The position numbers and the translations under genes were made by a program. Under the pieces are notes generated by a model. That model was given only the letters and a program-made list of their open reading frames with translations, searched no databases and was not told the origin of the DNA. Source: a virus. From it: a stretch of 64,000 nucleotides of DNA. Location of the stretch: the IMG/VR virus record IMGVR_UViG_3300005613_000004; one strand, 5' to 3'. Shown one piece after another: positions 1 through 64,000 of this stretch (positions are counted from its first letter, which is position 1; the number at the start of each line of letters is the position of its first letter).

Positions 1-148
1 GTATAGATATTCAAAGTGGTTGGTATTGCAACTATTAATTAAAATGAGAGATATGAATAAAAAGACTGCAGATCACATAACTCAGGACATGTATTTGTAT
101 GCAAGTTCTCAGGCATCTTTCTCTGCTCCATATTTGAAATTAGAATGA
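1..148 (+). CDS. 3' end of a gene truncated by the window start (hypothetical)
   Basis: Open frame reading ...MRDMNKKTADHITQDMYLYASSQASFSAPYLKLE to TGA at 146-148, overlapping the next ATG. Confidence 0.5.
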   Translation, partial: YRYSKWLVLQLLIKMRDMNKKTADHITQDMYLYASSQASFSAPYLKLE

Positions 149-372
149 TGAACCCACAAATTGACGAACTATTACAATCTTTTGAAGCAAGCACAAAAAG
201 AACCAAAGACAAGTATAATGAGTTTCTTGCTCACGTCTATACAACCTTTGACAAACACATCTCATTATGCAAGTCAGATAAGATGATGAATAAATATAAG
301 AAAATGAGGAATAGTGTCCTCAGTTACATTGTTGCCAACGAAAAGTCTATAATTTCTAAACTGAGTAAGTAA
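145..372 (+). CDS. hypothetical protein
   Basis: 75-aa ORF coupled to neighbours by ATGA/TAATG overlaps. Confidence 0.7.
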   Translation: MMNPQIDELLQSFEASTKRTKDKYNEFLAHVYTTFDKHISLCKSDKMMNKYKKMRNSVLSYIVANEKSIISKLSK

Positions 373-1613
373 TGAAGAGCTTCTTCCAATTTTTATCCGA
401 AAATACTGCTACTCAACAAGCAGCACGTCTTGGTCTGAAAAGTGATGGTCATGGTGGATGGTATGATAAAAAGGGAGAGTTCGTTGCGAAGACAGAAAAG
501 GGAAGACTGAAGTTTTATAATAAGCGTCAAAGAATTGGTAAGCAGGATCCTCCATCGACTGATAAGGAGAAGAATCTATCTCAAACAACATACGAAAAAG
601 AACCGGCACAAGAACCTGCACCACAACAGCAGGCAGCAGCACCAGAACAACCAGCAGCACAACAGGCACCTGCACAAGAGGGACCACCACCAGTAGAAAA
701 AACCAAAGGAACACTGACCGTTGCATTTGGTCGTTTTAATCCACCAACAACAGGACACGAAAAACTACTTGATACTGTGGCAGCAAGTTCTGATGATGGA
801 GACTATATTATTATCCCATCACGCAGTCAGGATAAGAAAAAGAATCCATTAGATCCAGATACTAAAATCTCTATTATGAGACAGATGTATCCCAATCATA
901 GTGAAAAGATTGTTAATGATCCTCAGAATAGAACTATTTTTGATGTACTGAAGAAGGCACATATGGATGGATATGCTGGTGTTCGTATTGTTGGTGGTGG
1001 TGATCGTGTTGCTGAGTTTGAAAAACTTTCAAATAATTACAACGGAAAACTTTATGCTTTTGATAATGTAGAAGTTCTTTCTGCAGGAGATCGTGATCCT
1101 GATGGTGATGATGTTTCTGGTATGTCTGCATCAAAGCAAAGAAAAGCAGCAGCAGAAGGAGACTTTGCATCATTCCGTAAAGGTGTTCCTTCATCACTGA
1201 ATAATAAGCAGGCAAAAGAACTTTATAATACTCTTCGTTCTGCGATGAATATTAAAGAAGGATGGAATCTTTGGGAGATTGCTCCTAAGTTTGATTGGAA
1301 GAATCTTCGTGAAAACTTTATAAATGATAAGATTTTTAAGGTTGGTGAACTGGTAGAAAATGTTAATACAGGATTAGTTGGTAAGATTATTCGTCGTGGA
1401 ACTAATCATCTGATTTGTGTTACTGAAGATAAGATTATGTTTAAATCATGGATTAAGGATGTGTCAGAGGCAGTGACAAATAGCAATGCTCCATCTGGTG
1501 TTCCTGCCGATCAGAGACTTGTGGGAACTGATGCTCATCGTAAGTATGTTGAGAAAATGGTTCCCGGAAGTGAATGGGGAAAGCAATTTATAAATAAGTA
1601 TAGAAAAAAGTAA
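372..1613 (+). CDS. cytidyltransferase-like (HIGH-superfamily) nucleotidyltransferase
   Basis: LTVAFGRFNPPTTGHEKLL (HIGH-like motif), GDRDPD, MSASK; P/Q/A-rich linker; typical cyanomyophage core gene. Confidence 0.85.
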   Translation: MKSFFQFLSENTATQQAARLGLKSDGHGGWYDKKGEFVAKTEKGRLKFYNKRQRIGKQDPPSTDKEKNLSQTTYEKEPAQEPAPQQQAAAPEQPAAQQAPAQEGPPPVEKTKGTLTVAFGRFNPPTTGHEKLLDTVAASSDDGDYIIIPSRSQDKKKNPLDPDTKISIMRQMYPNHSEKIVNDPQNRTIFDVLKKAHMDGYAGVRIVGGGDRVAEFEKLSNNYNGKLYAFDNVEVLSAGDRDPDGDDVSGMSASKQRKAAAEGDFASFRKGVPSSLNNKQAKELYNTLRSAMNIKEGWNLWEIAPKFDWKNLRENFINDKIFKVGELVENVNTGLVGKIIRRGTNHLICVTEDKIMFKSWIKDVSEAVTNSNAPSGVPADQRLVGTDAHRKYVEKMVPGSEWGKQFINKYRKK

Positions 1614-1631
1614 GAATTATCAGATCTTCCA

Positions 1632-3041
1632 ATGGATAAAAATATTTTTGAAGAAGGTCCTCGTAGAGGTCATGCTGCAGGAGATACTAGTATTGAACAG
1701 CAAGCATCACAACTTGCTTCTGATATTAGGTATAAAGTAAGACAAAAGATGAAGGGCAAGTCTGGATCTAATATGAGTCCTGCTCAAGTTACACAACTTT
1801 ATGCCCAATTTCTTAATTCTTCTTCTGCACCTGGTGGTGTAAAGGCAATTGCAAAGAAGAAATTACTTGGTGAGCAAATTGATCCTGGTATTGTCTCTAT
1901 TGCAGAACACTTAAAATCTTCTTCTGAATATGTGTTTGGAAGAGTTTTTGAGGGTAAAGAAGAGAAGAAGTTCGTTATTCGTGTAACCGATAGGGCAACT
2001 GGTAATACAACATATAGAAAAGCAGACCGTGCTAAGATTGCTGAACTGAGAGCAAATAAGAATATTTCTTCTGTAGAGATTACTGGAAGAAAAGAAGTGG
2101 ATGATGCTTTTAAGGGAGACCCAAAACCAAATTATGATGGTAAGAAAGCAAAGAAAGATTATGATGGAGATGGTAAAGTAGAGAGTGGGTCAAAAGAGCA
2201 CGCTGGAGTAGTTCATAATGCCATCCAACGTAAGAAGGGGGGAGTTGCTGATGGACAAGACACCAGAAAAGAAGAAGTCATTTATGAAAAGGAATCGGGA
2301 GGTAATAAGAAACTTGATGTAATGAAGGGTAAAAATAAAATAAAGATTAATCCGACAATTGGTGAAAGTATTCGTGCCGAACTTGATTTACTGAAGGCAC
2401 AAAAAATTGCCGAACAGGATGCTTCTATGAAGCAGCAAGATGATGAGAAAAAGAAAGAGCAACTTGCCGTTCAGCAGGCAAAGAAAGATAAACAGATGAA
2501 GTTGAGAATCCTTCAGAGTAAAAAGAGAGCACTTATGAGTGGTGCAGATATTACCGCATCTTATCACTCAGAAAGTGATACTATTGCCGAAGGTGAAGGG
2601 CAAGTTCGTTATTGCCCTAAGTGTGATAGGAACGAAACCAGAGATGAGTGCAGTTATGGTGGTGAGTATTGGGATGAGAATTCAAAACCAGCAAAGGAAG
2701 AAGATCCAAGATCAATTCCCACCAAAATTAATCTTACAAAGAATAAGTTGAGAGCAATGGGTCTTAAGATGTCTTATGATATGGAAGGTGATTTAATTGA
2801 TGAGAGGAGAAGAGAAGACAAAGGAACACCAAGACCACCCGAACCAAGTGCAGCATTTAAGGCTGTCTCTAGAGAAATGGGATCTTCTAGACTTGGTGTT
2901 CAACCAAGAGGGAAGAAAAAAGATCGTGGTGCTAAAAATGATGGTGAATTAACTTCCGTTGATAGAATTAAGAATAGACTTTCTAAAATGAGAGCACCTC
3001 AACCAAATCCGTATAGATCAAGACCTGGAGAGTCGGATTAA
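1632..3041 (+). CDS. highly charged hypothetical protein, probable head-internal/virion protein
   Basis: KKDYDGDGKVESGSKEHAG motif common in cyanophages; late-promoter-like TATAAATA just upstream (~1599). Confidence 0.65.
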   Translation: MDKNIFEEGPRRGHAAGDTSIEQQASQLASDIRYKVRQKMKGKSGSNMSPAQVTQLYAQFLNSSSAPGGVKAIAKKKLLGEQIDPGIVSIAEHLKSSSEYVFGRVFEGKEEKKFVIRVTDRATGNTTYRKADRAKIAELRANKNISSVEITGRKEVDDAFKGDPKPNYDGKKAKKDYDGDGKVESGSKEHAGVVHNAIQRKKGGVADGQDTRKEEVIYEKESGGNKKLDVMKGKNKIKINPTIGESIRAELDLLKAQKIAEQDASMKQQDDEKKKEQLAVQQAKKDKQMKLRILQSKKRALMSGADITASYHSESDTIAEGEGQVRYCPKCDRNETRDECSYGGEYWDENSKPAKEEDPRSIPTKINLTKNKLRAMGLKMSYDMEGDLIDERRREDKGTPRPPEPSAAFKAVSREMGSSRLGVQPRGKKKDRGAKNDGELTSVDRIKNRLSKMRAPQPNPYRSRPGESD

Positions 3042-3406
3042 TGCCTGCAGTATCTAAGAAACAACAGAAATTCTTTGGAATTGTTCGTGCCATTCAAAAA
3101 GGTGAGATAGCACCTACGACTCCAGAAACGGCAAAAGCTGCAGAAACTATGAAGAAGAGTGATGTGAAAGATTTTGCGTCAACAAAGCATAATAAACTCC
3201 CTGAGAAAAAAGAGGTAAAGGAAGCACTTCGATCTTCTCTATTGACTGATAAAAAGTTTATGAAGAAGGTTGAGAATGAAGATAAAGAAAAGAAAAAGAA
3301 AAAATTTCGTGATTTTTCAAAAGATATGGAAGCAGCAAAGAAGAGATCATATGAAGTTGATAATAAAAAACCATATGATGCTAATAAACACACAAGATAC
3401 TATTGA
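3041..3406 (+). CDS. hypothetical protein (MPAVSKKQQ family)
   Basis: ORF coupled by TAATG; basic and charged. Confidence 0.7.
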   Translation: MPAVSKKQQKFFGIVRAIQKGEIAPTTPETAKAAETMKKSDVKDFASTKHNKLPEKKEVKEALRSSLLTDKKFMKKVENEDKEKKKKKFRDFSKDMEAAKKRSYEVDNKKPYDANKHTRYY

Positions 3407-3648
3407 TAAATTTGCTATATAGTTTAGATCTTTTGGTAAAAAAAATGTTAGCATTCCTTCTTCCACTGGCATCAAAGATTATTACCGATGCCGTTGCTAA
3501 AATTCCCGATAATGAGGAACTTGGTGAAAAATTAATTTCTATTTGCTTAGTAATTCTTTCCAAAGCAGTTAAACTCACCAAGACTGAAATGGATGATCAA
3601 CTTCTTGAAGTAGTTTCAAATGCCATTAAGGCAAGAGAAACTGAATGA
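3403..3648 (+). CDS. hypothetical protein (start may be ATG ~3446)
   Basis: ORF track; MLAFLLPLASKIITDAV-type small phage protein. Confidence 0.6.
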   Translation: MINLLYSLDLLVKKMLAFLLPLASKIITDAVAKIPDNEELGEKLISICLVILSKAVKLTKTEMDDQLLEVVSNAIKARETE

Positions 3649-3686
3649 TATAAATATCTGTATAAAGAATTAAAGGGAAAAGAAAC

Positions 3687-4247
3687 ATGTCTCTTTGGGG
3701 CAATCTAGATTTAGTATATAATGATGGCGAAGTTCAAGTAAATCTTGAAACTTCTACTGAGCAAGTAACTGGAAGTGTTGGTGTTGTAACTTTTACCACT
3801 TCTGGAATTGGTACAGGTGACGTAATTACAGTCGGTACTGGTGCGACCTATGGTTATGCTTACATTACTGGATTTACATCAACAACTATCTCCATTGCAA
3901 ACACTGCAGGATTTGTATCAGGACTCACAACTGTTCCATCAACATCATATTCTATTTCACAAGAACCAAGTTACATAGTTCTTGGTGATTCTGCATATAG
4001 AGCACCAGAATCTAAGACTGTTGGTTATTCTACAAATCCAGTATTTACTGGTGTTTTTGGTGTAGACAGCATCGAAACTGGTCTTGCTAGAACAACATCA
4101 TATGCAGTAGCACATCAAGGATGGGTTGGTGTTACAAGTTATATTGATATGCATGGTCTTCTCAGAGTTAAATCTGAGACATTTGTGGCTTCTGGAATTC
4201 TGACAACATCCGATGCCCCAGATGATTCACAATTCCCAGATACTTGA
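3687..4247 (+). CDS. putative virion structural protein
   Basis: MSLWG start, G/T/S-rich, HQGWVG motif; TATAAATA upstream (~3651). Confidence 0.6.
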   Translation: MSLWGNLDLVYNDGEVQVNLETSTEQVTGSVGVVTFTTSGIGTGDVITVGTGATYGYAYITGFTSTTISIANTAGFVSGLTTVPSTSYSISQEPSYIVLGDSAYRAPESKTVGYSTNPVFTGVFGVDSIETGLARTTSYAVAHQGWVGVTSYIDMHGLLRVKSETFVASGILTTSDAPDDSQFPDT

Positions 4248-4263
4248 TAATTGATAACATGAT

Positions 4264-4635
4264 ATGAGATTCGACGAGTTGAATGAGAGTAATTATTTAC
4301 TCTTTGCTATAAAATTCTATGATAATCCTCAAGCACTCACTAGAGATGATTTTGAGGATGATTTGAAAAGAATCAAATATATTAAGAGATTATTGAAGCG
4401 ATATAAAATTCATGGGGAACTTAAAACTCACCTTATATTGAATCATTTAACTGTTTTATTTAATGTATTTGGTGATGCAGCAGTTCCTCTCCTGTTTTAT
4501 AATTTGGAAAAAGAACTTTGGTCATACATTAAAAGTTTTTTATTATTTTTAAATAGAATTCCTGAGTATCCCATGACGGCAATCAGTGAATTGAAAGAAG
4601 ATGAATATTGCTTAGAAAAATTAAGAGAAATCTAA
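4264..4635 (+). CDS. conserved T4-like phage hypothetical protein
   Basis: FLLFAIKFYDNP...LILNHLTVLFNVFG pattern. Confidence 0.7.
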   Translation: MRFDELNESNYLLFAIKFYDNPQALTRDDFEDDLKRIKYIKRLLKRYKIHGELKTHLILNHLTVLFNVFGDAAVPLLFYNLEKELWSYIKSFLLFLNRIPEYPMTAISELKEDEYCLEKLREI

Positions 4636-4841
4636 TGAAATTAGATAAAATTATTAATCTAATACGAGAGATGAATGAGGACGTAGCAATTGCTGCTCCT
4701 ACAAATAATGCAAGTAGTGGTGCAATTGCAGGATTACCTCCAGATCAACCTCCAGTAAACTTGAAGAGAAAGAAAGAAAGAAAATACATGAAGGGTCCTG
4801 GTAGAAAAGTTTGGATGGATTTCTTAAAAGGGAGGAAATGA
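4635..4841 (+). CDS. hypothetical protein (start likely ATG 4635)
   Basis: APTNNASSGAIAGLPPDQPPV motif; TAATG coupling. Confidence 0.6.
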   Translation: MKLDKIINLIREMNEDVAIAAPTNNASSGAIAGLPPDQPPVNLKRKKERKYMKGPGRKVWMDFLKGRK

Positions 4842-5254
4842 TGTTCAATCAAAATTCTAAGGTTGCAGTTCTCGAATCTAAATTCAGTATTTATGAAGAT
4901 CTGACTCGTGAGATGATGGCAAGGTTAGAAACTGCCGTGGATAAGATATCAGAAGGAAATCAAAGAATTGCTTCTATTCTTGCAAAGCATGATGAAAGGA
5001 TAGAGCAAAGTTTAAAAACAGATGATTTGATCATTAAAATGATTGATGAACTGAAAACATCTGAGGAAAAAAATAATAAAATTATTCATGACAGAATTGA
5101 TAGAATTCAAATAGATATCAAAGCGTTCTCAAAGTTTAGATGGCAAGTAGGAGGAGTTTTGATCGTATCAGCACTTATTATAAGTGCCGGTACTAGAGTT
5201 TTTCCATTTTTCTTGACTCAGACACCTCAGCAGGTTATAATGAAGAACCAGTGA
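4838..5254 (+). CDS. coiled-coil protein with C-terminal transmembrane segment (start likely ATG 4838)
   Basis: Heptad-rich body, hydrophobic WQVGGVLIVSALII tail. Confidence 0.6.
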   Translation: MMFNQNSKVAVLESKFSIYEDLTREMMARLETAVDKISEGNQRIASILAKHDERIEQSLKTDDLIIKMIDELKTSEEKNNKIIHDRIDRIQIDIKAFSKFRWQVGGVLIVSALIISAGTRVFPFFLTQTPQQVIMKNQ

Positions 5255-5266
5255 TGATTTCACACA

Positions 5267-6238
5267 ATGGATTTGGTTGATTCCAAGTATATTGGACTAG
5301 TATCTTCTCGCCTTCAGAAATTTAAGAGGGTAAAAGATAACTTATATAACTTCAGATGTCCCATTTGTGGAGACTCACAGAAAAATAAAAACAAGACACG
5401 AGGATATATCTATCAGGTTAAAAATAATGCAAACTTTAAGTGCCATAACTGTGGTGCAAGTATGTCCCTTAATAATTTTCTTAAGCATATTGATATAACT
5501 CTTCATAAGCAGTATACTCTTGAAAAATTTAAAGAAGGTCATACTGGAAAAAACTTTGTAGTGGAAGAACCAAAGTTTGATTTTAAGAAACCAGTGTTTA
5601 AGAAATCGATTAATTTACCAAAGGCATCGACTAATCATGTTGCATCGGAGTATCTTAAAAATCGCAAAGTAGATCCAGATAAGTTTTACTATGCTGATAA
5701 GTTCATGGAGTGGACTAATAGCCAAAAACAAACATTTGATACTATTAGGATAGATGAACCAAGAATTATAATTCCTATGTATGATGAATCTAAAAATTTT
5801 ATAGGATTTCAGGGAAGAGCACTGGGAAAGTCATTCACTAAATATATCACTGTGATGCTGAATGATGAAGCACCAAAGATTTATGGACTGGATTCAATCA
5901 ATAAAGCACTACCAATCTATGTGGTCGAAGGACCCTTCGACAGCACTTTTGTTGGGAATAGTGTGGCTTTGTGTGGCAGTGACGGTGACGTACGTTGTCT
6001 TGAAGGAAGCGATATTATTTTTGTTTATGATAATGAGCCCCGCAATCGAGAAATTGTCAATAGAATTGGGAAGTGTATTGAGAAAGGTCAGAGTGTCGTC
6101 ATCTGGCCAAACAGAATTATAGAAAAAGATATCAACGATATGGTTCTTGCTGGACATAACGTTATGGATGTGTTAAAATCAAACACTTACACCGGATTAC
6201 AAGCAAAGATTAAATTCAATAATTGGAAAAAGATATGA
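5267..6238 (+). CDS. gp61: T4-like DNA primase
   Basis: Zn finger CPICGDS...CHNCG; TOPRIM VVEGPFDS and YDNEPRN. Confidence 0.95.
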   Translation: MDLVDSKYIGLVSSRLQKFKRVKDNLYNFRCPICGDSQKNKNKTRGYIYQVKNNANFKCHNCGASMSLNNFLKHIDITLHKQYTLEKFKEGHTGKNFVVEEPKFDFKKPVFKKSINLPKASTNHVASEYLKNRKVDPDKFYYADKFMEWTNSQKQTFDTIRIDEPRIIIPMYDESKNFIGFQGRALGKSFTKYITVMLNDEAPKIYGLDSINKALPIYVVEGPFDSTFVGNSVALCGSDGDVRCLEGSDIIFVYDNEPRNREIVNRIGKCIEKGQSVVIWPNRIIEKDINDMVLAGHNVMDVLKSNTYTGLQAKIKFNNWKKI

Positions 6239-8532
6239 GTAACGGAACAAAAGTCATTAAGAGAAATGGAAATGATGAACTGCTTGATTTAAATAAATTG
6301 CATGTAATGGTAGAAGAAGCATGTAAAGATCTATCTGGTGTTTCTGCATCACAAGTTGAAATGCAATCTGGTATTCAATTCTATGACGGTATTACCACAG
6401 CAGAGATTCAGGAGATTTTAATTCGTTCTGCATCAGATTTGATTGATTTAGACCATCCAAACTATCAATACGTTGCTGCAAGGTTACTTTTATTTGCTCT
6501 TCGCAAAAAACTTTATGGACGTATGCATGAAAATCCAAAAGTAAAAACTCATGTTCAAAATTGTGTTGATATGGGTGTATATGACTCAGAAATTCTGAAC
6601 ATGTATACTGACGAAGAATTTGAAAAACTGGATTCATACATTGATCATAGTCGTGATTACTTATTCACCTATGCAGGATTACGTCAAGTTTGTGATAAAT
6701 ATCTTGTTCAGGATAGGAGCATCGGAAAGATATATGAAACTCCCCAGTTCATGTATTTGTTGATTGCAGCAACCATTTTTTCTAGGTATCCTAAAGAAAC
6801 ACGTCTCGATTACGTAAAAAAGTATTATGACGCAATCTCAAAACACAAAATCAACATTCCCACACCTATCATGGCAGGGGTTAGAACTCCACTTCGACAA
6901 TATGCTAGCTGTGTTCTTGTTGATGTTGATGACTCCCTCGATAGCATCTTTAGTTCTGATATGGCTATCGGCAGATATGTTGCACAAAGGGCGGGAATCG
7001 GTATCAATGCAGGTAGAATCCGCGGCATCAACAGTAAGATCAGAGGTGGAGAAGTTCAGCATACAGGCGTTATTCCGTTTCTCAAAAAGTTTGAGTCAAC
7101 TGTCAGATGTTGCACTCAAAACGGCATACGAGGTGGAAGCGCAACAGTACACTTCCCAATCTGGCACCAAGAAATAGAAGATATTTTAGTTCTTAAAAAT
7201 AATAAAGGAACAGAAGATAATAGAGTACGTAAACTAGATTACTCCATTCAAATGAGTAAATTGTTTTATGAACGATTCATCAACAATGAACATATTACAC
7301 TCTTCAGTCCACATGACGTTCCTGGTCTGTATGATGCTTTTGGTACTGATGGATTTGATGATTTATACAGAGCTTATGAGGGTGATCCAGATATTCCTCA
7401 AAAGGCAATTGGTGCTCAAGAACTTATAATGAGTCTCTTGAAAGAAAGAGCAGAGACTGGTAGAATCTATATTATGAATATTGATCACTGCAATTCTCAC
7501 TCATCCTTTATGGATAAGATTGAGATGAGCAACCTTTGTCAAGAGATCACTCTACCCACCAAACCTTTACAACATATTGATAGTACTGATGGTGAAATTG
7601 CTCTTTGTATTCTTAGTGCTATCAATATTGGTAAAATTAAAGATCTTGAAGATCTTCAGATTCTTTGCGATCTTGCTGTTAGGGGTCTTGATGAACTCAT
7701 TGATTTTCAGCAATATCCCATCAAGGCAGCAGAAATTGCCACAAAAGCACGTAGATCCCTCGGAATCGGTTATATTGGACTCGCACATTATCTTGCAAAG
7801 AATGGACTCTCCTACGACGATCCTGGAGCATGGAAATCGATTCATGACTTGACCGAAGCATTTCAATATTATTTGATCAAATCGACTGTCAATCTTGCAA
7901 GAGAAAAAGGTGCTTGTGAATACAGTGATCGTACTAAGTATAGTCGGGGAATTCTTCCGATTGATACATATAAGAAGGATGTGGATGAAATTGTGCCAAA
8001 TGTTCTTCACTGTAATTGGGAGAAACTTAGAGCACAAGCTAAGCAGTATGGAGTTAGAAATTCAACATTGTCAGCACAAATGCCTTCGGAGAGTAGCTCC
8101 GTTGTATCAAATGCAACTAATGGAATTGAACCTCCTAGAGGATTCCTTTCGATTAAAAAATCGAAACAAGGACCTCTTAAGCAAATTGTTCCGCAGTATA
8201 ATTCACTAAAGAACAATTATACTTTATTGTGGGATATGCCCTCTAATAGGGGATACATCAATATTGTTGCAGTAATGCAAAAATTCTTTGATCAGGCAAT
8301 ATCTGGAAATTGGAGTTATAATCCAAAACATTATTCAAACAATGAGATTCCTGTGTCTATAATGGCACAAGATCTTTTAACTACATATAAGTATGGTTGG
8401 AAAACCAGTTATTATCAAAATACATATGACATTAAGACTGATGAAGTAGAAGAACCTACCGAATCACTTGATACATTAATTAATCAATTAGAAGTAGCAG
8501 AGGAGGAAGATTGTGAGTCTTGTAAGATTTAA
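6235..8532 (+). CDS. nrdA: ribonucleotide reductase class I alpha subunit (start likely ATG 6235)
   Basis: ATP-cone VIKRNG, PTPIMAG, ASCVL, SNLCQEI, LSAQMPSESSS, C-terminal CESCKI. Confidence 0.98.
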   Translation: MSNGTKVIKRNGNDELLDLNKLHVMVEEACKDLSGVSASQVEMQSGIQFYDGITTAEIQEILIRSASDLIDLDHPNYQYVAARLLLFALRKKLYGRMHENPKVKTHVQNCVDMGVYDSEILNMYTDEEFEKLDSYIDHSRDYLFTYAGLRQVCDKYLVQDRSIGKIYETPQFMYLLIAATIFSRYPKETRLDYVKKYYDAISKHKINIPTPIMAGVRTPLRQYASCVLVDVDDSLDSIFSSDMAIGRYVAQRAGIGINAGRIRGINSKIRGGEVQHTGVIPFLKKFESTVRCCTQNGIRGGSATVHFPIWHQEIEDILVLKNNKGTEDNRVRKLDYSIQMSKLFYERFINNEHITLFSPHDVPGLYDAFGTDGFDDLYRAYEGDPDIPQKAIGAQELIMSLLKERAETGRIYIMNIDHCNSHSSFMDKIEMSNLCQEITLPTKPLQHIDSTDGEIALCILSAINIGKIKDLEDLQILCDLAVRGLDELIDFQQYPIKAAEIATKARRSLGIGYIGLAHYLAKNGLSYDDPGAWKSIHDLTEAFQYYLIKSTVNLAREKGACEYSDRTKYSRGILPIDTYKKDVDEIVPNVLHCNWEKLRAQAKQYGVRNSTLSAQMPSESSSVVSNATNGIEPPRGFLSIKKSKQGPLKQIVPQYNSLKNNYTLLWDMPSNRGYINIVAVMQKFFDQAISGNWSYNPKHYSNNEIPVSIMAQDLLTTYKYGWKTSYYQNTYDIKTDEVEEPTESLDTLINQLEVAEEEDCESCKI

Positions 8533-9697
8533 GACAAACAAGGAGGATCGTCCAATGGTCAAGTCTATGACCGTTTTTAATTCTCAAGATGTAAACACTA
8601 AAAAACAACCAATGTTTCTAGGTAAACCTCTTGGAATACAGAGATACGACTCTTACAAGTATCCTATTTTTGAAAAACTAACCACTCAGCAACTTGGATA
8701 TTTTTGGAGACCAGAAGAGGTCTCTCTTCAGAAAGATCGTGGTGATTATCAATCACTTAGACCAGAACAGAAACATATTTTTACTAGTAATCTGAAGTAT
8801 CAGGTTATGTTGGATTCTGTTCAAGGAAGAGGTCCTGGTATGGCATTTGCTCCATATTGTTCTCTTCCAGAATTGGAAGCATGTATGAAAGTATGGGAAT
8901 TTATGGAGATGATCCATTCACGTTCTTATACTTATATTATTAAAAATGTTTATTCTAATCCTTCAGACGTTTTTGATACTATTCTCAAAGAGGATCGTAT
9001 TATGGAACGTGCTGTAAGTGTTACAGAAGCTTATGATGATTTTATCAATGCAGCACATCATTATGACAGTACTAATGATTGGATTCATGCGATAGAAAAA
9101 GTCCCTTACGCATTGGAATCGAATTATGAACTCAAACGTAAACTCTATAGAGCAGTTGCAAACGTTAATATTCTTGAAGGTATTCGCTTTTACGTGTCTT
9201 TTGCATGTAGTTTTGCTTTTGGCGAACTCAAGCTTATGGAAGGAAGTGCAAAAATTATCTCACTCATCGCAAGAGATGAAAATCAACATCTAGTAATTAC
9301 TCAAAATATTTTGAAAAATTGGATGAATGGTGATGATCCGGATATGAAGAAAATTGCTAAGGAAGAAGAACCTTGGTTAATTGGTGCATTTGAAAATACT
9401 GTTAATCAAGAAAAACTATGGGCAGAATATCTGTTCAAAGATGGTTCTATGATTGGATTAAATGATAAATTACTATATCAATATGTTGAGTGGATTGCAA
9501 ATCGTAGAATGAAAGCAATAGGATTAAGGACAATCTATGACATTCCCGCAAAGAATAATCCACTTCCCTGGACGGAACATTGGATTTCGTCGAAGGGTCT
9601 CCAAGTGGCTCCACAAGAAACAGAAGTTGAATCCTACATTGTCGGAGGAATCAAACAAGACGTTACCAAAGACACCTTTGCAGGTTTCTCTTTGTAG
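8513..9697 (+). CDS. nrdB: ribonucleotide reductase class I beta subunit
   Basis: FWRPEEV, DSVQGR, EMIHSRSY, LEGIRFYVSF, RDENQH, PQETEVESY. Confidence 0.98.
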   Translation: MSLVRFKTNKEDRPMVKSMTVFNSQDVNTKKQPMFLGKPLGIQRYDSYKYPIFEKLTTQQLGYFWRPEEVSLQKDRGDYQSLRPEQKHIFTSNLKYQVMLDSVQGRGPGMAFAPYCSLPELEACMKVWEFMEMIHSRSYTYIIKNVYSNPSDVFDTILKEDRIMERAVSVTEAYDDFINAAHHYDSTNDWIHAIEKVPYALESNYELKRKLYRAVANVNILEGIRFYVSFACSFAFGELKLMEGSAKIISLIARDENQHLVITQNILKNWMNGDDPDMKKIAKEEEPWLIGAFENTVNQEKLWAEYLFKDGSMIGLNDKLLYQYVEWIANRRMKAIGLRTIYDIPAKNNPLPWTEHWISSKGLQVAPQETEVESYIVGGIKQDVTKDTFAGFSL

Positions 9698-9874
9698 AGG
9701 AAACTGTAATTGTAGATGTGTAAAACCTGAAGATGCTCTAGAAGCATATAAAGAAGCAGCAAAATCTGATGATTTTCTGTTTGATAACTATGATGGATAT
9801 GGAGCATATGAGGAGGGTCATTGAGACCCTCTTTTTTTATAAATATTTTTATAAAGGGCAATTAAGAAATTAAG

Positions 9875-11764
9875 ATGAAATCTTTATCGCAATCGGAATA
9901 TGGAAAACTGAGAATTCTCTATGAGAATGTATATGCTTCTGAGTTTGAAAGTATCTTAGACGAATTCACCGATGAAGATCTTGATGATCTTACGGATGAG
10001 TATATTGAAGAACAAGTAACAGAGTTTTTCCAAGAGTGTTTGGACGAAGGTCTTGATATTGAGGTTGTTGAACAAACAATTTGCGAGTCAATTGATTCTT
10101 CATTAGATCTTTTGACAGAAAGAGTTGACCCAAAAGAAACTCAACGTAGAAGAACTCAGGCAAAAGATAGACTTGAAACTAGTAGAGCAATGAGATCTGC
10201 TGCTTCCAAACCAAAATCTTCTGCACCAGAGCGTGATGCAGGGGCAGTGGCAAGAGCAAGATTGACTTCCAAGTCTTCAGATAAAAAAGCAAATAGACTT
10301 GCTCAAGTCAAAAGTGCGGTCAAGAAAGTAGGAAAGGCAGTACAAGGTGGTGTAGGACTTGCTGCAAGGGCAGTGAGTACGGCACAGAGAGCAGGTAGTG
10401 CAGTTAAGAGTGCTGCTAAGAAAGGATATGAGAGAGGTAAGAAAGGTTCTGGTAGTGAGTCTTCTACAGATTCTTCAACTCCTTCATCATCCTCTTCGAG
10501 TGGTGAGTCTTCTACATATTCTTCAACTCCTTCATCATCATCATCTTCTTCGGGTACATCAGCAGCACCTAAGAAGAGAAAGGATGGTCTTTTGAAGAGA
10601 GGACTGAAGAAACTTGTTAGAGGCGTTGGTAAGGCAGCATCTGTTGGTGCGGGTGCTGTCAAGGCAGGTGCCGATTATGTAACCGATAGAGCAAGGAAAG
10701 AGCAAATGAACTACAACGACATTGCAACAATTCAAGAACTTTACAATCAAATGTATGCACCTCAAGATGTTGAGGAAGTCTACAAAGGCAAGCATGGTCA
10801 GTCTGACAAAGAATATGCCGACTCCCGATCTCAGGGTGGTAAGATGGTCTCTGGAACTTCTAAGATGAGTGGTGCTGAATACACTCATGGTCGCAGAGTC
10901 AAGGCAGCAAACCCTGGTATGCAACCTGATGTAGGTGGTAAGACCAAGCCCAAGTCACAGGGTAAGATGGATCGTGGCACTCGTGCAGATCTGGAGTATC
11001 GTAAAGCAAACCTCAAGAAAGAAGAACTAGAAGCAACCGGATTGTTCTCTGAAATGGAGATCGAAGCAATCATGGAAGCAGAAATGATTGATGAGAATCG
11101 TCGTGCTGCTCGTGCCGCTGGTGGTTATAAGGATGACAGTAAGAAGCAAACTGATCCTTCGAAGGATGGTTTCACTGGCATCTCTGGTTCAATCAAAGAC
11201 ATCATGCGTCAGAATAAAGAGATCGAAGCTAGAAACAAGAAGGCCGCCAAGAAAGAAGACTTCGGTTATGGTTATGTGGATGAAGAACTTACTGGTGAAA
11301 GATTAAAAAGAGCAGAAACAAAGATTAAATCTTTGGGAAGAAAAAAATCTACTCTTTCTTCAAGAGAAGAATTAAATAGGGTCATTAATTCAAAAGAAGG
11401 AACTGGGACCGAGGGTGGTAGAAAAGCACCAAGTAAAAGAGGTGGTGGTGGAACTAAAGGATACGGAAAAGTATCTGGAAGTGGCGGAGATGATATGGAT
11501 AGGGGTTCTGGAAACAAAGCAGCAAGAAGGGCAGGTAAGAAGGAAGAAGTTGAGGTTGAGGTTGATGAAGCAATGTCCTCTTATGATCGTAATCGTAAGA
11601 GAGCAGCAGAAAGAGCAGCAGCAAGAAATGCTGCCAGAGATGCTGGTAAGACTGGTGTAGTTCCTGGAGTCGGTTATGTAACTCCAAGAAGGGAGAGAGA
11701 AACTTATGTTGATTCTGCAGGCATAACCCGTCATAAGTCGGGTGCTAAGATGCCCAAAGACTGA
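9875..11764 (+). CDS. large modular charged protein, probable head-internal polyprotein
   Basis: Acidic N-terminus then K/R/G-rich modules separated by acidic linkers ending in E; TATAAATA at ~9838. Confidence 0.6.
   Translation: MKSLSQSEYGKLRILYENVYASEFESILDEFTDEDLDDLTDEYIEEQVTEFFQECLDEGLDIEVVEQTICESIDSSLDLLTERVDPKETQRRRTQAKDRLETSRAMRSAASKPKSSAPERDAGAVARARLTSKSSDKKANRLAQVKSAVKKVGKAVQGGVGLAARAVSTAQRAGSAVKSAAKKGYERGKKGSGSESSTDSSTPSSSSSSGESSTYSSTPSSSSSSSGTSAAPKKRKDGLLKRGLKKLVRGVGKAASVGAGAVKAGADYVTDRARKEQMNYNDIATIQELYNQMYAPQDVEEVYKGKHGQSDKEYADSRSQGGKMVSGTSKMSGAEYTHGRRVKAANPGMQPDVGGKTKPKSQGKMDRGTRADLEYRKANLKKEELEATGLFSEMEIEAIMEAEMIDENRRAARAAGGYKDDSKKQTDPSKDGFTGISGSIKDIMRQNKEIEARNKKAAKKEDFGYGYVDEELTGERLKRAETKIKSLGRKKSTLSSREELNRVINSKEGTGTEGGRKAPSKRGGGGTKGYGKVSGSGGDDMDRGSGNKAARRAGKKEEVEVEVDEAMSSYDRNRKRAAERAAARNAARDAGKTGVVPGVGYVTPRRERETYVDSAGITRHKSGAKMPKD
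10457..10552 (+). repeat. 48-nt tandem duplication encoding a Ser-rich linker
   Basis: gagtcttctaca(g/t)attcttcaactccttcatcatc starts at 10457 and 10505. Confidence 0.8.
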
Positions 11765-11784
11765 TACAAAACTTAAATAATACT

Positions 11785-11814
11785 CAGGGGGGCTTGACAA
11801 GTCCCCTTTTTTAT
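11785..11814 (+). terminator. hairpin terminator with TTGACA in the loop (terminator/early-promoter overlap)
   Basis: ggggggcTTGACAagtccccttttt. Confidence 0.7.
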
Positions 11815-11871
11815 TGCTAGACTAGGTTTGTCTCGGTTAAAGATAAATAGTAGCTCATTAATTTATATAAG

Positions 11872-12321
11872 ATGAGTTATGAGAACCCATGGAGATATGA
11901 TGATAAAGTTTTTGATTCCGATTCTATTTTGGATAACTTTGGGTTTGTTTACTGTATTACCAATATATCCACCAAACGCAAATATATTGGAAGAAAATAC
12001 TTTTGGTCATTTAGAACACCAAAAGGAAAGAAGAGAAAAGTAAAACAAGAATCAGATTGGAAATCATATTATGGTTCTTGTCCTGAGTTAAAAGAAGATA
12101 TAAAAAAGTATGGTAAAGAGACCTTCAGTAGAGAAATATTAAGCCTTCATGAAACTAGAGGTCTTTGTAATTATGAAGAGACTAAGCAGTTGTTTTTTCA
12201 TAATGTTTTGAGTGAGGCCCTTGACAATGGGATGCCTGCATACTATAATAGCAATATTCTCGGACGCTACATGCGTAAAGATTATGGTAACTTTGGAAGA
12301 CACCCTATCAGCGACTCATGA
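11872..12321 (+). CDS. GIY-YIG-family nuclease-like protein
   Basis: GFVYCITNISTKRKYIGRK (GIY-YIG variant) and YYGS. Confidence 0.65.
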   Translation: MSYENPWRYDDKVFDSDSILDNFGFVYCITNISTKRKYIGRKYFWSFRTPKGKKRKVKQESDWKSYYGSCPELKEDIKKYGKETFSREILSLHETRGLCNYEETKQLFFHNVLSEALDNGMPAYYNSNILGRYMRKDYGNFGRHPISDS

Positions 12322-12481
12322 GTGGGCAGTTGATAGAATGCACATTCTTTGTGAAATGAAGACTGATGATGTGTTAGACTCAATTGAGAATGCTCATGCA
12401 ATTCAATCTGAGTTTTCCGAATGGTTAGACCCTAACATTGAGGATCATGAAATTTATTCTTTAGAGTACCTCGGAGAATAA
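12284..12481 (+). CDS. hypothetical protein (start likely ATG 12284)
   Basis: MVTLEDTLSATHEWAVDRMH. Confidence 0.6.
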   Translation: MVTLEDTLSATHEWAVDRMHILCEMKTDDVLDSIENAHAIQSEFSEWLDPNIEDHEIYSLEYLGE

Positions 12482-12519
12482 AAATTTTCTATATACGTAT
12501 GTTGTTTTTATTATTTTAA

Positions 12520-13122
12520 ATGACCAAAATTATTTTTGTATCACTTTGTTTGACAGCATCTGCAGCATGTGCTTATCCTGCACTTAATGAGATAAATAAA
12601 CCTCTTGAAGTTGATGTTTCTGTAAATGAAGAGAATGCAATTAAATTAGAAGTTATTCAAAAAAAGTGGACATGTCCATCATGTAATGATAATGAAAAAT
12701 ATGTTCTATCAAAACTTCAAGAACATACTAAGATCTCTGATCGGAATGCCCTTGCTACGATTCTGGGAAACATTAAATCGGAAAGCAACTTTCATCCCAA
12801 CATTTGCGAGGGAGGGGCTAGAGTTCCTTACAATCGTTGCTATAGTGGAGGTTATGGTCTTATTCAATGGACAACTATAGGACGATATAATGGTCTTGGT
12901 AAGTTTTGTTCTAAATATGGTTGCGATCCAAGCAGTTTAGAAGGTCAAACTCGATGGATGATTAATGAACCTATCTTCCAGAAGTATCTTCCTATGTTTG
13001 AAGGACCTGGACAAACCGTTAGACAATACATGGTCCCGGCATACTACTGGTTGGGGTGGGGCATCAAAGGTAATCGTGAGTTATATGCTTATGATTACAC
13101 TAAAAAAATGGTATTTGCATAA
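12520..13122 (+). CDS. lysozyme-like muralytic enzyme (phage tail-lysozyme/endolysin family) with N-terminal signal/anchor
   Basis: ALATILGNIKSESNF, GGYGLIQWT; hydrophobic N-terminus. Confidence 0.8.
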   Translation: MTKIIFVSLCLTASAACAYPALNEINKPLEVDVSVNEENAIKLEVIQKKWTCPSCNDNEKYVLSKLQEHTKISDRNALATILGNIKSESNFHPNICEGGARVPYNRCYSGGYGLIQWTTIGRYNGLGKFCSKYGCDPSSLEGQTRWMINEPIFQKYLPMFEGPGQTVRQYMVPAYYWLGWGIKGNRELYAYDYTKKMVFA

Positions 13123-13128
13123 TTACAC

Positions 13129-13797
13129 ATGAAAAAATTAATTGTAGGATTACTAGCAGCAGCACTTTCAGTTCCTGCATTAGCAAAAGATCCAAAAGTA
13201 GAATGGTATACTCCAGAAGCTACAGGGTGTATGATTCTGGGAGAATGTAAAGAAGATGTCAAACAAATATACAATTTACTTGATGTGTCTTCTGAGTATG
13301 ATAATATTGATAGTTTTACTCATATTACTAATGAGTTCAACTTCATGCTTGTTTATCTCAACCAAATCGGAATTGATGTGTTTTTAGCAGATGAAAAGTA
13401 TTTTGCTCCACTTGCTAGAGGTTTATATCACTCCGAACATAATAAATTTTTCTTGAATAAAGCATTCATGAAGAGACCTAGTGCTTTGATGTCAGTGATG
13501 AGACATGAAGGATATCATGCTGCACAAGATTGCATGGCAGGAACAATTGATAATAGTTTTCTTGCTATTATTGAACCCGAAGAAAATGTTCCTCAGTATT
13601 GGCAAAATGTTGTAGAAGATAATTATCCCAAAGAAGCATGGCCATGGGAGAAGGAAGCAATGTGGGCGGGGCATACTGAAGGTATGACATTGAAAGCACT
13701 GAAAGCATGTGCATCAGATATTCCTATGTGGGAAATTTATGAACCTACACCTTTAACCCGTGAATGGTTAGTTAAGCAAGGATTTATGAATAAATAA
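13129..13797 (+). CDS. exported protein with HExxH motif, possible metallopeptidase
   Basis: Signal peptide MKKLIVGLLAAALSVPALA; MRHEGYHAAQDC. Confidence 0.6.
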   Translation: MKKLIVGLLAAALSVPALAKDPKVEWYTPEATGCMILGECKEDVKQIYNLLDVSSEYDNIDSFTHITNEFNFMLVYLNQIGIDVFLADEKYFAPLARGLYHSEHNKFFLNKAFMKRPSALMSVMRHEGYHAAQDCMAGTIDNSFLAIIEPEENVPQYWQNVVEDNYPKEAWPWEKEAMWAGHTEGMTLKALKACASDIPMWEIYEPTPLTREWLVKQGFMNK

Positions 13798-13892
13798 TAA
13801 AATCATACATAAGAAACCAGCCAAGAAGAGTTTCATGAGAATCACTTCTATGTTATAATTGGGAACTCTTTGTTGGATATTAAAACTCCGGT

Positions 13893-14087
13893 ATGACTAA
13901 TTTAACCAGAGACGTATTAATCAAAACTATTGTTGCTGATGAAATGAAAAGTTGCAATGGTGAAGAATATGCAAAAGAACTTAAAAATTCCTATCACAAA
14001 TGGGAACATGAATCAAGTGAAATTCTCTGTAAACAATATAATAAAATAGTCCATACAAATTTGACTGTTGAAGTACTGAACCCATAA
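13893..14087 (+). CDS. hypothetical protein
   Basis: ORF track. Confidence 0.6.
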   Translation: MTNLTRDVLIKTIVADEMKSCNGEEYAKELKNSYHKWEHESSEILCKQYNKIVHTNLTVEVLNP

Positions 14088-14093
14088 ATACAT

Positions 14094-14453
14094 ATGTTCA
14101 GAATCATCAGACAAATGCTTCCTAAAAAGAAGAATAGTCATGGGAATGATGATGAATTTCATTGGCATGAAGAAGGAATTTCTAGTTTTGTTAGGTTAAT
14201 TGTTCTTGGATGGACTGGTGCTATTTTAACCCTTAACTACGTATCAATTCCAGGTATTCCTCAGCAAAAAATTGATCCCACTTTTATTGCCAGTGTTTTT
14301 ACTGGAACCTTAGCTACTTTTGGTGTTACTCCATCAAAGTCTAATAGCAATGGAAGTAGTGGGCAGCAGGGAAAAGTGAATGCAGTTTCTGCTGCTAAGT
14401 CAAAGAAAGAAGATGATGATGATGATAAAGACAAAAAAATTTATGGTGTATGA
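14094..14453 (+). CDS. two-TM membrane protein
   Basis: LIVLGWTGAILTLNYV and FIASVFTGTLATFGV. Confidence 0.65.
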   Translation: MFRIIRQMLPKKKNSHGNDDEFHWHEEGISSFVRLIVLGWTGAILTLNYVSIPGIPQQKIDPTFIASVFTGTLATFGVTPSKSNSNGSSGQQGKVNAVSAAKSKKEDDDDDKDKKIYGV

Positions 14454-14770
14454 TGAAATTTGAACATAAGTTTGAATATGAATGGGGTGGAGAAGATACT
14501 TGGTATACAAAATCTAAACGATGGGCAAAAAAGCAAAATCCAATAATTAGAAGTTTGGTATTGGGTTTTATTGAATGGTTATGGATTAAGTGGATAGAAG
14601 GAAAAGTAAAAATGGAAATGTCTTCTGTTGATAAGCAAGCAGAAGAAATAGTCGATATGTGGGAAATTCAAGATAAACCGATTGTAAAATCAGAGAAATC
14701 TGAAGTTGAGGGACTAGATATTATTAGTATCTCTACTTTTGATGAATCTGATTCTTCGACCACTAAGTAA
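14450..14770 (+). CDS. hypothetical protein
   Basis: ORF track, overlap-coupled. Confidence 0.6.
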   Translation: MMKFEHKFEYEWGGEDTWYTKSKRWAKKQNPIIRSLVLGFIEWLWIKWIEGKVKMEMSSVDKQAEEIVDMWEIQDKPIVKSEKSEVEGLDIISISTFDESDSSTTK

Positions 14771-14942
14771 TACTGACAATGTTACATGGTCAATTATTTG
14801 GTGCATGATTATACTTCTTTTGGGTGTTTCTTATTGCATATATACTATTATGAAAGTAGCATATGAGGAATTAGAAGATGGGATCCATGATTCCCCCAAG
14901 CAGGAAGAGTTGTTACAATTTCAGAGTGATAGAGATCAATAG
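14739..14942 (+). CDS. small membrane protein
   Basis: One TM segment. Confidence 0.55.
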   Translation: MMNLILRPLSNTDNVTWSIIWCMIILLLGVSYCIYTIMKVAYEELEDGIHDSPKQEELLQFQSDRDQ

Positions 14943-15339
14943 AGTTGTTGACGGAGATACAATTGATGTCACGATTGATCTCGGTTTTGACCTTTATAAA
15001 AAGGAAAGAGTTAGAGTTGCTGGTGTGGACACGCCAGAAAAGAGAACAAGAGACCTTGAGGAAAAGGAACTTGGATACGATGCAACAAACTGGCTTAAAG
15101 AAAAACTCGAATCGGCGGTGGATGGCGATGATGATCTTATTATCCGTACTGAACTTGTTGGTGGTGTTGGCAAATACGGGCGTCTTTTGGGTTGGCTTTA
15201 CATTGGGGACAGAGATTTGTCCCTTAACGAACAAATGATTGCTGAAGGACTAGCGTGGGAATACGATGGGGGGACAAAGAAAAAAGATTTTGAGCAATTA
15301 AGGGAAATTCGCAGACAACATGGCACCCTTATTGAATGA
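14878..15339 (+). CDS. thermonuclease (SNase-like) family protein
   Basis: RVVDGDTIDV, RVRVAGVDTPE, GKYGRLLG. Confidence 0.85.
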   Translation: MGSMIPPSRKSCYNFRVIEINRVVDGDTIDVTIDLGFDLYKKERVRVAGVDTPEKRTRDLEEKELGYDATNWLKEKLESAVDGDDDLIIRTELVGGVGKYGRLLGWLYIGDRDLSLNEQMIAEGLAWEYDGGTKKKDFEQLREIRRQHGTLIE

Positions 15340-15575
15340 TGATAGAACCAGAAAGAAAAATTTTGAATAACTTAGAGAAATTCGTAGAGCAAATGGAACA
15401 CTCTTTTGAATTGACAATGGAAGATTTTACGATCATCCAAAATGCTTTACACTATTATAAAAAATCTGATAAAAGAGGCAAGTTCTCTGATTTTACAGAA
15501 CAAAGAATTAATCTTTTAAGAGATAAATTATCTTATCAACTTATTCCAAGTAAAAATAGTAAAAAGGATTGGTAG
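15336..15575 (+). CDS. hypothetical protein
   Basis: ORF track. Confidence 0.55.
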   Translation: MMIEPERKILNNLEKFVEQMEHSFELTMEDFTIIQNALHYYKKSDKRGKFSDFTEQRINLLRDKLSYQLIPSKNSKKDW

Positions 15576-15576
15576 A

Positions 15577-15846
15577 ATGCAAAAATTAATTAATACAATT
15601 GCACTTCTTTCTGGAATTGTATCTTTATCCGTTGTTGGTCTTGGTGGGTATCTTTATGTAAATAAGGATGCAATGATTGAGGAAGTTAGGTCCAAAGCAA
15701 CTGAAGAAATTACAAAGGCAATTACGGAAGCATTGCCAGGAATGATTAATTCTGCATTGCCAGAATTTCCTGACATGACTGGAGATATTATCCCAGAATC
15801 TACACAAACAGTGCCTAATGTAACAGGTGGTGCTATTCCTTTCTGA
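15577..15846 (+). CDS. membrane-anchored hypothetical protein
   Basis: N-terminal TM MQKLINTIALLSGIVSL. Confidence 0.65.
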   Translation: MQKLINTIALLSGIVSLSVVGLGGYLYVNKDAMIEEVRSKATEEITKAITEALPGMINSALPEFPDMTGDIIPESTQTVPNVTGGAIPF

Positions 15847-15894
15847 GATAATGATGAATATTGTTAAATATTATTAGTATAGTTTTTTTTTAAA

Positions 15895-16017
15895 ATGGCT
15901 GTGTCAAATTTGAAAAGAAAAAAAGTACGTAAAAGTGATAATGAGAATAAATTTTTTCTCTATGTAATTTTTTATCATATGTTTAGTGGAATTGCAGGAT
16001 TATTCAATCATGATTAA
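15895..16017 (+). CDS. small hypothetical protein (40 aa, not in ORF track)
   Basis: MAVSNLKRKK...GLFNHD; stop overlaps next ATG (TAATG). Confidence 0.5.
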   Translation: MAVSNLKRKKVRKSDNENKFFLYVIFYHMFSGIAGLFNHD

Positions 16018-16706
16018 TGGAAATAAAAGATATTAAGATACGGGAATTATCCATACCTGAAATTCCCGATTATTTGACGCAGATACCACAATCAATACCA
16101 ATTGCTCCTCCAGTAACAGTTCAATTGGGATTTCCTATTGTGGATCTTCCTGGATGTGTAGAATCTAATAAAGAAAAAAATCCAAAAAGCACGTCTTTAC
16201 TTAAAGATGATCCTAATGGAACAATAACACTTTGTGATGGTACTGTTCCATCGTTTAATCCTATAGAATTTACTCCTGAAGAATATTTAATTACACCTAA
16301 ATCAACTTTACCTCCTGTAAAACCTCCAAAGAATGATGCTAAGTTGCCTCAAGTTCAGGCACCAATAATTAAACCTGAGGTGGAAATTCCTCAGGTATCA
16401 ACTGAAGAGAAAGAGGTTATTCTTGAGGAGGAATCAATCAATATTATTGACTATTTGCCCCCAGTAGAATCAGTTGTATCAACTGCTGTTATTGCTTCTG
16501 CTGCTGCTACCAGCGCATTAGTTGCAAGACCACTTGCAAATCTTCTCTTAAAACTTATTAGACCTATAACAAAAAAAATAATTAAAAAAATATCTGATAA
16601 GTTTAGTAAACACGAAGAAATTTGGAGTGTTGCTGAACGAAGAGAATGGCAAAGAGAAAAAAATGAAGGTATTAAAGCATTAAGGAAGATTAGGGGGAGA
16701 AGATAA
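16017..16706 (+). CDS. Pro-rich hypothetical membrane protein
   Basis: LPGCV...LCDGTVPSFNPI; hydrophobic segment near C-terminus. Confidence 0.65.
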   Translation: MEIKDIKIRELSIPEIPDYLTQIPQSIPIAPPVTVQLGFPIVDLPGCVESNKEKNPKSTSLLKDDPNGTITLCDGTVPSFNPIEFTPEEYLITPKSTLPPVKPPKNDAKLPQVQAPIIKPEVEIPQVSTEEKEVILEEESINIIDYLPPVESVVSTAVIASAAATSALVARPLANLLLKLIRPITKKIIKKISDKFSKHEEIWSVAERREWQREKNEGIKALRKIRGRR

Positions 16707-17537
16707 CGAACCTCCAAGATCCTCAGCATTTCTTGATATTGGTGCTGGAATCGTATGTCTATGAGGAGGAATTACACCACCAGGATTTGTTACAATTACA
16801 TCAGCACAAATTGAATAATATGGACTTTTTGGATGAAAATAAATTCCATCCCTTTTTAATTGCCCACAATTTTTAAGTCTTGCGATTTCAAAATCTAATC
16901 TTTTATTAGCAGCTTGTTGTTTCATTAAAGCAATGTTGGCAGCAGCTGCCTCTTTACATTGCTTTTGTAAATCCTCATCTAATGGTTTTGACCAAGTGGC
17001 AGATAATCCTACACTTAAATTGTAATTATCTTTTTGACCAGTTCTTACTGGAACTTTATATAAAATATTTCCGGGATTATCTAAAGATCCATCTTCATTA
17101 AGGTCTCTTAAGTCAAATACTGGATCATCATAAGAACCTTCAAAAGGTTTCTGTGCTGAAATTGCACCTGTTACAAATGGTGTAAAATTGAGTGTAGGAC
17201 CTTGACACTGAATACCTCCACCATAGGTATTTGTAATGTAAGGTCCTTGAAGAACTTGTATAGCTTGGTTTGTAACTGAACCTGAACTATTAGCAACAGG
17301 AGCGGCAGTGGCAGATACACCACCAACTTCTTGAGCATAGGAGGGACTTCCTATTAATAAAGCAATTATTGGGTAAAGATACTTGTAGTTGTTGTAATAC
17401 TCTCTACTTCTGTTGTTCTTTGGATAATTGTTTGATTGCTTAGTCCAGGACCTTGATAAGTTTCTGAAAATTGGAAAGCGGCAGAATTGTCTTTGACTTT
17501 CCAACTGGGTTTGTTGTTTAAATTTAAATTTGTCCAT
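16680..17537 (-). CDS. exported hypothetical protein (true start uncertain)
   Basis: GGVSATAAPVANSSGSVTNQAIQVLQGPY...CQGPT, Cys-containing C-terminus. Confidence 0.65.
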   Translation of the reverse strand: MDKFKFKQQTQLESQRQFCRFPIFRNLSRSWTKQSNNYPKNNRSREYYNNYKYLYPIIALLIGSPSYAQEVGGVSATAAPVANSSGSVTNQAIQVLQGPYITNTYGGGIQCQGPTLNFTPFVTGAISAQKPFEGSYDDPVFDLRDLNEDGSLDNPGNILYKVPVRTGQKDNYNLSVGLSATWSKPLDEDLQKQCKEAAAANIALMKQQAANKRLDFEIARLKNCGQLKRDGIYFHPKSPYYSICADVIVTNPGGVIPPHRHTIPAPISRNAEDLGGSLSSPPNLP

Positions 17538-17812
17538 GATGAGGTCACCCCATTTATAGTATTTGGTGTTGCTGTAACATCCGGTGTTATGCTCGAACCA
17601 TTCATTTGAACATTAGTTCCAGTCACACTATATTGATATCCTGTATTATAATTTATAGAATTTATTGTTTCACTAACTTTGGATTTTGTCTCTGTTGTTG
17701 ATGTTTGTGAACCTTGTGTGAAATTGGGAACAACAGGGACTGCTCCTGCAGGTTGAAGCAGTCCGTGAATAATTCCCAATATCAAACCCAATCCAATAGA
17801 TTCTTTAATCAT
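17366..17812 (-). CDS. exported Thr/Ser-rich hypothetical protein
   Basis: Signal-like N-terminus then VPVVPNFTQGS. Confidence 0.7.
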   Translation of the reverse strand: MIKESIGLGLILGIIHGLLQPAGAVPVVPNFTQGSQTSTTETKSKVSETINSINYNTGYQYSVTGTNVQMNGSSITPDVTATPNTINGVTSSWTNLNLNNKPSWKVKDNSAAFQFSETYQGPGLSNQTIIQRTTEVESITTTTSIFTQ

Positions 17813-18312
17813 CTAATGGATAGTTCAGATACGAATTGTCCTGTAGCACTTGTTCCTGCTCCACCAGCAGTTAAAGTACCAATACCACCTGAAGAATCTA
17901 CACTTCCTGCAAGAGTTCCTGCAACACCTCCTGAAGTTGTTGTGACGATTCCATATGCTGGAAGGGAACTCACAACACCACTTGTTACTGTTGATCCTGA
18001 ATTAATTACATTAACAGCATCACCTTGTGTAAATGATTCTGTGAAGGTGATTGCTGCACCATCATTGGTTTGAGAATAAGTTCCTGCATTCATCGTTGCC
18101 GCAGCAGTTGCACTTCCTGGTGCAGATAATCCTCCGAGAGTTGCTGTAATATTATTACCAGAAACTGAGTAAGTGCTTCCAATTCTTGTTGCCTGTGATG
18201 CTGCTGCATCAACTGTCAATTGAACACTGGAGGATAATTTACTGGTAATATCTGCATTTGCTGCTGGTGCCATCAAAAACATCATTCCTAAGAAAAGTAG
18301 AGATTTTTTCAT
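17809..18312 (-). CDS. exported Gly/Ser/Thr-rich hypothetical protein
   Basis: Signal peptide ending APAANA; ADITSKLSSSVQLTVD. Confidence 0.7.
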   Translation of the reverse strand: MKKSLLFLGMMFLMAPAANADITSKLSSSVQLTVDAAASQATRIGSTYSVSGNNITATLGGLSAPGSATAAATMNAGTYSQTNDGAAITFTESFTQGDAVNVINSGSTVTSGVVSSLPAYGIVTTTSGGVAGTLAGSVDSSGGIGTLTAGGAGTSATGQFVSELSIR

Positions 18313-18390
18313 TTATTCGATGCAATGGGGTTTGAAATTATTTAGCATTTTTAACTTCATAAATAATCGTGAATTATTGAATTTGAACAC

Positions 18391-18618
18391 ATGAATGAAC
18401 AAGTGAATCATCTCCAGCAATTAGTGGAACAAAGAGATAAATTAAGAACCGATCTTGAAACTCTTTCTACACAAACTTCGAGAAAAAGAGAACTTGCACT
18501 TAAAACTCAAGGTGCTATTGAGTATCTTGAGGCAATTGGAGTTACACTGCCAGAACCAGAAGCAGAAGAAAAAGCAGAAGCAGCAGCGACTGAGGTTGTA
18601 GTCCCAGAAGAGGGTTGA
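18391..18618 (+). CDS. small coiled-coil late protein
   Basis: ATAAATA late-promoter-like site at ~18359; QGAIEYLE. Confidence 0.6.
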   Translation: MNEQVNHLQQLVEQRDKLRTDLETLSTQTSRKRELALKTQGAIEYLEAIGVTLPEPEAEEKAEAAATEVVVPEEG

Positions 18619-18689
18619 CGCACAGGGCAAGAGGGATTATAATAACTGAGTTGAGGGGGGAAAGGCATTGCCACTCCCCTTAATTCTGA

Positions 18690-18763
18690 GGGCAAGTAGT
18701 TCAGCGGATCAGAATAGCGCACTTCTAATGCGTAGGTCGGGGGTTCGAATCCCTCCTTGCCTG
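18690..18763 (+). tRNA. tRNA-Arg(UCU)
   Basis: Acceptor gggcaag/cttgcct; anticodon arm gcgca-cttctaa-tgcgt; TTCGAAT. Confidence 0.95.
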
Positions 18764-18786
18764 TTGGAAACCTTATGTTTCCTTAT

Positions 18787-18860
18787 TCCCCTGTAGCTCA
18801 ATCAGGCAGAGCACGAAGCTGTTAACTTTGGGGTTACTGGTTCGATTCCAGTCGGGGGAG
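18787..18860 (+). tRNA. tRNA-Asn(GUU)
   Basis: Acceptor tcccctg/cggggga; anticodon arm cgaag-ctgttaa-ctttg. Confidence 0.95.
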
Positions 18861-18863
18861 TTT

Positions 18864-18935
18864 GCCCTATAAGCATTGAGGCGATGCAGCGGTTTTGTAA
18901 ACCGCAGAGGATGGTTCGATTTCCGTCATAGGGCT
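18864..18935 (+). tRNA. tRNA-Thr(UGU)
   Basis: Acceptor gccctat/atagggc; anticodon arm gcggt-tttgtaa-accgc. Confidence 0.88.
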
Positions 18936-18963
18936 TGACAGAATACTCATTCTGTCTTAAAAT
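18935..18963 (+). promoter_or_regulatory. sigma70-type early promoter containing a stem-loop
   Basis: TTGACA-N17-TAAAAT; gacagaat/attctgtc inverted repeat. Confidence 0.7.
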
Positions 18964-19005
18964 CCCTTCCGTGTGAAGAGGTCGGGAGTTTATCTCCCAC
19001 CACTT

Positions 19006-19076
19006 GCGAAATTGGTGTAGTGGTAACATCCCATCCTTCCAAGTTGGTGTCACGGGTTCAAATCCCGTATTTCGCT
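19006..19076 (+). tRNA. tRNA-Gly(UCC)
   Basis: Acceptor gcgaaat/atttcgc, U73; loop cttccaa. Confidence 0.92.
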
Positions 19077-19221
19077 TTCTGGTTTTCCGTAAAACCAGAA
19101 TTTATACTTAGTATAAATACTTAACCTTTTGTAATAATATAACAATAGGTAACAAACAGAACTAAGTCGAAGTTCTTTTCATCTGTGGGTAATCATTCCA
19201 CAAGTAATTAAGGTAACTATT

Positions 19222-19590
19222 ATGTTTAAATCTGTATTCGCAGCAACTGCTGCTCTCTCCATGTCCGCTGGTGCTGCTTTTGCAGGTCCATACGTTAATG
19301 TGGAAGCTAATTCTGGCTTTGTAGGTTCTGATTATCAGGGCACCACTACTGATGCTCATATTGGATATGCTGGAGAAGCTGGTGAGAGTGTCTCTTGGTA
19401 TGTTCAAGGTGGTCCAAGTCTTGTTGCAATTGATGGTGCTGACTCTGAGACTGTCTTGTCTGGTAAAGCAGGTGCAAGTGTATCTGCAACTGATAGACTT
19501 TCTCTCTATGGTGAAGTATCTTTCGCAACTGGTATCGATGATGCTGATACCGGTTATGGAACTAAAGTTGGTGCAACTTTCAGTTTCTGA
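19222..19590 (+). CDS. small outer-membrane beta-barrel-like protein
   Basis: Signal peptide ending AAFA, GPYV start, alternating strands, C-terminal Phe (ATFSF). Confidence 0.75.
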   Translation: MFKSVFAATAALSMSAGAAFAGPYVNVEANSGFVGSDYQGTTTDAHIGYAGEAGESVSWYVQGGPSLVAIDGADSETVLSGKAGASVSATDRLSLYGEVSFATGIDDADTGYGTKVGATFSF

Positions 19591-19706
19591 CAAAATGTTG
19601 GGGATCAAATATTAATCGATCCTTAAATCTAAATATACGGACTTCTGCTATAATACAGAAGTCCATTTTTAATGAGACAAGTAAACTTTAATTTGGAAAA
19701 AAAGAA

Positions 19707-20066
19707 ATGAAAGCAATCGCACTTGCCGCACTGGCACTGTCAGCACTGGCGACACCTGCCCTTGCAGGACCTTATGTAGAGTCCAAGCATGAATTTAAGG
19801 GAACTGATGAAGATTTCTCTAAGGCAGTTCATCAGGGTCGTGTAGGATATGAATGGAAAACAGGTCGTTTCGCACCCTATGTAGAGGGTGGTCTTGGAGT
19901 AACGGCACCTGACGCTGGTGAAAACGAAACCTTCACCGCACTTGAAGTTGGTTCTAAAGTAAAGATCACTGATAAGTTTTCTGCTTATGGTAAGTGGGAG
20001 AACATCTTCCAAGAAGATTCTACTCGTGATTGGAAAGTAGAAGTTGGCACCAAGTATAAATTCTGA
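19707..20066 (+). CDS. second small outer-membrane beta-barrel-like protein
   Basis: Signal peptide ending PALA, GPYV start, C-terminal TKYKF. Confidence 0.75.
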   Translation: MKAIALAALALSALATPALAGPYVESKHEFKGTDEDFSKAVHQGRVGYEWKTGRFAPYVEGGLGVTAPDAGENETFTALEVGSKVKITDKFSAYGKWENIFQEDSTRDWKVEVGTKYKF

Positions 20067-20075
20067 TAATTAATA

Positions 20076-20645
20076 ATGAAACTTAAAGCAATCGCAGATT
20101 GGTGTATTGCATTTTGTTCTTCCCAGTTGTGGATGCTTCCAGCATCCCTTCTGGGCATTTTAATTCTTGTGCAGAGTATTCATACAAATGCACATCTTAA
20201 AATGGAAATGGATGTGCATGGGTATTGTAGACAAAATAGAGAGCATCAAAAAAATCTACAGTTTGAGGAAGATTGGTGAAAAAGAAAGTAAAGAAAATGA
20301 TTGAATGGTTCTATCAGGATACTGATAGAGGAAATCAAAATATTTCTGAGTGTAAAAATCTTTATGATCTTGTAGAAAAACTTCAATATAAACTTGAAGA
20401 TTTGGAAAATGAACACATGCAGATGATGTGTGAAATGCAAAATTTGTATAAAGTAATTGGTAAATTTGATTCTAATGAAGATTAATCTTTGGTATTCTGA
20501 ACATCAAAAGCAATGGAGATGGACTTTATGTGATGATAAAGATAAAATGAGTCAAGAATCTGGTCAACGTCCATTTCTTAGAGATGCAATGGAAGATGTT
20601 GCCAGAACAGTTGAATATATGCTTGAATGTCAGCAAAATCCTTAA
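20076..20645 (+). CDS. three small hypothetical proteins (20076-20279, 20273-20485, ~20472-20645)
   Basis: Contiguous overlap-coupled ORFs. Confidence 0.55.
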
Positions 20646-20700
20646 AGTGTAGTTAGTATCTATAAATAACTGAAAAACTGAAGAAGTACAGAACAATACA

Positions 20701-20958
20701 ATGGATAATATAAAGATTAGATGCCGCTCTTGTGGTACAGAGTTGGAGGGGCATTATAATAAAACAGTTTCTTGTGGTTGCCCTAATATGGCAACCATTC
20801 ATGGTAATAAGATTACTGCAGTTGACTTATCTCAAGTTGTTATGTTAAACTCTTACCAACCTCATCATAAAAGAGAAGTTTTGTCACAACAAGATATTCA
20901 GTGGCAAGAAAAAAGACGACAACGCAAAGTTCGTAAGTTAAACTTTGAGGTTCGTTGA
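20701..20958 (+). CDS. small Zn-binding hypothetical protein
   Basis: CRSCG...SCGCPN. Confidence 0.7.
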   Translation: MDNIKIRCRSCGTELEGHYNKTVSCGCPNMATIHGNKITAVDLSQVVMLNSYQPHHKREVLSQQDIQWQEKRRQRKVRKLNFEVR

Positions 20959-20962
20959 TACT

Positions 20963-21049
20963 GGTAGCGTGGCAGAGTCCGGTTTATTGCGTTTGTCTTG
21001 AAAACAAATGAGGGTAATACCTCCACTGGTTCGAATCCAGTCGCTACCG
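20963..21049 (+). tRNA. tRNA-Ser(UGA)
   Basis: Acceptor ggtagcg/cgctacc; loop cttgaaa; long variable arm; G73. Confidence 0.95.
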
Positions 21050-21151
21050 TTTAAAACTTTATAATTTTTTAATCACTTTGTGAAAATCAACACAAAGATG
21101 ACAGTTTAGAAACACTTATTATAATAGCTAATAAGTGTTTGTATTAACAGC

Positions 21152-21313
21152 ATGGATCAACATACCTACGATAACTGGGTGAAAGTCAAGAAAACTTTCG
21201 AAGAATCTGGAAATACGAATAATATGTTCTATAAAAGAGCATGTGCAATTGTGAGAGGTCAGAAAGATCCTTTACAAAAACATCTTGAGGATGGGGGATA
21301 TGAAAATACATGA
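21152..21313 (+). CDS. small conserved hypothetical protein (53 aa)
   Basis: MDQHTYDNWVKVKKTFEESGNTNNMFYKRACAIV. Confidence 0.6.
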   Translation: MDQHTYDNWVKVKKTFEESGNTNNMFYKRACAIVRGQKDPLQKHLEDGGYENT

Positions 21314-21447
21314 TAATATTGAAGACAACAATTCTCAAGAATTACAAAAAATAAAAGAAATAATTGATAAAATAGATCGTCGGACATTAATTAGTTCCGT
21401 GATTATCTATTCTACAATTATATACTTTATTTACTGGGGGATGAACC

Positions 21448-21871
21448 ATGCATTTAATTGATAGTGATATTCAATTTTTAGTGAGAGAATTAAATTCTCT
21501 TAAAGAAAGAATAGAAATTTTAGAAAAAACGAATGTTCTGCAACAAAATTTAATAGATGACATGATTAATGAATCAACTTCTAAAAAATGGTGTCATCCT
21601 GAATCGTCCATGAATCTACCAGATCTATGACAGAATACATTCCATTAATACTTATTATTGGTTATTGTTTTTTTGGTATTTTTCTTTTTATTTTATCATT
21701 AATGTCAGAATGAAATACTTGCAATTAACTATTAGGCATTTGATGGAGACACCAGCATTCTTAGGTTTGTTGGGATTTGTTTTGGTATTTGTTCCCATTC
21801 TTGGTATGTGGGCAGTCCACAAATACAACTGGCAGCACTGGGAACCGTTTGACAGGGGCCATAAAAAGTAG
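21448..21871 (+). CDS. small hypothetical proteins (21448-21630 and ~21709-21871)
   Basis: ORF track; the second has a TM segment. Confidence 0.45.
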
Positions 21872-21976
21872 TATACTTACTGCATAAGGAATTTGATAAG
21901 TTCAAATCTTATATGCCCGACTTGCCAGTATTATAACTGGCACACTTGACTAAATAAGTTTTAAACCTTATAATAA

Positions 21977-22216
21977 TTGAGTAAACCAAAGACAAAAATG
22001 GCACTGACCGAAAAATTTAAAAGGAAAGACCTTGACATTCTTTCTACTGCTGCAAATGGTGAAATTTTTCTAGACGTAAAAAATCCTAAACTTTTTAAGA
22101 AAGTTCGAAAGTATTATGAATCTAATGGAGTTGTTTTTTCTGGTGATCCTTTAGATGATTATGAAATGCTTATGGAGTATATCTTTCAAGATCTTGAAAC
22201 TGTTGAGGCTGTTTGA
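21977..22216 (+). CDS. conserved cyanophage hypothetical protein
   Basis: LDVKNPKLFKKVRKYYE. Confidence 0.7.
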   Translation: MSKPKTKMALTEKFKRKDLDILSTAANGEIFLDVKNPKLFKKVRKYYESNGVVFSGDPLDDYEMLMEYIFQDLETVEAV

Positions 22217-22470
22217 TGAAAATTGTGAAAAAACCTTCCGTTTTTTTGGAACGTTTCCCTTATCGTTATGTGCAGGTCGGTAATCTGGAAATCAATGGTA
22301 AACCAGATTGTCGTATTCAAAAAGTAGATTCATACACAGGTCGTTATAAAGACATCTATCTTTGTGACAATGAAATGCAGTTGATGACTGCTATGGAAGA
22401 TCATTCATATACTGTTTGGTTAGATCCTGATGGTGGTCCATGTTATGTTAAAGACTCGGTATGTCGTTAA
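22213..22470 (+). CDS. conserved cyanophage hypothetical protein
   Basis: FPYRYVQVG...NGKPDCRIQK. Confidence 0.7.
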   Translation: MMKIVKKPSVFLERFPYRYVQVGNLEINGKPDCRIQKVDSYTGRYKDIYLCDNEMQLMTAMEDHSYTVWLDPDGGPCYVKDSVCR

Positions 22471-22556
22471 ACTAGCCCTGGTCGGTGAAGGTTCCCCTTC
22501 AATCCCGGAGTCATGGAGAGACTTTAAAAATCCTGGTGGAGTCATTAGACCCTCTT
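22455..22556 (+). ncRNA. structured non-coding RNA, manA-like candidate
   Basis: GC-richer intergenic tract with hairpins (gagtc-atggaga-gactt) ahead of a sugar-metabolism gene; family assignment from memory, not a covariance search. Confidence 0.45.
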
Positions 22557-22558
22557 AT

Positions 22559-22650
22559 GAGTTTCCAATCTCTCTCAAGGATTGGTGGTGCGGATGGAGG
22601 TAACTCCCGCCCTGTTTCTTGCTTCAGGTAAAAGAGCAAGTGGCGAGCCT
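22559..22650 (+). ncRNA. wcaG-like cis-regulatory RNA motif
   Basis: Two UGGYG motifs (tggtgcgga, gtggcgagcc) and stems ccaatc/gattgg, cttgct/agcaag, directly upstream of an NDP-sugar epimerase, the known context of this cyanophage motif. Confidence 0.7.
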
Positions 22651-22720
22651 AAGACCTTAGAGGAGAGTTGTAAAAACTCTCCTTTTTTGTTATAATACAT
22701 ATTATAGTTTATTCCTTATT

Positions 22721-23770
22721 ATGTCCGAATATAAAAAGACGGCACTTGTACTTGGAGCCGGTGGATTTATCGGAAGTCATATGGTCAAAAGACTTCGTTC
22801 AGAAGGTTATTGGGTTCGTGGTGTAGATCTCAAACGTCCTGAGTTTTCAGATACTGAAGCAAATGAATTTATTCAAGGTGATCTTAGAGATGTAAGTTTT
22901 GTTCGTCGTTGTATTCGTTTCACTGGATATCTTGGAAACTTTTATCAGCAGATTGTTGAAAAGTTTGCACAACCATTTGATGAGATTTATCAGTTCGCTG
23001 CTGATATGGGTGGTGCAGGTTTTGTTTTTACTGGAGAGAATGATGCAGATATTATGCATAATTCAGTAACTATTAATCTTAATGTTCTCGATGAGCAACG
23101 TAAGTTCAATGAACTAAAAGAAGTTAATAAGACAAAAATCTTTTATTCTGGATCTGCTTGTATGTATCCAGAACATAATCAACTTGATCCAGATAACCCC
23201 GATTGCCGTGAAGATTCAGCATATCCAGCAAATCCCGACTCTGAGTATGGATGGGAGAAACTTTTCAGTGAAAGACTCTACTTTGCATACAACAGGAATC
23301 ATAGTATTCCTGTTCGGGTTGCTCGTTATCACAATATCTTTGGTCCTGAAGGAACCTGGGACGGTGGAAGAGAGAAGGCACCAGCTGCAATCTGCCGCAA
23401 AGTTGCTTATCTCCCGGAGCAAGGTGGAGCAATCGAAGTGTGGGGAGATGGCTTACAAACTCGTTCCTTCTTGTTCGTTGATGAATGCATTGAAGCAACT
23501 CGACGACTGATGGATAGTGATTTCATGGGTCCTGTAAACATCGGATCTGAAGAGATGGTTACTATTAACGAACTGGTAGATACTGCTGCCCGTGTTGCAA
23601 ACAAAGAAGTTCAGAAGATTCATATTGATGGACCTCTTGGAGTTCGTGGACGTAATTCCAATAATGATCTTATCCGCGAAAAACTTGGATGGGATTATGA
23701 ACAAACTTTAGAAGAAGGTATTTGTATTACCTACAATTGGATTCAAAGTCAAATTAACCACAATAAATAA
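22721..23770 (+). CDS. NAD-dependent epimerase, GDP-mannose 3',5'-epimerase-like
   Basis: GAGGFIG, AADMGGAGF, YxxxK (YGWEK), GGREKAPAAICRK, GVRGRNSNN. Confidence 0.88.
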   Translation: MSEYKKTALVLGAGGFIGSHMVKRLRSEGYWVRGVDLKRPEFSDTEANEFIQGDLRDVSFVRRCIRFTGYLGNFYQQIVEKFAQPFDEIYQFAADMGGAGFVFTGENDADIMHNSVTINLNVLDEQRKFNELKEVNKTKIFYSGSACMYPEHNQLDPDNPDCREDSAYPANPDSEYGWEKLFSERLYFAYNRNHSIPVRVARYHNIFGPEGTWDGGREKAPAAICRKVAYLPEQGGAIEVWGDGLQTRSFLFVDECIEATRRLMDSDFMGPVNIGSEEMVTINELVDTAARVANKEVQKIHIDGPLGVRGRNSNNDLIREKLGWDYEQTLEEGICITYNWIQSQINHNK

Positions 23771-23785
23771 AAAATTAATTATTAA

Positions 23786-24376
23786 ATGGATATGAATGAT
23801 ACTAAGAATTTGCCAGATCATCTGGGCGGTCAATGCACAGGTAATGTTGATGTTGCCTTAATTCAATATTTGAAAGAAAAATATAATATTAAAACCTTAA
23901 TAGATCTTGGGTGTGGAAATGGTGCTGCTGTAAAGCAATACGAATCACTCGGAATAAATTGTTGGGGTGTTGATGGTGATTGGACAAGACTACCTAAAGA
24001 AGATAATTTTATCCTGCATGATTTTACATTAGGAAAAATTGAATTTGAACCAGAGGATATTACTTTTGACTGTGCATATTCTTTTGAATTTTTGGAGCAC
24101 GTTGAAGAAAAATATCAAGAAAATTATATGGATTTGTTTTGCAAATCTACAAAACTTTGTGTTGTGACTGCCGCTGGACCAAATCAGGGAGGACATCATC
24201 ATGTTAATTGTAGAACTCAAGAATATTGGTATAATGTATTTGATAAGTACGGATTTAAATATTTAAAGGAAGAAACTGAATTATCTAGGCAAAAATCTCT
24301 GAATAAAGGAAGTAAAGGGGAGCATCCACACCGACAATATTTTAAAGAAACAGGAATGGTTTTTTTGAGGAAATGA
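23786..24376 (+). CDS. class I SAM-dependent methyltransferase
   Basis: IDLGCGNG, FEFLEHV, GGHHHVNC. Confidence 0.8.
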   Translation: MDMNDTKNLPDHLGGQCTGNVDVALIQYLKEKYNIKTLIDLGCGNGAAVKQYESLGINCWGVDGDWTRLPKEDNFILHDFTLGKIEFEPEDITFDCAYSFEFLEHVEEKYQENYMDLFCKSTKLCVVTAAGPNQGGHHHVNCRTQEYWYNVFDKYGFKYLKEETELSRQKSLNKGSKGEHPHRQYFKETGMVFLRK

Positions 24377-24377
24377 T

Positions 24378-25274
24378 ATGAAAAAATCTATAGTTACCGG
24401 AGGTGCGGGATTCATTGGATCCCACCTTGTTGATAAATTAATTTCTCTTGGTCATGAAGTAATCGTTATTGATAATGAAACTTCTGATGGGCATGATTCT
24501 TATTTTTGGAATAAAAACAGTCAAAACCACAAGTTAGATATTAGAAATTTTACTGATATTGCTCCACTTTTTCAAGGTGTAGACTATGTTTATCATCTTG
24601 CGGCAAAGGCAAGCGTTCAAGCTTCTGTAGATAATCCTTTACCCACCATTTCTACTCAGGTAATTGGGACCGCTAATGTACTTGAAGCATCAAGACTATC
24701 TGGTGTGGAGAAAGTAATTTATTCCTCTACATCTGCTGTATATGGAAATATGAATCCTATTCCTAACGTGGAGACAATGCGTGAGGATCCTCTTAATGCA
24801 TATGCTATTGGAAAACTTTCTGGAGAACAACTGGTTAAGTCTTATCATGGTTTGTATGGCATGAAAACAGTTGCTTTCAGATATACTAATGTTTATGGTG
24901 AGAGATCAAGGCATGTTGGGACATATGCTCCTGCAGTAAGCAAGTTTTTAAAGATGAAGGCAGAGGGAGAACCTCTTACAATCTTTGGTGACGGTTTGCA
25001 AAGAAGAGACTTTATTCATGTCTCTGATGTAGTAAATGCAAATGCTGCTATCAGTTTTGAAGAATTGGATACTTGGGGTGAAGTATACAACATTGGATAT
25101 GGAAAAAATTGGAGTATTCAGGAGATTGCGGACTCTATTAGTGAAGATCAGGTACATTTGTCGGGTAGGTCTGGTGAGATGCGTGAAACTCTAGCAGATA
25201 TTAGAAAAGCAAAAGCAGAACTTACTTGGAAACCTAAAGTAGATATTTTAAAATGGATTGGAACTCAACTATGA
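24378..25274 (+). CDS. NAD-dependent epimerase/dehydratase
   Basis: TGGAGFIGSH, SSTSAVYG, YAIGK, RDFIHVSDV. Confidence 0.92.
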   Translation: MKKSIVTGGAGFIGSHLVDKLISLGHEVIVIDNETSDGHDSYFWNKNSQNHKLDIRNFTDIAPLFQGVDYVYHLAAKASVQASVDNPLPTISTQVIGTANVLEASRLSGVEKVIYSSTSAVYGNMNPIPNVETMREDPLNAYAIGKLSGEQLVKSYHGLYGMKTVAFRYTNVYGERSRHVGTYAPAVSKFLKMKAEGEPLTIFGDGLQRRDFIHVSDVVNANAAISFEELDTWGEVYNIGYGKNWSIQEIADSISEDQVHLSGRSGEMRETLADIRKAKAELTWKPKVDILKWIGTQL

Positions 25275-26020
25275 ATATAGGTGGATGGCATTATTGCTAT
25301 AAGCAAGATTTGGCAACGGAGAAAGCATTAGAATCTTTTAAACTTCACAATCCAGAAAGTCCATATTTCCTTGCTTCTGATGGTGGAAATGATTTTTCTT
25401 ATTTAACTCAAAAGTGGGATGGTGTTTTTTATAAACACTATCAAGATAACTTGGGATATGGTAAAGCAAAACGATGGGAAGATATTCCTACAACACCAAA
25501 AAGAATTGAGGAAGAAGTTAAAGTTATTAGTGAGTGGATTGATCGAGTTTACGAGTGTATGCTTACCTTGAAAACTGATTATGTTATCAAAATGGAGGAC
25601 GATGTTCTAATACAGGGAAAAATAAAAATTCCATATAATGGTGATTTTGGTATGTGTGGATTAAAAACTGGAAACTTTTATCCACAAAATGTCTGTAAAA
25701 AATTTAAGGAGTTGACTGGAAATGAACTAACTCCTTTTTGGGGCGCTGCTGGTGGCGTAATCTATAATGCTAAATTATTCATAAGTAATGTAGACAAATT
25801 TAAGTATTTTGTTAAAAATCATTACCCTGAGATGAAAAAAATTCATATAACATCTTTTGCTTGTGATTCATTTGTTATGATGCTATATTCAAGTATAGGT
25901 GCAAACTATGAAATTAATCCTGACCTGACAGATTCTGGTGCATCATCTTATCACCCCATAGTGCATAATTTTAAAAAGTATTATTCTAAACCAAAAGAAA
26001 TTTATAGGTCATTTTCATGA
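25271..26020 (+). CDS. putative glycosyltransferase (start likely ATG 25271)
   Basis: LASDGG, YVIKMEDDV (DxD-like); island context. Confidence 0.5.
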   Translation: MNIGGWHYCYKQDLATEKALESFKLHNPESPYFLASDGGNDFSYLTQKWDGVFYKHYQDNLGYGKAKRWEDIPTTPKRIEEEVKVISEWIDRVYECMLTLKTDYVIKMEDDVLIQGKIKIPYNGDFGMCGLKTGNFYPQNVCKKFKELTGNELTPFWGAAGGVIYNAKLFISNVDKFKYFVKNHYPEMKKIHITSFACDSFVMMLYSSIGANYEINPDLTDSGASSYHPIVHNFKKYYSKPKEIYRSFS

Positions 26021-26682
26021 AAACTACAAATAGATTAATTAAAAAGAGTGATATTGTCTGGGCTAAAAAAATTAGAGATGAAAATCGATGGATTGAAAAA
26101 TATCCACATGCAACTAGTCTTGGAAATCACTGGAATAGAGAAGAGGCACTTTTAAAGTGGGTATTCGCTATATTTAATTTTGGTATTGGAACTAGTGGAA
26201 AAAAAGTAATTGATTTGGGATTTCACAATGGGTGTGTTCCTCATGTTGTATCGGACTGGGGGAACGAAACAATTGCTTTAGATAAACTAAAATCTGAATG
26301 GGGGCAGTCAAAATCTTCTGCTTCTATTGTAATAGATGATGCATTTACTTGGTTGCCTAAATTGGAAGATGAATCTGTGGATGTTTTTTTTGATTTGTGT
26401 GCGGTTCATCTTTTTGATGATTCTTCTAATAAAGAATGTGGAAATTTGGGATTATTAAAAATTTCAGAATTGGTATTTCAAAAATTAAAATCTAAAGGTA
26501 AGTTTATTGTATCTTCAGATGTTGGTAATAGTGAAACAGGAGAGTTTATCACTCCAGAAATTTTTATTGAAATTGTAGAAAGAAGCGGATTGAAGTTAAC
26601 TTCTGAATTTGATGGTATAATTGATAACGATACATTTTACAATGGTAATTACAAAGTGGTATCCTTAACTTTCGAAAAATAA
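26017..26682 (+). CDS. class I SAM methyltransferase-like protein
   Basis: VIDLGFHNG, Rossmann pattern. Confidence 0.6.
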   Translation: MKTTNRLIKKSDIVWAKKIRDENRWIEKYPHATSLGNHWNREEALLKWVFAIFNFGIGTSGKKVIDLGFHNGCVPHVVSDWGNETIALDKLKSEWGQSKSSASIVIDDAFTWLPKLEDESVDVFFDLCAVHLFDDSSNKECGNLGLLKISELVFQKLKSKGKFIVSSDVGNSETGEFITPEIFIEIVERSGLKLTSEFDGIIDNDTFYNGNYKVVSLTFEK

Positions 26683-26685
26683 ATT

Positions 26686-28047
26686 ATGAATAAATTGGTA
26701 ATATTTGATCTTGACGGAGTTCTTATCGACAGTAAAGATTATCATTATGATGCCCTGAATCAAGCACTTGGTTCTGAATATGCAATCAGTCGGGAAGAAC
26801 ATGTTAGTATCTATGATGGTCTTCCTACTAAAGCAAAACTAGAACTTCTTACGAAGAATAAAGGTCTTCCCGTAGATCGGTACGATAAGATCTGGAGAGA
26901 CAAGCAAGAAGCAACCCTCAAGATCTTCAATGAGTGTGTTGCTAAAGACTATGAACTGATGGGATACTTCCAGCAGTTGGTAGATTGTGGATATAAGATC
27001 GCTGTCGCCTCAAACAGTATTCGTAATACTGTTAAGATCATTCTTCTTCGTCTGGGACTTCTTGAGTTTATAGACATGTATGTCTCTAATGAAGACGTTG
27101 TTCGTAACAAACCATTCCCAGCAATGTATTGGAAGTGCATGACTGCACTGGGTGCTCTTCCTAATGATACTGTCATCATTGAAGACAGTCATATTGGTCG
27201 TCAGGGTGCTCTGGATAGTAAATGTCATCTTGTTCCTGTAGAAGATCGTAGAGATCTCAATCAGAGTAAGATTGATAGAATCAAAAAAATTCTAAATGGT
27301 ACTAAGAAAAAAGTGGCGTGGGAGAGCAAGACTATGAACGTACTTATTCCTATGGCAGGTCGCGGTAGTCGATTTGCATCTCAGGGATATACCTTCCCCA
27401 AACCTTTAATTGAAGTCAAAGGAAAACCTATGATTCAAGTTGTGGTTGAAAACTTGAATATCAAAGCAAATTATACTTTTATTGTGCAAAAAGAACATTA
27501 TGAAAAGTATAGTTTGAATTATCTTCTTCCTTTAATTGCACCTGGATGTAATATTGTTCAGGTAGATGGTATTACTGAGGGTGCATGTTGCACTACTCTC
27601 CTTGCAAAACAATTTATTGATAATGATGAACCGCTAGTAATGGCAAACTCTGATCAGTTTGTTGAGTGGGACTCTAATGAGACCCTTTATGCATTCCAGA
27701 ATGGTGATGCTGATGGTGGTATTGTTACCTTCCCTGCAACTCATCCCAAGTGGTCTTATGCCAAACTTGGAGAGGATGGATACGTTGCTGAGGTTGCTGA
27801 GAAGAAACCCATCTCTGAACATGCTACTGTTGGTATTTACTACTGGAAGAAGGGATCTGACTATGTGAAGTATGCTGAGCAGATGATTGAGAAAGATATT
27901 CGTGTCAATAACGAATACTATGTCTGTCCTGTATTCAATGAAGCCATTGCGGACGACAAGAAAATTAGAATCAAAGAAATTGATAAAATGTGGGGTATCG
28001 GAACTCCCGAAGATCTGAATTATTTTTTGGAGCATTATAAAGAATGA
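26686..28047 (+). CDS. HAD phosphatase fused to sugar-phosphate nucleotidyltransferase
   Basis: FDLDGVLIDS, KPFP, IEDS; then NVLIPMAGRGSRF...PKPLI (from ~27334), WGIGTPEDL. Confidence 0.88.
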   Translation: MNKLVIFDLDGVLIDSKDYHYDALNQALGSEYAISREEHVSIYDGLPTKAKLELLTKNKGLPVDRYDKIWRDKQEATLKIFNECVAKDYELMGYFQQLVDCGYKIAVASNSIRNTVKIILLRLGLLEFIDMYVSNEDVVRNKPFPAMYWKCMTALGALPNDTVIIEDSHIGRQGALDSKCHLVPVEDRRDLNQSKIDRIKKILNGTKKKVAWESKTMNVLIPMAGRGSRFASQGYTFPKPLIEVKGKPMIQVVVENLNIKANYTFIVQKEHYEKYSLNYLLPLIAPGCNIVQVDGITEGACCTTLLAKQFIDNDEPLVMANSDQFVEWDSNETLYAFQNGDADGGIVTFPATHPKWSYAKLGEDGYVAEVAEKKPISEHATVGIYYWKKGSDYVKYAEQMIEKDIRVNNEYYVCPVFNEAIADDKKIRIKEIDKMWGIGTPEDLNYFLEHYKE

Positions 28048-28505
28048 AATTGATTGCCCATCGGGCCAATTTAAATGGTCCAAATCCATTAACAGAAAAC
28101 AGTCTAGAACAAATTGAATATTGCATAGAGCGGGGATATGATGTTGAGATTGATGTTAGACTTAATGTATCAACTGGAGAAATCTGGTTAGGTCACGATG
28201 AACCTCAGTATAATGTTAGTTGGACATTTTTAGAAAAACATTTAAGAAACCTCTGGATTCATTGTAAAGATATTGAAACTCTGCAGGAGTTTTCTACTTA
28301 CAAGGACAGATATAATTACTTTTGGCATCAAGAAGATGATTATACCTTGACGAGTCAAAATTACATTTGGACATATCCTGGCAAATCTTTTACAAAAAAT
28401 GCTGTGATTGTAATGCCAGAGTTGGATATTACTATTGATATTAGTAATTTAAAGCATTCAAGTTGTTTTGGTATTTGTAGCGATTATGTGGGAGAATTAA
28501 AATGA
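28044..28505 (+). CDS. small phosphodiesterase-like (GDPD-fold) protein
   Basis: LIAHRAN...EN, VEIDVR, WIHCK, GICSD. Confidence 0.7.
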   Translation: MKLIAHRANLNGPNPLTENSLEQIEYCIERGYDVEIDVRLNVSTGEIWLGHDEPQYNVSWTFLEKHLRNLWIHCKDIETLQEFSTYKDRYNYFWHQEDDYTLTSQNYIWTYPGKSFTKNAVIVMPELDITIDISNLKHSSCFGICSDYVGELK

Positions 28506-29251
28506 AAATAGCAGCCTGTTTTTCTGGACAACCTCGTTTTGTAAACGAATGTTCTGCATCTATTTTAAAAAACGTTTTTCAAAAATATAATGTAGATGTA
28601 TTCGCTCACTTATGGTTTGATGAAGATCTCAAAACAAAACCATACAAATATGGGGGAGATGGTGGATGGGAACACCAGAGAATTTCAGAAAATGCAATTG
28701 ATGATTTCAAAAGAACCTACAATCCTGTTGATATTGTAGTAGAAGAAAGTTGTAATTTTTATGATCCATACATGGAAGATGATTTTGAAGTGTCTCAAAA
28801 TAGATATTGGAAGGGATCATTAAATCAACCCAATTATATGGAAAGACAAATTAAAAATACTTTGTCTAATTTTTGTAGTATGAGTGAAGTTAATAGGTTA
28901 AAATTAAAACATGAATATAAAAATAAATTTAAATATGATTGGGTATTTAAGATCAGAACAGATGTAATTGTTCACTCCCTAATAAATTTGTCTAACTATG
29001 ATAGTAGTTCATTTAACTGCACATCTTTGATGCAACAACCCCCTCATGTAAATGACTGGGTTTGTTTTGGTGGGTCTGATGTAATGGATGTATTCATGGG
29101 AGTCTTTCCCATGTTCCAGAGAGTTTTTGATCTAACAAAGTATAATAGGGAAAATTGTTGGGACAATGAAACTCTTCATGTTCAACTGTTGGATCAGATG
29201 CAAGTTAATATTGAAAGACATCCAATTCCTTTATCAATTCCTAGATTTTAA
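28502..29251 (+). CDS. putative glycosyltransferase/polysaccharide protein
   Basis: KIAACFSGQPR, YDWVFKIRTD, NDWVCFG. Confidence 0.55.
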   Translation: MKIAACFSGQPRFVNECSASILKNVFQKYNVDVFAHLWFDEDLKTKPYKYGGDGGWEHQRISENAIDDFKRTYNPVDIVVEESCNFYDPYMEDDFEVSQNRYWKGSLNQPNYMERQIKNTLSNFCSMSEVNRLKLKHEYKNKFKYDWVFKIRTDVIVHSLINLSNYDSSSFNCTSLMQQPPHVNDWVCFGGSDVMDVFMGVFPMFQRVFDLTKYNRENCWDNETLHVQLLDQMQVNIERHPIPLSIPRF

Positions 29252-29296
29252 TTAAATTGTGATATAATATATACTATCGAACAAATAATTGAAAAA

Positions 29297-29956
29297 ATGA
29301 AATCTCTTTTTGAAATTTATACAGATAAAAAGTATCTTGATGGACTTCCTGAAGGACTTGCTAGAATTAACTCTGATAAAAATACTCATCATTCATATAT
29401 AAAAGATGTATATGAAGATTATTTTGCTGAGTATAGGAACAAAGAAATTAACTTATTGGAAATTGGAGTTTCTACGGGAGTATCTTTAAGACTTTGGAGA
29501 GAATATTTTTCTAAAGCAAAAATTTATGGAATAGATCCATTTCAAAATTCTGAGCATAAAGAAATAGCGACTAAACTAATTACAAATCCTCTTAAAGATG
29601 TAACATTAATCGTGGAAGATGCTTACTGTCAAGAATCTGCTGATAGTGTTCCGGGTATGGATTTGATTGTTGAGGATGGCCCTCACACTTATAAATCTCA
29701 AGTTGATTCTATAAAATACTATCTTCCAAAATTAAATCCTGGTGGATATATGTTTATTGAAGATATTCCTCTTGATTTCAACCATAATCTTGAAGGTGAT
29801 GATTTATGTGAGCATCCTTTCATGAAAGGTCTTCTCAATGAAATTAGTGAAGGGTATGAATATAAAATTTTTGATATGAGGAGGAGTAAAAATATAGGAA
29901 CTTCTGTTGATAGGGGTGATAACATAATTCTTGCAATCCATAATCCTGAAAATTGA
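29297..29956 (+). CDS. class I SAM-dependent methyltransferase
   Basis: LLEIGVSTG, IYGID, EDGPH, PGGYMFIED. Confidence 0.82.
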   Translation: MKSLFEIYTDKKYLDGLPEGLARINSDKNTHHSYIKDVYEDYFAEYRNKEINLLEIGVSTGVSLRLWREYFSKAKIYGIDPFQNSEHKEIATKLITNPLKDVTLIVEDAYCQESADSVPGMDLIVEDGPHTYKSQVDSIKYYLPKLNPGGYMFIEDIPLDFNHNLEGDDLCEHPFMKGLLNEISEGYEYKIFDMRRSKNIGTSVDRGDNIILAIHNPEN

Positions 29957-29957
29957 T

Positions 29958-30920
29958 ATGAAAATTATTATTTGGGGATATCCCCTTCATTCACATACGC
30001 ATTCATATATTCATGCTGCCTTTTATAAAGCATTTAAATATATGAATTATGAAACATATTGGTTTCATGATGGGGAGTATCCAAAAGACTTTGATTGGAA
30101 TAATTGTATCTTTTGGACAGAAGGATTTGCTGATAAAAATATTCCACTGAATAAAACAAGTACTTACTTTGTTCATGTTTGTCCTGACCCATCAAAATAT
30201 ATTAATGCAGAAGTTAAAAAATTTATTGATGTAAGATATAATCATCTTTGGCATCGTGATCATGTATATCAATACTCTGTTGATAAAACAAAACTTGAAA
30301 AGGTTGGACCTTGTTGTTATTTTCAACCCAAGAAAAATCGCAGAGTACAAGTTTTAAATGATCATCATCAGTATTGGGTAGAAGATTATGATAAATTCTA
30401 TGTAACTTGGGCTACTAATATTCTCCCTGAAGAATTTGATTTTGAGGATATTAATTATTCTAGAGAAAATAAAATTTATTTTAGTGGAAATATATCTCCG
30501 CATGGAAGATGTGAAAACTACAGTACATTCAGACCATTTATAGATGAATGTCAAAAAAATAATATTCAGTTTATTCATAATGATCCTTTTAGTAATCCTT
30601 TGAGTGAGGATGAAGTTATCTTGAGAACTAAAAAATCAATTCTTGGAGTTGATATTCGCGGACCAGAACATATTAGAAATGGATATGTTCCTTGTAGAGT
30701 TTTCAAATCTATGAGTTGGGGTCACTTAGGAACTACTAATTCCCCTGAGGTGTATAATGAGTTGGAAGGTCATTGTATTTTGCAGGAAAATACTTCACAA
30801 CTTTTTTATGATTCGATGGAAAAGAGGAATGATCTCAAGTATATTGAAGATGGTATGAGATATGTTCAGGAAAATCATACTTATGTAAATCGAGTCAAGA
30901 CTATAATGAGTTTATTATGA
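29958..30920 (+). CDS. putative glycosyltransferase (start likely ATG 29958)
   Basis: MKIIIWGYPLHSHTHSYIH; GYVPCRVFK resembles Glyco_trans_1_2-type tails. Confidence 0.6.
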   Translation: MKIIIWGYPLHSHTHSYIHAAFYKAFKYMNYETYWFHDGEYPKDFDWNNCIFWTEGFADKNIPLNKTSTYFVHVCPDPSKYINAEVKKFIDVRYNHLWHRDHVYQYSVDKTKLEKVGPCCYFQPKKNRRVQVLNDHHQYWVEDYDKFYVTWATNILPEEFDFEDINYSRENKIYFSGNISPHGRCENYSTFRPFIDECQKNNIQFIHNDPFSNPLSEDEVILRTKKSILGVDIRGPEHIRNGYVPCRVFKSMSWGHLGTTNSPEVYNELEGHCILQENTSQLFYDSMEKRNDLKYIEDGMRYVQENHTYVNRVKTIMSLL

Positions 30921-31789
30921 AAAAACAAAAACTTGTAGTAGTTGGTAATTGTCAACGTAGTGGGATAATTCATTATCTTTATAAGAGTGAAGAGTTTCGT
31001 AATCTATATGATTGCAAACACTATGCAAATTGGGAGATGATAAAAAATAAAGAAAGTATCCCAATACAAGAACTTAAGTCTGCTGATTGTGTAATTTATC
31101 AACCTTTGAGAGAAGAGCATGGAATATATTCAACTGATCCTACTGTAGAAAATTCTATAGGATACTTTATTAAAGATACTTCTTTGAAGATTGGATTTCC
31201 TTTTGTATATTCTACATACATGTGGCCTTTATATCAAAAGTCAACTTCTGGAGGATCTGTTTGGGTCGGAAATGATCCAAACTCTAATCATGCAGAAAGA
31301 AAGAAAGGAAGTTTTTGGGTAGGGGTAGAACCTATTGATGAATTATTGAAATCTGGATTGACTGGTAATGATATAGTAGAGTTGTATAATGAAAATAAAA
31401 TTGATTGGAAATATCAAGAAAGATATAATGATAGTATCTCCATACTAAAAGATAAAGAAAAAAATACATATGTTAAAATTTCTCCTTTCATAGAAAAAAA
31501 TCTTTCAAAAAGTCTTTTATTCTTAATTCCTGGACATCCTTCTAGTTTAATTTTTCTGACGATGGCAAATCAAATTTTAGAAAAACATAACATGAAACTA
31601 CTGGACAAAGAAAAAATTTTATCGTATAATGAAATTTCTGTCCCAGATACCATATATCATAATTCTGATGGGGTTTGGAGATTTTGTCAATCTGCCATAG
31701 ACTTCTATAACTTAGAATATGGGCAAGAATTTTTAAACAAAAACTTTTACGTCAATAAAATTAAAGAATATTGCAATTTGAAAAAATGA
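30917..31789 (+). CDS. WcbI-like polysaccharide biosynthesis protein
   Basis: VVVGNCQ, IYQP, GHPS. Confidence 0.7.
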   Translation: MKKQKLVVVGNCQRSGIIHYLYKSEEFRNLYDCKHYANWEMIKNKESIPIQELKSADCVIYQPLREEHGIYSTDPTVENSIGYFIKDTSLKIGFPFVYSTYMWPLYQKSTSGGSVWVGNDPNSNHAERKKGSFWVGVEPIDELLKSGLTGNDIVELYNENKIDWKYQERYNDSISILKDKEKNTYVKISPFIEKNLSKSLLFLIPGHPSSLIFLTMANQILEKHNMKLLDKEKILSYNEISVPDTIYHNSDGVWRFCQSAIDFYNLEYGQEFLNKNFYVNKIKEYCNLKK

Positions 31790-31793
31790 TCTT

Positions 31794-32594
31794 ATGAATA
31801 ATGTAACTATTGTATCTGCTCTTTTTAATATTAGAAGAGAAGGTATGGACGGTAGAAAATGGGAAGAATACTTAGAATGGTTTGACATTACACTCAAACT
31901 TAAGTGTCCAATGTATTTGTTTGTAACTGAAGAGGTCAGGGAATTTGTAGAGGAAAGAAGACTCTCAATTCCAACTGAGATCGTTGTTCAAACTGTAGAG
32001 GACATACCTTATTATTATCTAAAAGATACAATTCAGAATATTTTAGATTCTGCAGAGTACTCTAAAAAAATGATGGATACTCAAAGAATTGAGTGTAATT
32101 ATTCCATGTATCTTATTATTCAATATTCTAAATTTCCGTGGTTGGTAAAGTCTATTGAAGAAAATCCTTTTAATACAGATTTTTTCTTCTGGATGGATGC
32201 AGGAAGTTCTAGATTTTTTGAAGATTTTGACTTAACTAATCAGTTTCCTAGTTCTGAAGCTATTGAAGCATTAGAATCTATGGGAGAATCTTTTTTGGTT
32301 CAAGAAAATTGCGATTTCTATCCCGATTTATTTCAGTCTAAAGAATTGTCTAAAGATTATTTTTATGATAATAGATCATATGTTTTGGGTACTATGTTTG
32401 GAGGACATAAAAATGTTATTCCCAAAGTATCTGAGTTAGTAGAAAAGGTTTTTGTTGAGGAAATGATTAAAAATGGTAGTGTAAACAATGAGCAGATAGC
32501 TTTAGGGTATTTGATTAAAAAGAACTCAGATATGTTCACTACATATCAAAGAACAAATGGAAAACATATGGATATTTTTCGGGAGTTAAGTTAA
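31794..32594 (+). CDS. WlaTC/HtrL-family glycosyltransferase
   Basis: TIVSALFNI, NPFNTDFFFWMDAG, NNEQ. Confidence 0.75.
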   Translation: MNNVTIVSALFNIRREGMDGRKWEEYLEWFDITLKLKCPMYLFVTEEVREFVEERRLSIPTEIVVQTVEDIPYYYLKDTIQNILDSAEYSKKMMDTQRIECNYSMYLIIQYSKFPWLVKSIEENPFNTDFFFWMDAGSSRFFEDFDLTNQFPSSEAIEALESMGESFLVQENCDFYPDLFQSKELSKDYFYDNRSYVLGTMFGGHKNVIPKVSELVEKVFVEEMIKNGSVNNEQIALGYLIKKNSDMFTTYQRTNGKHMDIFRELS

Positions 32595-34261
32595 TGAAAG
32601 TTGCTATTGTTGGACCAGGTATTATGCCCATCCCCCCTACAGGGTGGGGTGCTGTTGAGATTCTGATTTGGGATCAAAAACTAGCTCTTGAAAAATTGGG
32701 TCATGAAGTATTAGTTGTTAATACACCAAACCCAAATGATATTTTAAAAGAGATTGATTCTTTTGATCCTGACTTTGTTCATGTTCAATATGATGATTTC
32801 GTTGAGTTAGTTCCTCATATTAGATATCCTTGTGCAATTACAAGTCACTTTGGATATCTAGAACAACCAAATAAATGGGGATACTATGGTCCTAGAGTTG
32901 CAAAGAAATTTGCAGAACTTAAACCAAATGTATTCTGTTTGTCTCCTGGTATTAGGGATACTTACAAGAACACAATGAAATTTGAAGATCAAAATCTTTT
33001 TGTTACACCTAATGGTGTAAATCTTGATTTGTTCAGAAAAACAGATACTGCCAAATATCCACATAGATCAATTTATCTTGCAAAGATTGATTATCGCAAG
33101 AGACAGTATTTGTTTCAAGGAATTGACAGTTTGTGGTTTGCTGGTAATAATTCTGATCCAAGATTTGATGTTAGTGCCAGATGGTTGCAAGAATGGTCAA
33201 AGGATAAGCTCTATAATGAACTCACTGACTATGGTAATCTAGTTCTCTTAAGTGATGGTGAAGCACACCCTCTAGTATGTCTTGAAGCATTTGCTGCCGG
33301 TCTAGGTGTTGTCGTAAGTCAGTATGCTGCTGCCAATCTGGATACTAGTAAAGATTTCATCACAGTTATTCCTGAAAATAAAATTACGGATATGGTATTT
33401 CTGGAGTCTGAGATTATTAAGAACAGGAAATACTCTGTTGAACATAGAGAAGAGATTCTGGAGTATGCAGAAACATTTGAATGGTCTAATGTAGTTGCGA
33501 CACATTATGTTCCTGCAATGGAGAAAATTATAAGTAAAAATAAAAATAAGGTTGCAATATGTTTTATTGGAACTGGTAAGTATATTGATTTTCTTCCGAA
33601 GTATTGGGAAAATATCGAGTCAAATTTTTTGCCCAATACTGAAAAAGAATTTTTTGTCTTTACTGACGGTGAACTAGAAGGAACTCCCGACAATGTTACT
33701 GTCATTCGACAAGAACATCTTGAGTGGCCTTATATTACTCTATTGAGATTTGATATTATTAATGGGGTGAGAAAAGAGTTATCTGGATTTGATAAAGTAG
33801 TTTTTATGGATGCAGATACTTTAGTAGTTGATACTATTACTGAAGAGGAATTTTTCTCTGATAAACCTTTTTTCGGTGTACATCATCCATGCCATTACTT
33901 GAAGATGCAACCACATGATAAGTATCCTGGAGCATTCGAAACTAATTCAAAATCTTTAGCAGGAGTGACAGAGGATGATGATACGTCTGTTTATTTTCAA
34001 GGATGCCTCTGGGGTGGACAAGTTCCTCAGGTTCTTGATATGATTAGTGAATTAGGATTAAGAACTCAAAAAGACTTGGATAATGGAGTAATTGCACAAT
34101 GGCATGACGAAAGTCAAATGAACAAATATTTTTCAGAAAGAAGAGATGAAGTTCATGTTCTTGGACCTGAATATGCATATCCAGAAGTATTCAAACAGGC
34201 ATGTGATTTCGATCCAAAAATTGTTCATCTAGCAAAAAATAATTCGGAGTACCAAGTATAA
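32594..34261 (+). CDS. two-domain glycosyltransferase: GT-B (GT4-like) plus GT6
   Basis: IPPTGWGAVE, EAHPLVCLEA; from ~33550 AICFIGTGKY, MDAD, YFQGCLWGG, WHDESQMN. Confidence 0.85.
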   Translation: MKVAIVGPGIMPIPPTGWGAVEILIWDQKLALEKLGHEVLVVNTPNPNDILKEIDSFDPDFVHVQYDDFVELVPHIRYPCAITSHFGYLEQPNKWGYYGPRVAKKFAELKPNVFCLSPGIRDTYKNTMKFEDQNLFVTPNGVNLDLFRKTDTAKYPHRSIYLAKIDYRKRQYLFQGIDSLWFAGNNSDPRFDVSARWLQEWSKDKLYNELTDYGNLVLLSDGEAHPLVCLEAFAAGLGVVVSQYAAANLDTSKDFITVIPENKITDMVFLESEIIKNRKYSVEHREEILEYAETFEWSNVVATHYVPAMEKIISKNKNKVAICFIGTGKYIDFLPKYWENIESNFLPNTEKEFFVFTDGELEGTPDNVTVIRQEHLEWPYITLLRFDIINGVRKELSGFDKVVFMDADTLVVDTITEEEFFSDKPFFGVHHPCHYLKMQPHDKYPGAFETNSKSLAGVTEDDDTSVYFQGCLWGGQVPQVLDMISELGLRTQKDLDNGVIAQWHDESQMNKYFSERRDEVHVLGPEYAYPEVFKQACDFDPKIVHLAKNNSEYQV

Positions 34262-35058
34262 TGGCAATAGGATTTAATCATCTTGGAAAACTAGGACAAC
34301 TTGGCAATCAGATGTTTCAGTTTGCGGCAACCAAAGGTATTGCTGTAAATTGTGGTCTCGAAATGTGTATTCCTAAACATGAAAATGTATTTCACGATGG
34401 TATTGGTAACATCATCAAGATTGAACTGGATAATCCTTTTATAATTCGTGATTATAGAGATATGATTGAGGGAGAGGTTGTTCAAGAACGGCATTTTCAC
34501 TTTGATGAAGACTTGTTTAATAATTGCTCAGATAATGTAAGTTTATTCGGATTCTTTCAGACTGAAAAGTACTTTAAACATATTGAAGATACTATTCGTC
34601 ATGACTTTACATTCAATTCTCAAATTTGCAATGAGTGTAAACCAATCATTGAAGAAATGTTTGATCAAAATCCCATAGCTTTACATATTCGAAGGGGAGA
34701 CTTTTTAATCAACAGTGGTAATCATCATAATCTCTCACTTGATTGGTATGAAAATGCATTGAGTAAGTTTGATTCGGATAGAGAAGTGGTTATATTTTCT
34801 GATGATGTATTCTGGGCTTCTGCACAAGAACTTTTTCAATCAGACAGATTTATTATTTCTGATGGTAATAGTTCTTATCACGATCTATACATGATGACAC
34901 AATGCAGTGACTTCATCATTGCAAATTCTACATTTTCCTGGTGGGGTGCATGGTTGGCAAATACTGGTAGAGTTATTGCTCCTTCCGTATGGTTTGGTCC
35001 AAATAATTCTCACCTAGATACAAAAGACTTATATCCTCAGTACTGGGAAATTTTATAA
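34261..35058 (+). CDS. alpha-1,2-fucosyltransferase (GT11)
   Basis: GQLGNQMFQ, GFFQTEKYF, HIRRGD, IANSTFSWWGAWL. Confidence 0.92.
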   Translation: MAIGFNHLGKLGQLGNQMFQFAATKGIAVNCGLEMCIPKHENVFHDGIGNIIKIELDNPFIIRDYRDMIEGEVVQERHFHFDEDLFNNCSDNVSLFGFFQTEKYFKHIEDTIRHDFTFNSQICNECKPIIEEMFDQNPIALHIRRGDFLINSGNHHNLSLDWYENALSKFDSDREVVIFSDDVFWASAQELFQSDRFIISDGNSSYHDLYMMTQCSDFIIANSTFSWWGAWLANTGRVIAPSVWFGPNNSHLDTKDLYPQYWEIL

Positions 35059-35849
35059 TGGATAAGAATAAAGCACTCTATAAACTCAAAGGTCTTCCTC
35101 CCATATATTATCTAAATCTGGATGAGCAACCAGAGAGGCGAAAGTATATGGAAGATCAATTTAAGTATTGGGAGATTGAAAATTATACCCGCATCTCTGC
35201 ATATGATGGTAGAGATGGTAGAGATCTTGGTGAAATTTTGAAAGGTAGATATCCTGATACAATGTCTTCTGGTGAAGTTGGATGCACAACTTCTCACTTG
35301 AAAGCACTGGTAGAATTTTTAAAAACAGATTCTAAATGTGCTTTGATTATGGAAGACGATTGTGATTTGGATACTGTAAAACATTGGCCTTTTGCATGGA
35401 AAGATTTTTATGCAAAAATCCCATATGATTATGATGTAATTCAACTTGCAATTATTAATCCTGCTTCTGTATATCTTCAGATGCATAGAAGGTTTGTGAA
35501 TGATTTTTCAACTGCTTGTTATATGATTACTCGTCACCATGCACAAAAATTGATCGATCTTCATGTGCGTGGTGATAAGTATAAACTGGATAATGGAGTG
35601 AAACCGAGAGCAGTTGCTGATGATTTGATTTATAATTCGGGCAATACATTTTCTATTCCACTGTTTCTTTATAAGATTGAATTGGGATCTTCCATTCATG
35701 ATATTCATATCGATGTATTTCATAAGTCAAGTTATGAAGGACTTTGGAATTTTTGGAAAAATCAATCTATGGAAGTGCAAGATTGGAATGCAATTTTTGA
35801 TTATGATCCTTACTTCGGAACACTTCCTCCAGGATTTGAAGGAAAATAA
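35058..35849 (+). CDS. GT25-family glycosyltransferase
   Basis: YYLNLD...ERR, GEVGCTTSH, LIMEDD. Confidence 0.85.
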   Translation: MDKNKALYKLKGLPPIYYLNLDEQPERRKYMEDQFKYWEIENYTRISAYDGRDGRDLGEILKGRYPDTMSSGEVGCTTSHLKALVEFLKTDSKCALIMEDDCDLDTVKHWPFAWKDFYAKIPYDYDVIQLAIINPASVYLQMHRRFVNDFSTACYMITRHHAQKLIDLHVRGDKYKLDNGVKPRAVADDLIYNSGNTFSIPLFLYKIELGSSIHDIHIDVFHKSSYEGLWNFWKNQSMEVQDWNAIFDYDPYFGTLPPGFEGK

Positions 35850-35925
35850 GAGTATTCATATCGATACCCCTTGACAAAATTTTATATTTTCTATATAATA
35901 TTGTTGTAAATCTTTACAAACAGAA

Positions 35926-36144
35926 ATGACTGTAACTAAAAATGAGTTTGGACAACAAAACATGTGGCCAAACGAACCAACCATGTATATGACCAAGGAA
36001 GACCTTGATCGTTATGGTATTGAAACACATGCCGAAAAAGCAGAAAAGTTAAATGGACGCACTGCCATGCTTGGATTTATTGCTGCAGTTATTTCTTATG
36101 CTACTACTGGTAGTGTATTCTTTTTTGGTCTTCTTGGATTCTGA
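35926..36144 (+). CDS. hli: high-light inducible protein
   Basis: AEKLNGRTAMLGF chlorophyll-binding motif. Confidence 0.92.
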   Translation: MTVTKNEFGQQNMWPNEPTMYMTKEDLDRYGIETHAEKAEKLNGRTAMLGFIAAVISYATTGSVFFFGLLGF

Positions 36145-36146
36145 TA

Positions 36147-36335
36147 ATGCCCGATATTGCTGAACTTCTGACTTATTATGTTATTGTGAGTCTTCTTTTT
36201 GTGGGAGCACCGGGAGTTTTCTTTTTCATTGTATTCATGCCTGCCCTTCAAAATACGAAAGGTCGTATGGTAGGATACAAAGACCATAAGACCTATGGGG
36301 ACTCATCCATTTACGAAGTAAGTAGAACTACTTGA
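36147..36335 (+). CDS. small membrane protein
   Basis: TM segment; GAPGVFFFIVFMPALQNTKGR. Confidence 0.6.
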   Translation: MPDIAELLTYYVIVSLLFVGAPGVFFFIVFMPALQNTKGRMVGYKDHKTYGDSSIYEVSRTT

Positions 36336-36423
36336 CAATGACATCAATTTTATTTACAATCACATCTATTGCCTTCCTCGTATTGTTGGCATATTCTGTG
36401 GAAAAATTATCTGAAACTTACTA

Positions 36424-36717
36424 ATGAATTATAATATTACTCTTCGTAGTCCTGATGGTAAAGAAACTATCATCAAATGTGAAGATGATCAGTATATCCT
36501 TGATGCTGCTGAAGAATCTGAAATTGATCTAAACTATTCTTGTAGAGCAGGTGCCTGTTCTTCATGTGCAGGTAAAATTGTTTCCGGCACTGTAGATCAA
36601 ACAGATCAATCTTTTCTTGATGATGATCAAATTGAGGAGGGATTTGTCCTCACTTGTGTTGCATATCCTACTTCTGATGTTATAATTGAAACTGAACAAG
36701 AGGAGTATTTTTACTAA
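36424..36717 (+). CDS. petF: plant-type [2Fe-2S] ferredoxin
   Basis: [14 protein letters not shown]...[10 protein letters not shown]. Confidence 0.97.
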
Positions 36718-37155
36718 TGATTGGAAATTTGGAACCTGAAGAACGAGTGATAGAAACTGCATCAGTATATGAGCAAGTTTCTTCCCTTATTAAAAAATTT
36801 GGATGGGAAAATAGTGATGAAATTTCTGTAGAAATGGCAGGAACTCAAGTCTCTGGCATTGATGTCGGTGATAATTATAATCCAAAGTGGTCATCTCCCA
36901 TTGGTACTAGAAAAATTAATAAGGATGCTTTTATTGTGATAAAAAATCAATCTCGGAGAGACCTGACTAAATCACAACCAAACCCAGATTTGAAAGCACA
37001 TCATGCCTAATTATAATATTCTCTATGAGGATATGCGAAAATTAAATTCTTTATATGAAGAACTCTGTTGGGGACATGAAGATGAATTAGTTTTTACGCA
37101 TGAAAATGGCAGAGTAATAATTTACAATAAAACAAAACAGGAGAAAAAACAATGA
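36717..37155 (+). CDS. two hypothetical proteins (36717-37010 and 37003-37155)
   Basis: Overlap-coupled ORFs. Confidence 0.55.
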
Positions 37156-37259
37156 ACGAAAGAGCAGAACGTATTAATGGTTGGGCGGCAATGATTGGTA
37201 TTATTGCTGCAATGGGAGCATATGCCGTCAGTGGCGACCTAATCCCTGGGATTTGGTAG
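37152..37259 (+). CDS. hli: short high-light inducible protein (35 aa, not in ORF track)
   Basis: MNERAERINGWAAMIGIIAAMGAYAVSGDLIPGIW. Confidence 0.9.
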   Translation: MNERAERINGWAAMIGIIAAMGAYAVSGDLIPGIW

Positions 37260-37336
37260 AATATTTGGTGGAACTGAGCAACAAGCAATAGAATACTTAC
37301 AAAGTTTAGGTTACACAATTACAAAGGGGAAATAAG

Positions 37337-37663
37337 ATGTTAGTACTAGCATCTATTTTGTTAGGAGCATTTCTTTTTAATGCCATCCTTAATGAAGATG
37401 TTGATGACGACGATGATAGCATGAGTGGTGGGATTATGATTCCCTCACATAATTATATCTGACAAATAATACTCTACTCTATATAATGAGTAGAGTTTTT
37501 TTATATTATGCCCAGAGGTCAAATTAGTAAGGATGAGATGAAGTGTTTTATTTTGAAATGTAAGCATGAATTGGATAGTGAAAGATACTCTGGTGGAGTA
37601 ACTTTTCTTGCTCACAAGTATTTGAATAAAGTTCTTGATAAAATTGACGAGTATAGGGTATAA
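37337..37663 (+). CDS. two small hypothetical proteins (37337-37462 and 37508-37663)
   Basis: Manually read ORFs MLVLASILLG... and MPRGQISKDEMK... Confidence 0.5.
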
Positions 37664-37741
37664 TAAATAACATCATAATATAAAAGTGTTGAGGGAGTAG
37701 ACAAACTCCAAGTAATTGGGTATAATAAATATTGATATAGG

Positions 37742-39823
37742 TTGGGTTGTATAGTGTCGCTTAAGAAACCATCAGAATATTTTAAAAAAAATATTATTAC
37801 GGTGAATGATTCGGTTGAGGAAATGCAAAATACTCCCGAATTGGATACATTTTCTGATGCTTATAATGTGTTTAAGAGAAATTTAAGTAAGGTTGATGTC
37901 TTAAATAATTTTTCAGAAACACTAACTAACTATCAAACTAATGTAGAAAAAGTAAATTATCTCTCTGAAAAAATTGGTGAGATTGATAAAGACATCAAAA
38001 ATTTTCTTACGAAGGAAGATCTAGATAAAGCATTAATTTCTCAACTCTTGTTTCTTGAGGAGTGCATTCGTGATGTTCAAGAAAAAGTAAAAGGTATAAA
38101 TCATAAAAATTTAACACAGGTCAAATTAGATATTTCTAGTTTGTCCGAAACAGTCAACATTTTTATTGATGAAGAAATCCCAAGATATGAAAAATTAGTT
38201 GTAGAGTCTGAAACTAGACTTACTGATAAATGTGAAGTATTAGAAGACGAATTAAAAGATACTTTAGATAATATAAAAGATGTTATTGATGAAAAATATA
38301 TTAGTGATTTCAAATCTCTGAATGAAGAGATTGATAGAATTAAGACTGATGATATTCCGAAATATAAAAATTTAATTGTTGACTCTGAAATTAAAACAGA
38401 TTCAAAGATCAAAGAGTTTGCTGAAGTCTTTGATAATACTGTTAATGATATTATATCTAAAATTGAACTTGTAAAGGAAGATAATACAGAAATTTTTGAT
38501 ACTTTAAATTCTAAAGTCAATGAAGTTAATCAGATTCATAATCTGATGCTTGACGATATTGAGAAAAGTGAAAATACTAGAGATGAATTAGATAAGAAAA
38601 TTGTAGACTTGGAAGTTGAGATTTTGAAAAATGAATCTCATATTGAAAAACAAAATAAAAATATTGAGGATATCCATGGTGATGTTAAGTCTGCAATAAA
38701 AAGATTAAATCTTGAGGAACTTGAAAGTAAAAATTATAAGTTGGGAAAGAAAGTTAAGTACCTTGAAGAGGTATTTGAGAAATTTAATGAAAAAGAAATT
38801 CTGACCGAAAACATTATTACTGAACCTAGTTCTACAAATAATAATGATTCTCTAACACCACTAGATAAAAACTTTGTAACTTTAGATCAACTTCAAAATC
38901 ATTATAAATTATTCATTAATCGTATTCAGCAGCAACTTGCTACGTTTGGTGGTGGTGGAGAGACACGTTTTGAGTTTTTAGATGATGTTGATAGAGATAG
39001 TGCAAAGGATAATGGTAAGTTCCTTAAGTATGATTCTTCCATAGGTAAGTGGGTTGGTGCAGAAGTTAGTGTGGAAGCAGGATCTCAAACATTAGATGAG
39101 ACTTTAGGATTAGGAAATACTTCTTCAATAGGAATGAGTGTTGGTGTTACTACCGCAACTAAACTTCATGTTGATCCAGTAGGTTCTGGTGTTACTTATA
39201 ATGAAGATCTAGTCGTTCAAGGAAATGCAAGGGTAACTGGTATTCTTAGTATCGGAACAAGTTCTATTGTTCTTGACTCCAATGCAAAGGAAATTCGTGG
39301 TGTTGAGAAGATTAGGATTGAACCTGAAGAACCTGATTTAAGACCAATTATTATTAAACAAAATGCTGGAAAGATTATTTTTGCTAAAACTGAAGAAATA
39401 AATGGTGAAGAAGTAGAAACTGAAAGTGAATCTTCTGTTGGTATTGGATCTACGGTTTCAATAAACACTACTGGTATTATTACTGCATCATCTTTCTTTG
39501 GTGATGGTTCTGGATTGACTGGTATTGGGGGTGGAGTTGTTGTTCAAAACACTGGTAGTGATGTTGGAACTGCAAGTACTATAAACTTTGGATCAGATCT
39601 GGATGCAACATTTTCTGGTGGTGTTGCTACTATTAATGTTTCAATTCCTTTATCTGCAATTACTGATGTAAATACTTCTAATTTATCTGGAATTGCGACA
39701 GATTATCTTATGGTTTATGATCCAACAATACCTGGATTTAAGTTTGTGAATCCTAAGACTTACTTTGGAATTAACAATGATGCTAATCCTGCTCCAGATA
39801 TTGTTGATTATGGTGTTTATTGA
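37742..39823 (+). CDS. virion protein: long coiled coil plus tail-fibre-like C-terminus
   Basis: ~400-aa E/K/D heptad region, GGGGETR hinge, then G/S/T-rich fibre motifs. Confidence 0.65.
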   Translation: MGCIVSLKKPSEYFKKNIITVNDSVEEMQNTPELDTFSDAYNVFKRNLSKVDVLNNFSETLTNYQTNVEKVNYLSEKIGEIDKDIKNFLTKEDLDKALISQLLFLEECIRDVQEKVKGINHKNLTQVKLDISSLSETVNIFIDEEIPRYEKLVVESETRLTDKCEVLEDELKDTLDNIKDVIDEKYISDFKSLNEEIDRIKTDDIPKYKNLIVDSEIKTDSKIKEFAEVFDNTVNDIISKIELVKEDNTEIFDTLNSKVNEVNQIHNLMLDDIEKSENTRDELDKKIVDLEVEILKNESHIEKQNKNIEDIHGDVKSAIKRLNLEELESKNYKLGKKVKYLEEVFEKFNEKEILTENIITEPSSTNNNDSLTPLDKNFVTLDQLQNHYKLFINRIQQQLATFGGGGETRFEFLDDVDRDSAKDNGKFLKYDSSIGKWVGAEVSVEAGSQTLDETLGLGNTSSIGMSVGVTTATKLHVDPVGSGVTYNEDLVVQGNARVTGILSIGTSSIVLDSNAKEIRGVEKIRIEPEEPDLRPIIIKQNAGKIIFAKTEEINGEEVETESESSVGIGSTVSINTTGIITASSFFGDGSGLTGIGGGVVVQNTGSDVGTASTINFGSDLDATFSGGVATINVSIPLSAITDVNTSNLSGIATDYLMVYDPTIPGFKFVNPKTYFGINNDANPAPDIVDYGVY

Positions 39824-39864
39824 TCATAAATAAAAAAAAAGACTTTCTGTAGGATTCTGGTATA

Positions 39865-41232
39865 ATGGCAAATAGATTACAACTCAAAAGGGGCACTACA
39901 ACACCTGGAACTATTTTTTATGAGGGTGAACCGATTTATGATAAAACTGGTAAAGTTTTGTATGTTGGGGATAATGGTGGAACTGGTACTGGTGCAGGAA
40001 GTGCCGTAGCCAGTGCGGCAAATCATGATGCAGTTACAGAGATTCTTTTTGCTGCATCTTCATCTGGTCCTGGTAATATTAGATTGTATGAGAATACTGA
40101 TAATGGAACAAATTATGTTTCAGTTGCAGCATCTACATTAATTGCTTCAAACTATACACTCACTTTACCAAATGGAACTGGAAGTGATGGACAAGTTTTA
40201 AAGACTGATGGATCTGGAGTTCTTGATTGGGTAGATCAAACATCAGGATTTTCTGGATTTACTATTAGTGATAGTACTAATACTTCCTCTATCACTGATG
40301 GTAATACTATTACTTTTTCTGGTGGTACTGGTATTACTGCGGCAGTAACACAAGATGGTGATGCTATTGCATATACTCTTGATACAGAACTACAAGCACT
40401 TTCTGCAGTAACATCTGCAGCAAATAAAGTTCCATACTTTACTGGAAGTGGAACTGCTGCAGTCGCTGATTTAAGTTCTTTTGGTAGAACATTAATTGAT
40501 GATGCTGATGCTGCAGCTGCTAGAGGAACTTTAGGTGTTGATGCATCAGGAACAGATAATTCTACTGATGTAACTCTTGCCGGATCTTTAGATTACATTA
40601 CTATTTCTGGTCAAGAAATAACCAGAAATGCCATTGATCTTGCTACTGATGTAACTGGTAGTCTTCCTAATAGTAATCTTGCCAACAGCAGCATTACTGT
40701 TTCTGATGGATCTAATAGTACCGCAAGAGCACTTGGAGAGACACTTACTATTCAAGGAACCGCAAATGAAGTAACAGTTACCGAGTCAAGTGGAACTGTA
40801 ACTGTTGCTCTTCCTGATGATGTTACAATCGGTGGAACTTTAACAGTTACTCAAGACTTAAATGTTCTTGGAACTGCCGTTACATTTAGTGTAGAAACTA
40901 CAAGAGTAGAAGATAGAGTATTAGAATTAGGTCTTGTTGATGGTGCTGCTCCAAGTTCTGCTACTACTTGGGATTCTGGTATCGCTTTCAATTATTATAC
41001 TGATACTGCTAAGAAGTCTGCTATTGTTTGGTTAAACAATCAGTTCGTTGGTATTGCTTCTGCTATTTCTGAATCTGCAGATGCTGGAACTGCAGATCCA
41101 CAAATTAGCATTACTTCTTACGCACCTATTGCTGCTGATAGTCTTTATCTTGGTGGTATTGATTCTGGAAATGAGATAATAAATAACACTGGAGCAGCAG
41201 TTAATTTGATTTTTGATGGGGGAAGTTACTAA
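39865..41232 (+). CDS. tail fibre / baseplate-associated protein
   Basis: [40 protein letters not shown]; late-promoter-like ATAAATA at ~39827. Confidence 0.75.
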
Positions 41233-41234
41233 TT

Positions 41235-41468
41235 ATGTCTGGTGAAATTAATCTTGAGTATAGTGATGTTTTAAAAGCATATCAATTAAAATCGGGAGAA
41301 CTTTTAACTCAACTTATCACTGCAGAGGCAAAACTAAATGCCTCTGCAAATCTTATTGTATCTTTAAAAGAAAGAGTTGAGCAATTAGAATTAGAGAACA
41401 ATAAACTTAAAAAATCCACAACAAAATCTAAAAAAATTACCACTGATAATGTAACTGATTATAATTAA
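41235..41468 (+). CDS. small coiled-coil protein
   Basis: ORF track. Confidence 0.6.
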   Translation: MSGEINLEYSDVLKAYQLKSGELLTQLITAEAKLNASANLIVSLKERVEQLELENNKLKKSTTKSKKITTDNVTDYN

Positions 41469-41477
41469 AGATTTATT

Positions 41478-41879
41478 ATGGCAAATGTATTCAAACCTAA
41501 AAGATCTAATACAGCATCTTCTATACCTACCACATCAGATCTTATTGATGGTGAGTTGGCTGTAAATAGTGCCGATCAAAAAATATATCTTCGTGATGGT
41601 TCAAATATTATAGAAGTTGGTAACGTTTCTTCTGGTGGTGGTGGTGGAATTTCTGATGTCGTGGAAGATACAACACCACAACTTGGTGGAGATTTGGATC
41701 TTAATAGTAGTGACATTACTGGAACTGGTAATGTAAATATTACTGGCACAATCACAACTTCGGGAGATATTCAAACTGATGGTGCTTTTAGAGCAGAGTC
41801 TTCAAACTCTACTGAAAGATTTGAAATTGAATATAACGAAACAACGGATTCCTTAGACTTTTCATATTTTTCTTCTTAA
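41478..41879 (+). CDS. short fibre-associated protein
   Basis: FKPKRS...DGELAVN..D.KIY; DTTPQLGGDLD. Confidence 0.7.
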   Translation: MANVFKPKRSNTASSIPTTSDLIDGELAVNSADQKIYLRDGSNIIEVGNVSSGGGGGISDVVEDTTPQLGGDLDLNSSDITGTGNVNITGTITTSGDIQTDGAFRAESSNSTERFEIEYNETTDSLDFSYFSS

Positions 41880-41881
41880 TT

Positions 41882-44137
41882 ATGACAAATGTTGCAAGAT
41901 TATCAAGTATAGGTACTTGCTTTGCTTTTGAGTTTGATGACAATACGAATTCTTCTTTTAGTGTATCTATAGGATCAACAGTATTTTCAAATGAATTTGA
42001 TGAAAATACTTCTACAACTTTGAGTGGAAATCAAAGAATGAGTGCTACCTCTACTGGTGGCCTTATTGTTTTAGATTCTATTAATGAAATTGATCCTTAT
42101 GGTGAGATTTCTACAAATGATCTTGAACTTCATTTGGATAGTGTTGATTCTGGTATTAGTACTGGAAGTAGTGCTGTTGCCACTCCACTTTCCACTTTAT
42201 CACTAAGCCTTAGTGGATCTGTTACCAGTACTACTACTGCTTCTGTAAGTGCAAACCTTGATGGTTCATCTTATACATCTGATGATTTAGTTGTTATTCT
42301 TTATCAAGGAGAAGGTGCAGCCTCAGAAAGTAACCCTTCAACTTTTAGCTGTAGTGTAGCTGGAACAGCAGCATCTGAAGCAATATCAAATAGTGGAAGT
42401 AATGATGGTGAAGGAGTATCTGGTATATTTTATGTCGAGGGTTCTGTGGTGGCAGGAAATTCTAGTGCAACTATATCTGTTACCAATTCTTCCTCATCAT
42501 TTAGATCATCCATTATTGTATACAGACTGATAAATGGTTCTGGTGCGACTGTGGCAAGTACTGATTCAAGTAGCACCACATCATCAACTGCTGATTTGAC
42601 AAATACTGTAGATTTTAGTTCTGGAATCTTGTTTTCTTCTGGTTATTTTGCAGACGGTACAAATCATTCATTTACTGGAGGAATTTCTAGTCAAAATGAT
42701 GGTATTCAAAATAGTGCTGGATCTGGAGATGGTGCAGTTAATGATACACCAACAACATCGTCACATACTGTTACTTATGGTCGGGGAGATACGGGTAACA
42801 CACAACAAGATGTACTCGTAACAGCAGTCTTTACTCCTGCTCCTGAATTGTCAATTACTAATCTTGCAAATATTAGTAATGCTTCAGGTTCTAATGTTAG
42901 TTCTACAACTATAGATGCTAGTAGTGTAAATTCTGATGATTTATTTGTAGTCACTTATCAGGGAGAAGGGTCTGAAACTCCTGGAGATACGTTTACTTGT
43001 ACTATAAATGGAACAACAGCAACTGTAGCAACATCAAACTCAAATACATCAGGACGTGGAAGAGCTGGCATATTTTATGTTGATGGATCTGTGGTTGCAG
43101 GAGATTCTACTACAAGTGTATCTATTACTGAATCTGCCAGTGGAATACGGAGTTCAATTCAGGCATTTAGATTGCAAAATAGATCATCTGATGCGTCTAT
43201 AATTGTATCGGATACTGATATAAGTGAAACTAGTAATCAGTCCAGTCAAACAAATACTGTAGATTTTAGTAATGGTGTGTTATTTTCTACTGGATATTTC
43301 CCAAATCAGCAGGGACATTCGTTTACTGCTGGAATTGAAACTGAATATAATGGTGTTCAGGCAAGCGGGGGATCTGGTGATGCAGGCACAAATGAAACAC
43401 CAACAACATCATCTCATAACGTTACTTATACAAAAAGTGGAGCAACAAATGATGAGGGTGAGGCACTTGCGACGGCAGTATTTTCTTTTGGTACGGATGT
43501 TCATTTTTGGGAAGATATAAGTGGAAACAATCGAGATGCATCATTTAATGGAACTACTGATCCAAACGATCCTGCGGAAGGAGACTTCATAGATTTTGAT
43601 AGTTCTAATAATGAGTATGCTGTAATTGACGGAGATGCAGTTGGTTCTTCATCTTATAATGGAGTTACTGGAACTTCTGCTAGAACAATCATATTTGGAA
43701 TTAAACCTGATGCTCTTGCAACAGATTCAAGACCATTTTCATATGGTGCCAATGCTTCTGAACAAAGATTTACCTCTAGAATAATGACTACTAATAAACT
43801 TAGAGTGGAATTTGGGAATGGATATACTGAGACAACAGATGCTATTGTGACTACAGATTGGCATGTTTTTGCAATCGTTGTTCCCGCTGGGGGATCTCCT
43901 ACTATTAATGATGTAAGAATTTGGAATAATGGTATAGAACAAGATCTAACAACTTCTTCGGGAGGAAGTACATTCAATACAGCATCTACAAATAATGTCT
44001 CAATTGGTGCAGCACAACATGAATCTTCTCCTTCTTATTTCAATGGGCAGTTTGCAAAAGTGATGATATATAGTCGTGAGTTAGATGATTCTGAAATTAA
44101 ATTGATTTATCAATCTTTTCTTAGGAGACTTATATAG
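41882..44137 (+). CDS. LamG/ConA-like fibre protein with internal tandem duplicated domain
   Basis: LHLDS...WEDISGN...FNGQFAKVMIYSRELDDSEI; two ~215-aa repeats. Confidence 0.75.
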   Translation: MTNVARLSSIGTCFAFEFDDNTNSSFSVSIGSTVFSNEFDENTSTTLSGNQRMSATSTGGLIVLDSINEIDPYGEISTNDLELHLDSVDSGISTGSSAVATPLSTLSLSLSGSVTSTTTASVSANLDGSSYTSDDLVVILYQGEGAASESNPSTFSCSVAGTAASEAISNSGSNDGEGVSGIFYVEGSVVAGNSSATISVTNSSSSFRSSIIVYRLINGSGATVASTDSSSTTSSTADLTNTVDFSSGILFSSGYFADGTNHSFTGGISSQNDGIQNSAGSGDGAVNDTPTTSSHTVTYGRGDTGNTQQDVLVTAVFTPAPELSITNLANISNASGSNVSSTTIDASSVNSDDLFVVTYQGEGSETPGDTFTCTINGTTATVATSNSNTSGRGRAGIFYVDGSVVAGDSTTSVSITESASGIRSSIQAFRLQNRSSDASIIVSDTDISETSNQSSQTNTVDFSNGVLFSTGYFPNQQGHSFTAGIETEYNGVQASGGSGDAGTNETPTTSSHNVTYTKSGATNDEGEALATAVFSFGTDVHFWEDISGNNRDASFNGTTDPNDPAEGDFIDFDSSNNEYAVIDGDAVGSSSYNGVTGTSARTIIFGIKPDALATDSRPFSYGANASEQRFTSRIMTTNKLRVEFGNGYTETTDAIVTTDWHVFAIVVPAGGSPTINDVRIWNNGIEQDLTTSSGGSTFNTASTNNVSIGAAQHESSPSYFNGQFAKVMIYSRELDDSEIKLIYQSFLRRLI

Positions 44138-44149
44138 TGAGAGATAAAT

Positions 44150-44740
44150 ATGGCTGAATTAAAATCTACTACAGCATTTGGAAGTTTAAGAGTTGATGGA
44201 ACTTTATTGGATAGTTCTGGAGATGCAGGAACTTCTGGTCAGGTATTAAGTTCTACTGCAACTGGTACTAATTGGATTGCTGCTTCTGGAGGTGCTGATA
44301 ATAGTATCTCAGAGTATGCTCAGTATATTGGTACTGGTGCTGATGAGGATGTCCATGTCGTTGAAGGTGAAATTTCTTGGATGAGTACTACTCCTGCATT
44401 TTCTAATGGAACATGGTCAAATAATGGAACTAGAATAACTGTTCCTACTACTGGAGTATATCTAGTTACAACAAACTGGTATCTATCTGGCACTGGTAGA
44501 AGACCCACTATAAGAATACGATTAGCTGTTAATGGGACTGGTATTAATGAATTCTGTAGACATACTTATATAAGAGCTGCAGAAAGTCATGATAATTCAT
44601 CAGCAAATATGCAAACTTTATTATCATTAACTGCCAATGACACTATTTCTGTCCTGAGTTTTGGAGATGCTGGTGATAGTACTCCAGTAGTAAATTTAGT
44701 AAAAACTGAAAGTTCAATTTCTGTAGTTAGATTAGCATAA
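44150..44740 (+). CDS. fibre-tip protein with C1q/TNF-like head, paralogue 1
   Basis: DSSGDAGTSGQVLSST..GTNW; ITVPTTGVYLV; LSLTANDTI. Confidence 0.7.
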   Translation: MAELKSTTAFGSLRVDGTLLDSSGDAGTSGQVLSSTATGTNWIAASGGADNSISEYAQYIGTGADEDVHVVEGEISWMSTTPAFSNGTWSNNGTRITVPTTGVYLVTTNWYLSGTGRRPTIRIRLAVNGTGINEFCRHTYIRAAESHDNSSANMQTLLSLTANDTISVLSFGDAGDSTPVVNLVKTESSISVVRLA

Positions 44741-45492
44741 TATTATGGCAAAATTTAAGGACGGCAGTAGAGTAACAGGAAACTTAAGAGTTGATGGGAC
44801 AATTATAGACACCAGTGGAGATGTTGGAACTTCAGGACAGGTATTAAGTTCCACAGGGACAGGCACTAACTGGGTTTCTGCTGCTGGAGGTGGTACGGGA
44901 ACTGGAATATCAAATTATATTAAATGTGTAGGAACAGGTACGGTTAGCATTCTAAGTACTGATGCAACTGATACTTGGATAAGTCCATCTTGGATTAATA
45001 CTACACCTGTATTTTCTAATGGAACTTGGACAGTTAGTGCTACATCAATTACTGTTCCAAACACTGGTGTTTATCTAGTTAATGTTAATATTGAACTTAG
45101 TACTCCTGATGGAAATGGAAGATATGGCCCAGAAGTTGAAATCACCGTTAATGGAACAAAAGTTGGGTATAGAGCAAGTCATTCATTTATGAGAGGTTCT
45201 AACGGAAATCAAGAGTCTAGTTCCAATCAATCAACAATATTAAATTTATCGGCTAGTAATACTGTTGGTATTGAATGGAGACCGACTTGCACGGGTAGAG
45301 GCGATACTATAAATATGAACGAGACATCAAGTTTTATTGAAGTTATACAAATAGTGTAATATTATGGCACAATTAGATACAAGTAGAATTTATGGGAATC
45401 TTGAACTTGATGGAACTTTATTAGATAGTTCTGGAGATGCAGGAACTTCGGGGCAGGTATTAAGTTCCACAGGAACTGGTACTAACTGGATT
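44195..45492 (+). repeat. three ~84-nt dispersed direct repeats (44195-44278, 44793-44876, 45409-45492)
   Basis: gatggaactttattggatagttctggagatgcaggaacttc..caggtattaagttc..actggtactaa.tggatt nearly identical in copies 1 and 3. Confidence 0.85.
44745..45359 (+). CDS. fibre-tip protein with C1q/TNF-like head, paralogue 2
   Basis: Same N-terminal motif; ITVPNTGVYLV. Confidence 0.7.
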   Translation: MAKFKDGSRVTGNLRVDGTIIDTSGDVGTSGQVLSSTGTGTNWVSAAGGGTGTGISNYIKCVGTGTVSILSTDATDTWISPSWINTTPVFSNGTWTVSATSITVPNTGVYLVNVNIELSTPDGNGRYGPEVEITVNGTKVGYRASHSFMRGSNGNQESSSNQSTILNLSASNTVGIEWRPTCTGRGDTINMNETSSFIEVIQIV

Positions 45493-45972
45493 ACTACCAG
45501 TGGTGGTGTTCCGGGAATTGAAAACTATATAAAATGTGTACCTAGTGCAAACACTACTTTATCTACATCTGGAACTCAATCAACATTAAGTTGGATGAGC
45601 ACAACTCCTGTTACTGGATTAAATAGTGGTTTTGCTGCTCCAACGGCAACTACTATTACTGTTCCAAATACTGGAGTTTATTTGGTAGGAATTAATTTTG
45701 ATATAAACTTTGTTACTCCTGCTAATACAAGGGTTAATCAGGGATTTGAAATTGCAGTAGGTGGAACTGGTACTGGTCATGAATTTGGACATGGATATCT
45801 GCGAGGAAATCCTAATGCATCAGAACACAATGATAGTAGTGTCAATGGATCCTGTATTCTAAATCTTTCTGCAAGTGATACTATAACTATTCTCCAAAGA
45901 AGACTTACAAGCACTACTAATGCCCTTGCACTTACAACCAATTCATCCATTTTTGTCGTACAAATAGTTTAA
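45364..45972 (+). CDS. fibre-tip protein with C1q/TNF-like head, paralogue 3
   Basis: Same N-terminal motif; ITVPNTGVYLV; LNLSASDTI. Confidence 0.7.
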   Translation: MAQLDTSRIYGNLELDGTLLDSSGDAGTSGQVLSSTGTGTNWITTSGGVPGIENYIKCVPSANTTLSTSGTQSTLSWMSTTPVTGLNSGFAAPTATTITVPNTGVYLVGINFDINFVTPANTRVNQGFEIAVGGTGTGHEFGHGYLRGNPNASEHNDSSVNGSCILNLSASDTITILQRRLTSTTNALALTTNSSIFVVQIV

Positions 45973-45976
45973 AAAA

Positions 45977-46516
45977 ATGATGTATATTAAAGCATATTTA
46001 ACTCATGTAGATACTGGAATTGGTGCAACTGATTCAGCATCTTATTCAGATCAAAGATTTAAATACCAAGAACCAAATTTTGAATATGTAACAATTGTGC
46101 ATCGTTTTAATGTTGAAAGTGGCATTCCTTACTTTTTATGCACTGCACCAAGTAGTTATGATATAACCAATGAAGATTCTTTAACTGGTATAACATCAAT
46201 GACCCAATCTGAGTGGGACAATATTATTGATATATATGATTCTGAGCAAGAGGCCAAAAGATATTCCACTGTTAGAGAAATGCGGAATGATGCTCTTGAT
46301 ACCTCTGACATATATGTAATCAAGCAAGTTGAATGCAATGTTGCCATTACCACAGAATTTAGAGATTGGAGACAAGAACTTAGAGATCTTCCCAATGGAG
46401 ATAGTTTCCCAGTAACTTGGCCGACACCACCATCAAATGTGACTGGAATTATAACTGGTGGGGTGTATCAATCCGCATTAAAAACTATTCACATGATTAA
46501 CGATCCAATTTCATAA
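45977..46516 (+). CDS. tail fibre assembly chaperone-like protein
   Basis: VREMRNDALDTSD...WRQELRDLP...WPTPP. Confidence 0.75.
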   Translation: MMYIKAYLTHVDTGIGATDSASYSDQRFKYQEPNFEYVTIVHRFNVESGIPYFLCTAPSSYDITNEDSLTGITSMTQSEWDNIIDIYDSEQEAKRYSTVREMRNDALDTSDIYVIKQVECNVAITTEFRDWRQELRDLPNGDSFPVTWPTPPSNVTGIITGGVYQSALKTIHMINDPIS

Positions 46517-46527
46517 GGGCAGAGAGA

Positions 46528-46562
46528 TTGACAGGAAGTGCTGATAATGTTATGATAAATAC
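46528..46562 (+). promoter_or_regulatory. psbA promoter: sigma70 site overlapping a late-promoter-like site
   Basis: TTGACA(46528)-N17-TATGAT(46551), then ATAAATA. Confidence 0.75.
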
Positions 46563-46604
46563 ATCAACAGGTTAAGGAATGTAAACATTTCTAATCTTTT
46601 GCAA

Positions 46605-46712
46605 ACACCCCTTCAACCGAGACCTATAGGGTGTATAAATCACGTCTCTCATACCTCTGTCTGAGGGTGGCAGAGGAATAGTAAAACCACCATCTCCCTG
46701 ATGGTCTTACTT
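46605..46712 (+). ncRNA. PhotoRC-II-like structured psbA leader RNA
   Basis: Stems accc/gggt, gagac/gtctc, cctctgtc/ggcagagg, accatc/gatggt in the psbA 5'UTR, the known context of this motif. Confidence 0.75.
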
Positions 46713-46726
46713 TCTTTTAAATTAAA

Positions 46727-48068
<1,342 letters not shown>

Positions 48069-48088
48069 TAAAATAAAAACTGAATACA

Positions 48089-48116
48089 CAAAAGAGAGAC
48101 CTTCGGGTCTCTTTTT
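48089..48116 (+). terminator. rho-independent terminator (copy 1 of an identical pair)
   Basis: agagacc-ttcg-ggtctct-tttt. Confidence 0.9.
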
Positions 48117-48183
48117 ATGATAAATATTATCAGTTATTCGTAATGAATACATAATTAATTAACATTTTATAGGAGTTTGTACA

Positions 48184-48444
48184 ATGCCATCAGAAGAAAC
48201 AGATTTTAATCTCGATCGTTGCTTAGATTCGACAGGGCATAGTGAAGATTTAGTTCGTAGACTTGTTGCTGAGAATGTTCATAGTGAAAAAATTCACAAA
48301 ACAATTACATCTAATACTGAACATATGAAAATTATTCTTGCAAAGCAACAAGTAATTGATTCTGGTTCACCAAGAATTGCTGAATTTCAGGAAGCAGTGC
48401 AACTTGGAGAGGCATTTGTTCAGGTTGAAATTCCAGCAGAATGA
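48184..48444 (+). CDS. late hypothetical protein
   Basis: ATAAATA at ~48120; ORF track. Confidence 0.65.
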   Translation: MPSEETDFNLDRCLDSTGHSEDLVRRLVAENVHSEKIHKTITSNTEHMKIILAKQQVIDSGSPRIAEFQEAVQLGEAFVQVEIPAE

Positions 48445-48491
48445 TTTAACCTGCTGAATTTATTTTGTAATATTAGTTAAATAAAAATAAT

Positions 48492-48519
48492 CAAAAGAGA
48501 GACCTTCGGGTCTCTTTTT
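48492..48519 (+). terminator. rho-independent terminator (copy 2), followed by TATAAT
   Basis: Identical 28 nt to 48089-48116. Confidence 0.9.
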
Positions 48520-48529
48520 TTATGTTATA

Positions 48530-49179
48530 ATGACTTTAGTTCAAACAAACATTATGTCTTCTGGCATCACAAATCTATCTGTCCGTGTAGAGCATTCCGA
48601 TGGTCATGCTTACACCCTTACAAAAAACTTTCACGGTGTCACTCTTTATTATATACATGATACTGATTCCGAAAAGATTGACACAGAAGTATTCATCCCA
48701 CAGAGTTCTGTAACAGCTATTACACACGCCTTGAACCTCATCTCTCAAGACCCTGAATACTAAACCCTCTTTTTTTATGACAAGAATTCGAGACCCACTG
48801 AAGTATGGATACTATGGTGTTGATTATGTGCTCTGGGGTAAAGACAGAGTTGCCGTTCATTTTGACCTTGTATCCGCACAACAGGCAATGATGTCAATGA
48901 TTAAACGTGGAGTTGAAGTCAAAGGATTAAGATCTATTGGAATTGATGACTAAAAAGAAAAGTGCCTGGAGAATCTGGGCAAAAGCAATAGGAGCAAAGG
49001 ATGGAAAAAATGATCGAGAAGCAGATATTATTGCTGGCATACGCACCATTATATTGCTTGCTTACATGGTCACTAATGTGGCTATCGTGGCCAATGCAAT
49101 AAGGCACTGGAATAATGTTAACTACATAGAACAGATGAAATTAAACAATGAAAATTTTTCTGGATACTGCCGAAGTTGA
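48530..49179 (+). CDS. three small hypothetical proteins (48530-48763, 48777-48953, ~48946-49179)
   Basis: ORF track plus manual reading; the last has WRIWAKAIG. Confidence 0.55.
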
Positions 49180-49804
49180 TGAAATTTCAAAGGCACATGA
49201 AACTGGATTGATTAATGGTGTCACGACAAATCCAACTTTAATTAAAAGAAGTGGACGTGATCCTGTAGAAGTAATTAAAGAAATCTCTTCTTCTTTTGGT
49301 AGTTTGGAATCAATCTCAGCAGAAGTTGTTGCTGATACTGCAGAAGAAATGATTGATCAGGCACAAGCATTTAATGGTTTATGGAATGTAACAATTAAAG
49401 TTCCTTGTACTGTTGAAGGTCTCAAAGCATGTACTGCACTTGCAATGAATCAATATAAGGTTAATGTGACTCTTGTATTTTCTGTTGCACAAGCAATCCT
49501 TGCTGAAAAAGCAGGTGCAACTTATGTTTCACCATTTGTTGGTCGTTGGATGGATAATGGTGTTGATGGTATTGAACTGATTCAAAACATTCGACGGGCA
49601 TATACTGGTAATGGTCAGTTCACAACGACTCAAATTCTCAGTGCATCATTGCGTGATGTAAGACAGGTAGAGCAATGTGCCTTGGCAGGTACTGATGTTG
49701 TAACGATTCCTTCTAAAGTATTTTGGGGAATGTATAAGAATGTATTGACTGATAAAGGTCTTGAGCAGTTTAATATGGATTACTTAGAAACAATTTTATC
49801 ATAG
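49148..49804 (+). CDS. talC: transaldolase (TalC/FSA family)
   Basis: MKIFLDTA, GVTTNPTLI, IKVP, NVTLVFS, YVSPFVGR, ASLR. Confidence 0.96.
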   Translation: MKIFLDTAEVDEISKAHETGLINGVTTNPTLIKRSGRDPVEVIKEISSSFGSLESISAEVVADTAEEMIDQAQAFNGLWNVTIKVPCTVEGLKACTALAMNQYKVNVTLVFSVAQAILAEKAGATYVSPFVGRWMDNGVDGIELIQNIRRAYTGNGQFTTTQILSASLRDVRQVEQCALAGTDVVTIPSKVFWGMYKNVLTDKGLEQFNMDYLETILS

Positions 49805-49881
49805 AAAAAGAGTAGGCATAACTTCTCATTGACGTTTCATGTAAAGAAGTGTAAACTAAATAACATAAAACTAATGGAGGT

Positions 49882-50952
49882 ATGAGTCTTTTGGCTTCTT
49901 CTACACTTTCACCACCAATTTTGCAAAGGGGATGGTTCGATGTCTTGGATGACTGGCTTAAACGCGATCGTTTTGTCTTTGTGGGTTGGTCTGGATTATT
50001 ACTTTTTCCCACTGCTTATCTTGCAATTGGTGGCTGGCTTACTGGTACAAGTTTCGTTACGTCGTGGTACACCCACGGACTCGCAACTAGCTATCTTGAG
50101 GGTGCTAATTTTCTTACAGCGGCTGTGTCAACGCCTGCTGATGTTATGGGTCATTCTCTTCTTCTACTTTGGGGTCCTGAGGCTCAGGGAGATTTCGTCA
50201 GGTGGTGTCAACTTGGAGGGCTTTGGGCCTTTGTTGCTCTCCATGGTGCCTTCGCCCTTATTGGGTTTATGCTTCGGCAGTTTGAGATTAGTCGTTTAGT
50301 AGGAATTAGACCGTACAATGCGATTGCTTTTTCAGGTCCTATTGCCGTATTTGTTAGTGTATTTCTCATCTACCCACTTGGACAATCCAGTTGGTTCTTT
50401 GCGCCATCGTTTGGCGTTGCGGCGATCTTTAGATTCCTTCTTTTCTTACAAGGTTTCCACAACTGGACACTCAACCCCTTTCATATGATGGGTGTTGCTG
50501 GTATACTTGGAGGGGCACTTCTTAGTGCAATTCATGGTGTTACAGTAGAGAATACATTGTATCAAGATGGTGAACAAGCAAACACTTTCAAAGCTTTTGA
50601 TAGCACCCAAGAAGAAGAAACTTATTCAATGGTTACTGCCAATCGTTTTTGGTCGCAAATTTTCGGTATTGCGTTTAGTAATAAGCGTTGGCTTCACTTT
50701 TTTATGCTGTTTGTTCCTGTTATGGGTCTCTGGACATCTTCAATCGGGATCATCGGACTCGCACTCAACCTTCGTGCATATGATTTTGTGAGTCAAGAGA
50801 TTCGTGCTGCTGAAGACGCTTCATACGAAACTTTCTACACGAAAAATATCTTGTTGAACAATGGCCTTCGTGAATGGATGATGACTATTGACCAACCACA
50901 TGAAAACTTTCCTGTAATTGAGGAAATACTTCCAAGAGGAAATGCTCTTTGA
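49882..50952 (+). CDS. psbD: photosystem II D2
   Basis: [35 protein letters not shown]. Confidence 0.98.
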
Positions 50953-50958
50953 TACTCA

Positions 50959-50979
50959 AGACCCTTCGGGGTCTTTTTT
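50959..50979 (+). terminator. psbD terminator
   Basis: agaccc-ttcg-gggtct-ttttt. Confidence 0.85.
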
Positions 50980-51007
50980 ATTTACATAAGACCCAGAGTA
51001 TGATATT

Positions 51008-51015
51008 ATATAAAT
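51008..51015 (+). promoter_or_regulatory. T4-type late promoter for the endonuclease
   Basis: TATAAATA. Confidence 0.75.
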
Positions 51016-51041
51016 AATAATAGTTATTCGTAGTTCGTATC

Positions 51042-51605
51042 GTGGCATTAAATAATAAATCAAAACCTTGTGGTGCTTTAGTTGGTGAGAAGTTTGGAAA
51101 ACTTACTGTTTTAAAAGAAGAAGTTATTTTAAAGAGTGGAAAAAACAGAGTATATGCAACTTGTAAATGTGAATGTGGTGGAGAAAAAACTTGTGACAGA
51201 AGTGGATTAACGACTGGAAGAACTACAAGTTGTGGGTGTGTTAGAAGAGAAACCACAATTACCTTCAATAAAACTAAAAAGAAACCAGAAGGTGAATTAA
51301 AAAGTGATGACCGAAGATATAAAATGTATCACAATGCTCAACACAGAGCAAAGAAAAAGGGAATACCATTTACAATTTCTATGGAAGATATTGTAATACC
51401 AGAAACTTGTCCTCTGCTTGGCATACCATTAGTATCTACAAATGATAAGAGAGACCCAAGAAATCCAAGTTTAGATCAAAAAGTTCCTGGTGAAGGATAC
51501 ACTCCCGATAATATTTGGGTTATATCTTCAAGAGCAAATGCTTTAAAGTGGGATGCCACCCTACAAGAACTCAAAACACTGGTAGAAAATCTGGAAGCCC
51601 TCTAA
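51042..51605 (+). CDS. free-standing HNH-type (beta-beta-alpha-Me) homing endonuclease
   Basis: N-terminal GEKFGKLTV...CKCECG...TTSCGC domain; CPLLG...PSLDQKVP..GY...NIWVISSRAN. Confidence 0.82.
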   Translation: MALNNKSKPCGALVGEKFGKLTVLKEEVILKSGKNRVYATCKCECGGEKTCDRSGLTTGRTTSCGCVRRETTITFNKTKKKPEGELKSDDRRYKMYHNAQHRAKKKGIPFTISMEDIVIPETCPLLGIPLVSTNDKRDPRNPSLDQKVPGEGYTPDNIWVISSRANALKWDATLQELKTLVENLEAL

Positions 51606-51737
51606 CCTTTAATAAGGATTTCTCTTATTAAAGGAAACCCACTAAACCTTTAATAAGACCACTTCCACAACCGTCACAGCACTCCTTTACAGGGGGTGCT
51701 TTTTTATTGTATAATATTAATGTAAGTAAAACACTTC

Positions 51738-52628
51738 ATGAAACTTTGGATGCTTGGTAATCGTCTCACTACTGAGATGTATGAACGTAACAGATTTGTA
51801 GAAGAAGCAGATAAATATGGTATTGATTTCTCAGTAGTTTTTGCTGACGAAATCGACTTAATCGTTTCCCAAGATGACCGCAAATCTATTCGATATCGTA
51901 ATGATATTCTCAGTCTCCCTGACTGTTTACTTGCTCGTACTGGGTCTGCTACTGGTTATTTTAACCTCAGTGTTCTCAGACAGTTTGAAAGACTGAATGT
52001 AATGACGATGCCAAACTCTGCTTCGATTGAGGCATCGAAGGATAAGATGTATGCTAACCAGATTATGGCACAAGCAGGACTTCCCATCCCAAAGACGATG
52101 CTGACAAGATTTCCTTGTAAAGCAGAGACTGTTCAGAAGCAAGTGGGATTTCCTTGTGTCCTAAAAGTGGTTACTGGTTCTCATGGTGCTGGTGTTTTCC
52201 TTTGTGAAGATGCTAAACAGTTTGAAGATTTGTCGGAACTTATTTCTTCTCTTGAATCAAAATCTTCTATGATTGTTCAGGAGTATGTAAAAGAATCGGA
52301 AGGAAGAGACCTTCGGGTCATTGTTATTGGTGGTAGAGTTGTTGGAGCAATGCAACGCAAGTCTACTGATGGTTCATTTAAAGCCAATATTTCCCGTGGA
52401 GGTAAAGGGGAAACATACGATGTTGATGACGAATTGGAAATGCTATCAATTCAAGTTGCAAAAGTTCTTGATCTTGATATTGCTGGTGTCGATCTATTAT
52501 TTTCTAGCGACGGATACCGAATCTGTGAAGCAAACTCAGCCCCAGGATTCCAAGGATTTGAGGAAGCACTAGGGATTAATATCCCTCAGAAAGTTTTTGA
52601 TTATGTTAAACTCAGATGTGGAGGGTGA
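51738..52628 (+). CDS. RimK-like ATP-grasp ligase
   Basis: SKDKMY, IPKT, VLKVVTGSHGAGV, QEYV..GRDLRV, FKANISRGG, AGVDLL, EANSAPGF. Confidence 0.9.
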   Translation: MKLWMLGNRLTTEMYERNRFVEEADKYGIDFSVVFADEIDLIVSQDDRKSIRYRNDILSLPDCLLARTGSATGYFNLSVLRQFERLNVMTMPNSASIEASKDKMYANQIMAQAGLPIPKTMLTRFPCKAETVQKQVGFPCVLKVVTGSHGAGVFLCEDAKQFEDLSELISSLESKSSMIVQEYVKESEGRDLRVIVIGGRVVGAMQRKSTDGSFKANISRGGKGETYDVDDELEMLSIQVAKVLDLDIAGVDLLFSSDGYRICEANSAPGFQGFEEALGINIPQKVFDYVKLRCGG

Positions 52629-52692
52629 ATAAGACCACTTCCACAACTGTCACAGCACTCCTTTACGGGGGTGCTTTTTTATTGTATAATAC

Positions 52693-53406
52693 ATGGGTAA
52701 AGCAATCGAGGCTGTGCCCATGCTACTTTCAGAATTCAAGCAAAAATTTTGTACTATCAAGGCAAGAGGATTTATTAAATCCCATCGCAAAGGTGATACT
52801 GGTGTGGGTCATACCCTTGAACAAGAACTGGGACTGACTGAGAATTGTATCTCTGGTCCTGATTTTGAGGACAATGAACTCAAAGGAGCACGTAAAGGTG
52901 CTGGTGGTAAGCAGACACTGTTCACCAAAGAGGGTGAGTGGGTTGTATCGCAGAAAGATTATATTGCACAATACGGTTTTCCTCACACCACAAAAATTGG
53001 TGAGATAAGTGGACAATCTACCGTCACCAAGACTGTTAACAACCGTGGTCTATCTATTGTGACCACTGATGATTACTGTACCGTTGTGCATGGTGATACT
53101 ATCATCGTTAAGTGGGATTGGGAGACACTAGTCAACCAGTTTGGTAAGAAGTTCCCTGCCTGTGTGAAAGTATTTGCCGATGTTGAAAAACGTGATGGTG
53201 TGGAATACTTCCATTATAATGAAGTGTATAGATATATTGGAACTGATAAAAATCTATTTCGTACTGCTATAGAGAATGATGTGATTGCCATTGATATTCG
53301 TATGCGTACACAGAACATGATTGGCAAATCTCTTCGTAATCGTGGTACTGCATTTCGTATAAATCATGGTAATATGGAAGAACTGTTTATTAAGGAGGAA
53401 CTTTGA
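52693..53406 (+). CDS. MvaI/BcnI-family restriction endonuclease (start possibly ATG 52720)
   Basis: GFIKSHRKGDTGVGHTLEQELGLTEN; PD-x4-ExK (PDFEDNELK); TLFTKE; NRGTAFRI. Confidence 0.82.
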   Translation: MGKAIEAVPMLLSEFKQKFCTIKARGFIKSHRKGDTGVGHTLEQELGLTENCISGPDFEDNELKGARKGAGGKQTLFTKEGEWVVSQKDYIAQYGFPHTTKIGEISGQSTVTKTVNNRGLSIVTTDDYCTVVHGDTIIVKWDWETLVNQFGKKFPACVKVFADVEKRDGVEYFHYNEVYRYIGTDKNLFRTAIENDVIAIDIRMRTQNMIGKSLRNRGTAFRINHGNMEELFIKEEL

Positions 53407-54308
53407 AAGACACAATTCTGTATGGAGACTGTAGAGAAACGTTGCAACAGTTTGCGGAGTCTGGTGTTCGTGCTCGTATGTGTGTGACATCTCCTCCTTA
53501 CTATGGATTGCGTGACTATGGTAATGAAGATGCACAGATAGGTCTAGAAGAATCGCCTGAAGAGTTTATTCAACAACTGGTTGAGGTGTTTCGTGGTGTG
53601 CGTGATTGTCTCACTGATGATGGTACATTATGGGTTAACATTGGTGATAGTTACTATAACTATCGTGGAGGAAAGGGTCAGGCATTACCAAAACAATCTG
53701 TTGCTAATACAAATCAAGATCTACCACAAGGAAAAAATCCTAGACGTGGTAATAAACTGAAAGGATATAAAGAGAAAGATCTTATCGGTATTCCTTGGAT
53801 GCTTGCATTTGCTTTACGTGCAGATGGATGGTACTTGAGACAAGATATTATTTGGAGTAAGCCCAATCCAATGCCAGAAAGTATGAAAGATAGGTGTACT
53901 AAATCTCATGAATACATATTCTTACTCAGTAAAAAGCAAAATTATTTTTTTGATGTTGAGAGTATAAAAGAACCTACTATTGATGGTAAATCATTGAAAA
54001 GAAAGAAGAGTGTTTGGAATATTCAAACAAAACCTTATAAGGGTGCTCACTTTGCAGTTTATCCTCCAGAACTTATTGAACCTGCTATTCTTGCTGGTAG
54101 TGAAGAGGGTGATATTATTCTTGATCCTTTTATGGGTTCTGGAACTACAGCAATGGTTTCTAAAAGTTTAGGTAGGCATTATATTGGGTGTGAACTTCAT
54201 AAAGAATATGGAGAACTAATTGATAATAGGATATCTGAATACAATAAAATATATACTGCAAAGGATAAAATAGTTGGTGAAGGTAAACTTATTTTTGAGG
54301 ATGAATAA
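53403..54308 (+). CDS. beta-class amino-DNA methyltransferase, probably N4-cytosine
   Basis: Motif IV TSPPY N-terminal, motif I DPFMGSGTT C-terminal; TTGA overlap with the REase. Confidence 0.92.
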   Translation: MKDTILYGDCRETLQQFAESGVRARMCVTSPPYYGLRDYGNEDAQIGLEESPEEFIQQLVEVFRGVRDCLTDDGTLWVNIGDSYYNYRGGKGQALPKQSVANTNQDLPQGKNPRRGNKLKGYKEKDLIGIPWMLAFALRADGWYLRQDIIWSKPNPMPESMKDRCTKSHEYIFLLSKKQNYFFDVESIKEPTIDGKSLKRKKSVWNIQTKPYKGAHFAVYPPELIEPAILAGSEEGDIILDPFMGSGTTAMVSKSLGRHYIGCELHKEYGELIDNRISEYNKIYTAKDKIVGEGKLIFEDE

Positions 54309-54385
54309 GACCACTTCCACAACTGTCACAGCACTCCTTTACGGGGGTGCTTTTTTATTGTATAATACTCTTATAGTCAATCAGA

Positions 54386-54598
54386 ATGATGGCAGTAAAC
54401 CACAGAAAAATGACTTGTAAGGAAGCTCTTTTGGCTCGATACAAAGTCTCTGGGCGTAAATCAGAAAGTGGATATGGTGAATCTGCTGTTGGTTTGTCTT
54501 ATGAGGAAGCACAAAGATTCTTTGATTCTTTGACTTATCGTGGTTTTGAAATCAAAGTGGTTGCTTACTGGGATGAACATGTTTTTTATTCAGAATAA
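54386..54598 (+). CDS. hypothetical protein (cassette 3)
   Basis: Exactly fills the gap between repeats 3 and 4. Confidence 0.65.
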   Translation: MMAVNHRKMTCKEALLARYKVSGRKSESGYGESAVGLSYEEAQRFFDSLTYRGFEIKVVAYWDEHVFYSE

Positions 54599-54644
54599 AC
54601 CACTTCCACAACCGTCACAGCACTCCTTTACGGGGGTGCTTTTT

Positions 54645-54652
54645 TATAAATA
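54645..54652 (+). promoter_or_regulatory. late promoter TATAAATA replacing the -10 box in repeat 4
   Basis: gtgcttttt-TATAAATA-aat versus gtgcttttttattgTATAAT in the other copies. Confidence 0.8.
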
Positions 54653-54673
54653 AATCTATGGAAGTTAAAAAAA

Positions 54674-55156
54674 ATGAATTCACAAGAACTTCGTAACCTT
54701 CAAGAAGCATATTTAGAAGTTGTTGAAAATCAACAGCAACTTGATGAAGGATATGTAGAATTTGACAAAGATAGAGGACCTAGAAAACCATCGCCAAGAG
54801 GAAAGTTGGTAACGAAAGCCTCACAAAAAAGACTTGGCAATATTCTTTCTCCACATCATAGAGATGCAAAGAAACAAGGAGAAAGAGCTGAAAAAATGAG
54901 CTCGGTTAGGGATACTCATAGTCCAGAAAAAGCACAAGCAAAAGCAGCAGCAAATAAGGCAAAAGGTGAATCAAAGAAAAAGGCATTCGGCAATCGTTTA
55001 AGAAGATCGGACGGACAAGGTATTCAGGATAGTTATGATTATTACGACATCATCCTTTCACACCTTCTTGATGAAGGTTATGCTGAAACACCAGAAGCAG
55101 CAGAAGCAATTATGGTGAATATGAGTGAAGAGTGGAGAGATAGTATTATTGGTTGA
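54674..55156 (+). CDS. probable head-internal protein (cassette 4)
   Basis: MNSQELRNLQEAY..QLDE leader, basic core, DIILSHLLDEGYAETPEAAEAIMVNMSEEW tail. Confidence 0.65.
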   Translation: MNSQELRNLQEAYLEVVENQQQLDEGYVEFDKDRGPRKPSPRGKLVTKASQKRLGNILSPHHRDAKKQGERAEKMSSVRDTHSPEKAQAKAAANKAKGESKKKAFGNRLRRSDGQGIQDSYDYYDIILSHLLDEGYAETPEAAEAIMVNMSEEWRDSIIG

Positions 55157-55237
55157 TAACCACTTCCACAACTGTCACAGCACTCCTTTACGGGGGTGCT
55201 TTTTTATTGTATAATACTCTTATAGTCAATCAAACTA

Positions 55238-55773
55238 ATGACTGAAGAATACGGATACATTTCTGATGCCTTTGATATGCTACCAGAAGAGGAACTTCTT
55301 ATGACTGACGAACAAATTAAAATGCTCCGTCGTCTCATTCAAGATGAGATTGAATGTGCTCAAATTGATGGTATGGAGCATGGTCAATGGGGATGGGCGG
55401 AGAAACAACTTGATGAAGGATGGAAAGAGTTTCAGGAGAGTTTTACCAAATGAGTATCCCACATTTCAAATCCCAAGACGACTGGCTAGAGTTTCTCAGC
55501 ATCTTTCAGGGCCAATGGCAATGTAAGCTAACACTGCTGGATCGTGTGAAGAATGATTTGTTCCCTGAATATAAGTCTTGGGATCAACTTCAACCGAAGA
55601 CTTTGGAAGTGATCAACGACATTGTATCTAATCTTGTGTATGAGGTAGAGCGTCAGTTCAAAGAGACCCATCAGGACTATAAGACTGATGATGATGACAT
55701 CTTCATTCCCTATCGTTCTTTCAAAGAGAATGTAACAGAAGCATTGAAAGAGGCTCTAAAGGAGGACAACTGA
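55238..55773 (+). CDS. two hypothetical proteins (55238-55453 and ~55450-55773; cassette 5)
   Basis: ATGA-coupled ORFs filling the gap between repeats 5 and 6. Confidence 0.65.
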
Positions 55774-55898
55774 CCACTTCCATAACCGTCACAGCACTCC
55801 TTCGCATGGGTGCTTTTTTATGGTATAATGACTTCATATACATCAATCATCATGATCAAAGATTCTGCCCCATAATTAATAGTAAAATTATAAAAATT

Positions 55899-56837
55899 AT
55901 GAATCCAATTTATGAACACTTTAAGTCCAAAAACTGTGAAGTAAATTTTATTGATAAGAATATTTGGGAAATATCAAAAGGCAATTCTAAATTTTTGATA
56001 TATGTTCCATACTTGGTATGTGATCAGGACCCTTCACTTTCGAAGGAAATTACTGAATTTAAATCAAGAACAAATGCATACCTGAAACGTAATAATTATC
56101 CACATACTGAACAATTGTTTGTATCTAGAATTGAGGATTTGGATAATGCTTTAGATAAAATTGGATATCCTTGTGCTATAAAGCCAAATAATGAAAACAA
56201 TGGAAATGGGGTTTATTGTAATATAAAATCAAAACATCAATTAATGTTTCATATACACCAACAAAGTGCATATTTTTATCAAGATGGATTGATATTAGAG
56301 AAGCACGTTAGAGGTGATGATTATAGAATAACAGTCATTAATAATGAGTTCTTATTCGCAGTACAGCGAAAACCTCCATTGATTGTTGGTGATGGTAAAA
56401 AGACAATTATTGAATTAATTGATGATAAGAATGAAGAAATAGAAAAACTTAAAAATAAATTTAGTTTTTATAATAATATCATTGTCAATGATTCTGAGAT
56501 TAATTATAATTTGAGTTTAAATAATTTAACATTTGATTCTGTTCTTGATGTGGATCAAACATTTATATTGAAGAGTATTTCTAACTTAAGTGTTGGTGGA
56601 GAGAGAATATTTGTTCCTAGAGAAAAAATACATGAATCAGTTATTGATATGTGTGAATCTTTATCTAAAGATTTAAATTTATTTTCACTTGGGATTGATT
56701 ATATAACTGAAGATATTAGTAAAGAACCAGAACTGGGTAAAGATTCTATAATAGAATTAAATTACAACCCTCAAGTTTCTGGTGAGTATTATTTTAAATG
56801 TTTGGATATGATGCTTGAAAAGTATGAATGTAACTGA
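55899..56837 (+). CDS. ATP-grasp ligase resembling the cyanophycin-synthetase/GshF grasp domain (start likely ATG 55899)
   Basis: YPCAIKP..ENNGNGV, LEKHVRGDDYRITV, PPLIVGDGKKTIIELID, SNLSVGG, GIDYITEDIS, IIELNYNP; no Mur domain. Confidence 0.8.
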   Translation: MNPIYEHFKSKNCEVNFIDKNIWEISKGNSKFLIYVPYLVCDQDPSLSKEITEFKSRTNAYLKRNNYPHTEQLFVSRIEDLDNALDKIGYPCAIKPNNENNGNGVYCNIKSKHQLMFHIHQQSAYFYQDGLILEKHVRGDDYRITVINNEFLFAVQRKPPLIVGDGKKTIIELIDDKNEEIEKLKNKFSFYNNIIVNDSEINYNLSLNNLTFDSVLDVDQTFILKSISNLSVGGERIFVPREKIHESVIDMCESLSKDLNLFSLGIDYITEDISKEPELGKDSIIELNYNPQVSGEYYFKCLDMMLEKYECN

Positions 56838-57552
56838 TTCTGGAGAATATGGAGATATCTTTGAAGAAAGAGGGTATCTTTACCATCTTGCTATGAGTAA
56901 GTTTCCCAATGCTAGAAAACTTGAGTTTGATAATCTTTTTGAAGAATGTGAACTTCGACCATCTGAGGACATCTTAGATGTTCCTTCTCTTGGTGGATAT
57001 TTGGATTTATATGAGACGGAAGGTGTTAATATAACCTATGCAGATTTTGCTCCTACAAAAGGTGTAATTAATTTGGAAAGTCCATATTCTAATTGGGATT
57101 TGGGAAGTTTTGATAGGATAATTTCTTTAGCTGCCACTCATCATATTAGGGATATTGAAAAATTTATTTCCAATATAGATAAACATTTGCGTCCCGGTGG
57201 AATTGTAACCATTGCTGATGTAGAACCTGACAGTGGAGTTTCCAAATTCTTAGATGGATATGTGGATAAGTATACGATTACTGGATCGCATAGAGGATAT
57301 TATCGTGATTTTTCTAAAGTAGAAACTCCCTGGAAAATTATTTCTCATTCAAAAAAACAATGTGATTGGAAGTTTTCTGAAGAAATTATTGATATTGCTG
57401 AATTTTGCTATGATTTATTTGGATTGAAAGATTGTCATTTTTCTTCTTTGATTGATACTTTAAGAGATGATATTGGAATTGAATATAATTCTGGCAACTA
57501 TGTATTAAAATGGAATCTAATATACACACATTACATTAAGTTTGATAATTAA
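56815..57552 (+). CDS. class I SAM-dependent methyltransferase
   Basis: ILDVPSLGGYL, ISLAATHH, LRPGG..TIADV. Confidence 0.8.
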   Translation: MKSMNVTDSGEYGDIFEERGYLYHLAMSKFPNARKLEFDNLFEECELRPSEDILDVPSLGGYLDLYETEGVNITYADFAPTKGVINLESPYSNWDLGSFDRIISLAATHHIRDIEKFISNIDKHLRPGGIVTIADVEPDSGVSKFLDGYVDKYTITGSHRGYYRDFSKVETPWKIISHSKKQCDWKFSEEIIDIAEFCYDLFGLKDCHFSSLIDTLRDDIGIEYNSGNYVLKWNLIYTHYIKFDN

Positions 57553-57591
57553 ATATAAGGTCAACTATATAATGTGAGTTTGATTTGATAC

Positions 57592-58041
57592 ATGGAAGAA
57601 TATAGTATTAAAATTGTTTATAAGAAACTTTCTCTCGAAGAAAAATTAGAAATTGTAAACCTTTGGACTTCCGAAAATGCTGTTCCTTATAATGTTGCCA
57701 TTGAAAGAGTTGAGCATGTTGTTTGCAGTATAATTCATAATCCTACTGGAAAAATTATAGGTGTCAGTACAGCACCACCCAAACAATTTCATGGGAAATT
57801 TTATTATACTTACGGAATGTATATTTCACAATATCATAGGAAAAATACTTTTACAAGAAAACAACCCTGGATTTTGCAATCAACTATTGATGCATTAAAA
57901 AATTCAAAACCTCTTGTTTCTTCTATTATATTGTCACTTGTAGAAAATCCTAAAATTTCTCATAAACTGATGTTACGTAAAGGTTGGACAATATTTGATA
58001 ATGATAGATTTAAAAATGTATATTATATAAAATTGACCTAA
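57592..58041 (+). CDS. GNAT-like hypothetical protein
   Basis: IVNLWTSENA, GKIIGVST, YGMYISQYHRK; fold call is inference. Confidence 0.45.
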   Translation: MEEYSIKIVYKKLSLEEKLEIVNLWTSENAVPYNVAIERVEHVVCSIIHNPTGKIIGVSTAPPKQFHGKFYYTYGMYISQYHRKNTFTRKQPWILQSTIDALKNSKPLVSSIILSLVENPKISHKLMLRKGWTIFDNDRFKNVYYIKLT

Positions 58042-58712
58042 TGAGAAATAAAAAAAATTATCTAGTATTATATTTACTATCTCATATTAGTTTTTTATTT
58101 TATGTTTATATTTTTGGATTGAATTACATCTATACATTATTATTGGGATTAATGGTGTATAATTTATCAGCAGAACTTTACATGCATAGAGGATTGTCTC
58201 ATAATCATTTTAAATTTTCTGATAATGTTCAAATGATACTGAATATTTTATATTCGATGTGTAATTTTGGTAGTATATTAGTTAGTATTTCTGCTCATTA
58301 TAATCATCATAAATTTATGGATCAACAAAATGATCCTCATGATTTTAGAAGACTTGGTGTTTTTAGAACTATAATTAAAGACTGGGATAATTATAGTCCA
58401 GATAAAAATGTCATGAGAAATTTGATAAAAAATAAAAATTTAAGGGATCAACATTTTAATCACCAAAAATATTCTATTATTTCGGTATTATTTTTCCCAT
58501 TTGTGCCTATGATTAGTTTTTGGGCAATAAATCTTATATTCATAGTTACACATACGGGGAATTATAAAGATAGTGCTATTAATATTCCATTTTTATACCC
58601 ATTAATGTGGGGGTCTGAAATGCATTATGATCATCATTTAAATCCTAGTAAGAAAAAAATGCATGATTATGATTTAATTTATTATCTTGGTGAACTGATA
58701 AAGAGCAAATAA
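58041..58712 (+). CDS. membrane fatty-acid desaturase-like protein (delta-9/DesC type)
   Basis: His boxes HRGLSH, HYNHH, HYDHH; DPH; hydrophobic helices. Confidence 0.82.
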   Translation: MRNKKNYLVLYLLSHISFLFYVYIFGLNYIYTLLLGLMVYNLSAELYMHRGLSHNHFKFSDNVQMILNILYSMCNFGSILVSISAHYNHHKFMDQQNDPHDFRRLGVFRTIIKDWDNYSPDKNVMRNLIKNKNLRDQHFNHQKYSIISVLFFPFVPMISFWAINLIFIVTHTGNYKDSAINIPFLYPLMWGSEMHYDHHLNPSKKKMHDYDLIYYLGELIKSK

Positions 58713-58736
58713 TCATTCAATTATTAATAAGAAATT

Positions 58737-59225
58737 ATGAAAGTTAATCAACAGTATTATAAGTATTGGTTGGATATTTGGAAAACACAAACTATCGAAG
58801 TTCTTGATGCAACTGCACTTATTCGTGTGATTGAATGTACAAACGGTTGTGTTCAGTATGCATTTCGTGATGGTAATGAGAATGCACTTTCTGTTGAACA
58901 AAGTAGAGAGTGTATGAAAATTTCTATGAGTACAATTAAGAATAAGGTTTTGACATTGCCTGACGGAACAGAAGTTGTATTACCGGAAGAATGCCATGGA
59001 ATTATGAATGAAGCACGAGATTTATATGTTCGTGGATTTAAGCAAGGTGATAATGAAGCACTGGAAGAATTTTATGCATTATCTAAATCACATTTTCATG
59101 TATTAGGTAGGCAGATTATTGATGAGAAGTTTCAGTTCTTTACAGAGCACTTTGAGGATGTCTTTACTTCTTACTGGATTATGATGGGGAGGATGTATAT
59201 TTACGAAATGGGTGAATTTATCTAA
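58737..59225 (+). CDS. hypothetical protein
   Basis: ORF track. Confidence 0.65.
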   Translation: MKVNQQYYKYWLDIWKTQTIEVLDATALIRVIECTNGCVQYAFRDGNENALSVEQSRECMKISMSTIKNKVLTLPDGTEVVLPEECHGIMNEARDLYVRGFKQGDNEALEEFYALSKSHFHVLGRQIIDEKFQFFTEHFEDVFTSYWIMMGRMYIYEMGEFI

Positions 59226-59248
59226 ATAGTTGTAAGACGCAATTTTTT

Positions 59249-59605
59249 ATGCCTCTTTACAATACCTTTCAAGCCTATGTTTTTAATCTCCACACAACTA
59301 ATTCTTCAGAAGCAAAACGGTTATGGAGGTCAAAAATAAAGGAAGAATGGGATTATCGATGTGCTTATTGTGGGTCTGATAAAAATATTACAATAGACCA
59401 TATTGTTCCAAGATCAAAAGGTGGTACAGATTTTACAGAAAATTGTATCTGTGCATGTCATTCCTGTAATCAAGACAAAGGTCATACTCCTATGGAAGAT
59501 TGGTATCTTTCACAGGAGTTTTTTGATATTGATCGTTATGAAAAAATTAAAAAATGGATGGAATCGGATTTGAAATTAATGAAAGTTTATCCATATAATA
59601 CTTAA
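59249..59605 (+). CDS. HNH endonuclease
   Basis: CAYCG...TIDHIVPRSKGG....NCICACHSCNQDKG. Confidence 0.9.
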   Translation: MPLYNTFQAYVFNLHTTNSSEAKRLWRSKIKEEWDYRCAYCGSDKNITIDHIVPRSKGGTDFTENCICACHSCNQDKGHTPMEDWYLSQEFFDIDRYEKIKKWMESDLKLMKVYPYNT

Positions 59606-59672
59606 TTTAAATTTTATAAATATATCAAAAGGCAGTATATACTGCTAGATCCGGTAAATACCGATTATAAAA

Positions 59673-61907
59673 ATGTCAACTCCGATTAGGATACGTAGGT
59701 CTGCTGTACCTAATAAAAAACCAACTACAGAACAACTTCAGTTAGGTGAATTGGCACTTAACTTTTATGATGGTAAAGTTTTTTTAAAACAGGATCAGGG
59801 GGGAGTTGGTGTTGGAACTAGAATCGTTTCAATTAATTCTAATGAGGTAGGAAATACTTTTTATGTTAACAAAGAAGGTGACGATAATGATACTGGACTA
59901 TCTCCAGACAGAGCATTTCTAACTATTAAAAAAGCAGCAGGAATTGCAACTATAAACGATGCCATTTATGTTGGTGCTGGTAGATATGTAGAAGATAATC
60001 CAATAGTTCTTGATGACTTTGTTACGATTATTGGTGGAGACATTCGTAACTGTGAGATTGAACCACAGAATCCAGAACATGATGTTATACAATTAGGTCA
60101 AGCAGGAACTGTTCAAGATTTATCATTTGTTGGTGTTGCAGATACTGGTTCTGGAGTCATTGCATATCGTCCATTAGTCGGTGTTGCATCTGATAGATTT
60201 TTTGACGCAGCAAGATTAATTCGTCAGAACTTAGATTTTATTGCACAAGAATCTGTGGGATATATTACAAGCACAGATTACAAAAATCCACCAATATCAA
60301 TTGATTCATCAAATTGTGCTGATGATATTAAAGATGTTTATCGTGCAGTATGTCATGATATTACACGAGGTGGAAACTCTAAATGTATTGGAGCAGGAAA
60401 ATCATACTTCGATATTAATGGAAATCTAGATCACATTGTGGGATTTGGTTCAACAACTATTGATACATTAAAATATTCTGTAGGTATTGCAAGATCATGT
60501 GTTAATAATATTTTATGGACCGGAAATTATCAATCTGCATTTACTCAAGTAAGGGATTTAAGTATTCAGGCGGATGGAGCAACAGGATCTAATTCGGATT
60601 ATAATTCTTGTGCCAATGTTCATTCTGCAATCAATTCTTGTGTTGGCATTGTAACTGGTATCATTCAGAATGGTATTGATGGATCACCTCCAACTTTAGG
60701 ATTTACAACAAATTATCCCGGTAATGATGGTGCTTCTCCCAATTCTGGTATTTTAACTTCTTCACTCAGTCCATCACAGGGTGTAGGAATTATTAGTAAA
60801 GGTCCTTATATTCGTAACTGTACTAATTTTATTAAGAATAGTATTGGATGTAAAATTGATGGATTTAATGCTGATGAAGGAGATAAAATAAACAATATTG
60901 GTGTTCAAGGTTCATTTAACGTTGATGCATTTACCCAATTCAATCAAAATGGTATTGGTGTATCAGTAACTAATGGTGCATATTGTCAATTAGTTTCTAT
61001 TTTTAGTATTTGTAATGATATAGCAATTTATGCAGGTAAAGGTGGACAGTGTGATTTGACAAATTCCAATTCATCTTTTGGAACTAGAGGATTAGTTGCT
61101 GAAGGTCTTGGTGATCAAACTAGTCAATGTACTGATCGGTATACGGGAGAAATTTCTACAGATGCTGATGAACTTACGAATGTTATAACAGTATCTGGTT
61201 TAGGAAATAATCGTCCATATCAGGGACAAGCATTGTATTTTGATAGGAAATATTTTGTCATCTCTGATATTAGAGTTACAAATGGTGGTTCTGGATATGA
61301 TGAAGATAATCCACCCGTTGTCACCATTGATGATCCGACAGGACCCGGACTTGCGATTCCTTCGCAAGCAACTACAACTGTTGAAAATGGATCTGTATCT
61401 GTAATTACAGTTTTTGGTGGTGGATCACAATTTGAAACCACACCCACAGTCACTATTGCACCACCAACCAGTGGAGTTCAGGCAACTGCTGTAGCTGATA
61501 TGGAAGCAATTTACTATGGTATTATTGAAGCAACAGAACCTGTTGCAGGAGTTTCAACAATCAGTTTAATTCAAAACCTAAATAACGATGTTAGTGTTGG
61601 TACAACAGTATATTTTTCCAAACAAAGTTTCCAAATTGTAAGTTCACATTCCTTTCAATACATTGGTGCGGGGAATACTATTGAATCTGCATATCCCTCT
61701 AGGGGTGGAGTGACAATTCAAGATAATGAGGTTATAAAACTTGATGGTGGTGAGATTACTTATACAAGCACTGATCAAGCAGGTAATTTTAGAATTGGTG
61801 ATGGTGTTGAAATTAATCAATCAACTGGTACAGTGACTGGAAACATTTATATTAAGAGTTTATTCACACAAGTCACACCATTCATTCTTGCATTAGGAGG
61901 AGAATAA
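59673..61907 (+). CDS. tail-fibre/baseplate-associated virion protein
   Basis: IRIRRSAVPNKKP..LGELALN, AFLTIKKAA, GSGYDEDNPPVVTI, FRIGDGVEINQSTG; TATAAATA ~59615. Confidence 0.75.
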   Translation: MSTPIRIRRSAVPNKKPTTEQLQLGELALNFYDGKVFLKQDQGGVGVGTRIVSINSNEVGNTFYVNKEGDDNDTGLSPDRAFLTIKKAAGIATINDAIYVGAGRYVEDNPIVLDDFVTIIGGDIRNCEIEPQNPEHDVIQLGQAGTVQDLSFVGVADTGSGVIAYRPLVGVASDRFFDAARLIRQNLDFIAQESVGYITSTDYKNPPISIDSSNCADDIKDVYRAVCHDITRGGNSKCIGAGKSYFDINGNLDHIVGFGSTTIDTLKYSVGIARSCVNNILWTGNYQSAFTQVRDLSIQADGATGSNSDYNSCANVHSAINSCVGIVTGIIQNGIDGSPPTLGFTTNYPGNDGASPNSGILTSSLSPSQGVGIISKGPYIRNCTNFIKNSIGCKIDGFNADEGDKINNIGVQGSFNVDAFTQFNQNGIGVSVTNGAYCQLVSIFSICNDIAIYAGKGGQCDLTNSNSSFGTRGLVAEGLGDQTSQCTDRYTGEISTDADELTNVITVSGLGNNRPYQGQALYFDRKYFVISDIRVTNGGSGYDEDNPPVVTIDDPTGPGLAIPSQATTTVENGSVSVITVFGGGSQFETTPTVTIAPPTSGVQATAVADMEAIYYGIIEATEPVAGVSTISLIQNLNNDVSVGTTVYFSKQSFQIVSSHSFQYIGAGNTIESAYPSRGGVTIQDNEVIKLDGGEITYTSTDQAGNFRIGDGVEINQSTGTVTGNIYIKSLFTQVTPFILALGGE

Positions 61908-61911
61908 TCAA

Positions 61912-62253
61912 ATGGCAGTAGCAAATGCACCAGTCAATCTATTTAAAACAATTACAACTGAAGTTGGAATAACTACCGTAGGAATTTACACTGCTCCTAT
62001 TGCTTATACCGGTGTTATTCTTTTGGCGCAAGTTACAAATACGGCAACAGAAACACAAACAGTTGGTTTTGGTTATCGTAGAAATGGAGTAGATACACCA
62101 ATTGTTGATGGATTACCTATTCCATCTAATGATACTGCAAACCTTCTTGCGGGAAAATTGGTTATTGAAACTGGTGATACTTTGACAATGGTTGGAAGTA
62201 CTTCCACAGGTCTGAAATATATTTCAAGTATTCTTGAAACATCAAATCTCTAA
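61912..62253 (+). CDS. small virion structural protein
   Basis: NLFKTIT...IYTAP..YTGVILLAQVTN; SILETSN. Confidence 0.7.
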   Translation: MAVANAPVNLFKTITTEVGITTVGIYTAPIAYTGVILLAQVTNTATETQTVGFGYRRNGVDTPIVDGLPIPSNDTANLLAGKLVIETGDTLTMVGSTSTGLKYISSILETSNL

Positions 62254-62267
62254 TTTTTTAAAGACAA

Positions 62268-64000
62268 ATGGTTGCACCGATTAGATATCTTAGTCGTAGA
62301 GTACAAGAACAAAAAATTGGTATTCTGCAAAGCACAGAAGATGAAAAAGTATTAGAAGTTATTGGACGTGTTGGTATTGGTTCAACTGTTTTTGATACTG
62401 ATTATAATTTAGATGTTAGAGGATCTACAAATGTTGCAGATTCTTTAATAGTTGGTAGTGACTTAAATGTATCTGGAGTATCTACATTCACTGGTGCTGC
62501 TGACTTTGATGGTGATGTTGATATTGATGGTCATACTGAGTTAGATGACTTAAATGTATCTGGAGTATCTACATTCACTGGTGCTGCTGACTTTGATGGT
62601 GATGTTGATATTGATGGTCATACTGAGTTAGATGACTTAAATGTATCTGGAGTATCAACATTTACTGGTAATGCTGACTTTGATGGTGATTTAGATGTTG
62701 ATGGTCATACTGAGTTAGATGACTTAAATGTATCTGGAGTATCTACATTTAGTTCAGATATCTATGTTGGTTCGGAACTTTATGATGGAAATAACCTTAG
62801 TGGTAATTTCAATCAAGTATTATCATCAACAGGTATAGGAGTATCTTGGATAACACCTATAAATACTCCTTCTGGTAGAGAAATTTTATCACAAGAACTA
62901 TCAACACCCTATTACATTACCGCTTCGGATGTAACTAGTGGTGTATCGACTGCTTCATTCATTGATACTACTATTGTTGCTAAGGATGGTAAAATTGGTA
63001 TTGGAACTGACGATCCCTCACAAAAATTAAATGTTAATGGTGATATTCGTATTGAAGGAAATGGAAGTATTGCTAACATTTATGGACCACAAAATATTTT
63101 TATCGATCCTGACCCAGCTGGTATAGGAACCACCAGTGGCATCGTAAGAATTAAAGGTGATCTTTATGTTGATGGTACTAATTTTATTGTAGATTCTGAA
63201 AATATAACTCTTGCCGACTTTGTTGTTGGTATTGCATCAACAGTTCCCAGTGATATTCTTCTTGATGGTGCTGGTATTGGAATCGGATCTACAAATCCAA
63301 GCACCGGAGAACATTATCATACATTTCTTTATGAATATAATGGTGGAACTGATTCATCATTTAAGTCTAGTGAAAACTTAAATGTTCCCAGTGGTAAGCA
63401 TTATCAAATTGCAGAAACAGAAAGACTTTCTGCCAATACTTTAAGTTTGGGGACAGGAACAACAATACATTCTCCTGATACCAATGTATTAACTTTTGGA
63501 ACTGCTAATAATGAAAGAGTTCGTGTAACTTCTACTGGTAATATTGGTATTAATAGTACATTACCAACAAGACTTTTGGATGTCAATGGTGATGTGAGGC
63601 TTGGAGATAAAATATTTGATAGTGTTGGTAGTGCAGGAACTTCTAATTATGTTTTAGCATCTAATGGTTCTGGATCATCATGGAGTTGGCAACTTGTAAC
63701 AGATTTGGGTGCTCTTGATGCAATTCGTGTCAAGCAAGATGGGAATAATGTTGGTGTTGCTGGAACAAATGATACATTAGACTTTTATGAAAATTTTTCA
63801 TTAACACAACCATCTGCTGGTATTGCTTCTATTCGTTTATCAGAATACATTAATATTACTGGAATCAATACATTGAGTGGCAATCTTGGTATTGGAACTA
63901 CAAATCCAAATGTAAAACTACAAATTAATGGTGTTCTTGGATTTGGAACTGCTTATGATGGGGATGAAGAAGTTACTTATACGAATATAAGAATTGGAGA
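62268..64000 (+). CDS. long tail-fibre protein, truncated by the window end (not in ORF track)
   Basis: ATG 62268 opens MVAPIRYLSRRVQEQKIG...; GRVGIGST, GKIGIGTDDP, GNIGINST repeats. Confidence 0.85.
   Translation, partial: MVAPIRYLSRRVQEQKIGILQSTEDEKVLEVIGRVGIGSTVFDTDYNLDVRGSTNVADSLIVGSDLNVSGVSTFTGAADFDGDVDIDGHTELDDLNVSGVSTFTGAADFDGDVDIDGHTELDDLNVSGVSTFTGNADFDGDLDVDGHTELDDLNVSGVSTFSSDIYVGSELYDGNNLSGNFNQVLSSTGIGVSWITPINTPSGREILSQELSTPYYITASDVTSGVSTASFIDTTIVAKDGKIGIGTDDPSQKLNVNGDIRIEGNGSIANIYGPQNIFIDPDPAGIGTTSGIVRIKGDLYVDGTNFIVDSENITLADFVVGIASTVPSDILLDGAGIGIGSTNPSTGEHYHTFLYEYNGGTDSSFKSSENLNVPSGKHYQIAETERLSANTLSLGTGTTIHSPDTNVLTFGTANNERVRVTSTGNIGINSTLPTRLLDVNGDVRLGDKIFDSVGSAGTSNYVLASNGSGSSWSWQLVTDLGALDAIRVKQDGNNVGVAGTNDTLDFYENFSLTQPSAGIASIRLSEYINITGINTLSGNLGIGTTNPNVKLQINGVLGFGTAYDGDEEVTYTNIRIG
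62460..62749 (+). repeat. 87-nt (29-aa) tandem repeat, 3 full copies plus a partial
   Basis: DLNVSGVSTFTGAADFDGDVDIDGHTELD units start at 62460, 62547, 62634, 62721. Confidence 0.95.

Follow-up and report, generated by a model that had tools for sequence, protein, structure and literature searches.

The psbD gene in the window, the whole 64,000-nucleotide stretch of viral DNA analysed here, ends in a strongly recoded tail and is followed by a free-standing nuclease ORF, which is probably a psbD-linked homing endonuclease gene that spreads by intronless homing with target-site immunity provided by the recoded tail. The nuclease clade is strictly psbD-linked and undescribed so far, and literature searches found no published report of a psbD-linked homing endonuclease. 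The virus is a marine cyanophage. Among the 'host' genes of cyanophages, psbD and psbA are the classic cases, and the mosaic evolution of both has been ascribed to general recombination. All features described below are located on the plus strand.

The psbD gene (49882–50952) is intact and encodes a photosystem II D2 protein of 356 residues (ORF list; Pfam Photo_RC, 2.3e-70). Upstream of the tail the protein is conventional, as the original prediction held, with a Photo_RC score of 237 bits. The DNA is 80–85% identical to that of many Synechococcus phages and is mosaic over its full length. The nearest relatives shift along the gene body and are other phages than those nearest to the tail, where codons ~300–352 are closest to L004, S-SKS1 and L017 (92–97% DNA identity; L017 has only a 49-codon psbD fragment). 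The ancestry of the tail differs from that of the gene body, as is characteristic of a replacement end. The recoded tail (50812–50931, codons 307–346 in the 352-residue numbering) was translated from 50812–50952 and compared with the consensus of 70 nuclease-less phage alleles. It has 12 amino-acid substitutions, P309A, E310S, F311Y, E323N, A327E, A330M, P331T, V332I, V340P, F341V, P342I and V345I, which bears out the strong alteration that had been predicted and includes all five positions named at that time (P309, E310, F311, E323 and A327). The start originally given for the altered end, 50818, corresponds to codon 309. Residues 307–346 are otherwise invariant from cyanobacteria to plants, and D2 chains of known structure, taken from a red alga, plants and further organisms, all have the same 18-residue core sequence, in agreement with the near-invariance first assumed for the standard tail. 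E312 and K317, correctly described as kept, are unchanged in all 123 alleles examined, the window's D2 included.

Within the window tail, the 309–311 patch is typical of the window's nuclease type and the 323–345 block is common to S-SKS1-type cassettes. The idea of a single fixed variant tail moving with the nuclease was discarded: tails are mosaics, and nucleases that are nearly identical (those of the window and L101, dS 0.26) come with very different ones. The window tail is therefore, judging from its sequence relationships, a compound mosaic and not one fixed passenger. The variant tail is under purifying selection, with 0 nonsynonymous and 4–6 synonymous differences within the variant clade, and its motifs are absent from the representative cellular genomes examined.

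The nuclease ORF (51042–51605) is intact, with 187 residues and a GTG start, and matches PHROG 3322 'endonuclease' at 1.4e-31, in line with the free-standing endonuclease originally placed next to psbD. Relatives were detected at no fewer than 203 loci in IMG/VR, and in all 76 retrieved relatives with upstream sequence the ORF lies 21–137 nt behind the stop of psbD. The tail is shared by S-SKS1, which has a 50%-identical nuclease in the same place. The presence and absence of the ORF at the psbD locus follow the pattern of intronless homing: it is found in S-SKS1 and 53 unique alleles, and is absent in S-RIM12, S-CAM9 and 70 IMG/VR alleles, behind which other nuclease types were looked for and none was seen. 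One nuclease-less allele, L020, has kept the final 12 nt of the ORF together with the downstream flank, a deletion scar, and 125-residue nuclease forms without the N-terminal domain exist among the relatives; both are counted as part of the homing-endonuclease life cycle. Remoter relatives adjoin other conserved genes, being located between gp45 and gp44 in ACG-2014f and beside DNA polymerase genes in other phages. As a separate observation, a true Endonuclease_7 ORF follows psbA in L017.

The nuclease ORF is free-standing in the sense that it is located outside any intron or intein and has its own terminator and promoter-like site; no intron signal was found between psbD and the ORF. A terminator-like hairpin followed by a T run (50958–50975; AAGACCCTTCGGGGTCTT + TTTTATTT) comes directly after the psbD stop and is part of the cassette, since it is not present in the psbD 3' flank of S-RIM12 or S-CAM9. 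It is followed by a sigma-70-like promoter-like site (50981–51009), a consensus match of the form TTTACA-17-TATTAT with TG. At the other end of the cassette, the nuclease ORF closes with GCC CTC TAA (51597–51605), the original psbD end being GCA CTC TAA, and relatives match GCACTCTAA exactly. These three codons are read as a probable remnant of the original psbD end, a 9-nt match that could by itself arise by chance. In L132/L014 the nuclease ORF closes with 33 nt of standard psbD (EEVLPRGNAL and stop, 10 codons), after which an L021-like flank begins, so that a native 3' end appears stranded both in the window and in L132/L014, as in gene hybrids of the mobile endonuclease ORF (mORF) type. 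Behind the nuclease, the sequence that follows psbD in S-RIM12 and S-CAM9 resumes: a unique 46-nt segment (51606–51651), single copy in the window, is located directly after the psbD stop in these two nuclease-less phages, and its alignment with them marks the right junction of the cassette. Next to it is a repeated terminator-plus-promoter (PeSL-like) element (51652–51715), recognized as a sequence repeat with four copies in the window, the others being at 52621–52692, 54297–54368 and 55174–55215. The idea that the whole downstream sequence is original psbD flank was rejected, because its second half is this four-copy repeat, and the argument for an original flank is confined to the single-copy 46-nt segment and the codons next to the stop. 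The junction remnants and the psbD flank behind the nuclease therefore indicate that the cassette lies within the end of psbD and provides the gene with a replacement tail.

The two outcomes that would have counted against the original prediction were checked by comparing alleles, and neither was borne out. The first was a variant tail independent of the nuclease. The invariant core is changed in 43 of 53 unique nuclease-linked alleles versus 1 of 70 nuclease-less alleles (Fisher p = 3e-22), although these alleles are not independent and the adjacency of nuclease and tail, together with shared ancestry, inflates every association count. The lone changed nuclease-less allele is L020, the bearer of the deletion scar, and the 10 linked alleles with a standard core mostly have distant nuclease types, such as that of L091. 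Mean tail differences are 4.75 in linked and 1.29 in nuclease-less alleles. The core dN is 17-fold higher in the linked group (0.156 versus 0.009) and the body dN is equal in both (0.049 and 0.047). Sampling bias as the source of the association was rejected, since body dN and dS are alike in the two groups. The carrier allele is locally divergent in the psbD core, as in known intronless homing, and the target itself presumably is located there.

The distribution of individual nucleotides gives further clues. Nuclease-specific nucleotides have a sharp onset at codon 307 and include synonymous changes. Codon 319 is ATT or ATC in 67 of 69 nuclease-less alleles versus 12 of 50 linked alleles, while GGC or GGG at codon 324 is found in 2 of 69 and 29 of 50, respectively. 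These nuclease-specific synonymous changes point to selection on the DNA rather than on the protein. The same codons are struck by varied substitutions (F311Y/W, T316S/L, I319V/Q, E323N/D, E307S/Y/V), and the 307–311 segment is changed in all 11 alleles with the window's N-domain type, versus 0 of 5 and 0 of 3 in two other types. The comparative pattern, with its onset at codon 307 and its synonymous component, favours the earlier suggestion that the psbD tail is the target of the nuclease, over the second of the two outcomes, a nuclease that cuts elsewhere.

From these observations we infer cleavage, a target site, immunity and a direction of conversion. When a nuclease-bearing and a nuclease-less phage infect one cell, the enzyme would cut the latter's standard psbD tail within codons ~303–343, the critical part of the target for the window's nuclease type most likely being codons 307–311, and the break would be mended from the nuclease-bearing genome. 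This repair would copy the stretch from the cut up to the nuclease, the gene of the nuclease, and the terminator and promoter of the cassette. Recoding of the tail at both amino-acid and synonymous sites most likely keeps the enzyme from cutting its own carrier, and the carrier allele would be shielded in this way. As the cassette is inserted inside the 3' end of psbD, it would bring a replacement tail and leave the original end stranded and fused to the nuclease ORF. The extreme allele of the window, in which the 309–311 patch is joined to the 323–345 block, probably arose via repeated conversion among competing nuclease variants. Because the signal is in part synonymous and nonsynonymous differences are lacking within the variant clade, the evidence suggests that the tail changes are driven by escape at the DNA level, with D2 function preserved.

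Several of the same observations would also suit a tail that is carried along without immunity, the nuclease cutting elsewhere (for example in the flank, or around codon 343 at the insertion junction) or moving passively, and the tails hitch-hiking from divergent donors or stemming from error-prone repair. The changed region spans ~110 bp, which is wider than one recognition site, and the junction remnants put the insertion point at codon ~343; the different nearest relatives of tail block and gene body, and the occurrence of one nuclease type with different tails, are likewise compatible with such passengers. However, no donor lineage was found among the nuclease-less phage alleles, the solved D2 chains or the representative cellular genomes, and hitch-hiking does not readily account for many different substitutions recurring at the same few codons, for the nuclease-specific synonymous changes at codons 319 and 324, or for a changed segment that tracks the N-domain type. 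A passenger tail is therefore considered unlikely, and homing with a recoded target is preferred.

The putative homing enzyme has two predicted domains. The N-terminal domain (51057–51242) is modelled as a Tudor/CarD-like β-barrel (pLDDT 83; Tudor/CarD matches with Z about 5), in which C43, C45, C64 and C66 are invariant in the alignment of relatives. It is presumed to be a zinc-bound DNA-recognition module and is swapped among members of the nuclease family. The C-terminal domain (51285–51602) is predicted to be a His-Me finger (ββα-metal) domain, with strands 142–146 and 158–162 and helix 163–171 in the model (pLDDT 83). D145, Y153, N157 and N166 are invariant among the 12 nuclease sequences aligned. 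The first strand should end in the general-base histidine that marks His-Me finger and HNH enzymes, but this residue is missing: position 146 is Q in the window and K or R in the relatives, while the preceding D145 is invariant. The 'HNH' label of the original prediction is therefore only loosely right, since the histidine that it implies is not there. The structure matches are modest, with PacI (3m7k) at Z 6.2 over 106 residues and an rmsd of 6.3 Å, and with weaker matches to Gme HNH (Z 4.5) and McrA (Z 4.2); PacI ranked top only in a wider VIA search. Foldseek gave PacI (3ldy) a probability of 0.98 but an E value of 0.07, and no match to the model at E ≤ 0.001. The ORF has no Pfam match (E ≤ 0.01) and no NCBIfam match, and a profile search of PDB sequences returned nothing at E ≤ 1. 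Membership of the F-CphI/Endo VII family was rejected, because Pfam Endonuclease_7 is not matched and the D-H...H...N motif is missing from the alignment, the sole tie being the 'endonuclease VII' label of PHROG 1035 (3e-19). The model is most consistent with a histidine-less His-Me finger whose fold is closest to PacI and which would have nuclease activity. The ORF is under purifying selection, with omega of 0.08–0.37 against its relatives, values that are rough since dS is saturated (1.3–1.7).

The Q, K or R at the histidine position and the lack of a Pfam or NCBIfam nuclease match could instead mean that the protein is inactive or domesticated, perhaps as a DNA-binding regulator, and that the cassette was spread by recombination at the PeSL-like repeats and the conserved psbD. 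The four terminator–promoter copies in the window, one of them at the right flank of the cassette, offer a nuclease-independent route of shuffling, and PeSL-mediated shuffling has been described in T4-type phages (PMC2839356). This seems quite improbable, however, as the four residues D145, Y153, N157 and N166 have stayed invariant in a family diverged to 44% identity, the ORF is under purifying selection, and PacI, the best fold match, is active without the histidine and uses a loop tyrosine. Moreover, tail recoding only where the ORF is present would stay unexplained.

Selection of the tail for an altered donor-side or assembly property of photosystem II, with the nuclease a mere neighbour, is very improbable. 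In its favour, the changes are lumenal and close to the D1-E65/D2-E312 channel, a network that has E323 as one of its titratable residues (PMC12060903), and the variant tail is held by purifying selection. Against it, the tail is strictly linked to the nuclease, the synonymous changes are nuclease-specific, many alternative substitutions occur with no one optimum, and neither of the functional residues E312 and K317 is ever altered. Under the homing mechanism, a more far-reaching possibility is conceivable, though doubtful. An arms race of competing nuclease variants may force replacements into lumenal residues of D2 that are fixed in every other oxygenic phototroph (E307, P309–F311, T316, I319, E323 and 330–345), so that infected cells would build photosystem II with measurably altered donor-side, chloride or proton-exit, or extrinsic-protein-docking properties, and a selfish element would drive the functional diversification of a protein at the core of photosynthesis.

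A selfish nuclease family with at least 203 loci in IMG/VR is thus bound to a single stretch of 150 bp in psbD, and the presence of the nuclease coincides with a 17-fold local rise in amino-acid change, at positions that have otherwise stayed fixed since photosystem II arose. If cleavage is confirmed, the photosystem genes of cyanophages would have a second homing system, in which the shield is a recoded exon instead of an intron. It would also provide a natural mutational scan of lumenal D2, separating tolerant residues from those never changed (E312, K317, N318, L320–L321, G324, R326, W328 and D333–Q334), and a new endonuclease scaffold, a His-Me finger without the histidine, whose recognition domains can be swapped. 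Both S-SKS1 and its host WH7803 are in culture, and the homing model is therefore open to direct testing.

Among known enzymes, the best structural match is PacI, of His-Me finger group 20, in which a loop tyrosine replaces the histidine (PMC5714182). The two would share a ββα-metal fold without the general-base histidine and a conserved tyrosine in the loop between two strands, Y153 being the candidate equivalent. The psbD-linked protein differs in having no detectable sequence similarity to any PDB chain and in its predicted N-terminal Tudor-like zinc barrel, as opposed to an HTH-like domain. The repeated element resembles the PeSL promoter–terminator cassettes of T4-type phages (PMC2839356, PMC4122927), being a stem-loop plus promoter element of ~70 nt that is repeated between the genes of a variable region and flanks insertions; in the window it adjoins a restriction-modification cassette and, on its right side, the nuclease cassette. 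Unlike PeSL, it is a putative early promoter only, and it would account for module shuffling but not for the recoding of the psbD tail; cyanophages are not mentioned in the PeSL paper.

The gene hybrids made by mORFs in fungal mitochondria (atp6 of Allomyces macrogynus; atp6, atp9, cox2 and nad3 of Glomus; PMC3630166) also have an endonuclease ORF inserted into an essential gene at its 3' end, with a foreign C-terminus as the replacement and the native one left downstream, sometimes in frame with the ORF. The psbD system differs in its phage setting, in a stranded end of only 3–10 codons, and in its nuclease family, and whereas the mORF is fused to the host gene, the psbD-linked nuclease has its own promoter. 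In T4-type phages, a passage of PMC3037559 (citing Belle et al. 2002 and Liu et al. 2003) describes intronless homing by free-standing SegF (gene 56), SegG (gene 32) and MobE. Here too a free-standing nuclease with its own expression signals is located beside a highly conserved gene, is sporadic among relatives and accompanies a locally divergent carrier allele, and co-conversion of flanking markers is the expected result. In contrast to the T4-type systems, the putative target is a photosynthesis gene and the enzyme belongs to neither the GIY-YIG nor the canonical HNH type; the cassette is inside the 3' end of the gene and carries a replacement coding end, and a single locus is shared by a whole radiation of variant nucleases, of which IMG/VR has at least 203. 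A further comparison is with F-CphI of cyanophage S-PM2, presented in a passage of PMC6083498 (citing Zeng et al. 2009) as a free-standing homing endonuclease with an Endo VII motif that targets psbA. Both are cyanophage free-standing nucleases adjoining a photosystem II core gene, and the psbD-linked protein has its weak PHROG 'endonuclease VII' match, but it lacks the Endonuclease_7 match and the catalytic histidine of the D-H...H...N motif of F-CphI. By that same passage, the F-CphI carrier is protected by a psbA intron, whereas the psbD carrier is apparently protected by the recoding of an exon.

The psbD allele of the window (49882-50952, stop codon 50950-50952) is exceptional. As originally predicted, the C-terminus of its D2 is strongly altered: the last 46 codons (50812-50949) differ at 12 positions from the consensus of 70 phage alleles that lack the free-standing 187-aa ORF (51042-51605, hereafter the nuclease) found behind psbD here. 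The reference core (codons 307-324) is near-invariant, the same 18-residue stretch being present in D2 chains of known structure, among them those of a red alga and plants, and E312 and K317 are unchanged in the window, both as the original prediction had stated. The tail of S-SKS1 differs from that of the window by one residue, and the variant tail motifs are absent from representative cellular genomes. Among the alleles compared, several alternative substitutions occur per codon (F311Y/W, T316S/L, I319V/Q, E323N/D, E307S/Y/V and P309A/G/S/V), and E312, K317, N318, L320, L321, G324, R326, W328, D333, Q334, E344 and P347-L352 are changed in none.

The core is altered in 43 of 53 unique nuclease-linked alleles and in 1 of 70 nuclease-less ones (Fisher p = 3e-22), a count inflated, like every association count given here, by the physical linkage of nuclease and tail. 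The mean number of tail differences is 4.75 in linked and 1.29 in nuclease-less alleles, and core dN is 0.156 and 0.009, respectively. A sampling artefact is ruled out as the cause of the core difference, because dN (0.049 linked, 0.047 nuclease-less) and dS (1.42 and 1.50) of the body (codons 105-300) are equal and both samples are thus equally diverse. The nucleotides that are rare in nuclease-less alleles set in abruptly at codon 307 and extend to about codon 343, and they include synonymous ones: codon 319 is ATT/ATC in 12/50 linked alleles (ATA in 24) compared with 67/69 nuclease-less alleles, and codon 324 is GGC/GGG in 29/50 compared with 2/69. Such synonymous, nuclease-specific nucleotides suggest selection on the DNA rather than on D2 function and argue for tail recoding as an escape from recognition. 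Members of a clade with a common 325-352 block differ from one another only at synonymous sites (4-6 differences, 0 nonsynonymous), implying that the variant tail is kept as a functional protein end. An effect on PSII behaviour, for which the original prediction had looked to the donor side, is possible, since the D1-E65/D2-E312 channel has a titratable network that includes E323 (PMC12060903).

The variant tail does not occur independently of the nuclease, the sole nuclease-less exception being scarred. In this allele (L020:2266-2345), directly 3' of the psbD stop are the nuclease ORF's final 12 nt (ctggaagccctcTAA) and its downstream flank, indicating that the nuclease gene was deleted there. 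Ordinary small phage ORFs lie 3' of the nuclease-less psbD alleles, and other nucleases were not found at that position. In the contig L017, which is syntenic with the window, only the last 49 codons of a variant psbD are left (L017:5758-6570, breakpoint at codon ~303); an unrelated 215-aa ORF, similar at its start to window ORF 54674-55156, stands in place of the body, and the remnant is followed by a small, different ORF of HNH-like type (6646-6921). A standard core is retained in 10 nuclease-linked alleles, mostly with distant nuclease types 21-29 nt from psbD, and their linked changes, if any, are at codons 336-340.

Intronless homing, as originally proposed, is the best-supported explanation of the nuclease and the recoded tail, with cleavage, target, immunity and conversion as putative elements. 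In a co-infection, the nuclease would cut the other phage's standard psbD tail; repair would then copy the nuclease gene, together with its expression signals and the recoded tail, into the cut genome, and the recoding would shield the carrier allele from cutting. Codons 307-311 are altered in 11/11 unique linked alleles with the nuclease N-domain type of the window and in 0/5 and 0/3 of those with two other types. Together with the edge at codon 307 and the L017 breakpoint, this rule places the putative critical site of the window-type enzyme near codons 303-311.

The 3' end of the nuclease gene reveals how the cassette is arranged. The window ORF ends GAA GCC CTC TAA (51594-51605), and those of its relatives end GCA CTC TAA, the exact end of psbD. 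The following 46 nt (51606-51651), present once in the window, match the psbD 3' flank of the nuclease-less phages S-RIM12 and S-CAM9. In two other loci (L132 and L014), the last 33 nt of the nuclease ORF are standard psbD sequence (EEVLPRGNAL*), and the terminator behind them resembles the one 3' of psbD in the nuclease-less L021. These psbD remnants and flanks behind the nuclease place the cassette inside the psbD 3' end; the working psbD ends in a cassette-derived replacement tail, with the original end stranded 3' of the nuclease. A terminator hairpin and then a promoter-like site separate psbD from the nuclease ORF.

The window tail itself is best read, from sequence comparison, as patches stacked from different cassette lineages. 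psbD is mosaic along its whole length, but codons ~300-352 have a separate set of nearest relatives (L004, S-SKS1 and L017, 92-97%). The 323-345 block (N323, E327, M330, T331, I332, P340, V341, I342 and I345) is common to the window and S-SKS1-type cassettes, one of which (L016) has it with a standard 307-316 segment. The nucleases of the window and L101 are 91% identical (dS 0.26), and their tails differ at 14 residues, with F311Y the only change in common.

The nuclease ORF gave no match in Pfam and NCBIfam searches. It matches PHROG 3322 'endonuclease' (1.4e-31) and PHROG 1035 'endonuclease VII' (3e-19), and its N-terminal part matches PHROG 374 'HNH endonuclease'. In an AlphaFold model built from an alignment with 12 relatives (pLDDT 83), residues 6-67 are predicted to fold into a beta barrel resembling Tudor/CarD domains (Z about 5), in which C43, C45, C64 and C66 are invariant across the family. 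PacI, an HNH restriction enzyme, is the best structural match of residues 82-187 (Z 6.2 over 106 residues; Foldseek probability 0.98), ahead of Gme HNH and McrA; the modelled strands 142-146 and 158-162 and helix 163-171 are the elements of a putative His-Me finger. The original 'HNH' label applies only loosely, as the general-base histidine is missing (S-L-D-Q in the window, S-L-D-K or S-L-D-R in relatives), making nuclease activity uncertain. PacI provides a precedent, as it also lacks this histidine and a loop tyrosine substitutes (PMC5714182); the window nuclease has an invariant loop residue, Y153, along with invariant D145, N157 and N166. Low omega values (0.08-0.37) indicate purifying selection on the ORF. 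The nucleases are mosaic as well: the N-terminal domain comes in several types and the catalytic half hardly varies. The 125-aa forms with the catalytic half only (L167, L170 and L173) may be degenerating copies.

In S-SKS1, a homologue (50% identity) lies immediately 3' of psbD. A scan of IMG/VR with the family alignment detected 203 relatives, of which 80 were fetched, and in each of the 76 whose upstream sequence is available a psbD stop lies 21-137 nt before the ORF. Remoter relatives (34-39% identity) occupy other loci, such as L179:1786-2325 (RB11-B), the interval between sliding-clamp gene gp45 and clamp-loader gene gp44 (L180:1648-2241, ACG-2014f) and, in other phages, positions adjoining DNA polymerase genes. 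The gp45/gp44 interval is a classic free-standing endonuclease site, and members of free-standing homing endonuclease families are scattered over different loci, a distribution that the remoter relatives fit.

A marine Synechococcus phage with only distantly related isolates is the source of the window; S-SKS1 is the best match to 20 kb of it (79% identity, 12% of query). The PhotoRC-II RNA motif (46593-46689; Rfam RF01717, 79 bits, full length) lies immediately 5' of psbA (ORFs 46727-47278 and 47433-48068), which is interrupted by a group I intron (47215-47517; Rfam RF00028, 90 bits, full length). Small ORFs and talC (49148-49804) follow; none of the small ORFs tested (48184-49179) matched a nuclease family in Pfam or PHROG. 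L017 has an intronless psbA followed by a true Endonuclease_7 ORF (L017:4326-4748, Pfam 4e-23), and this ORF and the window intron could be the two halves of the 'collaborative homing' pair known from S-PM2, here in separate genomes.

Beyond the 46-nt flank lies a repeated element of ~70 nt, a terminator hairpin with a TATAAT promoter element (51652-51715), with further copies at 52621-52692, 54297-54368 and 55174-55215, at least four within 4 kb. S-RIM12, S-CAM9, S-SKS1 and several IMG/VR contigs have it as well, 3' of psbD or of the nuclease. These repeats resemble the promoter-terminator stem-loop (PeSL) cassettes of T4-type phages (PMC2839356, PMC4122927) and may be an additional, nuclease-independent route of shuffling. 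A RimK-like ATP-grasp gene (51738-52628; Pfam RimK 1.7e-52) is followed by an MvaI/BcnI-type restriction endonuclease (52693-53406) and its partner N6/N4 DNA methylase (53403-54308), flanked by two 72-nt direct repeats (52621-52692 and 54297-54368; 99% identity). As these repeats are copies of the element, 52621-54368 suggests a restriction-modification cassette that was inserted or shuffled there. ORF 55806-56837 in the variable region is read as a probable second ATP-grasp gene.

No description of a psbD-linked homing endonuclease was found in the published literature. The process proposed for psbD is the same as that of T4 SegF/SegG (PMC3037559), with cleavage here inferred, and of F-CphI on psbA (PMC6083498). 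Mobile endonuclease ORFs (mORFs) in fungal mitochondria form a 'gene hybrid' layout (PMC3630166), which the psbD cassette shares. Its distinguishing features are psbD as the target, an undescribed, histidine-less enzyme family, the occurrence in a phage of a replacement end for the gene, and the extent of the radiation at one locus.

Follow-up and report, generated by a model that had tools for sequence, protein, structure and literature searches.

We found that six copies of a ~60-nt element, termed R, punctuate the variable (hyperplastic) region that follows the photosystem gene psbD of a cyanophage, and that the borders of homology with relatives concentrate at this element. The reading we favor, with a probability of about 0.7, is that R is the cyanophage version of the PeSL (promoter-early stem-loop) class of composite promoter-terminator modules and provides portable homology for recombination. 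The DNA analyzed, hereafter the window, is a 64-kb viral stretch whose source phage is a T4-like cyanomyovirus of the Kyanoviridae most closely related to S-RIM12 and S-CAM9, and it was compared with ~50 related phage sequences. On its left the variable region is anchored by the conserved psbD, which has 78-86% nucleotide identity to the psbD of related loci. An earlier note on this DNA had described the region as an integron-like array of gene cassettes delimited by repeats, and its interpretation as a whole was partly supported.

Table 1. Positions of R copies, cassettes, and flanking features in the window.
Feature	Position	Strand	Evidence or details
psbD (photosystem II D2)	49882..50952	+	Pfam Photo_RC 2e-70
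Free-standing endonuclease gene, 187 aa	51042..51605	+	PHROG endonuclease 1e-31, endonuclease VII 3e-19, HNH 3e-15
Leader 5' of R1, conserved after psbD in relatives	51603..51656	+	identity to relatives
R1	51657..51716	+	hairpin 51678-51700, -35 TTTACA, 18-nt spacer, TATAAT end 51715
Cassette 1: RimK-family ATP-grasp ligase	51738..52628	+	Pfam RimK 2e-52
R2	52633..52692	+	hairpin 52654-52675, -35 TTTACG, 17-nt spacer, TATAAT end 52690
Cassette 2: MvaI/BcnI-type restriction endonuclease and N4/N6 DNA methyltransferase	52693..54308	+	Pfam 9e-39, 3.5e-54
R3	54309..54368	+	hairpin 54330-54351, -35 TTTACG, 17-nt spacer, TATAAT end 54366
Cassette 3: 70-aa ORFan	54386..54598	+	family searches
R4, putative late-promoter variant	54598..54652	+	hairpin 54619-54640; TATAAATA at 54645-54652 in place of TATAAT
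Cassette 4: 160-aa viral protein, function unknown	54674..55156	+	PHROGs of unknown function only; viral-only Atlas clusters
R5	55158..55217	+	hairpin 55179-55200, -35 TTTACG, 17-nt spacer, TATAAT end 55215
Cassette 5: 71-aa ORF and ORF117 (phrog_10289; probable start 55450)	55238..55773	+	
R6	55772..55831	+	hairpin 55793-55814, -35 TTCGCA, 17-nt spacer, TGGTATAAT (extended -10) end 55829
Last unit, R on left only	55899..58712	+	NCBIfam 1e-47, Pfam
Conserved right flank: 162-aa protein (phrog_3318) and HNH endonuclease (59249-59605)	58737..59605	+	

R was present as exactly six direct copies on the same strand (51657-55831). The six near-identical elements reported in the earlier note were recovered by repeat search, by pattern search (0 expected by chance), and with a profile HMM of 67 members of the family, and these searches found no further copy in the 64-kb window, degenerate ones included. 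Copies 2, 3, and 5 were identical over 59-60 nt, and copy 6 was 88% identical to those. In order, R consists of a 21-nt arm, a G+C hairpin with a T-run and with a -35 hexamer in its loop, and TATAAT 17-18 nt further on. The hairpin of each copy is terminator-like, with 7-10 pairs, a T-run (T6), and a folding energy of -10 to -14 kcal/mol. Across 67 distinct copies the stem was paired in 96.8% of cells, versus 38-69% if the partner was slid, and one stem pair switched from G-C to C-G in 5 of the 67 sequences, a compensatory change. The stem-loop overlaps the -35 hexamer, and a σ70-like promoter was predicted in five of the six copies (TTTAC(A/G) or TTCGCA separated from TATAAT by 17-18 nt), as consensus matches only, with scores of 10-11 out of 12. 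The combination of hairpin, loop -35, and -10 that had been ascribed to every copy held for the hairpin in six copies and for TATAAT in five; R4 keeps the arm, hairpin, and T-run and has the T4-type late motif TATAAATA in place of TATAAT. This motif, together with the bias that it shows in strand and position across the window, points to late-promoter activity of R4, and the same late variant also lies 5' of homologous genes in L004, L012, L017, and L029. An unrelated hairpin with a -35 in its loop was seen at 22659-22700 of the window, which would make the -35-in-loop design a general regulatory one in the phage.

As had been noted before, copies 2-6 begin at the preceding stop codon, which lies 0-5 nt 5' of the arm, and the same was true in most relatives. 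At the extremes, the first A of the copy 6 arm is the last base of the stop, and copy 2 has as many as five bases (ATAAG) between stop and arm. The arm is C/A-rich and nearly invariant, with the consensus ACCACTTCCACAACYGTCACA. On the downstream side, 5' UTR types common to R copies carry the repeat to a few nt short of ATG, and no Shine-Dalgarno sequence was recognizable in R. Three ORF starts listed earlier fell inside R or too close to it; the likelier starts are 52720 for the restriction endonuclease, 55450 for ORF117, and 55899 for the ATP-grasp ligase. No family among the Rfam 15 covariance models matched R at E values up to 1. Two elements in the vicinity, the psbA intron and the PhotoRC-II motif, were by contrast readily recognized.

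The R family was observed in 47 IMG/VR contigs and ~65-79 cyanophage records, including S-SKS1 (genus Llyrvirus, outside the Kyanoviridae) and the T7-like podovirus S-RIP1, and no copy was found among 185,579 bacterial and archaeal genomes. The usual state is a single copy directly 3' of psbD, and the complete genomes of S-RIM12 and S-CAM9 hold one copy each. Arrays elsewhere have 2-5 copies (2-3 in the isolate S-SKS1), the six of the window being the largest number found. R together with 100 nt of the next gene was 85-89% identical between myoviruses and S-RIP1. No earlier description of R was found in the literature open to search. In the window, the endonuclease gene is inserted between psbD and R1, and S-RIM12 and S-CAM9 lack it at the same place; its last codons and the subsequent leader, which contains CCTTTAATAAG, CTTATTAAAGG, and CCTTTAATAAG again, match the 3' end of S-RIM12 psbD. 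The array had been placed beside a homing site, and an endonuclease gene does adjoin it.

Could R be a truly integron-like exchange site recognized by an enzyme? A phage nuclease, for example one of the endonuclease VII/HNH-like proteins encoded nearby, would then bind or cut the arm and/or a cruciform hairpin, and breaks, hence cassette capture, would be targeted to R. Most arm positions show at least 90% conservation over the 67 distinct copies, which come from three virus groups, and the arm has no other evident function; it is not needed for the terminator or the core promoter, and the shuffling model leaves it unexplained. R1 and the psbD-side leader are also more conserved (92-97.5% identity to relatives) than the neighboring psbD coding sequence (only 77-83%), and, besides the endonuclease gene adjoining the array, an HNH gene recurs in related loci. 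However, no integrase or recombinase was found among the ORFs of 49-62 kb by Pfam, PHROG, and NCBIfam scans, some array contigs carry no endonuclease gene in the sampled stretch, and cassette borders have no attC-like core sites. Junctions fell at several points inside R, leaving arm-only or hairpin-only halves, rather than at one fixed point. We consider an enzyme-recognized site very unlikely.

The genes between the copies are of diverse kinds. The RimK-like ligase and the restriction-modification pair named in the earlier note were borne out by Pfam matches, whereas no ORF was supported by Pfam, PHROG, or Atlas clusters as an internal head protein, and the "internal protein" that it had listed was thus without support. 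Depending on the phage, the RimK gene lies elsewhere between two R copies, next to one, or with no R beside it. The methyltransferase of cassette 2 (53403-54308) adjoins the restriction endonuclease in 26 of 30 IMG/VR loci, and in the other 4 it was undetected or the locus ended first; in L054 the order is psbD-R-restriction endonuclease, and its R-to-endonuclease junction is shared with the window, where this junction stands after RimK. The 70-aa ORFan had no match in family searches, and a homologue lies directly after psbD-R in L007. The 160-aa gene is R-flanked in L004 and L012 too, in a different order, and homologues of ORF117 (79-85% nucleotide identity) occur in many loci at varying distances from R and psbD. 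The last unit encodes a cyanophycin-synthetase-like ATP-grasp ligase, a SAM methyltransferase, a 149-aa ORF, and a desaturase-like protein. Its GC content is 23-34%, with a drop from ~40% to ~27% exactly at R6, and an ATP-grasp and methyltransferase pair follows psbD in L082. This biosynthetic cluster (55.9-58.7 kb) had been taken for a repeat-delimited cassette; R bounds it on the left but not on the right, where homology to L027, L025, and L009 restarts at 58732-58735, a breakpoint without R.

The core idea of the earlier note withstood its own refuting condition on gene content: between the repeats, content was not fixed, and both content and cassette order varied among relatives. At least 10 different genes follow R in related loci, and the cassettes w160, c5-c36, c49, and RimK recur in differing orders, flanked by R twice, once, or not at all. 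The shuffling at repeats proposed in the earlier note was backed by homology breakpoints, which were concentrated at R. There, 105 of 508 distinct homology-block ends were located versus 1.8% expected (~11-fold; p 5e-76), and a breakpoint fell in 51 of 64 R-bearing gene junctions, compared with 167 of the 700 without R (odds ratio 12.5; p 7e-19), part of this enrichment possibly reflecting location, since the loci were picked for carrying R and the conserved psbD often ends at it. R was absent from most gene junctions of the region, and 24% of R-less junctions held breakpoints too. Since most hyperplastic-region junctions in relatives are without R, R is a hot spot and not the sole route of exchange. 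To the right of an R, the loci L030 and L039 shared 99.7% identity, versus 90.9% to its left, and L039 has one extra cassette together with one extra R. Variable columns left of the R core followed the upstream gene, right ones the downstream gene, and central ones neither. Chimeric or half copies of R were also found, some arm-only and others hairpin-only; these and the extra cassette of L039 would be indirect traces of recombination between neighboring copies. The likeness of R copies was 0.852 within a locus versus 0.862 between loci; within-locus copies were thus no more alike, and there was no general signal of local gene conversion.

Two other explanations of these patterns were weighed. 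R might be purely regulatory, a strongly selected unit of terminator and early promoter reused before many genes, with exchange driven by flanking-gene homology, by illegitimate joins of which selection keeps those with intact genes, and by double-strand breaks from neighboring homing-type endonucleases; breakpoints would then be seen at R for no other reason than that no other intergenic sequence is conserved. The many cassettes of relatives that have no R of their own, the breakpoints at R-less junctions and at the right variable border of the window, the recurrence of endonuclease genes in the region, and the unrelated hairpin of the same design all agree with this explanation. We nevertheless regard it as unlikely, in that convergent selection fails to explain a near-identical 21-nt arm and 5' UTR types before unrelated genes, and that the identity level changing exactly at R, the locus with an extra cassette plus one R, the linkage lost across the middle of R, and the half-R chimeras all speak against it. 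The six-copy array might also be partly an assembly chimera, in which cassettes of co-occurring phages were joined at the exactly shared repeat. A best relative that differs for each cassette would fit such joining, but is equally predicted by real shuffling. The GC shift at R6 would fit it too, as would the 60-nt identity of several R copies and the presence of R in many phages from the same kinds of sample; a 60-nt repeat, however, is shorter than a normal read, and assemblers can therefore thread it. Independent metagenomes (L030, L032, and L039) contain arrays of 3-4 copies that are 99.7-100% identical, another multi-copy array is common to L009 and L042 at 94.6%, and the isolate S-SKS1 has more than one copy, making a chimera hardly credible.

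In the favored reading of R as a promoter-terminator module that recombines, R would occupy the entire spacer from the stop codon to the next 5' UTR. Its intrinsic terminator hairpin and U-tract would end the upstream transcript, and a host-sigma-type early promoter with its -35 within the hairpin loop would begin the next one; in one variant of R, a T4-type late promoter would substitute for the early promoter. We infer promoter and terminator activity of R, and with it the insulation and self-expression of cassettes, from consensus matches only. Since a sequence of ~60-75 nt repeated in one orientation is common to many co-occurring cyanophages, it would offer portable homology to the general recombination of the phage. 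Crossovers within R would swap, insert, or delete whole ORF cassettes downstream of psbD, and every crossover product would retain a working terminator and promoter. Recombination of this kind is probably homologous rather than site-specific, and may involve circular intermediates.

An integron cassette array comprises the tyrosine recombinase IntI, attI, and attC sites, and its promoterless cassettes are read from Pc. The R array is similar in being a one-directional series of unrelated, mostly single-gene cassettes bounded by a ~60-nt repeat that contains an imperfect palindrome, and in lying beside a fixed anchor with cassette content that varies among relatives. In contrast, it has no tyrosine recombinase or attI, the 67-copy alignment of R showed by inspection no conserved inverse-core/core pair of the attC architecture, and each cassette has its own predicted promoter with no reliance on Pc. 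Of the integron-like capture and exchange platform in the earlier note, the exchange at R stood and the integron remained a metaphor; exchange is most simply put down to general homologous recombination. Mobile gene cassettes or hyperplastic regions in cyanomyoviruses are reportedly also a proposal of Millard and colleagues from 2009. They were proposed as well by Sullivan et al. 2010 (PMC3037559), who named tRNA genes and endonucleases as agents, not a conserved repeat. The region studied here resembles theirs in that host-like and ORFan genes near psbA/psbD vary and endonucleases are suggested as mobilizers.

PeSLs are shuffling elements of coliphages and vibriophages, described in the T4-like phages RB49/phi1, T4/PST, and KVP40/nt-1; they cluster in hyperplastic regions and at indel borders with ~50 per genome, their stem-loops fall into five published subclasses by position, one overlapping the -35, their promoter and terminator activity has been demonstrated, and recombination between neighboring copies gives mini-circles and deletions, as seen by inverse PCR (Arbiol et al. 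2010, PMC2839356; Comeau et al. 2014, PMC4122927). The cyanophage S-PM2 was examined for PeSLs, and their density was judged too low (PMC4503421). The cyanophage equivalent suggested in the earlier note held for the promoter, the stem-loop, and the indel borders, but not for the AT-rich upstream tract. Like PeSLs, R combines an intrinsic-terminator-like stem-loop with a σ70-type -35/N17/-10, apparently fills the spacer from the stop codon towards the next start, and has its stem-loop over the -35 as in the one published subclass. Within their one locus, R copies are likewise dense in a T4-like hyperplastic region (six in 4.2 kb, compared with eight in ~5 kb in RB49), mostly flank ORFans, and sit at indel or replacement borders between relatives. 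PeSLs form a loose motif class, whereas the R copies make up a single discrete family in which identity over 60 nt is mostly 85-100%. R has its C/A-rich, nearly invariant arm in the place of the AT-rich tract that lies upstream of the -35 in PeSLs, and a Shine-Dalgarno sequence is not evident in it. As far as the 64-kb window and the S-RIM12 and S-CAM9 genomes show, R is confined to one locus beside photosystem genes instead of being spread genome-wide, it crosses virus families to a T7-like podovirus, and its promoter and terminator are predicted here from sequence, whereas those of PeSLs were demonstrated. The PmSLs of vibriophage nt-1 join a stem-loop to a middle-mode promoter (Comeau et al. 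2014, PMC4122927). R4 and its relatives with TATAAATA similarly place another temporal promoter class on the same backbone, the swapped-in promoter being of a putative late type rather than the MotA-type middle promoter of PmSLs.

The ~60-nt terminator-plus-promoter repeat (R) formed a six-copy direct repeat family at 51652-55819 in a repeat search of the window, and two independent pattern searches returned the same six places, with a chance expectation of none. A profile HMM built on 67 distinct family members found six sites and no more in the 64-kb window; all were on the + strand and scored 61-74 bits, the next match having E > 1. The six near-identical elements claimed in the earlier note were thus recovered by repeat, pattern and HMM searches alike; copies 2, 3 and 5 were identical across 59-60 nt. 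R consisted, in order, of a stop codon, an arm, GCACTCC-loop-GGGGTGC, T6 and ATTGTATAAT, the arm being ACCACTTCCA(C/T)AAC(C/T)GTCACA. The hairpin had 7-10 pairs with a folding energy of -10 to -14 kcal/mol and carried a -35-like hexamer inside its loop, followed 17-18 nt beyond by TATAAT in five copies. Copy 6 alone among the window copies had an extended -10 (TGnTATAAT). Copy 4 retained the arm, hairpin and T-run, but its sequence was TATAAATA. The listed starts of three ORFs fell within or too near R, and starts at 52720, 55450 and 55899 are more likely. By eye, the arm was rejected as an NtcA site (no GTA-N8-TAC) and as a conserved palindrome (CTGTnACAG only where Y = T). Elsewhere in the window, an unrelated hairpin at 22659-22700 lay directly upstream of a gene starting at 22721. 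It had a T-run, its loop held the hexamer TTGTAA and TATAAT followed 17 nt further on, the design being that of R in a different sequence.

R copies of the window and the genes carried between and after them
Feature	Place	Coordinates	Strand	Found by
R1		51657-51716	+	profile HMM
R2		52633-52692	+	profile HMM
R3		54309-54368	+	profile HMM
R4		54598-54652	+	profile HMM
R5		55158-55217	+	profile HMM
R6		55772-55831	+	profile HMM
RimK-type ligase	between R copies			
MvaI/BcnI-type REase + N4/N6 methyltransferase	between R copies			
ORFs of 70, 160 and 71 aa	between R copies			
ORF117 (117 aa as listed, ~107 aa from probable start 55450)	between R copies			
Cyanophycin-synthetase-like ATP-grasp ligase, SAM methyltransferase, 149-aa ORF, desaturase-like protein	after R6			

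TATAAATA occurred 10 times in the window, always on the coding strand. At seven or eight of these sites a start codon followed 20-50 nt downstream, a bias of strand and position that fits a T4-type late promoter role. The product of 59673-61907, after the HNH gene, is a 744-aa protein that matched tail-fibre/baseplate PHROGs (2e-216), and TATAAATA lay 51 nt upstream of its gene; the variable region therefore borders a late structural gene.

The window belongs to a T4-like cyanomyovirus (Kyanoviridae), with S-RIM12 (87.8%) and S-CAM9 as top matches, and its R array starts downstream of psbD (49882-50952). Both relatives had a lone R ~50-75 nt past the psbD stop, the sole copy in either complete genome. 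Inserted in the window between psbD and a conserved leader plus R1 was a gene for a 187-aa endonuclease (PHROG endonuclease, 1e-31; also endonuclease VII and HNH). Since homology to S-RIM12 resumed ~10 nt before the stop of this gene, its final codons resemble a duplicate of the psbD 3' end. The interval 50952-51660 held the endonuclease gene with its own terminator, a promoter-like site and TATAAATA (51009). Leader plus R1 showed 92-97.5% identity between the window and relatives, whereas psbD of those loci showed just 77-83%; that R and its psbD-side leader exceed the adjacent coding sequence in conservation is notable. The leader (51605-51656), which relatives share at 92-97% conservation, contained CCTTTAATAAG twice, and also the inverted complement CTTATTAAAGG, so that two mutually exclusive hairpins would be possible directly upstream of R1. 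On the other photosystem gene of the window, psbA was preceded by a PhotoRC-II RNA motif (46593-46689, 79 bits), and a group I intron (47215-47517; RF00028 in Rfam, 90 bits) split the gene into exon ORFs at 46727-47278 and 47433-48068.

The unit after R6 had no R on its right side, where homology to relatives returned at 58732-58735, immediately before a conserved 162-aa gene. GC fell from ~40% to ~27% exactly at R6. The unit (55900-58700) had 23-34% GC, lower than the window (~35%) and the cassettes before it (~40%), which suggests a recent foreign origin. Relatives of this unit, sought as a route to sister genomes with other array states, numbered none in IMG/VR. In one metagenome contig (L082 1-2840, 47% GC), genes homologous to the ATP-grasp ligase (45% aa) and to the methyltransferase (41% aa) came directly after psbD, and R was absent; by this comparison a distant phage has the same two-gene pair in the same place downstream of psbD. 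The earlier note listed an 'internal protein' among the cargo; a reading of the 160-aa ORF product as an internal head protein found no support in Pfam, PHROG, NCBIfam or Atlas.

An exact 27-mer of R was present in 47 IMG/VR contigs, and a 72-nt query matched 65-79 cyanophage records; carriers included S-CAM4, S-CAM8, S-CAM9, S-RIM12, S-RIM44, ACG-2014 phages and Syn1, and S-SKS1 (Llyrvirus) had 2-3 copies. The T7-like podovirus S-RIP1 also had R, positioned after psbA and a 61-aa ORF, and there R plus ~100 nt of the next gene was 85-89% identical to myovirus loci. At 3501-3669 of the S-RIP1 locus (L050), R preceded a truncated, unannotated copy of the cassette gene found most often in myoviruses (cluster c5), and the two genes upstream of psbA had 53-56% protein identity to S-RIM12 genes; together, the R/c5 copy and the upstream genes look like a block of myovirus origin. 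Arrays of 2-5 copies, uniformly in one orientation, were found in 13 other loci, six being the maximum seen, and multi-copy arrays recurred at 99.7-100% identity in independent metagenomes. No exact match to the R arm and stem was found among 185,579 bacterial and archaeal genomes, and the idea that R was copied from a host psbD 3' region was therefore rejected. A search of Rfam found no family or model matching R. Among the 67 distinct copies, arm, stem, T-run and -10 were conserved to 90% or more at most positions, and the loop hexamer was variable (TTTACG, TTGACA, TTCACA, TTGCAC, TTGACT). In five copies the closing stem pair was C-G in place of G-C; five further copies had no pair at that position, and some of these were mixed GCAC...GTGG forms. 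As for one cargo gene, relatives of the MvaI/BcnI-type REase were found in 30 IMG/VR contigs (L052-L081; 63-92% aa, one 31%). The methyltransferase adjoined it in 26/30, being undetected in the rest or the locus ending first, and R-like sequence lay upstream in the closest three relatives only (L052-L054).

We compared cassette content by cluster maps of 50 loci, which include eight added ORFs reading through R (cluster 21) that left the conclusions unchanged. R usually came directly after psbD or was separated from it by one gene. The simplest arrangement, psbD-R-nrdC, was found in three loci (L033, L043, L044), and elsewhere the gene after R was one of ten or more unrelated genes, mainly ORFans. 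In keeping with the repeat-delimited cassettes proposed in the earlier note, gene content between the repeats was not fixed across relatives. The cassette with the 160-aa viral ORF was enclosed by R copies, with differing neighbours, in three loci (the window, L004 and L012); the gene clusters c5-c36 were likewise enclosed in L004, L009 and L042, and c49 in L012, L019, L030 and L039. In the window RimK was flanked by R at either end; R was downstream only in L016 and L031, upstream only in L010 and L021, and on neither side in S-RIM12. L054 read psbD-R-REase-MTase, and its R-to-REase junction was the same as the junction after RimK in the window. L030 and L039 were 99.7% identical right of an R and 90.9% left of it, and L039 had one extra cassette plus one extra R; the differences of L019 from both were replacements with R copies at their borders. 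Two ATP-grasp ligases and a full restriction-modification pair are part of the cargo in the window, and defence and metabolic functions are therefore among what moves.

Homology blocks ended at the edges of R. Of 508 distinct block ends, 105 fell at R against a length-based expectation of 1.8% (p 5e-76), and a breakpoint was present in 51/64 R-bearing gene junctions compared to 167/700 other junctions (odds ratio 12.5, p 7e-19), an enrichment inflated to some degree because the loci were picked for carrying R. Most gene junctions of the variable region were without R. Within R, the left variable columns tracked the upstream gene, those from the -10 on tracked the downstream gene and the central ones tracked neither, the pattern that would be expected from crossovers inside R. 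Moreover, half copies (L053 4120-4180, L021 11898-11981 and L042 4524-4607) consisted of the arm, or the arm plus 5' stem and loop, fused to unrelated promoter-like sequence; in L053 the arm alone lay past the methyltransferase. Junctions are able to fall inside R, as these sequences show. Copies within one locus were no more alike than those of different loci, and an unusually uniform array was found in the window only. General local gene conversion or concerted evolution was dropped on this ground, since such distances speak against regular conversion within a locus and in favour of import from a common pool.

T4-like phages encode general recombination functions, for which R, as a common direct repeat of 60-75 nt, would be a substrate. 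Exchange at R would then be homologous rather than targeted, circles may form, and R would insulate and drive each cassette through its predicted terminator and promoter. It is improbable that R is instead a dedicated exchange site across families, with arm and hairpin recognised by a phage nuclease or other protein that directs breaks or strand exchange to it. Its users would then be T4-like myoviruses, S-SKS1-like phages and T7-like podoviruses trading auxiliary genes beside photosystem genes, and R would be an integrase-less functional analogue of an integron. We read R as a cyanophage module of the promoter-early stem-loop (PeSL) type, because its anatomy and behaviour match the published concept.

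To our knowledge, cyanophage gain and reshuffling of host-like and orphan genes around psbA and psbD have been debated ever since cyanophage genomes first appeared, and no mechanism defined at the sequence level has emerged; a full-text search of the searchable literature found no description of the R family in cyanophages. R is a concrete, searchable element that marks the left edge of the variable region and many cassette borders. It forms a discrete, highly conserved family common to several virus families and anchored beside photosystem genes, with a conserved arm and a putative late-promoter form. That phages of different families share R while the cellular genomes searched do not is notable. 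R could serve as a marker of variable islands in viromes and, given its predicted promoter and terminator activity, could be used in cyanophage engineering as an insulated expression unit of natural origin.

The array showed none of the defining features of an integron that were tested, and 'integron-like' does not hold as a membership. PeSLs, known since 2010 from T4-like phages such as RB49 and phi1 and anticipated by their authors throughout this group, are stop-codon-to-ATG units with a sigma70-type promoter whose stem-loop may overlap the -35; they are dense in hyperplastic regions, beside ORFans and at indel borders, and experiments on RB49 and phi1 demonstrated mini-circles as well as promoter and terminator activity (PMC2839356; PMC4122927). 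Among the searchable papers, a single one on a cyanophage mentioned PeSLs; it dealt with S-PM2, where their density was judged too low (PMC4503421). R differs in its arm, a C/A-rich, unstructured and nearly invariant 21 nt where PeSLs have an AT-rich tract, and in being confined to one locus whereas PeSLs are spread over the genome. In anatomy and positions at indel borders, R matches the PeSL concept, in line with the equivalence proposed in the earlier note.

Follow-up and report, generated by a model that had tools for sequence, protein, structure and literature searches.

Variable genes of T4-type phages are bordered by PeSL elements, in which a stem-loop terminator overlaps an early promoter of the sigma-70 type (Comeau et al. 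2014, PMC4122927; Arbiol et al. 2010). Cyanophages and pelagiphages of the myovirus type concentrate variable genes in a hypervariable 'host recognition cluster' (PMC7029224). A lipid-modifying gene is known from cyanomyophages, whose vFAD desaturases have demonstrated delta-9 activity on C16 chains; they are described as DesC homologues in two groups, vFAD-I and vFAD-II, matching picocyanobacterial types (PMC5776448, Roitman et al. 2018). Among amide-forming ligases, cyanophycin synthetase CphA1 has a three-domain N/G/M architecture, and for TeCphA1 the residues essential by mutation, and the aspartate contacts R323 and N394, have been reported (PMC9427784). We compared with these systems a block of four genes in a 64,000-nucleotide window (the whole stretch of DNA analysed) from a marine cyanophage that carries psbA and psbD. 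The block is perhaps best explained, with about an even chance of being right, as two separable tailoring modules that cassette shuffling has joined in a hypervariable region of fibre and auxiliary metabolic genes.

The four intact genes lie on the plus strand and span 55899–58712. The ORF list agrees with the initial annotation, which had placed them at the same positions and named their products as an ATP-grasp ligase, a methyltransferase, a GNAT-like protein and a desaturase; the ligase, methyltransferase and desaturase types were largely right, and 'GNAT-like' is a lead only. The stand-alone ATP-grasp carboxylate-amine ligase (312 aa, 55899–56837) is followed by a class I SAM methyltransferase of 242 aa, read from ATG 56824 (56824–57552), and the two genes overlap by 14 nt. 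An alternative start at TTG 56815 would give 245 aa and an overlap of 23 nt; an alignment of six methyltransferase sequences starts at MNV. The ORF coordinates leave a 39-nt spacer (57553–57591), the sole non-overlapping junction of the block, before the gene for a soluble 149-aa protein of an unnamed, possibly GNAT-fold family (57592–58041). The stop codon of this gene shares the sequence TAATG with the start of a short, desaturase-like membrane di-iron protein of 223 aa (58041–58712). The four genes are AT-rich, as had been claimed, with 24–31% GC compared with 35.4% for the whole window, and the desaturase and ligase genes have the two lowest GC values among the 46 plus-strand ORFs of at least 150 aa.

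The block stands, as the initial annotation also stated, behind the sixth of six repeat copies (family D4) at 55767–55819. A scan for terminator- and promoter-like sites extended this plus-strand PeSL-like element to 55767–55829, with a hairpin at 55793–55814 that has a T-run, and a promoter-like site made up of a −35 hexamer TTCGCA (55801–55806) and a TG-extended −10 hexamer TATAAT (55824–55829). Terminator-like sites numbered 16 in the window against 3.5 ± 2.1 in shuffled sequences, and 6 of the 16 were repeat copies. All six copies are terminator-like, and five of them also have a promoter-like site with a 17–18 nt spacer, the copy at 54593 being the one without. No internal terminator-like repeat copy was found inside the four-gene cassette. 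The six-copy repeat has the same design as the PeSL, with a TTTACG–17 nt–TATAAT promoter and a terminator between accessory genes, and both are associated with insertion or deletion differences among close relatives. It differs in its setting and its load: the text of PMC4122927 mentions cyanophages nowhere and describes single ORFans as cargo, whereas the window belongs to a cyanophage and carries four enzyme genes as one block. In having tail-fibre genes, psbA and psbD as well as a glycan island, the neighbourhood matches the host recognition cluster.

Metagenomic contigs demonstrated that the block is mobile. The window version was present in 20 runs of 8 studies, four of which were aligned to the window. 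As a unit (55887–58769), the block was recovered from other marine metagenomes: runs X1 and X3 each yielded it on one contig (2922 and 2935 letters, with 10 and 12 differences, respectively), and run X7 on three overlapping contigs; contigs ended at both block borders in three studies. A variant junction in X1 and X3 joins 55457 to 55887 and skips a repeat-bounded segment of 429 nt (55458–55886), repeat copy 6 included. A 1-nt insertion variant behind 57587 was found in X1 and X7. As regards selection, six of the ten differences listed inside the block were synonymous, including all four in the ligase gene. An RNA library (run X16) also covers the block, a coverage that is no proof of transcription.

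The single ligase sequence gave only sub-threshold ATP-grasp matches in Pfam. A profile built from 12 family members matched solved G domains of cyanophycin synthetase, as well as CphA2 and GshF, with E values from 8e-47 (7ta5) to 3e-25, and covered the whole G domain (residues 171–456 of 7lg5). The NCBIfam cyanophycin synthetase model TIGR02068 matched the ligase with an E value of 9e-48, though its 162.9 bits fall well short of the required 850, and the RimK-family match was far weaker (1.2e-6). Seven residues, K95, R143, R157, N229, D267, E286 and N288, were invariant in all 12 family members and correspond to K261, R309, R323, N394, D431, E450 and N452 of TeCphA1, as mapped by hand from a phmmer alignment to 7wac. 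The ligase keeps the catalytic and Mg-binding set of ATP-grasp enzymes together with both aspartate contacts (R157 and N229 for R323 and N394), and the expected chemistry is alike, with an acyl-phosphate formed before the amide bond. No relative of the ligase came up when 185,579 species genomes were scanned by pattern.

The ligase also departs from the characterised enzymes. It has neither the N domain nor the MurE-like M domain of CphA1, and so cannot carry out cyanophycin synthesis. The P-loop residue His267 of CphA1 is replaced by N101; the primer-binding Glu215 aligns with E50, in a column that varies among E, K, A, I and G within the family; and for Gly456 and Arg458 the alignment stops at residue 455, the tail of the window ligase (292–312) containing no Arg. 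The GshA half of GshF, its N-terminal glutamate-cysteine ligase domain, is missing likewise, and the GshF model matched only in its grasp half (profile positions 478–730 of 756; 96.6 bits, cut-off 425). Instead of these domains, the window ligase is coupled to a methyltransferase gene. A further relative is the enzyme modelled by TIGR03103, N-acetylglutaminylglutamine synthetase, a precedent for a GNAT and a CphA-like ligase that together build an N-acyl dipeptide. Its ATP-grasp half resembles the window ligase, which matched the model at 2.8e-20 (72 bits, cut-off 569), and the ligase relative P0006 matched at 2.9e-32. That enzyme is a fusion, whereas in the window the ligase and the GNAT-like protein are separate and not adjacent, the latter being paired with the desaturase, and there is no amidotransferase partner.

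The methyltransferase scored 27.2 bits against Pfam Methyltransf_11, above the cut-off of 21.2, which identifies a Rossmann-type class I domain, and its look-alike clusters in the Atlas were all class I methyltransferases. Motif I is atypical: in the profile alignment, a family-invariant L-D-x-P-S-x-G-x-Y, which reads DVPSLGGY in the window, stands opposite LDIGCGWGG of the CFA synthase 6bqc. PADLOC gave no defence or anti-defence signal, its only match being to a generic methyltransferase domain (1.3e-5).

The 149-aa protein had no sequence match in Pfam, PHROG, NCBIfam or PDB, its profile had none in Pfam, NCBIfam or PDB, and no hydrophobic segment was found. Among 1.84 billion representatives, 42 relatives were detected at E ≤ 1e-3. 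Weak matches to GNAT Pfam models occurred in 2 of 35 homologues (E 0.0017–0.0071), and the language-model look-alike cluster of the Atlas, scoring 0.96, is auto-named 'GNAT family'. These weak signals suggest that the protein may possibly be a GNAT. In one protein, P0045, a domain like the 149-aa protein is fused to an ATP-grasp domain of another family. We tried this ATP-grasp as kin of the window ligase family and rejected it (hhalign probability 0.2%).

The fourth protein has the features of a membrane desaturase, with HX4H, HX2HH and HX2HH boxes (HRGLSH at H49–H54, HYNHH at H86–H90 and HYDHH at H195–H199) and hydrophobic segments at about residues 7–45 and 143–172. The boxes, of the delta-9/SCD1 type, were invariant in all five relatives, as were H100 and H171. 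Pfam FA_desaturase (PF00487) requires 29.7 bits; the window protein reached 23.9, and its homologue at locus L009 passed with 30.5. The best solved relative was SCD1 (4ymk), with an E value of 2.5e-4 across boxes 1 and 2. Pattern scans of the 185,579 species genomes revealed no relatives. A tblastn search of 50,697 phage records found a single one, encoded by Pelagibacter phage Mosig (MT647606), 216 aa long and 24% identical, which shares the truncated architecture (hhalign probability 98.6%). It sits in an island of tailoring enzymes beside tail-fibre genes, and its neighbours, among them hydroxylases and an aminotransferase, differ from those in the window. The annotated methylase and N-acetyltransferase of Mosig were compared with the window proteins and rejected as kin (0.07% and 0.3%, respectively). 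Like the vFADs, the window protein comes from a psbA/psbD cyanophage and resembles membrane desaturases of the delta-9 type, three His boxes included, but it is much shorter and more diverged, which sets it apart from the vFADs as described. Its gene is always overlapped by that of the 149-aa partner, and its sole relative from an isolated phage is that of a pelagiphage.

We investigated whether the gene arrangement recurs in other phages. Outside the window, the full set of four genes turned up only as near-identical copies of this very phage, in marine metagenomes that come from three other studies. The ligase and methyltransferase genes (pair A) recur together at two distinct and diverged further phage loci. 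One, L001 (on the same record as L002), has the identical 14-nt overlap and is followed by psbD; the other, L004, has an overlap of 4 nt and lies between psbD and tail-fibre-like genes, with 45% and 41% identity. Two short contigs (1788 and 1731) probably carry both genes as well, since the ligase and methyltransferase homologues report equal sizes. The genes for the 149-aa protein and the short desaturase (pair B) occur together on four viral contigs of one lineage. The desaturase match begins 23 nt after that of the 149-aa protein in all four viral contigs that have the latter, and the overlap of the two genes is conserved at 38–49% identity. At every locus examined, both pairs lie 4–14 GC points under the contig that carries them, and both were found only on phage-like metagenomic contigs.

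Each pair was found without the other. One of the four contigs with pair B, a 122.6-kb record (about 50% complete), gave no match to the ligase or methyltransferase profile, and both profiles matched in the L001 control; conversely, the complete 8.4-kb L001 record contained no desaturase match. The nearest homologues of pair A are 78–83% identical, and those of pair B only 58–64%. At a further locus, L003, a fragment of the desaturase family ends 6 nt upstream of a ligase homologue that no methyltransferase adjoins, which indicates that the gene partnerships are not strictly fixed; the kinship of this fragment to the window desaturase is at the superfamily level only (hhalign probability 2.8%). 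These comparisons draw on a thin sample, with two distinct further loci that have pair A and a single lineage that has pair B, on records that are fragments (CheckV 4–50%). The search for four-gene synteny that the initial annotation had asked for does not support a conserved cluster of four, as diverged phages carry pairs only. Judged by the annotation's own rule, under which genes that never co-occur elsewhere would count against the idea, they do co-occur, but as pairs. The author of the annotation knew of no description of the combination, and none was found in the literature on cyanophage ATP-grasp and methyltransferase genes, cyanophycin synthetase and lipid desaturases, as covered mostly by titles and abstracts.

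On the reading we favour, a host-type early promoter within the PeSL-like repeat probably drives the accessory cassette, and shuffling of cassettes would have set two translationally coupled enzyme modules side by side. In module A (55899–57552), the ligase is the equivalent of the CphA G domain without N and M domains. By homology, it would use ATP to activate a carboxylate, on a small peptide or an N-blocked amino acid, as an acyl-phosphate, which it would then join to the amine of an amino acid, and the overlapping methyltransferase may methylate the substrate or the product. In module B (57592–58712), the possibly GNAT-fold transferase of 149 aa is combined with the short membrane di-iron enzyme, which has a complete set of delta-9-type His boxes and would desaturate an acyl chain located in or at the host membrane, or oxidise it in another way; its partner might, more speculatively, acylate or prepare the molecule that carries the acyl chain. 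One cassette, similar composition and movement as a block would also fit a single pathway.

Such a pathway would run in four steps, in which the GNAT-like protein N-acylates an amino acid, the ligase attaches a second amino acid at its carboxylate, the methyltransferase provides a cap and the desaturase works on the acyl chain, giving a lipo-amino acid, a dipeptide methyl ester or a membrane aminolipid. We consider this unlikely. The four genes do lie together in a cassette that has a single promoter-like site in front and no terminator-like repeat copy inside, and they move as a unit of shared unusual composition. The TIGR03103 matches show that a GNAT and a CphA-like ligase can work by one logic, and the P0045 fusion and the L003 arrangement make a functional link between the pairs conceivable. 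Against this, however, stand the occurrence of each pair without the other in diverged phages, the unrelated ATP-grasp of P0045, the superfamily-level kinship of the L003 fragment, and a cassette with no acyl carrier, acyl-activating or export gene; the difference in homologue identity between the pairs suggests separate histories. The initial annotation had proposed an acyl-amino acid or lipopeptide that would act as a signal or anti-defence molecule. More doubtful than the four-step route itself is its fullest form, a phage pathway that runs early in infection and has the pairs as exchangeable sub-modules. Its product, a lipo-amino acid or dipeptide that either stays with the membrane or diffuses, would bear an N-acyl group, one added residue, a methyl cap and a desaturated chain, and would remodel the cyanobacterial membrane as a phosphorus-free aminolipid or serve as a signal.

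The enzymes might act on proteins instead: in the manner of RimK, the ligase would attach amino acids to a protein of the host or the virion, and the methyltransferase and GNAT-like protein would methylate and acetylate targets such as tail fibres or the translation apparatus. Peptide or protein modification has been proposed for phage ATP-grasp and GNAT genes from comparative genomics (PMC7824862, PMC2938197), the cassette array also includes a RimK-family ligase (PHROG 'ribosomal protein S6 glutaminyl transferase', 3.7e-63), and tail-fibre-like genes adjoin both the cassette and the two pairs (window, L004 and L009). But hypervariable cargo generally sits next to fibre genes (PMC7029224), and the closest characterised relatives of the ligase (the G domains of CphA1 and CphA2, GshF and TIGR03103) use small peptides or amino acids. 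Together with the much lower RimK-family score and a membrane di-iron enzyme with no obvious protein substrate, this makes protein modification distinctly improbable. It is very unlikely that the desaturase is simply a vFAD-type auxiliary gene that keeps the host membrane fluid during infection, with the other three genes as unrelated neighbours. The precedent of active cyanomyophage vFADs, the delta-9-type boxes and the likeness to SCD1 agree with that role, but the described vFADs are DesC homologues (PMC5776448) and the window protein is a 223-aa protein below the Pfam cut-off, for which the search of phage records returned only the Mosig protein. Conservation of the overlap with the 149-aa gene at such low identity also argues for a partner.

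Through their auxiliary genes, cyanophages alter the metabolism of phototrophs that are among the most abundant in the ocean. To these genes the locus adds two enzyme pairings for which no phage description was found in a literature covered mostly by titles and abstracts: a CphA-type ligase that retains only the G domain and is coupled with a methyltransferase, and a minimal desaturase of the delta-9 type whose coupled partner is a small, transferase-like protein. If nothing is made, the block would be ordinary cargo of a hypervariable region. If products are found, phages would be seen to make small molecules or lipids by more than the desaturase gene already known, and the products would show how PeSL-type cassettes put multi-enzyme cargo together.

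The window is a marine cyanophage, with ribonucleotide reductase, primase and tail-fibre proteins among its encoded products. Its 30-50 kb stretch is matched by 380 Synechococcus and Prochlorococcus phage records, but only in patches that hold psbA, ferredoxin and the like, and none of the records covers 80% of the query. The ORF list confirmed that the four ORFs reported in the initial annotation lie on the + strand and fill 55899-58712, with exact coordinates. Since an alignment of six methyltransferase homologues begins at MNV, the methyltransferase gene (56824-57552) is likely to start at the ATG at 56824 and to overlap the ligase gene (55899-56837) by 14 nt. This pair (pair A) is separated by 39 nt from pair B, in which the stop codon of the gene for a 149-aa protein (57592-58041) and the start of the desaturase gene (58041-58712) share the sequence TAATG. 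The GC content of the four genes is 24-31%, compared with 35.4% for the window, and of the 46 + strand ORFs that encode 150 aa or more, the desaturase and ligase genes have the two lowest values. At third codon positions their GC is in the normal range; the AT bias therefore rests largely on the encoded amino acids. Beyond the block, the genes at 58737-59605 (phrog_3318 and an HNH endonuclease) show 81.5% DNA identity to Synechococcus phage S-SKS1, and a fibre-like gene at 62268-63998 contains, at 62459-62749, a 117-nt unit in three tandem copies at 87-nt spacing that are 94-99% identical.

The block lies downstream of the sixth copy (55767-55819) of a repeat whose unit, at least 53 nt long, consists of a hairpin and T-run with a −35 element within the loop and TATAAT 17 nt further on. 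Such a combination of hairpin, T-run and promoter is the PeSL design of T4-type phages, as described in PMC4122927. Copy 4 (54593-54645) keeps the hairpin and T-run, followed by TTTTTATAAA in place of TTTTTATTGT, and a promoter scan found no sigma-70-like site in it. The PeSL design in T4-type phages is reportedly the subject of a second paper as well. The first cassette of the same array holds a RimK-family ATP-grasp gene at 51738-52628 (Pfam RimK, 1.7e-52; PHROG 'ribosomal protein S6 glutaminyl transferase', 3.7e-63); the array therefore carries two unrelated ATP-grasp ligases.

Whether the block DNA recurs was examined in isolated phages and in sequencing runs. Megablast of 55000-60000 against isolated phages matched 40 records, all outside the four genes. 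Near-identical DNA was present in 20 runs from eight studies, and four of these runs were aligned to 54500-60000; runs with a share below 0.5 and the uncovered parts of the RNA run were left out as evidence. Two studies each yield a single contig across 55887-58769, one showing 10 differences and the other 12, and in a third study the same interval is spanned by three overlapping contigs. Six of the 10 differences listed within the block are synonymous, including all four in the ligase gene, and the desaturase gene has none. Contig ends occur at both borders of the block. Two runs (X1 and X3) contain a contig in which 55457 is linked to 55887 through eight other letters, a junction that deletes a small ORF (55420-55773) and repeat copy 6; with 55458-55886 removed, the block would sit behind the promoter of copy 5. 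A coral metatranscriptome library yielded contigs in all four genes, for which DNA carry-over is possible. The block has fibre genes to either side, and psbA/psbD as well as a glycan island in its surroundings, a setting that fits the hypervariable 'host recognition cluster' that PMC7029224 describes in cyano- and pelagimyophages.

For the ligase, a 12-member family profile gave E values of 8e-47 to 3e-25 against solved structures of the cyanophycin synthetase G domain, of CphA2-type enzymes and of GshF, with D-Ala-D-Ala ligases giving far weaker matches. NCBIfam matches were cyanophycin synthetase (9e-48), GshAB (1e-27) and TIGR03103, a GNAT and grasp fusion (3e-20); the protein falls far under their full-length cut-offs because the grasp part alone is present. 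Residues were mapped by phmmer alignment to the cyanophycin synthetase TeCphA1 (7wac), with roles taken from PMC9427784, in which R323 and N394 contact aspartate and His267 belongs to the P-loop. On this mapping, K95, R143, D267, E286 and N288 take the positions of ATP, acyl-phosphate and Mg residues, and R157 and N229 are the equivalents of R323 and N394. None of the seven varies among the 12 family members. In contrast to TeCphA1, the P-loop His267 is replaced by N101, the Glu215 column varies across the family, and the alignment ends ahead of Gly456/Arg458. Taken together, these features describe a competent-looking carboxylate-amine ligase that is distinct from a cyanophycin synthetase.

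The methyltransferase exceeds the Pfam Methyltransf_11 threshold and has an unusual motif I that is invariant across its family. No informative solved relative was found in the PDB, where the best match had an E value of 0.03. PADLOC returned a generic methyltransferase-domain match alone (mad2, 1.3e-5), and a defence-system reading was therefore abandoned.

The desaturase is a 223-aa membrane protein with three His boxes and two further histidines, all invariant in its family, and it resembles SCD1 over boxes 1-2. It belongs to a short subfamily, represented among 50,697 phage records only by the 216-aa product of a gene in Pelagibacter phage Mosig (MT647606, 5986-6636). The Mosig gene lies in an enzyme island adjoining tail-fibre genes, with annotated Asp/Arg hydroxylases, an aminotransferase, FMN reductase, a TauD-type dioxygenase, radical-SAM-like genes and a carbamoyltransferase; the annotated methylase and N-acetyltransferase of this phage proved unrelated to the window proteins. 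For the 149-aa protein, a GNAT relationship is only hinted at by the sequence, and the names of 10 clusters of its relatives are all 'hypothetical protein' or missing. A similar domain (residues 5-121) is naturally fused to a C-terminal ATP-grasp in the 479-aa metagenomic protein P0045, the latter part giving a weak Pfam ATPgrasp_ST match (6.5e-4); this ATP-grasp was rejected as a member of the window ligase family, being unrelated. Another such domain ends a 443-aa ORF (5140-6471) of a 353-kb giant viral contig (IMGVR_UViG_3300020045_006153), amid carbamoyltransferase and sulfotransferase genes. A glycosyltransferase reading of its N-terminal part was abandoned for want of a Pfam match at 1e-3. 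The desaturase-family match of this contig is about 137 kb away from the domain, and the two are thus not adjacent.

Relatives of these proteins are rare. At E <= 1e-3, a clustered set of 5.8 billion proteins contained 14 for the ligase, four for the desaturase and four for the methyltransferase, one in each case being 100% identical to the window protein (over 75% of the query for the ligase), and 42 relatives of the 149-aa protein were found among 1.84 billion representatives. None of the four proteins matched a PHROGs family. Neither the ligase nor the desaturase had a relative in pattern scans of 185,579 species genomes, and close-relative scans of IMG/VR with either single protein also came up empty. 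Desaturase profile A2 kept none of 133 pattern matches because its patterns shut out the variant of pair-B contig L009, and the widened profile A7 found four. By tblastn against isolated phages, neither the methyltransferase nor the 149-aa protein gave a match; the ligase matched eight records (Listeria, Enterococcus or unclassified 'phage' sequence) at 29-31% identity, which were set aside as probable GshF-type host genes.

Comparison of loci showed how the genes travel. Pair A occurs on an 8.4-kb cyanophage contig (L001), with the same 14-nt overlap and then psbD, and at a further locus with a 4-nt overlap, flanked by psbD and fibre-like genes (45% and 41% identity). Pair B occurs, overlapping and directly downstream of fibre-like genes, in four of four IMG/VR contigs of one lineage. 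At every locus, the GC of either pair is 4-14 points under that of the carrier contig. Directly 3' of pair B on L009, a possibly freshwater-type cyanophage contig, lies a calcineurin-like metallophosphoesterase gene (6219-6920; Pfam 1.3e-13). Neither the ligase profile nor the methyltransferase profile matched the 122.6-kb contig of the pair-B lineage (CheckV, about 50% complete), and both matched in the control, L001; the L001 record has no desaturase match. At another locus (L003), a desaturase-family C-terminal fragment (Pfam 29.9 bits, cut-off 29.7) ends 6 nt upstream of a ligase homologue, which is followed by glycan-type genes and not directly by a methyltransferase; membership of the fragment in the same subfamily was not demonstrable (hhalign probability 2.8%). 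All four genes together were seen only in near-identical copies of the block from marine metagenomes, and the 122.6-kb contig and L001 each point to pairs that occur independently.

Two autonomous modules united by cassette exchange fit the comparative data best, a reading that we hold at about even odds. The single pathway for all four genes that was originally proposed is unlikely: the GNAT and CphA-like ligase logic of TIGR03103, the desaturase-family fragment beside the L003 ligase homologue and the P0045 fusion speak for it, whereas the pairs occur without each other and differ in distance to their nearest relatives. Protein modification is a weaker explanation, rather less probable again. 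Weakest is a plain lipid desaturase of the vFAD type with unrelated neighbours, which we consider improbable; section 4 of PMC5776448 describes the published cyanophage desaturases (vFAD-I and vFAD-II) as DesC homologues, and on that indirect basis the window desaturase would probably stand apart from them.

In the literature searched, judged largely at title and abstract level, these pairings were nowhere described for phages. As two modules, pair A would most likely act on a small carboxylate substrate, forming an amide bond and adding a methyl group, and pair B would most likely modify acyl chains at the membrane, aided by a small transferase. The block is a real, rare accessory cassette, in which known enzyme superfamilies are brought together in new pairings.
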